NCBI RefSeq assembly: GCF_009914755.1
Contig: NC_060944.1
Source of the DNA: the human T2T-CHM13v2.0 reference genome, Homo sapiens
Reading direction: 5' to 3' (one strand)
Length of the DNA: 64,000 nt
The position numbers and the translations under genes were made by a program. The notes below the pieces were generated by a model that was not told the DNA's origin, searched no databases, and saw nothing but the letters and a program-made list of their open reading frames with translations. This document shows positions 1-64,000 of the stretch, piece after piece (the first letter of the stretch is position 1; each line of letters opens with the position of its first letter).

Positions 1-1959
1 GAAAATGAGATGAGCGCTCCCCACAGAGTTATCATCAAGATGATGCTTAAAGGCAAGATGGCTAAAACGAATGACAGGTGCTCAGCAAGTGGAAGCTCCC
101 TTTCTGCAGGGGACCTGGGTTCAGAGCTCAGTTCAGCCCCTTCCAAGCTGTGACTTTGAGTAAATTACATAACCTCTCCATGCCTTGGTTTCCCCATCTC
201 TCTAGTACCTACCGCACTGGGTTCTTCTGAAGACCATTTGGGTGGATCAACATGAGAGCATGCAGAGCGAGGCCAGGCACGTGGTCAGTACCGTATAGGC
301 ATCAGCTGTTACTTTTGCTTCCTGGAAGAGGCAGACTGTTAACTGGACCTTAAAGAAGAGAAATGGAGGAGAGGAGGACCGGGCCTGGAGAGGAGGGCCA
401 GGCAGAGCAAAAGTAGTCAAGACTGGGGAAAGAGCTCCAACTATGGTTTTTACCAGCTTATACCAAAAACCCTTGACATTTGCTCACAAAACAAAACATC
501 CCACTCATTTTGAATAGTAGCCTGTTCACATAGTTCATGGTTCAAACAGAAAAGTCAAAGTATATACAGTGATGTCTCCTTCCCACCCTTGGGGCCCAGT
601 TCCTTGCTTATCCTACCAAATAAATTCTTATGTGCATAAAGTGAAATATATATTATTCATATATTATTCTCCCTTTTTTTTTTGCACAAATGGATAGCAC
701 ACTCTACATGCTACTTTGCATCTTGCTTTTTTTATTCCCCCCACTTTGGTGGTCACTTTTTGTCAGTTCATTAACAGCTTCCTCAATCTTTTTTTACAGG
801 TTCCTATTTCCCCACTGCTTAGAGGGGCTGCATTCTCCCTCCTTTCTCTCATCAAGCGTTTTTCCAATGGCTTCCCATTTGACAGAGGAGCCGAGGCCAT
901 GGAGTGAAGTGACTGGTTTGCTGCAGTCAGGACCTGAACCTGGATAACCACTCTACAGCTACTTCATTTTATCTTACTTTTTAAAATATAAAGACGGGGT
1001 CTTGTTATGTTGCCCAGGCCAGTCTCCAACTCCTGGCCTCGAGTGATCCTCCTGCCTCAGCTTCCCAAAGTGTTGGGATTACAGGTGTGAACCACTGCTT
1101 CTGGCCTCTACAGCTACTTCTAATGCACCCAGGTCTGGCCAGTTCTCAAGAGCCCCCTCTGAGAAAGGCTCTGGGTGATGGAAGGCTCCTTGGATCATAG
1201 CTGTCCTCATCCTATCTCGAACACCTCAGGCTAGAGTGCCCCTCGGGCCACCCCTGTAGTGGAGCATCCTTGAAAAGACTCTCTGCCAGCCCCCTTCTTC
1301 CATGTGGGTCATGGGTGAGAACTGGATGAGCTTGGGGGAGGGGCACAGAGCACTCTCCATCTCCCATGGCTACTCAGGGCAGCCTCCGTGTCCCCAGGAG
1401 CCCAAGAAAAGGACAGTTTCAAAAGAAAAAGCTTCCAGGCCTATGGACATGTTGAGAAAGTGCCCCCGAGACAATTTCTTACCCAAAGGTGACGCAAGCA
1501 GGTCCAGATGTCGAGGCACAGAGCTAGGCACTAGGGTCAGGGAGATTATCCCTGGGACTTTGTGGCTCTAGCCAGGTTCTGGGGAGCCCCAGGAGATGTG
1601 GCACACAGGTGGGCAGACCAGGGCTCAGCCTGGGCATACTCTTGCCCTTCAGGCCTGCCTGAGTACTCCCCTTCTTCCAGGCCCCCTCTGATCCTGTCCA
1701 AGTCAGGGATACTGAGCAAGGCCTGGGGAAAGGGCTGCTCCCCCAGCGTCCCAGATACCCCTCCCTTTTCTCGCTTGTTCCAACATCATTCTCCCCCCAG
1801 TCGGGCCATGGGAAGAATGCCGTGTCCTCTGAACTGGGGCCAAGAGTGACAGGTGGCGGCAGTCCCAGCTGCATGGCCCCTGGTGTAAGAGATCCTCTCC
1901 TCCGTCCCCGCCTCCACTGCCCACACCCCTGCCTCCGCCTCTGCCCACCCGGCCCAATC

Positions 1960-2036
1960 CCTTACAACTGCCCAGGACTGCTCCTGAGCAGCCGCTGGGA
2001 GACAGACGGCAACCAGGTTGCCCCTCTTTGCTCCAG
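1960..2036 (+). other. MYLK2: MYLK2 non-coding exon 1 (5' end approximate)
   Basis: Donor CTCCAG|GTAC at 2036/2037 followed by acceptor TTTCTGCAG|CTAG at 2140/2141, upstream of the ATG exon. The start is not determinable from sequence. Confidence 0.6.
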
Positions 2037-2188
2037 GTACCTCTCTCCCCTCAGTTAGCAGGCCTCGGCTTCCTGTCTCACTGCAGCCAGACGAGAGGGG
2101 AAATTGGACAGCCTGACACACTCCACTCTTGTTTCTGCAGCTAGAAAGACTTGAGTTAGACAAGCAGCAGCACACGCCTCCCTACCTC

Positions 2189-16405
<14,217 letters not shown>

Positions 16406-17273
16406 GCCCTGGGCGCAGCTGAAGCCTGGACGCAGCCACACAGTGGCCGGGGCTGAAGCCACACAGCCCAGAAGGCCAGAAAAGGCAGCCAGATCCCCAG
16501 GGCAGCCTCGTTAGGACAAGGCTGTGCCAGGCTGGGAGGCTCGGGGCTCCCCACGCCCCCATGCAGTGACCGCTTCCCCGATGTGAGCCGCCTCGGAGTG
16601 TGGCCTGGATCCATCCTGCTAGCACCTCCCCAGACAGGGCTCCAGCCTGTCGGCCACACCCCAGACTCCAGGCCCCCGTTGAAGCCGCTCCCGGTTCCCT
16701 CCCCAGCTCCTCGTCTTTGAACTGCCGCCGCCGTGGTGACCCCTGCTTTGCCCCACTGGGAGAGTCCTTAGCCTGGGCCTCCTCCTAGCTGGAGTGCCAT
16801 GGCTGGGGGGTCTCAGCATGTAGGGCTTCTGTGGTTGTGGATGGGAGGCTCCTGGTGGGGCAGAAAGGCTGCAACGCTGATTCCTAAGGCCCAGCTGCCA
16901 GGGAAGACAGAGCAGGCTTTGTGAGAGAGGACCTCCATGCCCCCGCCACCTCCCCACTCCAGCAGATAAGGCCGAGCCCACACCATCTGGCCCAGGCTGG
17001 CCCCCACCCACCTTCCTTGCGACCACCAACACACAGGAACTCTGTGTGAGAGAGAGGGCGCCCAGCCCAGGCCTGGTGGAGGGGGAGGGGAGAAGCCAAG
17101 GGACACAGGAGACCACCCCCGAGCTTGCCTCAGGGCCAAGCCGGCCCAACCCAACCACTCGGGGCCCCCATCTTGGGGGTCACCCATGGCCTCAGATGAT
17201 GGGGTCAGCAGGCCCAGGAGAATTAGGAAGGCCATGGGGCAGCCTCCAGTCTGCTCTCAGCTTGTGCCTTGTA

Positions 17274-17279
17274 AATAAA
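17274..17279 (+). terminator. MYLK2 polyadenylation signal AATAAA
   Basis: AATAAA about 870 nt after the stop codon, followed by GT-rich sequence. Confidence 0.85.
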
Positions 17280-20200
17280 TGTACAGGTTGGATGTGGCCT
17301 CCTTCCCTCTGTGTGTGCCTGCACTGGTGTGAGGTCGCTGATGACCACAGTTCACTGAGCACCTACTGTGTACCGGACACTTTAGCAATATCCGTCAGCT
17401 CACAGTTTGGTGGTTCATGCAGGCTCAGGTGCCAGTCTGCCCAGCACATGATGTGGGCAGGTGGCTTCTGCACGTTGTGCCTCAGTATCCTCACCTGTGA
17501 GAGGGAGGTCGCAGCAACAGCCTACACCGGGTGTGTGATTACTGCGTGCCCAGCTTTACTTAAAGCGCCTGTGCTGTGTTAACTCATTTACTCCTCACAG
17601 CAAAGTTACGAGGCAGGATTGATTGGTTGATTGATTGATTTATGATGGAGTCTCACTCTGTCGTCCAGGCTGGAGTACAGTGGTGTGATCTATGCTCACT
17701 GCACGCAACCTCCGCCTCCCGGCTTCAGGTGATTCTCATGAGGCAGGTATTATTATTCCTGTTTTACAGAGGGAGAAACTGAGCCAGAGAGAGTGGGCAG
17801 CGCTAGGATCTACCTCATAGGGTGGGGCCATGGCTGCAGCATCAGTCAGACTGAGGTAAGGCACTTAGGGCTGTGCTCGGCCCAGGGAACGATAATGTTC
17901 TTATCCTTACTCCACATATGAAGAAACTGAGGCTCAGAGGAGAGAAGGAACTTGAATGCCACTCAACAAGTCAGGGACTGGGGCTTGAAAGGAGCTTTTC
18001 TGTCTCCCAGAGCAAGGATGTGCCCATGCGTTCCCTCTGCCTCTCACCAGGACAGGGTGTAAGCAGAGAGTCCGGTCTCCAGGTGGAGGCCAGGTCTGGC
18101 AGGCCTGCGATGCCTTTGCTGGGTCTACAATGAGGGCCTCAGGGGAGAGGACTGTTCTCTGATTTTTCCCAGTGGCCACGGCCACCTCACCACAAGCCAG
18201 CAGTGAGGGGCAGGGGAGGCTCCATCTGGGGGCAGCCCAGAGGGCAAGAGAGCTGAGCCCTGATACAGTGCAGCCTTTCTGGCTGTGAGGACGACTGAGA
18301 AGTGGGACTGGCCTGTGGGAACAGAGAGGTTCCAGCAGGAAGAGCAGAGACAGCAGTTAACATGCATCGAGCACCTGCCGGCTGCTGGCCCTGGGCGCCG
18401 CATTGTGTTGATGGTCACATCGGCTGCACACGGTGACTCTGCGAGGTGTTGTGTCCATTTCTCAGAGTGTGGAGCCAAGCCTCAGAGAGGTTCAGCCACT
18501 TGCTCAGGGCCACATAGTCAGTGGCAGAGCCAGGATTTGTACCCAGATGGTCTGGGCCCAGAGCCCCTGCTCTTCACCACTGCCTGCCTCCTGAGAAACC
18601 TTAGGCTTGCCCTCGGACAGAAACCTTGACAGTTCATCCCCTCTCTCCTGCCTCCATGAACACTGGTCCTCACTGCGATCCCCGCCCTGCTTGAGCTGGG
18701 GAGTTCAGAGTCCGGTTGCAGCAGTATCACTTGGGGTGGTGAATGGGTGACTCTGAAGTCTGAGCCTGACTCACAGTCTGGGGCTTGGGGGTCCTGGGGA
18801 ACCTGGCTTGGGCTCTTGGCGGGAGGTGCGCTTATAGGCAGGGCCCCTAGGGCTGTGGATTCCTGCCTGCCTGCCCGTCCGCCACCTGCCAGCTGGGCCA
18901 GGCCTGTGGTTTCCTCTGAGTGGTTTTCTTGGCCTCGCTGGCCCCCACCCAGGCTGAGCCTCGGCCACACAGCATGTTGATGAGGGATGAGTCACCACCG
19001 TGGGGGGAGGGAAGGAAATGAAGTCCAGCCACAGCAGAGATCCAGGGCCTGGATCCAGCTGGGGAAACCGAGGCCAAGATGGGGAAGGTCCCTCATCAGA
19101 GACAGTAACAGCTGGAACTAGAACCCAGGACTCCTGACTCCCAGTGCATGCCTCAGTTTCCCCCTCTGTAATATGAAGTTGATAACCTCGGCTCTTTTCT
19201 CCTCTGCCACTCCTAGGGCCATTGTGACAGTTGAGAGACGGGATGGGGTGCTCATGCACCATATTTTACAGGTGAAAAAACAGGTTCAGAGAGGGAAAGT
19301 GACTTGGCCAAGGCTACACAGCAAATTAACATGTCCTGTGCAAGAAGCCCATTCAGAACCCAGCCCCACCCCTTCCCAGGAGCACACCTTAGAAAGCTCT
19401 TTATGGTTCATCAGGTGCTTCCTCTGGGCCTCCCCTCGTCCCCAGAGGCAGAGAGTATAGATTCAATAATGTGGAAGGGGGAATGTGGGTTCAGAGAGAC
19501 CTTGTTCCCACTGAGGGCCACGGAGCACACTCAGGGCAAAGCTGCAGCCACTGCCCCTGTGGACAGCTGGGTCTGCCTCTCTGCAGGCTTAGGCCCCAGC
19601 CCCATTGCTTTCAAGAATGCTCCCATCCCTGGCAGCTACAAGAAAGAAAGATTTTTCACGCTAGGAGCTGCCCTGATGGAGGGCGGGAGACCATAGCTGG
19701 TTTGGGACTGCCAAGCTGGACCAGGACTGAGCAAGGGTTCCCAGGGCATCAGTTCTCTGGGTGTCAGGCTGAGCTTCCCTGTCCCTTGCATGGTTTGCTG
19801 TGCCCACCACAGGCACCAGGGCCATGGGCCCCTCCTGCTCAGTGTCCATCTCAACGCTGATGCTGTGTTCTTCCCCTGCAAGGCACCTCTGTGCCTGGGC
19901 TTCCCCTGAACGGGGTCCTGGGCCCTCTTTGTAAGCTAAGAAGGGTTAATTAACACTGTCAATGGGAGTGCTCCTCCCAGTTGGTCCCAGCCCAGAGAGC
20001 TTTCCTCCAAGACCATTTCCTGCCTCAAGGCCTTAGCCAGGCCCACAGTGACCACCCCCCACAGGTCTGGAAGCCACTAAGCCCACATCTGGTTTGGATT
20101 ACATCAGGGCTGGTGACACTGCCTTTCCCTTTCTGGGTCCAGTGGCCTTGTATTCCACTGGCCACCTTGGACCCAATAAGACAGTGGTAGGTAAAGATTC

Positions 20201-21717
20201 AGCCAGTGATAGGGCTGCGCCGAGGGCATGGAGGAGCCAGGGCTGTCCTGAAGGATGTGCCCACCTGGACCATCTCCTACCTATGAAGCTGCCTACGCAT
20301 CTGTTTCTTCCTTCATGTTAATGGGTAATATTTATTGGCCACCAGGCACTATACCAAGTGATTCCCATCAATTAACTTATTTTGTCCCCACCCTATGAGT
20401 AGGTATTTTCATTATCAACATTTCACAGATGAGGAAACTGAGGCACAAGGAGTGTATGGACAAGTCCATGGGCTCCCAGCTGATGAATAGGGGAATCAGG
20501 ATGTGAGGCAGGCCATCTGACTTCCCACACAGCAACCACTTCACAACCATTTGTTGAGCCCAGCTCTGGGCCTGGCCCCCAGCGAGAGCCTGGGGATGAA
20601 TGAGTCATGGCCCTTGCCCTTGGGGAGCTCACAGCCTCTGGAACCCCAGTGGGAGGATGGGGATCAGGGTGAAGCTGGAAGGAATCTCATGAAACCATGA
20701 GAACAGGAAGGAGACACTAACCCCTATTCTCTTCTCTTCAGTGGGAGTCACATCCAAGCTGAGGGCACACAAGGAGCAGGGCTTTTCCAGACAGAGAGTG
20801 AGGAGGGTGTTCCAGGCAGAGGGGACTGCTTGCTGTCCAGAGACTTGCAGCTGAGTATAAGCTCATCTTGGAGCAGGCCAGTAGGGCTTTTGCATGAGAC
20901 GAAGCAGGAAATAGGTCTGGAGAAGTTAGCAGGAGCCCGAATGGCAGGCTGACATGGGACAATGGGGAGCTGTGGAAGGGAGGTCAGAGATCCATGCTTA
21001 CAAAGGATCCCTGCAGCCAGGGAGGTCAGTGAATGGGAGAGAGAGGCTGGAGGCAGGGACACCCGGTGGAGGCTGAGCCATGTCTGCTTGAGAGGCTGTT
21101 AGCTGTGGGGAGGAGATGGGGGAGATGCCTCTAGACAGATAGGCTGATGACAGAGAGATTGGGTTCCAGGTCAGACAGAACAGGGTTCGTACCTACTTAT
21201 TTGCCCTCCCTGAGCCTCAGTTTCCTGTCTGTAAAATGGGGTAAGAATCGTACCTGCTTCCCAGGATAATGAGAAAGTTACATGGGATTTGTAGGTGGAG
21301 CCTGGTACAGGCTACTGAGCTTATGTTTTTTTCACAACTATTTCTCCGGCCCTGGCTATGTTCCAGACACTGCCCTAGGTGCTGGAGACAAGCAATGAAT
21401 AGACAAAAATTCCTGGCCTGGTGAAGCTTCATGCCAGTGGGGGAGACACACTGAATGGCAATAATGAATTTAGAATGTGTTAGTGGTGGGGGAAATGGGG
21501 AATGTGGTGGCCAGGCAGGGCTTTTCTGAGGATATTTGAACAGAAACTGGAGGATATGAGGGAGTGAAGCCTGTGGACATTCACGGAAGATAAGGCAGAG
21601 CCAGTGTACAGGCTGCTTGGAGTGAGTGAGGGGGAAGGAAGGAGGAGCTGGGGCCAGACCACAGTGGCCCTTGCCTATTAACGAAACAGGGAGCCTTGTT
21701 GGGGAGGTCTTTGAGAA

Positions 21718-22015
<298 letters not shown>

Positions 22016-23051
22016 TGAGATTTAATTCATGGCAAATGAATGAATGGTGACCATGACTCCATCCATCCACTCCTAAACCTTCATGGAGGGACTACTATGT
22101 GCTAGTCATCGAGTTAGGGAAGATGACAAAACGCATAAGGCAGACCCAACCCTTGGCCCCTGAAGTTTACATTCTAAGGCAGAGACACAATAAAACATGA
22201 GTACATGTGCACATGCGTGATTCTACATTGCAGCAGATGCTATGTCAGCAACATAAATGGGATGCAGAGGGAGAATAATCTGGGGGCATCCAATTAGATA
22301 AGGAAGTGCAGGAAGACTTCTCAGAGAAGGTGATGTGATGTAGGTGGTGGATGTAGAGAGGCAGCCAGTGGGGGCGAAGGGAACAGCTGCTGCAAAGGCC
22401 TAGAGATGGAAAAGAAACTCACGGGGAGGCAAGTGTCCTAAGGGAGTGGGAGGGTCAGCCCTCTCTTGTTTGTATGCTCAGGGCAACCTCAAAACTGGCC
22501 CTGAGGGCTGTGGTCAAGAGGAGGCAGCCCTGGCCTTTCCCGGGACACCAGGCTGGCTTCTGGCTGACAGTGGCCTGTTTTTAGCCATGGAACCGTTTCC
22601 TTCTGCCCCACCAGCTGCCTCCCTGAGTCACCACCTAGTACCAGAAGTGTGGGAACAAGAGATTAGGCACCTCTGGACCTGTGAAGATGTGGGTTTTGCC
22701 CTGTGTGAAGGGAGAGATGGAGAGGACTACGCTGAGGGCATGAGGTCCTCCAACGGAGTTGTTTTATTAATTCTAATTTCATTCCTGTTGACTGAATTGT
22801 ACAGGTAGTGTGCAGGACAAGGCTTTCCACATACCAGTCCTGGGGACTGGAATCATTGCTCCCATTTTACAGATGAGGAAACTGAGACTCAGAGAGGTGA
22901 ATCCACTTGCTCAAGGTCACACAGCAAGGAAGTGAAGATGCCAGGAACTGAGTCAAAAGCCTTGTCTGTGTAACAGTCCTTCCTCCCCCTAAATCCTGTC
23001 CTCCTGCCTCCACAGCAGCTAGACACTCTTCTGGGGCATAAATCAGGTTAA

Positions 23052-23450
<399 letters not shown>

Positions 23451-26400
23451 TAAGCACTTTGCCAGTATTAACTCATGTAATCCTCACAATAACATCATGG
23501 GGGTAGGTACTGTTAGGGTCCACATTTTACAGATGGGGGGAACCCAGAAAGGGGAAGCAACTTGCCCAAGGTCACACAGTTAGGACGTGGCGCCTGGTCC
23601 ATGGGTGGATGGAAGTCTGGGTGTGGAAGGGATGTTTTGGCTGAGGCCTGGATTCCTGGATTGCATACTCTCCCAGCAGGCGGCATGCCAGGCTGGCCGA
23701 TACAACCTCCCGGCTTTTTCTCATCACTGTGGCAGCCTTGCAGGGCCCTGCCCTCCAAGGGAGAGGGTCTCCTTCCCCTCGGCCAAGGCACTGTTTGGGG
23801 TGTGGGCAGGAGTGCCTAACTCTGGGCCATGGAATGCCATAAACCAGGGAAGGAAGGGGGTGGGCAGGGAGCAGGCTGGAGATAAAGCATCGGGGAGGAG
23901 GGGCTGGCTAAGGCCAGCCCTGTGGGTGGGTGAGGGTGGCCTTCCCAGGGGCCAGGAGTCCTTTCCTCTCTTGGGAGAACAAAGGCCGAGGCCCAGCAGG
24001 TGAAGCTTCCTAATGGTCTTTCAGAGCTACCACACTTTTGTGGGAAGGGGCCGGCCACCTGGAAAGGCAGTGGGCTCCCAGTTCCTGGAACCCCATGTGA
24101 TGTCGACCATTTTAATGTAGAGAGGATTCAGAAATCGGGCAGGAGATGCCCTTCCGGCTCTGATATTCCAGGAATCTGAGTTGCTATGATTAAAAACTCT
24201 GGAAGTTTCTGAAATATTCATTTCAGATTCTGATTCTGCCATTTTAGGATTTGATTCGTCTAACTCTGTAAGGGTCTCAATAACCTTTTTTGCTCTCACC
24301 TGCTAAAGAGGAGGAATGGGGACTGGGATTCCCTCCTAGAGATGGACACGCTCCCTATGAGGAGGTCCTTGGTCCAACGAGATGGCCCCATCCCTCCCCT
24401 CCAGAGCTACATTAAGGCATCAGAGGGGGTGCCATGGATGGGCTGAGAAGCGGCTCTGCTCCTGCCTTGCCATGTGACCCTGGGCATGTTACCTCTCTTC
24501 TCTGGCCTTGGTCTCTCCATCTGTGCCAAGGGGCTCTATCTGGGTCGACAGAGGCATTCACTGTCCCCGCAACCCCTGTCCAGATGAGGGTGGTCAGGTG
24601 GGAGCCGGAGGTGAATGTTGGTCATGGAAAGAATGTGAAGGCAGGAGGCCCCGTGGGTGGGGTCCCTGGGCTGGGCAGCTAGCCAAGGGTGCATGAGATC
24701 ATGGTGTCTCCTTGCCCAGCACCTCCAGAGAAGGGACCTCCTCCAGGTCAGATCCGTTCCTGGGACTCAGACCGTGAGTCAGGCTGCCCTTCCCCACAAC
24801 CACCGGGCAAAGGGAGTGAAACGCAGAGAGGTGGGCACTGGTCCAGGCTCATACAGTGAGTCCAAGGCATGTGCTGAGTCCAGGGTCCTGCTTGGGGGGT
24901 TGGGGCTGAGGGGGCCTGTCTTCTCTTCATGACTATGTCGGAGGCCAGAGGGAGATGTGCAGAGGGGGCTCTGAGCCTGCATGTGGGCAACCCTTTCGCA
25001 CATTCCCCCAGGGCAAGGGATGAGCAGGAGACTCAGCCTCCTTCTCCACAAGTCCCCACCCTAGTGCAGAGCTAAACTTCCTTGATTCAGGGGGATGCTG
25101 GGGAGTACAGCGGCAGAGGCCTGGGCTCCCCCAGCCCAGCCGGCTTCCCATCCTCCTAGTAGCTCAGAACCCAGGCTGGGAAGGGACTGGGGTCACCAGG
25201 GCTCCACAGGAATGTGCAACGGGAACAGCGCCCAGCAGAGGCCTCCTTCCCTGACCCAACTGAGAAAGAACTCTCACCCCTTTGAATCTGTCTGTCTGCC
25301 TCTGCAGGGTCTGTCTTTCTGCATCTCTCTCTTTCTCTGTCATATACACACACGCAGCCTGAGACACACTGATCCACACAGGCACACGCCATGGTACAGA
25401 CTCACACAAGAGCCTCCTTCCCCCTCCTCACCATGCCCTGCACACAGAGGGCCTTTCCTCTTCCCTCTGCCCCATGAAGCTGCCCATAGGAGGCTGCACA
25501 GACCCTTGCTCCTCCTCCCCATTGTTTGATGGGTTCCAGGCTGGGGTTCAGCAGGCATGGTGGGGAGGGGCCCCACAGCTGGCCAGGCGTTTTCCCAGCC
25601 CCTCTCACCCTGCAGGTCCTCCTCCACCCCAGCTCTGAGACTGTGGGAACCAGACAGTTCGGGCTGTCCAGCCGGGCTCGCTTCCTCCCAGGCCCCAGGG
25701 GACCTGTCGGGGGAGGAGGGAGCAGCAAAGGCTGGAGTCCTCGGGGCTGCCTGGGCAAGGGAGGGCCTCTGGAGGGGAGAGGGCTGCCTGCCCAAGAAGG
25801 GGTCTCCAGCCCCCTGAGTGTAACCTCGTGGGACATAAGACACTCTAGACCACATGCCAAAAACCAGAATGGGGGTGCCCCAGCATCCCTCCCTCCTCTC
25901 CCTATGCCCATGATCCAGATAGGAGGACTGAGGCTCTGGGGAGGAAGCCATTCGCCTCTGCTCCTCCAGTGCTGGGGTCTGTGAGGACAGCGATGTTTCA
26001 GATTCCTTCTCTGTTCCTCTAACGAGGACCAAGAATATCCCCATTTCTCCTGCTTCCTCGCGAAGGGATAGTCAGAGAAGGTCAAAGGTCAGGGCTCAGT
26101 CACTTCTGAATGGTACCTAGGACAGTCACAGCCCATGCTGCTGGCCCCAAGAAATGCCGTCTTAAAGAGTCACCAGAGGACCTCATGGAGCTGGGGGCTC
26201 AGGGAAGCTCCCACATTAATGTGGGAAGTCCAAACAGGGGGTAGGTGCTGCCTTTTGAACCCTAGGTGCCCTGTCTGCACAATGGGTAAAGGGTGCCTTT
26301 CTAGCCCTGGCCTTCCAGGATTGCAGCAAAGCCCTCCCACCTCTGGGGGCCACCACCAGCTCTGCCCTGACCCTCTTCTCCACCCTTATGTCCTCACTCA

Positions 26401-26925
26401 AGCTGCAGGTCAGAGGCTGGAGGGTAGAGCCACACAGATGTGGTTTTGATTTACCCTCTGCCACCCATTTGCCCTCTGGAGTTGGAGCTGGCGAGCCTGT
26501 TTCCACCACTGTAAACGGGGCCAACTTTCCAAATCACACAGGTGAGATGATACATACAAGCCCGGGACAGGATCAGTGTCACAAATTGTCAGGGTTATGA
26601 TGACTGCACCTACGGGGGCTAAGTCCCAGCATCTGAGACTGGAGAATCAGTCCCTCAGGCCAGCCCAGTCTTGCCCCTGCCCAGTCTCTCCCTTGCCTGT
26701 ATCCTCCTCTCCCTGCTCCCCATTCCCTACCTCCCCTTCCTCTCCCTTTCTAGGAAACTCCCTGAGAAAGTCCCCAGCAGGAGAAAACCTCATGTGAGAT
26801 ATTCCCACCAAGGGTCTCTGCCCCCGCTGCACAACCCCACAGCCACAGCCACCCCCACATACAAGCAGGCACCCTGGCCCTCAGCCCCCAGCCATCAGGC
26901 AAGCTGACCCTCATCATCACATGGC

Positions 26926-26931
26926 TTTATT
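26926..26931 (-). terminator. FOXS1 polyadenylation signal AATAAA
   Basis: TTTATT on + strand, about 230 nt downstream of the FOXS1 stop. Confidence 0.8.
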
Positions 26932-27157
26932 GGCCCTGAGAGCCACAGAGTAAATCCCAAGAGGCCCTGCTTCCCCTCACCCCCAAGTTTGTCCGGAGGC
27001 CCCAGGGGCCTGGCTGAGCACCGCTTCAATCCTGGCTTTCTGTGTGGTTGTCCTTGGCTCACCAGGGCTGGGTCCTTCGAGAGTTCTTCAGGTCCTAGAG
27101 CCAGGCTCAGCCCGGAGGGTGAGGGACCTGCAGGGACTGCCCGAGGTGAGGCTGCCT

Positions 27158-28150
27158 TTACTCAAAGAAGAACATTCCTGGCGTCCGGTATAGGCAGGGG
27201 GTCAGCCCCAATGGGTAGCCGGAGCCTCCCTGGACAGGGAAGCCACCTGCAACCCAGGGTTCCTTGTGGTCAGTTGGCAGGGGCAGTGGGGCCCGGAGTG
27301 AGCCTGGAGGGGTGGGTGGTGCAGGGGAGGGGGCTGCTGAGGCCAAGAGGTGCTCAAGGCCTGGGTCAGCCCCCATGCAAAAATTCAGTGCCTGCAGCCG
27401 ACACTGGTAGCTGCTCCCGATGCCTGATTCCGGGGACAAGACGGGCGTAGGGGCCTTATTAAAACTCTCAGCCTCTGAGAAGCCGGCAGGAAAGCCAAAC
27501 GCTGGGCATGAGGAAGATGAGGTGGCCACGGGGAGCTCCCCTGGGCATGCAGGCTTGGGCGTGGAAATCTCTTTGGGCTCCATGGGTGGCCGAGGCCTGC
27601 CATCAGTGGTTGCTGGGCACATACTGGCTGGCATGGCCCCCACCAGACCCCCAAAGCTTAGGCCCTTGGGATCTGGCAGCTCTGGTGGGAATGAGCACTG
27701 CCTGCCGGTCGTGGCGTTGGGGACTCCTGGGTCCTGGCTGGTCGCCCTGAGGGGTCCACGGCGTGCCTTGGCGGGGCCCCGGGTGCCCTCAGCACCTGTC
27801 TGCCGGGTGAAGCGGCGGCGGCGGCGTAGGAAGCTGCCGTGCTCAAACATGTCGTGGCAGTCAGGGTCCAGCGTCCAGTAGCTGCCCTTGCCTGGCTTGC
27901 GGTCATCGCGGGGCACCTTGACAAAGCACTCGTTGAGTGACAGGTTGTGGCGGATGCTGTTCTGCCAGCCGGGCCGGTTGTGGCGGTAGAAGGCGAATCG
28001 GCCCATGATGTAGCGGTAGATGCCACTGAGGGTGGCCCGCTGCCCCGGTGAGCTCTGGATGGCCATAGCAATAAGGGCGATGTAGCTGTAGGGAGGCTTG
28101 GTTGGCTCAGTTGTGGGGGCGCCAGGCCCGGGCAGAGGCTGCTGCTGCAT
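27158..28150 (-). CDS. FOXS1: Forkhead box protein S1, single exon, 330 aa
   Basis: Intact [13 protein letters not shown]... with a forkhead domain ([14 protein letters not shown]...[21 protein letters not shown]...[10 protein letters not shown]...[10 protein letters not shown]). Confidence 0.97.
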
Positions 28151-28479
28151 GCTGGCCGGGCTGCCAGGCTGCTGGGACCTGCTGGGTCAGGCTCAGCTTC
28201 CAGGGCTGGCGTCCGGAATAGCCTGCCCAGGCTGGTTAAAAGGTCCACTGGCCCAGCCTCCCAGCCTGGAAAGGCAAAAAGGGGTGGGTCTGCTGAGCCA
28301 TCCTCCCCTCCTCCCTCGCCCCACTCCCACAAGGCCCAAAAGAGGCGGGCAGGAGAGGCCAGTAGTGGGAAGCCGAGCAGCTGCCAGGGATGAGGAGTTG
28401 GGAAGGAAGGGACTGAGACCCTCAGCCCACGTGTGCTGGGTGGTGGTGGCTGGGGAGGGACAGGATGTGAAACTGAGCG

Positions 28480-28900
28480 GGACAGAGACAAAAACAAAAT
28501 GAGACAGAGGCAGAAACATATGAAACAGAGACAGGGAAAAAAGAGATAGAGACAGAGAGAGGTAGAGACATCACAAGAGGGAGAAAGAGGGAGAGACAAA
28601 GATAAGACAGAGGCAGACACAACGGACAGAGACACCCAGAGCCTCTCAGACACTCACAGAGAGACACACAGACATACACGTACAGACACACAGAGACACA
28701 CAGACATACACGTACAGACACACAGAGACACACAGACACAGACACACACACAGACACACACACACAGACATAAGCACACACACAGATATACACAGAGACA
28801 GACACACACAGACACATAGGCATACACACAGACACACACACAAGCACATACACAGACACACAGAGACATACACACACAGAAACACAGAGACACAGACACA

Positions 28901-28933
<33 letters not shown>

Positions 28934-29048
28934 AGTATACGGAGAAAGTGAGAATCACTGAGCAGGCAGAAACAAGGAAATCCACAAAGCCAGAGAGAAA
29001 GGAGATACTGAGAGACACAGGTGCAAACACAAGGAGTGAAAGGAATGA

Positions 29049-29095
<47 letters not shown>
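28480..29095. repeat. Compound GA/CA-rich simple repeats upstream of FOXS1, including (CA)n ~28904-28931 and (GA)n ~29051-29085
   Basis: Directly visible dinucleotide runs and degenerate CAGACA/GAGACA units. Confidence 0.95.
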
Positions 29096-31013
29096 GCAGG
29101 GCCTGAGCCCAGTCCCCCTAGAGTGAGAGAAGCCCCAGGGGCTTCTCTAATCCCTACCTCTACTCCTGCTTTTCCCTCTTCTCCCAGGCCTGTGGTCTAC
29201 TGCCTTCTCCTGCGGTGCAGAGGCCTTGGGGCCACACCACTCCTACCCCATCCTCCTAGCTCTGGGGTGTCTGCAGGGAGGGGCACCTAGGATGGTAAGG
29301 AGAGCCCATGAAATTCAGTTCTGCTGCATCCCTGTCGCCCCCTAGTGACTGGTGTGGGAAGGACAGCTATCTGGGGAGAGACATTCTCCCTCCCAAGAGG
29401 CACCTCAAGACCTTGGCTGAGCCTCAGTTTCCCCATCTCTAACATGGAGCTGGTGACTCCTCAGCTGTCCAGGCCATGGTGGGGAGGCAACAGGTTCCCC
29501 TTACACAGAATGCAGCACCCTCATCAAGAGCCTAGTATGGAGTAGGGATATGAACATGGCTGCAGATTGTCACTCTGAACTGAGGCTACCCCAGCTGCAG
29601 CCTGGGGTCGGGAGGTCCAGAGAGTCAGGCCCAGAACAGTCAGGCCTTCTGGAGGAGGGGACGGCATCCTCTCTGCTCTCCCACTCCCAAGTCACTGCTC
29701 ACCCACTCTGTACCAGGCCAGCTCACCTCCCCAACCCTACACTTACTTCTTCAACCAACCCTGCTCTGGAGGGCTTCATTGCTTCTTTTGAATAGATGAG
29801 GGCTCTGAGGCTCAGAGAAGGTAAGTAAATTCCCTGATGTCCCACATCTAGTGAGTGACAAAGCTGGATATGAGCCTAGGATTCTGTAATTCCTAAATAC
29901 TGCCTCTTCAGTGAGGGGCAGGGGTAGCGGAGAGTCGCTGGGTCCCCACTAGAAAACAGAATGTGAACTCCAAGAGAGTAAAGAGCATGCTGTTTTGCTG
30001 TACCCCCAGAGTCACACACTGGACACTGGAACAGAGGCCTGGAACAGAGTAGGTGTTCAAGAAATGTCTGCTAAATGACTAAACAAACAGCAATTGATTG
30101 ATTTCTGTCCTTTATCGAATCACAGTTTTCCCCCCATGAAGGTGGCTTATTAATGTATCATTAAAAGAGACTTACAATATTGGCATCTGTAAGAGGATTC
30201 CTATAAATAAAATCAGAACTCAGAAAAGAATAAAAGGCCTGATATGTGGGGTGGAAAACAGCTACTTTATTCCCATGGCAGGGTAACCAACTTTCTGGTT
30301 GTAGTCCCCCTTTCCAGTTCTCAGATTGCCTACAACGTACAGCTTGCAAAGACCAGTGGGGCTTGGAGAAGGGCTGGTCTTCCACGTTGACCTCTGCCTT
30401 AGGGCTGCATTTGGAGGTCCGCCTCAGTTTCTTCAAAGACAGCATCCTACAGGTGCTGGTACTTCAGTGGTTAGCATCCAAAGCCCAGGGTTCGGCCAAG
30501 TTCCCTGTTTTGGGATCCTTCCCAGCCCCCAGAATAAAGAAGAGAGACTAGCTGCAGGGAGGAGGAAGGTTCTGTAAATTCTAGGCCCCTGAGAGGCTAG
30601 GCAGTTTTGTTATGGCTTGATCCCACACTAAACAACCCTGATGATCTAATTATTGGTAAAAACTTTAAGCAAACGTTTTAATGGACTCAACAGCAGGTTA
30701 AGGCTGGCTCTGAGGAAAGCGCTATTGACAAATTGGGCTGTCAGCAAGAGATGAAGTCTTGCTTCTGCTCCAGTTGCTGCCTTTCTGGGGCCTCAAGATC
30801 AAGTTCAGTTTCCTGCCGAAGCCCCATGCCCAGCTGGGGGGCGGTGTGGCCTACTCTCGAGTTCCGGGGCCCCGTGACAGAGGAGTGGAAGGCCGCGATC
30901 CACCTCTGCCGTCCGGCAGACCTGGGTGATGTGCCGGGGGAGGCCCCAAGTCTATGGGCTTAGTGTGGGCAGGGTTGGGTGGGAGTAGGGAGCCCCCCTG
31001 TTGGGGGCTGCCT

Positions 31014-33286
31014 TCAGCGGGTACAAGAAGAGGAAGCGGCTCGCTTAGGATGGAGGCAGCTGCATTGAAGGTGAGTGATGCCATCGGGGTTGCCAGGGGT
31101 TGAGGACCCATCTGGGCGCTCGGTTGAGGCACTTAGAGTGCAGGACGAGCTCCCAGGCCGAAGCTGCACCTGCACCTGCGGGGGCGGGTGGGGCGATGAG
31201 CAGACCCTCTCCATTTCCCGCCTCGGATGTTCCCATGGGAAGTCACAGCCCTAGTTACAGCCCCATCCCTACCCCCATTTTCCAGGTAGGGTCCTACAGA
31301 CCCGAGGGTGCTAGAAGTGTCAGAGGCAGAGCTGGGACTGGAGGGAGTGTGGGAAGGGCTGTCTGGAGGGGACTGGAGGGCGTGCTTCTTGGCTGGAGTG
31401 GAAGGAGTGACTCACGTCCGCCATGATGAGCTGCTCCTTGGGGTGCTGTGTGGGGCCCGGGTCCTCCTCACCGAAGCACAGACAGATCTGGTACTTTGGG
31501 TCCGGTGACCATCCTGCAGGTGGGCACACAATTATACGACACTGAGACTATAGGGACTGGGCAAGAACTAGGCAACCCACTGGTGCCCATCTTGTGCTCA
31601 TTTCCCATGCCCAAGTCCTGTAAGCCCACATCCCATTGTGTGCCTGTACCCTAGGCCCACTTCCACGTTCCTATGCCTGTCCCATGTCCCACATCTGTGC
31701 CCACTTCCAGGTCTTATGTCTCTTCCTTGGCCCCTATGCCCACCCCATGCCTTTATGCCCAACCCATGCCCACTGCCACTCACCTATACCTATCTCGTGC
31801 TTGGTGCACCTCACATCCACCTTATGCCCTAAGCCAACACATGTACCGAAGCCCTATTCTTATGCTGCACACCCAACGCCTCAAGCCTTCTCCATGCCAG
31901 CACCCCATATACGCCTGTATCCGTATATGTGCCCCCAGCCCTCCTGGTGCCTGTATTCTTTCCCATCCCTGGTGCTTTTGTGCCATATTCTTTGTGTCAA
32001 TGTCCACTTCATGCCCAGCACCCTTAGGCCCATCCCCCTGGGCCTGCATTTAATGTGCCCACTCTCCTCTGTTCATGTTCCTTTGCCCACCGCGTCCTTA
32101 TGCCCCCGTTCCCACGCCACTCTGTTCCACTCCTCCAGCCGTCCTACCGCCTGGAGGAAGCCGCGTGTGTTCAGCAGGTGGCAGGTGCGCCTGCGCTCCA
32201 CCTTGTTGGGCTGCGCCAGTACAGGCCCTGGCACAGGCGCTTGGTGAACACGCCCTCCGGAGCCACCCAGAGCTGCACACCGCGCTCCAGGTGAGGCGGC
32301 AGGCCCTGCAACACGTGGGCGCTGGGCAGTGGGTCGGGGAAGCGAACCTGCTGCAACGTGAGGTGGCGGCCCCAGCAGGCGCTCGGCGGCCGCCCGCGGA
32401 CTCAGACGACAGCGCTGGGCTGTGCGCCCGGTGGCTTCGCGCACCAGCGCTGCGGAGAGAAGAGCCACACGTGCAGCCAGCAGGCTGTGGGGCGAGAGAG
32501 GGTGCACGGGCTGGACGTGGGCGGCGCTAGCTCCCCTCGCCTTCTTACCCTCCCCTTCAAACTCTGCCGGACCCAGAGGTCGTCCCAGCCTCTACCTCGG
32601 AAATTTTGGGTGCTCTCTCCCTATCAGTGATGATAAGAATTCTAGTAATAATAGTAGTAAACAATAGCTTCCAGTATAAACGAACTGATAGTCGAGCTCT
32701 GCGGTTAAAAGCTGGGGCCATCTGTACAGTGAGGGCATGACCCTCCCAGCAAATCTTCTGGGATTCTAGGAGCTTCCTCCCAGCAAAGATTTTGATGCAG
32801 GTAGAAATAACCATAACAGCGACAATAACAACAACCTAGCAGCGTCTCATGAGAAACCAGCAATCCTGCTCAGTGGTTAGGGTTGTGGGCTCTGCAGCCA
32901 GGCCCTCGGATTCTAGTCTATCACTGCCACTTAGGAGCTTTCCCAGGGTTACCAGCTGTGTGACCTCAGGCAAGGTTCTTAACCTCTGTGTCCTGGTTTG
33001 GGCATATGTAAAATGGGAATAATAGCAGCATCTGGGGGCTGTGGGGAGCTTGGAAGGGTGCCTGGCATAAACTAAGCCCTCAGGAAATGTTGACTGTTGT
33101 GGCTATTATTGGGAGCCTGGGCTGGGTGCTTTGGGTGGGAGAGAGAGGTGGGCTGGCCCCACCCCGCGGCCGTCCCCAGTTCAGCACACTGGTCGGAGGG
33201 GAGGGGATTTCGATTCCTTACCAGGTTGCTGAAGTCATCGGAGGGCATTGGGCACCAGAGGTTTTTGAGGTCCTATGTCTGGCACC
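31014..33286 (-). CDS. DUSP15: Alternative 3' coding exons of the long (295 aa) DUSP15 isoform: 33222-33286, 32348-32484, 31416-31513, 31014-31175
   Basis: Each internal exon is flanked by AG/GT. 426 nt (MTEG start to exon 6) + 65 + 137 + 98 + 162 = 888 nt, an open frame ending ...HPKRAASSSCTR*, matching my recollection of the 295-aa DUSP15 sequence. Confidence 0.8.
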
Positions 33287-34606
33287 CTGGTGAAGGAGAG
33301 GAAGCAGTCAGGCACCATCTCACCCTGACCCCAGACCCATAGATAAGGAGGAGGCCAGGGAGGAGGCAGGGCTGGGTGAGGAGACCCAGTCCTTACTGTG
33401 GTCAACCAAAGGGCCTGGAGGAGGATGGGTGGTAGTAAGGAACCCTGCTGGGCCAGCCTGTGGGGCCACTCCTTGTCCTCATCCTCTGTGGCAAATCCGG
33501 AGCCATCCTGAGCATTGGGAGAAGAGGCTGTGAGGGTGGGAGAGGAGGCCTGTGACTCCTCAGGAATTCCCAGACTGTTCCCACCAGTGCAGAGAGGTCT
33601 GGGCGGACTGAAGGCCAGCTGGGGTTGACAGTGTTTCTGAGTAAAAGGGCTGGCTGTCCAATGTATTAGAAGTCAATATTATGGCACTGGGCTTTTGAGA
33701 AAAGAACTTTGAAGTTTCAGAGCTCAAACTCCCCCGCCCCCATGGAGGTAAAGAGAAAGTTGATGAAGATGTTGTAGGTATTAGGGCCAGAGATGGGTCA
33801 CTGTGATAGGGAGAGAAGTGCTGGGGGTAAATGCGGAGGTGAGGGAGCTGGAGATGAAAGGTATGCGGGACAGAGCCAGATGCTGATGCGGGGGTGGGGG
33901 TGATGAGCACAGAGCAATGAGCTGTCGACGATGGCGGAAAGGTGATGGGGTGGAGATAATAGGGGTGATACAGACAGAATGAGGGAGACAGAGCTGATGG
34001 GAACAGTGAGGGAGCCGGAGGTGATGGAGCTGGACCCGATGGGGTGCATGGGGGTGGAGTGATGGACCCAAGGAGGACAAAGGAATGAATGTGGAGAAGA
34101 TGGGGTGGCTGCAGACAGGGCAATGAAACTGAAGATGGTGGAGGTGAAGGGAATGGCCTGGTGGTGCTGCAGATGGAGGGAGGGCTGCAGGAGAGGTAGA
34201 AAAAGGTGGAGCGGGTGGGAGCATGGGGACAGGGCTGGAGCTGGTGCTCTGGAGGGATGAGGTAAATGATGGTGCTGGAGGTCATAGCCAGAGAGGGTGG
34301 GGCCAGTGGGTGACTTGCTGAGAGGTGACTGAGCTGGCAAGGCTGCAGGGGCTGGAAGAACACACTCAGCAGGTCTGACCTGCAGGCAGGCTCAGCCACT
34401 TCCCAGGAGCTTCCTTCGGACTAAAGGGCATGCCTACCTCTTCAGGGGGCGCCCAGGCCCTGGTAACTGCATCAAGCAAGAGACAGCCTGCTATTCCCTG
34501 GGCCCCAGGAGGAACCCCCTCAATTTAGACGATCCCAGATGAGTACCCCAGCTCATTGTATGGCCTCAGGCAAGGTCCACCTGTTTCTTGGCCTCAGTTT
34601 CCTCCT

Positions 34607-34917
<311 letters not shown>

Positions 34918-35137
34918 AGTTTCCTCCTTTTCTAGTGGGGAGATAAACTGTGTGGTCTAGGCGTCCTAAATTGACCAGCACATGAGTTTAAGCTCAATGA
35001 GTCCACCACCCACTTTATAGATGAGCAAAGAGATCCTTGTTGCCAGACAGCCATCGTTGGCCATTACCTCCAGGGGCAGGATGGTACCTGGGCCACAGCG
35101 GCAGACACAATGTGGTCTTGTAGAAGTTGGAGATGTT

Positions 35138-35432
<295 letters not shown>

Positions 35433-36104
35433 AGAACTTGGAGGCGTCCAGCTGGCTGCACTCACTCTTGCAGCCCAGAAGGTGGCGCTCTTGTTGAAGG
35501 CAGAGTGGAATCGTTTCTTCCAGGTGGAGGGGCCTCTTTGTTGGTGCCCTCCAAATGCTTGCCCTTGTGCACCATCCAGGCCTGGAGGATTGGGGATGGG
35601 GGCCTTGGGGGGGCATTTGGGGAGGAATAGCTAGGGCACTGGGCCGTGCAGAGGGATGAGAATCTGCCCTGCCCCTTGCCCTCTCTCTCCCTCCTTTTCC
35701 CTTTCCTTTCCCTCCCTCCCTCCCCACAACACATATTATTTGAGCTCCTACTAGGACCCCAGCTAGGGCTGGGGATTGAATGAGGAATAAGATAGACATG
35801 GTTCCTGCTCTCAAGCCTAATGGGAGAAGACAGCTGTAATCAGTTAAACAGAAATAACTATATTCCAAATTATGGTTTGTGATAAATAAAAGAAAAAATA
35901 AATAGAGTGATGGGATATAAAATCATGGCAGTGGTTTGCTATCTGCCGAGCCATAGAATGAAATCCCTACCTATTGTCATACACAAAGTGGACTCCAGAT
36001 GATTTTAAAAACCACAGGTAAGAGAAAAAATGATAAAAAATTAATGGACAATAATGTAGGAGAAAATCTTTTAGGGTCAGAGAACATTTCTTAAAATGTA
36101 AAAG

Positions 36105-36515
36105 GAGTGAGACCCTGTCTCTACTAAAAAAAATAAAAAATAAAAATTAGCCAGGTGTGGTAGTACATGCCTGTAGTCCTAGCTACTTGGGAGAGTGAGG
36201 CAGGAGGATCACATGAGCCCAGGAGGTCGAGGCTGCAGTAAGCCGTGATCACACCACTTCACTCCAGCCTGGTGATCAGGGCTCACTGCAACCTCGACCT
36301 CCTGGGTTCGAGTGATCCTCCCACCTCATCCAAGTAGCTGGGACTACAGGCGCACCCCACCATGTCTGGCTAATAGTAAAATATTTTTTGTAGAGATGGG
36401 GGTGTCACTATGTTGCCCAGGTGGTTGGTCTCGAACTCTTGGGCTCAAGTGATCCTCCCACCTCGGCCTCCCAAAGCACTGGGATTACAGGTGTGAGTTA
36501 CCGTGCCCCAGCCTG
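36105..36515. mobile_element. Two truncated AluJ-like elements joined tail-to-tail (+ ~36105-36272, - ~36273-36515)
   Basis: Alu right-arm sequence followed immediately by its reverse complement; neither has an A-tail. Confidence 0.85.
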
Positions 36516-36740
36516 GGAGGCTACTTTAAAGAGTGTGGTCAGAAAAGGCCTCTTTCAGGAGGTAACATTTGTGCTAAAACCTGGATGGAGCCTGATGAAC
36601 AGCTGGGGAAAGGTGTTCCAGTAAAAGGAACAGCAAAGGCAAAGGGCCTGCAGTGAAAAAGAGATGGATAATTCAGGCAAGGCCAGTGTGGTCAAAGAGG
36701 AGGCCATCAGGAGATGTATTGCTACATTTCTCTCGTTCAG

Positions 36741-36820
36741 CACTGAGGGGGATTTAACTGATGAATTGCACTCAATCATGCACTGAGGCGGATTTAACTG
36801 ATGATTTGCACTCAATCATT
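36741..36820. repeat. 40-bp tandem duplication
   Basis: CACTGAGGGGGATTTAACTGATGAATTGCACTCAATCATG followed by a near-identical copy (3 mismatches). Confidence 0.95.
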
Positions 36821-37376
36821 GTTCTCAGAGACTCCAGGTCTTGTTGGAAACATGGACACCAAAACAGAAAAGCCACAGTTCCTTGTGGGTGCCAGGAGTG
36901 AGACTTTTTGAGGCTTGATTTTATTGTCTGCAAATGTCTGTAGGTGTCAATACCACCTAACCTCGTGAGGTTGGGGTGGGTATAAGATGAGCTGGTGCAT
37001 GTAAAATGCTTAGATAAGTGCCTGGCACACAGTGGTAATTTATTGTGACACTTATTGTATTAAGAATAACATGAAGATGACGTGGGCACAGGGCAGAGGG
37101 TGCTATCACCATGACTAGAGGTGTATTGGTTTTGTTCATGGCTGTGGTCTCCAAGCGACTAGAATGGTCCCTGGCACACAGGACACCCCCAGTATGTATT
37201 TGTTGAATGCACTGAGCTGGGCCTTGAAGGGTCAGTAGGAAGTTGAGAGATGGAGTGACATTTTTGGAAGAGGGAAGAGCTTGAGCAAAGTCCTGGAGGT
37301 ATAGAAGGGCGTGGTGCACTCAGGGGTCAGTGAGCAGCCTGGTGTTGCCCTTGCTGGGTGTGTGTGTCTGAGGGTA

Positions 37377-38030
37377 CAGTCAACTCTCGTTATTTGAGGG
37401 AGTTTAGTTATGTTCTATAAAGTTCCCATAAACACTAAATTAGGGACTAAGGAACCATTGCTCCTAGGGGAAATACAGGGCTAGGTCCCTGCCAGCTTCT
37501 GGTCATACCATTTTCATCAACCAACCAACACATAACCTTGTTTTCTGTGTGTTTCTGTTTGAGGAACTTTATTTAATATGATGTTGATTTATTAACACTG
37601 AACTCGCAACCAACAGCTCTAAACCTCATGCCTGAACGAAGCTTATCTAACTTGTATTTTCCCCAGAAGGCATATGACAGCTTTCTTGCACTCAGGAACA
37701 CTAGACCACACTTCAGCTTTATGCTTGGGGGCCATTTTCAATCACCAACAAAAAAGCACAAAAACATAAAAAATGTGGCACTAAACAGACTGTAAAAAGG
37801 ACACGTGTTTACATATGAGAGCTGAAATAAGAAGGCAGAGAATTGCCTTGTTTGACCTGAGCTTCGAATGTTCCTGGGTGGTTGGGGGGCAACTTACCTT
37901 TTTTGCCATTCTGCGCACATCCATGAATGGCCATGAAACTGATACAAGTGTTGCTTTGGGGATTACAAATAAATCATAGCAAATAGGATAATTTGCAACG
38001 ACAGGATCTATGAATAATGAGGGTCGACTG
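37377..38030. mobile_element. Tigger-family non-autonomous DNA transposon (MER82-like), apparently full length
   Basis: Terminal inverted repeats CAGTCAACTCTCGTTATT ... AATAATGAGGGTCGACTG, preceded by TA, 654 bp; internal sequence resembles the recalled MER82 consensus. Confidence 0.75.
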
Positions 38031-38541
38031 TGTGTGGTGGGGGAAAGAGCAAGAGAAATTAAGGAGGAAGAGATAAGCTGAAGCTAGATCATGAATGTCC
38101 TTGAAGGCCAAGCTTTATTCCATGAGCTTTGGGCACCAGAAGGGTTTGAAGCCAAGGAGTCACATGTGTGTGACAGTGGTGGATTGAGGGATGGGTCAGA
38201 GCAGCCAAAAGGATGGGGAGGCCAGCCCCCAGAATCTCTTGCCTCTGAACAACAATGCTGTTGTTCACGTATATGCATACGTCTTAAGGGACAGGCCATG
38301 CAACCACCCATTCAACACTTATTGAGCACCTACTATGTGCCAGGCACAGTGCTTGATGACACCACCCTCAAGCGGCTCATGGTCTGCTGGAGAAGACAAA
38401 CTCACACCAGACACTTAAAATTCACAGGGAAAGTTGTTCAATGAGCCTTCACCTTTGGAGTCAGTGATGACTTGGAAGAAGCACTGAGTTGGAGCTTAAT
38501 AAATGCATTAAATAAATGAATGCATCGGGGGAGGCTCTCTC

Positions 38542-38700
38542 TTTTTTAAAAAAAAATTTTTATTTCCATAGGTTTTGGGGAACAGGTGGTATTTGGTTAC
38601 ATGAGTAAGTTCTTTAGTGGTGATTTGTGAGGTTTTGGTGCACCCATCACCCAAACAGTATACACTGAACCCAATTTGTAGTCTTTTATTCCTCACCTCC
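38542..38700 (-). mobile_element. L1 3'-end fragment (L1PB-like)
   Basis: T-rich tail followed by typical L1 3' UTR reverse sequence (GGTATTTGGTTACATGAGTAAGTTCTTTAGTGGTGATTTG); flanked by GGCTCTCT direct repeats. Confidence 0.7.
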
Positions 38701-38707
38701 CAGGGAA

Positions 38708-40360
38708 GGCTCTCTTGAGCAAGAGATGGTTAAGCTGAGGATGGTGGGAGCTGACCAGGTAAAAGTGAAGAGCAGAAGGCATTGCAGGCAAAGGGAATCG
38801 CATGTGCAAAGGTTTAACGGTGATAAAGACATGAAACATTTAGAAATGAAAGGAGCTACAGTTGGGGAGGGGAGGGAGTGGAGACAGATGAGGCCAGGGA
38901 GGGGCAGTTCATGGATGGCTTTGAGGGTATAGTGAGTGAGGAATTGAGACTCCTTCACAATGGCAATGGGGAGCTATGGAATGATTCTGATAGGGGAGGG
39001 TCGAGGCTAGATTTGCATTTAGAAAGATCCCTCTTAAGGACTGCGGGGATTGCTGAGGGATGGGGGAAGCAGGAAGCCCAGGGAGGTCACTGCAGTTGTC
39101 CTGTGAGAGCTGACAGAAATGGGTTTCAGCAGAGGGACCGAAGAGACATTCTGCAGGGAGAGCCAGCAGGCCTTGGTAATGGAGTAGAATGAAGCTGGAA
39201 GGTGGGGAGTGGCCAGGGTTCAGATACCCAGGTGGCAGAAGTTTGTGGGGCAGAGCTGATGAGTGTGATGTTTGGGGTGTGTTGAGTTTGAGGTGCTCGG
39301 GGGCCATCCAGGAGACAGTAGCCAGCAGGCAGCTTGATGAGCAGGCTTGGGGTTCAGAGGAAGACCCACAGCCACCATGCTGAGGCCACGGAAGGGGACA
39401 GTGGGACATGAGGAAGTAGGTTCAGAAGTGAGTGCTGGGAGCCCCAGTAGAGGAGGGGACAGGATGGAGGTTGAGAAACAAAGGCCTGGGAGGGGTTGCA
39501 GGGCAGGCAGCAGAGATTCTGGAAGCCAGATGGGAGTGTTTCAAGGAGGAGGGAGGGCCTACAAGATGCAGACCAACCCAACACCATCCAGGAGCCAAAG
39601 AAGATGAAGACAGTGACATATGCTTAGATTTGGCAACTAGAGGCATTATCAAGAGGGACAGAAGCCGGACTGGTCATGGGGGGCTGGGAGGCTGAGAGGG
39701 AGGGAGTTGGTGTAAGGAGACTCTCCAGGTGCTTCCCACTGTGGAAGGAGGGGGAGGCCACAGAAGGAGGGGCTGGAGGTGACTTTGGTGTTTGGGGTGG
39801 TAGTGTGTGGATGTGCGGTTGGTTGCTTATTGCTCAGGGAAGAGAGCCCAGAATTGAAATGACGGCAACTGTCCCTCCACAATGCCAGGAGGTCCTCCAG
39901 GGGGATCTTTCTAAATGCAAATCTGGTCTTTTTTTTTTTTTCTTTTTATAGAGACGGGCTCTCACTATGTTGCCCAGACTGGTCTCGAACTCCTGGGCTC
40001 AAGTGATCCTCCTGCCTTGACCTCCCAAAGTGGTAGGATTACAGTTGAGGCACAACTCCTGGCCACAAATCTGGTTTTGACCCTCCCCTACCATAGCTCC
40101 CCATTGCCCTTGTGAAAGAGTTCCAACTCTTCATGATGGCCTCAAAGCCATGCATGAACTGCCCCTCCTGGGCCTCATCTGCCTCCACTCCCTCTCCTCC
40201 CCCACTTTAGTTCTTTTCATCTCTAAATGCTTCATGTCTTTATCTCCATTAGACCTTTGCACATTCAGTTCCCTTTGCCTGCAATACCTTCGCCTCTTCA
40301 CCTTTACCTGGCATGCTCCCACCATCCTCAGCTTAACCATCTCTTTCTCAAGAAAGGAGC
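38708..40360. repeat. Inverted repeat: arms ~38708-39035 and ~39899-40360; right arm carries an Alu monomer at ~39928-40064
   Basis: Near-identical translations on opposite strands (MVKLRMVGA.QVKVK.RR.CRQRE..VQR.NGDKDMKHLEMK...). The Alu monomer is flanked by CAAATCTGGT direct repeats. Confidence 0.9.
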
Positions 40361-41057
40361 CAGTTTGGAAGAAGTTAATGATGACTGGGGAAAGGAGGGA
40401 CATTCCTGCAGGAGGTCCCTGAGAAGGGCTGGTGTTGGGAGCACCAAAAAGTTTCCTGAGCTGCAGAGGTTGATGGGTTTAGGGGTGGGAGGCTGACAGA
40501 ATTCCCATTAGTGCATTGGTGGAGTGGGAGAAGAGGCCCTCTGAGAGGGGCCGGTGGTGCAGGTCGTGGCAGCCTTGGCTGATTGTTTTAAGAAAGTGTC
40601 TGAGAGTCCCTCATATGTAGAGAACATTACCCTCAGCCCTAGAGGCCAGAAAGTGGCCCAGGGTCACAAGGCTATCCGTCAGTCTCAGTGCTGGGGCAAC
40701 TTGTGTCCAGAGCCTGCCCAGTGCTGAGCGTCTCCAGTCCCCTGTCCCCTTGCCCTGAAGAGTGCTGAGTCCTGTTGCACCTGGTAGCCCTGCTTGGCTA
40801 CATGCTTCCAGGGGATGCGAAAGAGGGTCTTGCCCGCATCCTCCCAGCATAACCCCACGTAGCACCCACTCTCAATCTGTGCCCCCCAAGTCCCAGAGGC
40901 ACAGGGAACCTCTGGCTCTGCCATGGGTCACCTGCCATCGGGGACCTTTCCTTCCTTCTGGCCATCAGGGATGCAGGGGCCAGGTCTTGGGCTTGCAGTG
41001 GCTCAACCCACGTGGGCCTGGGGACTACGGGCCACCTGGATGATGCTGGGAGGCTAT

Positions 41058-41069
41058 GAAAGTGAAAGT
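41058..41069 (+). promoter_or_regulatory. IRF-E/ISRE-type element GAAAGTGAAAGT near the 5' end of the IRF pseudogene
   Basis: Exact GAAANNGAAA tandem core about 135 bp upstream of the pseudogene ATG (40924). Confidence 0.5.
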
Positions 41070-43699
41070 CTGGGCAGGCAGGTCTCACTTTCTGTTTTGT
41101 CCCCTCTCTTGGGAGGCCCTTTCCTTTTGCACCTCCCCATAGCAGCCTAGCCTGGAGGGCATTGATCCTCTTTTATGGGGTGGCAGGAGGCGCTGTGAGA
41201 CACAAGACCCACGCAAGTGGGGTAGCCTGGGCTCTGCGGGTCTCAGGAGGCCGGCCCCCATGAGCATCCAGAGACACAGCTTTGCCCCAGTCTGCAACTG
41301 TCACCTGCTCTTCCCAGCCCACCTGGAAATTTGTCAGTCTCTTTTCAGGACCTGGACTGTTGAGATTGGAAAGGCACAGGGATTCTCAAACTAACTCCTG
41401 CCAGAACTGAGAGGCAGCAACTCGTTTCAAATGCATACTCATGACCTCCATCCCAGATCTGCAGAATCAGACTTTCTGGGCAGGAAGCCCAGGAAACCCA
41501 CATTGTAATGAGTTCCCCCGTGAGGTTCTGATGCAGGTAGTCCAGGGGTCACACTTATTTCTGTAAATATTAGGAGTTCCCACTTACCGACTGCTCATCA
41601 GTGCTGGGCCTGGCTAAACACTTTCCTGCAGTGTCTCAATTGGTTCTCACAACAGCTTATGAGGTTGGTAAAAGCCCTGTTTTAATGTTAAGACTGAGCT
41701 CAGAGAGGTTAAAGCCCTCTAACAAGGTCACAGAGCTAGTGGGTGGTGGAGCCAGGAGCCAAAATGTGTCTCTCTGCTCCCTAGAGCCCGGGAGCCTAAG
41801 CAGTGCCCCACACTGCCTGCCGACAGCTACACCTGTACTTTGTGGATTCTTGGTGGGGGTCTCTGACCCCCTAAAAGTGAATGTAAATTTCATGTCTATG
41901 CATTTTTTTTGGGGGGGGGATTTGCATCTTTCATTAAATTGTCAAAGGAGATGTGGGATATGAAAAAGATCAAGTTGCTCAGATTGCTCCACTCCTTGCT
42001 GTATTCATGGAACTGAGGCTCTGAGAGAGAATGCCCCCCACTCCCTGCACCTTTGCACAGCACTGGCACAAAGCTGGGCACCCAGCCAGCATTGACCAGA
42101 GACTGGAAGCATTGTTCCTGATGTGTACCTGCTGGGAGGGCTTTCTTCCTGCTCCTCCTTTCCTCTAGCTCCCATATTCCAGTAGCCACCTGGCTCTTGA
42201 AGCATCTTGAAGGATTGATCTGGAATATCAGATCAGTCCTATAGATGATGGGGGCCATGGAGGCTTTTTTTATTTTTCTTTTTTCAAACAGGGTCTCGCT
42301 CTGTCACCCAGGCTGGAGTGCAGTAGCGCAATCTTGGCTCACTACAGCCTCCGCCTCCATGGAGGCTTTTAAATAGGGGAAGACACCATCAGAGGTAGAA
42401 GGTGTTTTAAATGGGGCGTCTGGCAGCACCATTAACCAGCCTGGAGGACTGCGGGCTCCCTGCACTCTGGTGAGTCCAGCCACTTTGCTCTTCACATGAA
42501 CTGTGAAGGGAAAGACCCTAACTCATGATGGTAGGTAGTTAGGAAGCAGCTCCTTCTGTTTTTGGAGGTTACTGGCAAGGAGGTTACTAACTCATGGCCT
42601 TAATGTTCTGTCTGCCTGGAATGCTTCCCCCAGATAACCAAATGGTCCACTCCCTCACCACCTGACATATTTTTTATTTGCTGTCTTCCCGACCAGAATG
42701 TCAGCAACATGAAGGCAGAGGTTTTGCTCATTGCTGTATACCCAGGGCCGAGCACAATGGCTGGCACACAGTAGGTACTCAATGGACATTTGTTGAATGA
42801 ATGAGGAGTAGGAAGTTGGGGTGGCAGCTGAAGGTTATTTTGTCCATCCTCCAACTCCAGTGCTGGAATCGGTGCCTCCCCGACAGCCCTGAGCACAGTG
42901 ATTTGTGCATATTAAGAACCCCATACGAGTGGCTTATTGGGTTATAGCTATTTTCGATCCCTCTCAACTTTGGGTTAACTTTAGTTTTGGAAGTATCAGC
43001 TGCAGTGACTTCTACTCATCCTCAGAGCCAGCTACCGCTTTGATGGGCAGCCCTGGCCTTTAAAGTCTTGGCAGGAAGGGTCATTCCCACTAGCTGGGGG
43101 TGGAGCCTCCTTGTCAGGAACCTCCCAAACCAGAGGAGCTGCTTCCTAACTACCTACCGTCATGGGACTCAGACTGACTAAGCTAGCGTCCAGCTTTCCC
43201 TGCTCTGGCTGTGTGTGCTCCGGCAAGCTGCCTGATCTCTCTGAGCCTCTGTTTCCTCCCTGAGGATTAAGTGAACTCATGCAGTAAAAGGTCAGGATGA
43301 GGGAGGCGCTACCTCACCTTCCTAGCTACTATTTGTGCACAGGGAAGGGAAGGGAGTCGGGGAGGGGAGGGGCCCCTCATGGTGGAGGAGAGGGGTTCAA
43401 AAGGTGGAAGGGGGTTCCGAGAGAAGGAGGGACTTGGGCCTTGTCAGGCGGGACACCGTGGCTTTGGGGGAGGGGAGATGTTAGAGAAGGAGGTGGGGTC
43501 CCAGGAGGCAACTCCGCAGACTGCAGTTGCGGGAGGGTGGTGGGCTCCTCAGGCCCCCAGGGGATGCAGGCTCCCTCGCATCCCCTTTTCTGCAGGCTGC
43601 TGGCCCCTGGCAGTCCTGCTGGCTCCTGGCAGAATCCTGCTGCCCCGCCTTTGTTGAATGACTGGGAGGCACTCGGACAGGCAGCTTCTTCTGTGTCTC

Positions 43700-43705
43700 T
43701 TTAAT
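43700..43705 (-). terminator. Probable DUSP15 proximal polyadenylation signal (variant ATTAAA)
   Basis: TTTAAT on + strand about 310 nt downstream of the stop at 44012. Confidence 0.6.
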
Positions 43706-44011
43706 ACCCTCCAGGCCCGTCAAACCCTCCACTCTCCCTCCCTCCCCTCCCGCCGCCTTTAAGGGTGGGCCCCCTCCCCCAGCCCAAGGACTAAGGCACC
43801 AGGTGGCTGCAGCAGGCCGGCCCGGACACAGAGACGCACAGGTTGGGGACGCTGACTGCAGACGCGGACGAGCAGGGCGGGCGCGGGAGGCAGGGTTCAG
43901 GCCGCCGCGGGGCTCCCCCAGCCTCTGGGCCCGTCCTGGGGGGCGTGGAAGGCGCAGACAGCCCCCGAAGGGAGCCAGTCGGAAGTAGGGAGCCACGGCT
44001 GGACTGCATCC

Positions 44012-52947
<8,936 letters not shown>

Positions 52948-53185
52948 GATCCCGGGGGCGGCGGTCCGGGTGCACCCCCAGCTCGCCGCCCGGGAAGCGA
53001 TCCGGTCACAGCTGCCCTGACGGCCCAGGCCCGACGCCTGCAGCCTGGCGGGGAACGGGGGGCCTGGCGTCCGCGGCCCTGCCCAGCCCTGCCCAGCCAC
53101 CGCCACCGCCCGCCGACCCCCGGCCCGGGAGGGAAATGGTGGTGGAGCCGCCGCTGCCACCGCCGCCGCCGCAGGCTCCTCCTAC

Positions 53186-53197
53186 CCCTTCGGTCAT
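53186..53197 (-). CDS. DUSP15: Alternative DUSP15 first coding exon (MTEG)
   Basis: ATG ACC GAA GGG|GTAGGA phase-0 donor compatible with exon 52174-52207 (MTEG|VLPGLYLGNF). Confidence 0.75.
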
Positions 53198-53736
53198 GTG
53201 GGGCCCCCGCCTCGGGTCGCGGCGGGGGGCCGGACAAAGCCCCAGTGTGCCGGGCCCACGGCCCGCGGGACAACGGCAGTTTGTTGGGGCCGCGTGGGGC
53301 CGCCACCTCCGGAGGTGGGGGCGGGGGCCTTACCCCACCCTGGCACCGGCAGGCGCGGGCGGATGGGGGGATGTCGCCTAGAGCCCCCCGGCCGGCCCAC
53401 AAACTCCCGTCCCCCTTCCGGCTCTGCCTGGACGTCCCTGCGGGCCCCGGGGGAAAGCACCCAACTTCTCCCGCCTCGGCTTCTAGCAGAAACGTGACGG
53501 GGCTGGACTTTGATCGCCGAGGGCTCTCTGCTCTTCAGAGTCTGCTTGGAACGGGATAAGTGGGTAATTCCTTCCGATACATCCTCTCCACCCGTGCAGA
53601 GACACCCTACCAACCAGCCTTCCTCCTTTCCCATCCATTCTCCCACCCTCCTGTTCACTCATTCACTCGTCCATCTTCCCATCCATTCATCCATCCTCTC
53701 ACTCCTTCCTTCCATCCATTTCGGCCCCTAGGAGGG

Positions 53737-53805
53737 ATGGTGCCATCCAGGGAAGCTCTGCTGGGACCAGGCACAACTGCCATTAGGTGCCCCAAGAAAT
53801 TACAG
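53737..53805 (+). CDS. TTLL9: TTLL9 upstream first coding exon [23 protein letters not shown] (gene continues beyond the window)
   Basis: Acceptor CCCCTAG|GAGGG at 53731/53732, ATG at 53737, phase-0 donor CAG|GTGAAT; peptide matches the recalled human TTLL9 N-terminus. Confidence 0.8.
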
Positions 53806-54417
53806 GTGAATGTTGGGAGAGGGGTTTGAGGGAGGGTTCCAGTCTGAAGGAGACTACATCAGGATGTATTAATAGCTAGAGGTCAGGGTCCTGGAAGGGG
53901 TCTGGAGACCAAGGTTTGAGGCCCTGTTCACCTCTGACCTGCTAGATGACCCTGGGAAAGTCCCCGTGACCCCCAGCTAACCCTATCTGTGTTTCTGAGG
54001 ATGTTGAGGTGAGCCCTTCCTGGCTTCTAGGACCAAAGCTGGAGAATGTAAAATAATCAAGACACTTCCTATAGGACTGAAATAGAAGCAGCTGCACCAG
54101 CTTTGTTCCTTCAGCCATCACCCCCACCCCTCAATCTATAGTAGTAGGTGACTGGGGATTGTGGATAGAGAGCAGGACAGAGAGAATCCACAGAGCCCTT
54201 TGAAATACAGTGATTGGAGAAAAATAAAACTGTTTCTTCCTCCCTTAAGTTCATAGCATACATGGGGCTGCCCGTCTCAGCTCTCATAAAAGCCCAGAGT
54301 TCTCATAAATACCAAATTATTCAGTAAATACTTACTGAGCATCTAGTATATGATAGAGACTAGGGACACAGCAGTGGGTAGAGATTGTTCCTACCTTCAT
54401 TAGCTAATGGTATAGAC

Positions 54418-54700
54418 CAGCATTGTCCAAATGAAATATAATGCCAGCCACATGTGCAGCCACATTTAAAAAGTAGAAACAAGTTAATTGTTGATAATAT
54501 TTTTATTTAACTCAATATATCCAAAATATCATTTCAACATATAGTCAGTATTTTAAAACTATAAATGAGATATTTTATATCCTTTTTAAATTGTATTAAC
54601 TATTCAAAATCTGGTGTCTTTTACATTTACAGCACATCTCAATTCAGACAAGTCACATTCCAAATGCTTACTAGCCATATGCAGCTAGTAGCTACATATT
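54418..54700. mobile_element. hAT-Charlie MITE (MER33/MER3-like)
   Basis: CAGCATTGTCCAA...AATATAATGCCAGCCACA start and AT-rich body ending GCTACATATTAGACA. Confidence 0.6.
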
Positions 54701-54877
54701 AGACATCTCAGATCTAGGAGGGAAGGCAAACAAGATAGGCAAACAAATAAATTATTTACAAATGGTCCCAGTTTTCTATGAAGGAAACAAAGCAGACAGG
54801 GAGAACCTCTCTGAATAAGTGGCATTTGAGCTGAGAGGTGATATATAAGAAGGACCCAGCTGTTTAAAGAGTGGAAA

Positions 54878-55312
<435 letters not shown>

Positions 55313-55930
55313 AATAACACACACGAAAAAGAAAAAGAGTGGAGAGAGTATTTCCAGCAGAAGGAACAGCATGGGCAAAAGCCCTATGATGGGAATAGCT
55401 TGGCCTCTGTAAAAAGCCAGTGGGACTGGAGTAGAGGGAGCTACAGGAGGTGTTAAGAGGACGGTTCAGGGCCGGAGCATGCAGGAGCACATATGGCCAT
55501 GATTGGGAGTTAAAGTTTTCCTTCTCTTCTGTCGGATAAAAATCCAACAGGAAAATTTAACCTGGGAGGCCAGGTCATCTGATTTATTTAAGTCAAATAC
55601 TTCGACCCCTCACTGACCCTTTCCTTTATGGGGGCCACTGCAGCAGCTCAGGTAAGAGGTGACAGTGACCTGGGATAGAGTGGGACCCGAGAAGCTGGAA
55701 AGAAGGGGATGGACTCAGCATATATGAATATTTTCACAGGGCAGCTGAAAGGACTTGCAGATTGACTGGATGTGGGGGGAAGGAAGGAATTTTAGGATGG
55801 CCCCCAGGCTTCCTGCCTTGAAAGTCACTATCTGTGTCACAGAAATGAAAGCAGGGGTGTTCACCAATTCAACACGTTTATTGGGCACTGAGCTATATGT
55901 AGGAAATTGTGCCAAAGATGTGCTGACTTA

Positions 55931-56490
<560 letters not shown>

Positions 56491-56872
56491 CTGATAAACG
56501 AGCCTGAAGACTAGCTCCTTACCATGGCCCTGGCCTTAGCAGCTCTGCGATCCTAGGCGGGTGAGCCAATGTCCCTTAATTTACCCATAGAGGGGCAATT
56601 GTAACAGTCCTTTGTGTTCCCACTGAGTGCTAAGGGGAAAGATACAAATTACATGTAGGAAAGAATTCTTTCAAGTTAAAAGCCCATATGTGTTATTAGA
56701 CCTAACATATTTAATATCTATGTACTGTTCAGCCTTTGGAAGTATTAGTTATTACAAAGCCCAATCTGTCTTAAATCATGAAATGACCATTTTACAAAAC
56801 CAATAATAGGAAGATGCTAAAATGTGGGTCTCACCCTGTCATTCCCTTGCTTAAAGCCCTTTAGTGGATTAC

Positions 56873-57682
<810 letters not shown>

Positions 57683-58479
57683 CTCACCAACACCTTTAGG
57701 AAAATGTCCAACCTGCTTAGCATGGCACACAAGGAGGCCTTGTGGGATGTGGTTTCTGCCACTGACTTTGAGCAAGTTTTTAAATTTCTCTGGGCCTCAG
57801 TTTCATCATCTATGAAATAGGGAGGAAAAAAAACCCTCTGTAGGTCTGTAGTAAGAATAAATGAGAGGACATGTTTCAAATACCTAGTAGAAAGACTGGA
57901 ACACAGTACATTATTATTATTATTACCATTGGCATTACTATTATCATGGAACAGTTGACAGAGTAGGAACCCTTGTCTCTACTCCCTTCATTAGGGCTAT
58001 GTTTCCACATCTGTGAAAAAGGAAACAAGACCAAACAGGTTTGGAAACCTCGTCTCTCCCCTCTACTCCACTCTTTCCTAGTTACTGATCCGTGTCATGC
58101 TTTGCTTTCTCTGACTTCCAACTTCGCCTAATGCTCTTCTTTCTGCCTGGAATGCTCTTCCCATCCTCCTTACCAAGCTAACTCTCATTTCCTCCTGGAA
58201 GTCTTTACTGACTCCTATTAGACTTGTTTAGATCCTACTATTATGCATTCAAAAAGAATGCTAAACTTCCTCTATCATATTATTGTTATGGCCTGTGTGT
58301 TTTTCATTGGGGAAAAAAATCTTAAATCCAGGTAAGGATATTTTGATCTATTTGCTTCCATTGTGTTGTTTAAATAAAACAAAAACATTCTAAATAAACT
58401 TGAAGTAGTTAAGTTCCCTTTTCTCTCCCCACTTCCTTCACTCTCTCCCCAACTAGTATCATAAATTTAGTGCATATGT

Positions 58480-61620
<3,141 letters not shown>

Positions 61621-61634
61621 AACTTCAATGAGCT

Positions 61635-61943
<309 letters not shown>

Positions 61944-62029
61944 CTATCACTGTAATCACTAAAAGGAAAAAGATGGACAACATCTAATGTTGGTGAGGCT
62001 ATAGCCCTTAAGATTAGAAAGCGGCTGGG

Positions 62030-62800
62030 ATAGCAGAGGCGACTGGCCGCGTTACCGACTGACCAACTGACCAGGTGACTTAGTGAGTAACTTCGTTAAG
62101 TAAGGAAACTCAGTACCATTACATTTACCGAAAGCTGACAACTTTTCAGATGCAGCGCTCCCAGTTTAAGGAAAGTGCAGTTGGAGGCGGCGTGGGGCAG
62201 AGGGAGCCAGCCTCTGAACGAACTGCCCCAGGGTCGCGGAGAGGCGAGGCTGGAAAAGAAAGGTTGAGGAAGTCGGGGGACCTAGGCTGCCAGGACGCCC
62301 AATAGCCTCCAGAGGTTCTGGTGGACCAGAGCCTGCGCACTCCGCCGAGAGCATGCCCTTGGCTCATCCAATCAGAGCGGCGGATCCAGGCGCCTGTCTG
62401 TCGCCTTGGCAACGGGACGCATAAGCACGCGAGGCGCGCGGTGGCGGTTTGGATCTGGCCCCTGGGGAATCGCGTTATGTCGCGACCGAAGGTAGGAGTC
62501 GACCTGACCCAGATGCTTTTATCGTCCCTAGAAAAAGGGAGGAAAGCAGCAGAGGGATTCAAAATCGGTTGGGGATGGGTGTTCCTCGCGGAATGGGTAG
62601 GGGTGGGGCGGGGGGGGCGGGGTGGGTTGTTCTCGCGGAGGAATTCCGAAAACAGGAAGAAAAAAAGCCGAGGAACTCAGAGGAAAGACTACAAGTCCCG
62701 GCATGCACCGCGCCGCCCAAGCTGCTGCGCAAGTCCCGCGAGCCCGGCCAGCTGGCGGGAAGTTTACACAACAGTGGGACTCTAAGCTCCGTGACCCCAG
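62030..62800. promoter_or_regulatory. Second CpG island: internal TTLL9 promoter with RFX X-box, CCAAT boxes and a ZNF143-type motif
   Basis: GTCGCCTTGGCAAC (62400-62413), CCAAT at ~62299 and ~62368, ACTACAAGTCCCGGCATGCAC (62688-62708), CpG-rich. Confidence 0.75.
62477..62491 (+). CDS. TTLL9: Alternative TTLL9 first coding exon MSRPK
   Basis: ATG TCG CGA CCG AAG|GTAGGA, same phase 0 as the upstream exon; resembles the recalled MSR.K N-terminus of other mammalian TTLL9 proteins. Confidence 0.65.
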
Positions 62801-63064
62801 GGGAAGTTGAACCTCAGAATTTCAGATTTCCTGACTTGGCGAAACCCGCCTGCCCGTCCATCCGTCCATCCATCCATCCATCCATCCGTTTATTCATCCA
62901 TTCAAAACAACGCTAATTAGTGTCTTTTCCAAGCCAAGCTCAGTGCCGGCCAAGGGACACAGGTGAATCAGACAAACCTCTGCCCTCCAAGAGGGCACAG
63001 ACCAACTCTCCCATTTTAAGAATGGGAAAAATGAAAGTCCAAGAGGGAAAATGAATTACAGTAA

Positions 63065-63760
<696 letters not shown>

Positions 63761-64000
63761 ACCTCTTATTTCTTTTAATTCCCTCTCACAACAAAAAATG
63801 AGTTTATCTGCTTTCAGAGTGCCTTGAACTTTGCCTTTTTACTACAATTCATTATTCATGTGACTATTTGTTTAACATCTGTCTTCCCTGCTGCTCTGGG
63901 ATCTAATCTGACTTGTTCTTCCCTGTATCCCTGGTCCTCAGCAGAGCTGACTACAGTTGATACATGTTGAATGACTATTGAACTACCTGTCTAGATGCTC

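What the first reader, a model, noticed from the sequence alone, without database searches (positions are those of the whole stretch)
31014..40924. A whole dead interferon regulatory factor gene (IRF10-like) hidden between DUSP15 and FOXS1
Seen in sequence, - strand, in colinear order: (i) 40924-40754 MAEPE...AQIESGCYVGLCWEDAGKTLFRIPWKHVAKQGYQVQQDSALFR; (ii) from 35581, after a clean CTCCAG acceptor, [16 protein letters not shown][-1 nt][18 protein letters not shown][shift]ECSQLD.S.FYK; (iii) three short AG/GT-flanked candidate linker exons; (iv) 32484-~32148 CWLHVWLF[shift]ALVREATGRTAQRCRLS..[shift]LQQVRFPDP..HLERGVQLWVAPEGVFTKRLCQGLYW[deletion]QPNKVERRRTCHLLNTRGFLQ; (v) 31533-31416 ELCAHLQDGH[shift]KYQICLCFGEE..QLIMAD; (vi) a last exon from 31175. 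Established: these are the Trp-repeat DNA-binding domain and the IAD of the IRF4/8/9/10 group, and the ALF(K/R)|AW and LI.A(H/D)|V introns are the IRF4 positions. Humans have only IRF1-9, while IRF10 is functional in birds, fish and some mammals. Inference: MAEP start, KH.AKQ.Y..QQD, PSTWK and CWLHV point to IRF10, and retained introns make it the ancestral locus rather than a retrocopy. IRF10 loss in humans has been reported before; the exon-by-exon lesion map is what is read here.
Basis: partly seen in the sequence, partly recalled or inferred. Interest (0 to 1): 0.9.

Follow-up and report, generated by a model that had tools for sequence, protein, structure and literature searches.

The report
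Dead IRF10 gene beside human DUSP15
This is the already reported, broken remnant of the immune gene IRF10 on human chromosome 20, and its last exons now encode the tail of the long forms of the neighbouring DUSP15 phosphatase.

Summary
On the minus strand, 40924-31045, lie eight colinear exons of an IRF gene. They carry Pfam IRF (E 5e-12) and IAD (E 1.4e-10) matches, keep their introns, and sit between DUSP15 and FOXS1. Read through with X at each break, the sequence covers 366 of 420 positions of colugo IRF10 (73% identical). It is 47/44/38% identical to human IRF4/8/9. In a careful tree it falls inside the eutherian 'IRF4-like' (IRF10) clade (100/100). An AU test rejects grouping it with IRF4 (p 0.0002).

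The gene is dead. It has at least a dozen frameshifting indels, an Alu-type insert in DNA-binding exon 2, a first premature TGA at 35464-35462, and damaged splice sites.

None of this is new. The human locus was named IRF10 in 2006, a 210-aa remnant was reported in 2010, and mammalian pseudogenisation was reported in 2023.

I found one point in no paper. Pseudo-exons E4/E5-E8, re-spliced at two internal sites, are the alternative 3' exons of DUSP15. They encode 153 of 295 residues of the human 'DUSP15' reference protein, and 190 of 332 in isoform X2. About half of these codons are read in the old IRF10 frame.

The parts
40754..40924 (-). IRF10 pseudo-exon 1: ATG plus the first half of the DNA-binding domain. 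It has -1 nt near 40917, +1 nt near 40889 and one codon lost. The donor is AGG|gcaagg (GC, not GT).
   Evidence: (PF00605, E 5e-12)
35434..35581 (-). Pseudo-exon 2, 5' part (AWMVHKGK...ECSQLDAS). The acceptor ctccag is intact. It has -1 nt near 35532 and +2 nt near 35464. The first premature stop in the spliced frame is TGA 35464-35462. Target-site copy 1 lies at 35448-35434.
35138..35433 (+). Alu-type SINE inserted into exon 2, antisense to IRF10, with its T-run at the 35433 end. The name comes from my recognition of the sequence; no repeat library was run.
   Evidence: the hub table masks 35132-35443
35088..35137 (-). Pseudo-exon 2, 3' part (NISNFYK..IVS..). Target-site copy 2 lies at 35137-35123. 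About 4 nt are missing after YK. The donor CAG|gtacca is intact.
   Evidence: the colugo retained-intron isoform aligns at 35094-35017, E 3.5e-5
34370..34466 (-). Pseudo-exon 3 (linker, TRAWAPPEE...EPACRSDL). The acceptor is tgatgcag. It has -1 nt near 34400. The expected donor reads ctgagt, an inferred GT>CT change. A GT at 34379 lies inside the exon.
   Evidence: the donor reading is inference from exon length and phase
33397..33507 (-). Pseudo-exon 4 (DGSGFATEDEDKEW...), flanked by AG and GT, with -1 nt near 33419. It is identical to a RefSeq DUSP15 alternative exon.
   Evidence: hub table
33222..33286 (-). Pseudo-exon 5 (..NLWCPMPSDDFSN), flanked by AG and GT, with +1 nt near 33264. It is identical to a RefSeq DUSP15 alternative exon.
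   Evidence: hub table
32148..32484 (-). Pseudo-exon 6, the main IAD exon. It has -1 nt near 32457, +1 nt near 32351, -25 nt near 32211 and in-frame losses. DUSP15 transcripts use only 32484-32348, through an internal donor CAG|gttcgc.
   Evidence: (PF10401, E 1.4e-10); hub table
31416..31533 (-). Pseudo-exon 7 (LCAHLQDGH / KYQICLCFGEE..LIMAD). There is no AG at the ancestral acceptor. It has -1 nt near 31503. The donor GAC|gtgagt is intact. DUSP15 transcripts enter at the internal acceptor 31513.
   Evidence: hub table
31045..31175 (-). Pseudo-exon 8 coding part (..AWELVLHSKCL..PDGITHL..), with several frameshifts and a TAA near 31047-31045. The RefSeq exon 30247-31175 continues as 3' UTR.
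   Evidence: hub table
45181..45352 (-). DUSP15 coding exon. It ends in phase 0 and in the long isoforms is joined to pseudo-exon 4 or 5 instead of DUSP15's own last exon (43686-44284).

Best explanation
The interval holds the unitary pseudogene of IRF10. IRF10 is the fourth member of the IRF4/8/9/10 group, and this copy sits at its ancestral place downstream of DUSP15 and upstream of FOXS1.

All eight coding exons survive, with their introns, but the gene cannot make an IRF. Shown:
- Both DNA-binding exons are frameshifted.
- An Alu-type element sits inside exon 2.
- The spliced frame stops at a TGA in exon 2.
- The association domain has lost 25 nt and carries further frameshifts.

Inferred: two or three splice sites are damaged.

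The gene was probably already broken in the catarrhine ancestor. Lemurs and colugos still carry largely open models.

The remnant has an afterlife. DUSP15 transcription runs on into it. Exons 4/5-8 are spliced to DUSP15 exon 45181-45352 through one internal donor (32348) and one internal acceptor (31513). This keeps a frame open to a stop in the last exon and yields the annotated 295-aa and 332-aa DUSP15 proteins (shown at the sequence level). I judge the tail most likely a by-product without a function of its own.
For: Domains: Pfam IRF at E 5e-12 and IAD at E 1.4e-10 and 1.3e-3 on single frames.

Colinear tblastn hits for 9 of 9 IRF10 queries.

Frameshift-aware alignment to colugo P0015: 366 of 420 positions filled, 269 identical, 9 X.

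Identity to eutherian IRF10 is 65-73%. To human IRF4/8/9 exons it is 47/44/38%.

Trees:
- Quick tree of 56 rows: eutherian clade 100*, IRF10 clade 99*, sister to IRF4.
- Careful tree of 44 rows (12 long or odd rows dropped): eutherian clade 100/100, with colugo 97/78, IRF10 clade 100/99.
- AU test against a clade with IRF4: lnL lower by 121.3, p 0.0002.
- Control with frames chosen against an IRF4 representative: still inside the eutherian clade, 96*.

The own-genome search found 26 matches on 10 chromosomes, with chr20 hits only in this window.

Intron positions are shared with IRF4/8/9.

Synteny: 19 of the 120 listed relatives are bird 'DUSP15' models carrying DSPc+IRF+IAD. Domain order was checked for P0117, P0076 and P0043. 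Literature passages agree.

DUSP15 tail:
- A model joining the RefSeq exons gives an open frame of 335 aa.
- Its 190-aa tail is found whole in human P0366 and P0368, and residues 38-190 in P0367.
- 106 of 190 and 77 of 153 tail codons are in the ancestral IRF10 frame.
- There is a sub-threshold IAD trace in P0367 (E 0.0094).
Against: No ortholog DNA was available. Each lesion is therefore called against a protein reference, and the position and number of the small indels depend on my own aligner. Those in exon 8 are the least sure.

The window row was read against colugo IRF10, which favours that neighbour. The IRF4-guided control mis-aligned exon 1 and gave a long branch of 1.44.

No database row bears the name IRF10; the sources call the clade 'IRF4-like'. 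The name rests on three things:
- literature synteny;
- PDB 8hcl_A 'IRF10' being the best DNA-binding-domain hit for a pheasant member (205.6 against 193.3 bits);
- exon 1 scoring 53.1 bits against it, compared with 49.2 for IRF4.

The basal representative P0228 scored slightly higher on IRF4 (161.3 against 158.1 bits).

I saw no expression or protein evidence for the DUSP15 tail. The hub table does not say which exons are joined in which transcript, and 3 exons are not listed.
Confidence: 0.93

Rival explanations
1. The DUSP15 tail built from IRF10 exons is a selected, translated C-terminal domain: an exaptation of a dead gene, giving catarrhine DUSP15 a new function.
For: The frame stays open across five exons only because two internal splice sites skip frame-breaking parts. 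The same derived frame and the same end are present in human, gibbon and snub-nosed monkey models. The stop lies in the last exon, so nonsense-mediated decay is not expected (inference).
Against: The selected RefSeq transcript ends in DUSP15's own last exon, giving 235 aa. The tail is a mosaic of in-frame and out-of-frame IRF10 pieces: 106 of 190 codons are in frame. No Pfam domain reaches threshold. The three primate models differ by exon skipping and small gaps. Gene predictors favour long open frames. Close relatives share open frames by descent alone.
Confidence: 0.1
2. The locus still makes a short IRF-like product, for example a truncated DNA-binding peptide from exon 1-2, acting as a decoy.
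For: The ATG and a 57-codon open exon 1 are kept. All five tryptophan positions of the domain are still recognisable.
Against: The first helix region is scrambled by a -1/+1 pair. The exon 1 donor is GC. Exon 2 is frameshifted, stops at TGA 35464-35462 and carries a SINE. None of the RefSeq exons listed by the hub lies in 34370-40924.
Confidence: 0.02
3. It is a retrocopy or a duplicated fragment of IRF4, IRF8 or IRF9 rather than the ancestral IRF10 locus.
For: Sources name the relatives 'IRF4-like'. The PDB scores of exon 1 for IRF10 and IRF4 are close, 53.1 against 49.2 bits.
Against: Seven introns are retained at family positions. The AU test rejects a clade with IRF4, p 0.0002. Identity is 65-73% to eutherian IRF10 against 38-47% to human IRF4/8/9. 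The neighbourhood is syntenic.
Confidence: 0.01

Closest known systems
IRF10 of chicken, other birds, reptiles, amphibians and many mammals (labelled 'interferon regulatory factor 4-like' by NCBI)
   Same: Same clade, same eight-exon layout, same neighbour DUSP15 on the same strand, and the same diagnostic motifs.
   Different: The human copy has no open frame. It has at least a dozen frameshifts, a SINE in exon 2, damaged splice sites, and a terminal branch of 0.30 against 0.04 for colugo.
Human IRF4 (chr6), the nearest intact paralogue
   Same: Same domain order and the same intron positions ALFK|AW and LITAH|V. It is the sister clade.
   Different: 47% identical over 250 shared positions. 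A clade with it is rejected. The chromosome and neighbours differ.
The human chr20 'IRF10' of Wotton & Shimeld 2006, the 210-aa segment of Huang et al. 2010, and the IRF10 pseudogenisation in mammals of Li et al. 2023
   Same: The same locus and the same conclusion that humans lack functional IRF10 (passages seen).
   Different: The passages I could read give no exon-by-exon lesions and no link to DUSP15 isoforms. Li 2023 and Nehyba 2002 were not readable, so they may contain them.
Read-through (conjoined) transcripts that take up exons of a downstream gene or pseudogene
   Same: An upstream gene splices past its own last exon into downstream exons and gains a new C-terminus.
   Different: Here the downstream partner is a unitary pseudogene and half of the tail is out of its old frame. 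Bird and mammal gene models fuse DUSP15 to an intact IRF10, so the read-through may predate the gene's death (inference).

Membership tests
IRF family, IRF4/8/9/10 group | N-terminal tryptophan-repeat DNA-binding domain (Pfam PF00605) | tested here: met
   Exon 1 alone scores 46.5 bits, E 5e-12, against a cut-off of 27. Exon 2 aligns only after frameshift correction. The domain is vestigial.
IRF family, IRF4/8/9/10 group | C-terminal IRF association domain (Pfam PF10401) | tested here: met
   Single frames score 41.6 bits (E 1.4e-10) and 19 bits (E 1.3e-3). The domain is split over three frames.
IRF family, IRF4/8/9/10 group | Shared intron positions (after ALF[KR], before AW; after LI.A[HD], before V) | tested here: met
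   Window. Human IRF4: both positions. IRF8 and IRF9: the AW acceptor.
IRF10 orthologue | Groups with IRF10 rather than IRF4, IRF8 or IRF9 | tested here: met
   100/100 inside eutherian IRF10; AU p 0.0002 against IRF4; IRF4-guided control, 96*. The name of the clade rests on the literature and on PDB 8hcl_A.
IRF10 orthologue | Synteny DUSP15 - IRF10 - FOXS1 - MYLK2 | tested here: met
   Hub table for the window. Fused DSPc+IRF+IAD models in birds and two mammals. Passages in PMC1634998, PMC2885996 and PMC5281639.
Functional IRF10 gene | Uninterrupted reading frame and intact splice sites | tested here: not met
   Frameshifts in all eight exons, TGA at 35464-35462, a SINE in exon 2, a GC donor on exon 1, and no AG at the exon 7 acceptor.
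Unitary pseudogene | Ancestral locus with introns and no intact copy elsewhere in the genome | tested here: met
   Introns retained. In the own-genome search the other 22 of 26 matches lie on nine other chromosomes, at what I take to be IRF1-9. IRF4/8/9 are named; the rest are recalled.
Processed pseudogene (retrocopy) | No introns, poly-A tail, flanking target duplication | tested here: not met
   The eight exons are spread over 9.9 kb, with family introns.

The most novel reading that the evidence does not exclude
The IRF10 fossil is not inert. In catarrhine primates its exons 4/5-8 were captured by DUSP15, so that about half of the 295-residue human DUSP15 reference protein is a re-spliced remnant of a dead interferon regulatory factor. 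This tail is translated and alters the localisation, stability or partners of the phosphatase. Read-through from DUSP15 into IRF10 would then be an old amniote feature that outlived IRF10 itself. The sequence derivation is shown here. Translation and function are not.
Probability: 0.1. Interest if true: 0.55.

Novelty: already known. Interest (0 to 1): 0.3.

Why it matters
The dead gene itself confirms a textbook gap: humans have IRF1-9 only.

The practical point concerns DUSP15. The long human 'DUSP15' sequences in public databases carry 153-190 residues that come from a pseudogene. I recall, but did not check, that the 295-aa form is the UniProt canonical entry. Structural, dynamical or interaction work done on that sequence would be describing a fossil tail, whereas the selected RefSeq transcript encodes 235 residues.

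The case is also a clean example of a unitary pseudogene whose splice signals keep working for a neighbour. And it refines the statement 'IRF10 absent in primates and rodents': lemur, colugo, beaver and squirrel models are still largely open.

Tried and rejected

2. Nehyba 2002 (PMC133824) and Nehyba 2009 (PMC2767096) are not held. Li 2023 (Gene 854:147083) is known to me only through citations. My memory that Nehyba 2002 already mentions a human pseudogene is unverified.

3. My aligner first extended exon 2/3 into 34603-34540 ('RKLRPR..QVDLARPYNE'). I considered this as the continuation of exon 2 and rejected it. That stretch is the A-rich tail and flank of a second SINE. The true continuation, NISNFYK, follows the first SINE at 35137.

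4. Naming the clade through the PDB gave a mixed result. The pheasant member prefers 8hcl_A 'IRF10'. The basal representative P0228 slightly prefers IRF4.

5. In the IRF4-guided reading, exon 1 aligned to a wrong part of representative P0268 (aa 258-302), which lengthened the branch to 1.44. The placement still held.

6. The first AU run and the first careful-tree run did not finish and were continued.

7. Literature searches for a described link between DUSP15 isoforms and IRF10 found none. These were (2 papers; 3 papers; 7 papers), with passages of PMC3394735 and PMC13147768 read. The library lacks most subscription journals, so this is weak evidence that the link is absent from print.

8. 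I did not fold the tail. With only five near-identical primate rows a model would say little.
Full report
**What is there**

The stretch MAEPE...IPWKHVAKQGYQVQQDSALFR lies at 40924-40754, directly after an in-frame TGA. The other fragments appear in the stop-to-stop frames listed.

Single frames already match Pfam:
- the IRF DNA-binding domain in 40924-40754 (46.5 bits, E 5e-12, cut-off 27);
- the IRF association domain in 32401-32171 (41.6 bits, E 1.4e-10);
- the same domain in 31547-31320 (E 1.3e-3).

**Relatives**

Exon 1 was searched against the large protein collection for longer proteins. It found 104 proteins at E <= 0.001 among 104 candidates. Most full-length hits are mammalian 'interferon regulatory factor 4-like' proteins, 81-88% identical over the conserved part. 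They include two lemurs (Prolemur, Microcebus), two colugos and rodents (beaver, squirrels).

tblastn of nine of these proteins against the window gave colinear hits for all nine:
- 40960-40751;
- 35590-35466, in two frames;
- about 34467-34372 (weak);
- 33510-33418;
- 33281-33225 (weak);
- 32495-32145, in two frames;
- 31531-31401;
- 31152-31047 (weak).

**Exon and lesion map**

I wrote a protein-to-DNA aligner that allows frameshifts. I ran it against colugo IRF10 (P0015) and a canid IRF10 (P0082), then read the junctions.

- **E1, 40924-40754.** The ATG is kept. There is a -1 nt lesion near 40917, a +1 nt lesion near 40889 and one lost codon. Together these scramble the segment PLRLRDWLVA. 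The donor is AGG|gcaagg.
- **E2, 35581-35088.** The acceptor is ctccag. There is -1 nt near 35532 and +2 nt near 35464. A 296-nt Alu-type SINE (35433-35138) is inserted antisense. It is flanked by a duplication, gacgcctccaagttc / aacatctccaacttc, with 11 of 15 positions identical. The exon then continues as NISNFYK..IVS, with about 4 nt missing. The donor is CAG|gtacca. That this is the orthologous donor is shown by a colugo isoform with a retained intron: its extra segment aligns at 35094-35017 (54% identical, E 3.5e-5).
- **E3, 34466-34370.** There is -1 nt near 34400. The length and phase expected from the orthologues put the donor at ctgagt. I read this as GT>CT, which is inference.
- **E4, 33507-33397.** -1 nt.
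- **E5, 33286-33222.** +1 nt.
- **E6, 32484-32148.** Lesions of -1, +1 and -25 nt, plus in-frame losses.
- **E7, 31533-31416.** There is no AG at the ancestral acceptor, and -1 nt.
- **E8, 31175 to the TAA near 31047-31045.** Several shifts; this exon is the least certain.

Spliced from the ATG, the frame ends at TGA 35464-35462.

In all, 366 of 420 colugo positions are covered, 269 of them identical, with 9 X. The exact number and place of the small indels depend on a protein reference and on my aligner.

**Which IRF**

The window's own genome has 26 matches to lemur IRF10 on ten chromosomes. The chr20 matches are all in this window. PMC1634998 names chr6, chr16 and chr14 as IRF4, IRF8 and IRF9. 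The other gene names are recalled.

Over shared positions the pseudogene's identity is:
- 73% to colugo IRF10;
- 65-68% to lemur, canid and elephant IRF10;
- 41-51% to marsupial, bird, tuatara and salamander members;
- 47/44/38% to human IRF4/8/9 exons.

Three trees and one test address the assignment.

- **Quick tree of 56 rows.** The rows were 22 named IRF10-type proteins, 30 unnamed 50%-cluster representatives (labelled by tblastn against the human loci), human IRF4/8/9 exon rows, and the window. The window falls in the eutherian clade (100*). It sits in a 4-row group with the two lemurs and the colugo (95*). The whole clade (28 rows, 99*) is sister to true IRF4.
- **Careful tree of 44 rows.** I dropped 12 long or odd rows: P0283, P0356, P0318, P0350, P0245, P0250, P0252, P0261, P0262, P0243, P0235 and P0020. 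Support is 100/100 for the eutherian clade, 97/78 for window plus colugo, 93/94 with Microcebus added, and 100/99 for the IRF10 clade.
- **AU test.** Holding the window with the IRF4 clade costs 121.3 log-likelihood units (p-AU 0.0002).
- **Control for reference bias.** I re-read four exons against an IRF4 representative. Exon 1 then mis-aligned and the branch grew to 1.44, yet the row stayed in the eutherian IRF10 clade (96*).

No source names the clade IRF10. The name follows from synteny and the literature. It is also supported by PDB 8hcl_A 'Interferon regulatory factor 10', which is the best DNA-binding-domain match of a pheasant member (205.6 against 193.3 bits) and of exon 1 among single-IRF chains (53.1 against 49.2 bits). 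The basal representative P0228 was not decisive.

**Synteny and introns**

The window has the order DUSP15 > [this] > FOXS1 on one strand, with MYLK2 beyond (hub table).

Of the 120 best relatives of tuatara IRF10, 19 are bird models named 'dual specificity protein phosphatase 15' that carry DSPc, IRF and IAD domains. Two mammalian models do the same. In P0117, P0076 and P0043 the phosphatase domain precedes the IRF domains. That is the order found in the window.

The introns after ALFR and after LIMAD are at the positions of human IRF4 (ALFK|gt, cag|GCTTGG, LITAH|gtgagt). The AW acceptor is shared with IRF8 and IRF9.

**What is already in print**

For each of these papers I read passages only.
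- Wotton & Shimeld 2006 list 'DUSP15, IRF10, FOXS1, MLCK2' on human chromosome 20 and find no Irf10 in mouse.
- Huang et al. [quoted passage not shown] 2023.
- PMC11125504 cites the same paper for 'absent in primates and rodents'.

Li 2023 and Nehyba 2002/2009 could not be read. The pseudogene is therefore known. I cannot tell whether the lesion map is.

**The afterlife in DUSP15**

The alternative DUSP15 exons in the hub table coincide with pseudo-exons E4, E5, part of E6, part of E7, and E8. These are 33397-33507, 33222-33286, 32348-32484, 31416/31422-31513 and 30247-31175.

Joining DUSP15's first six coding exons, which end in phase 0 at 45181, to these exons gives an open frame of 335 (or 333) residues with a 190-residue tail. 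The selected transcript gives 235.

A search with the 45 residues of the E6 part found 11 proteins at E <= 0.001 among 4821 candidates:
- three human DUSP15 proteins at 100% identity: P0367 (295 aa), P0366 (isoform X2, 332 aa) and P0368 (isoform X5, 232 aa);
- a 144-aa ORF from a metagenome-type source (98%);
- gibbon (88%) and snub-nosed monkey (90%) DUSP15 models;
- five IRF10 proteins (72-73%).

My whole 190-residue tail is contained in P0366 and P0368. Its residues 38-190 form positions 143-295 of P0367.

Of the tail codons, 106 of 190 (77 of 153 in P0367) are read in the ancestral IRF10 frame. By exon the counts are E4 29 of 37, E5 0 of 22, E6 35 of 46, E7 28 of 32 and E8 14 of 53.

Pfam sees only the phosphatase domain, plus a sub-threshold IAD trace in P0367 (E 0.0094).

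The frame stays open because of two internal splice sites. The donor at 32348 (CAG|gttcgc) and the acceptor at 31513 (cctgcag|GATGG) skip the 25-nt deletion and the start of E7.

The three catarrhine models share the derived reading VQVQL.PG.SSCTLSAS directly after an in-frame E7, in place of the ancestral VEPVFARELL. At least the early E8 frameshift therefore seems to predate their common ancestor. This is inference from gene models.

I found no paper linking DUSP15 isoforms to IRF10.

**Verdict**

The finding is correct and well read, but it rediscovers a known unitary pseudogene. The part that may be new, and is of practical use, is that the long human DUSP15 proteins owe their C-terminal half to this fossil. 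I think the tail is most likely a by-product of read-through (about 0.9) rather than a selected domain (about 0.1).

Noticed in passing
window 34595-34933: A second Alu-type SINE lies in intron 2 in the sense orientation (body about 34612-34916). It has a perfect 17-nt target duplication, CAGTTTCCTCCTTTTCT, at 34595-34611 and 34917-34933. It is 86% complementary over 169 nt to the SINE inside exon 2. It is probably the younger of the two.
   Followed up: partly
proteins P0117-P0172, P0076, P0043: Nineteen bird gene models named 'DUSP15' (655-730 aa) and two mammalian ones fuse a complete DUSP15 phosphatase domain to a complete IRF10. This reflects either widespread read-through transcription or a recurrent annotation merge.
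   Followed up: partly
proteins P0049, P0046, P0020, P0005, P0056: Lemur (Microcebus, Prolemur), beaver and squirrel databases hold largely open IRF10-type models. 'IRF10 absent in primates and rodents' (passage in PMC11125504) is therefore too broad. The lemur models lack the canonical last exon and read into the last intron, so their integrity is uncertain.
   Followed up: partly
protein P0046 against window 31513: Microcebus isoform X2 reads ...RRFLE|GWSPG..., which looks like use of the same internal acceptor as the human DUSP15 tail (..AAG|WSPDPKY). That site may be an old alternative acceptor of IRF10 exon 7.
   Followed up: no
protein P0370 (gibbon) against window near 32457: The gibbon DUSP15 model reads SCWLHVWLFSGAALVRE in one frame, whereas human needs a -1 nt shift after CWLHVWLF. 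That lesion may be younger than the gibbon-great ape split, or the model may be adjusted.
   Followed up: no
protein P0369 against window 32507-32076: A 144-aa ORF from a metagenome-type source ('lgn', contig 3135 nt) is 98.6% identical to this human stretch. It is presumably primate DNA in that data set. Its origin was not pursued.
   Followed up: no
window 40925-40964: Upstream of the ATG, the human sequence still aligns with the N-terminal extension of some mammalian models (..KEGKVPDGR*P against ..KEEGKVPAGRRP), with a TGA at 40930-40928. This is either a conserved 5' UTR or an alternative upstream start lost in human.
   Followed up: no
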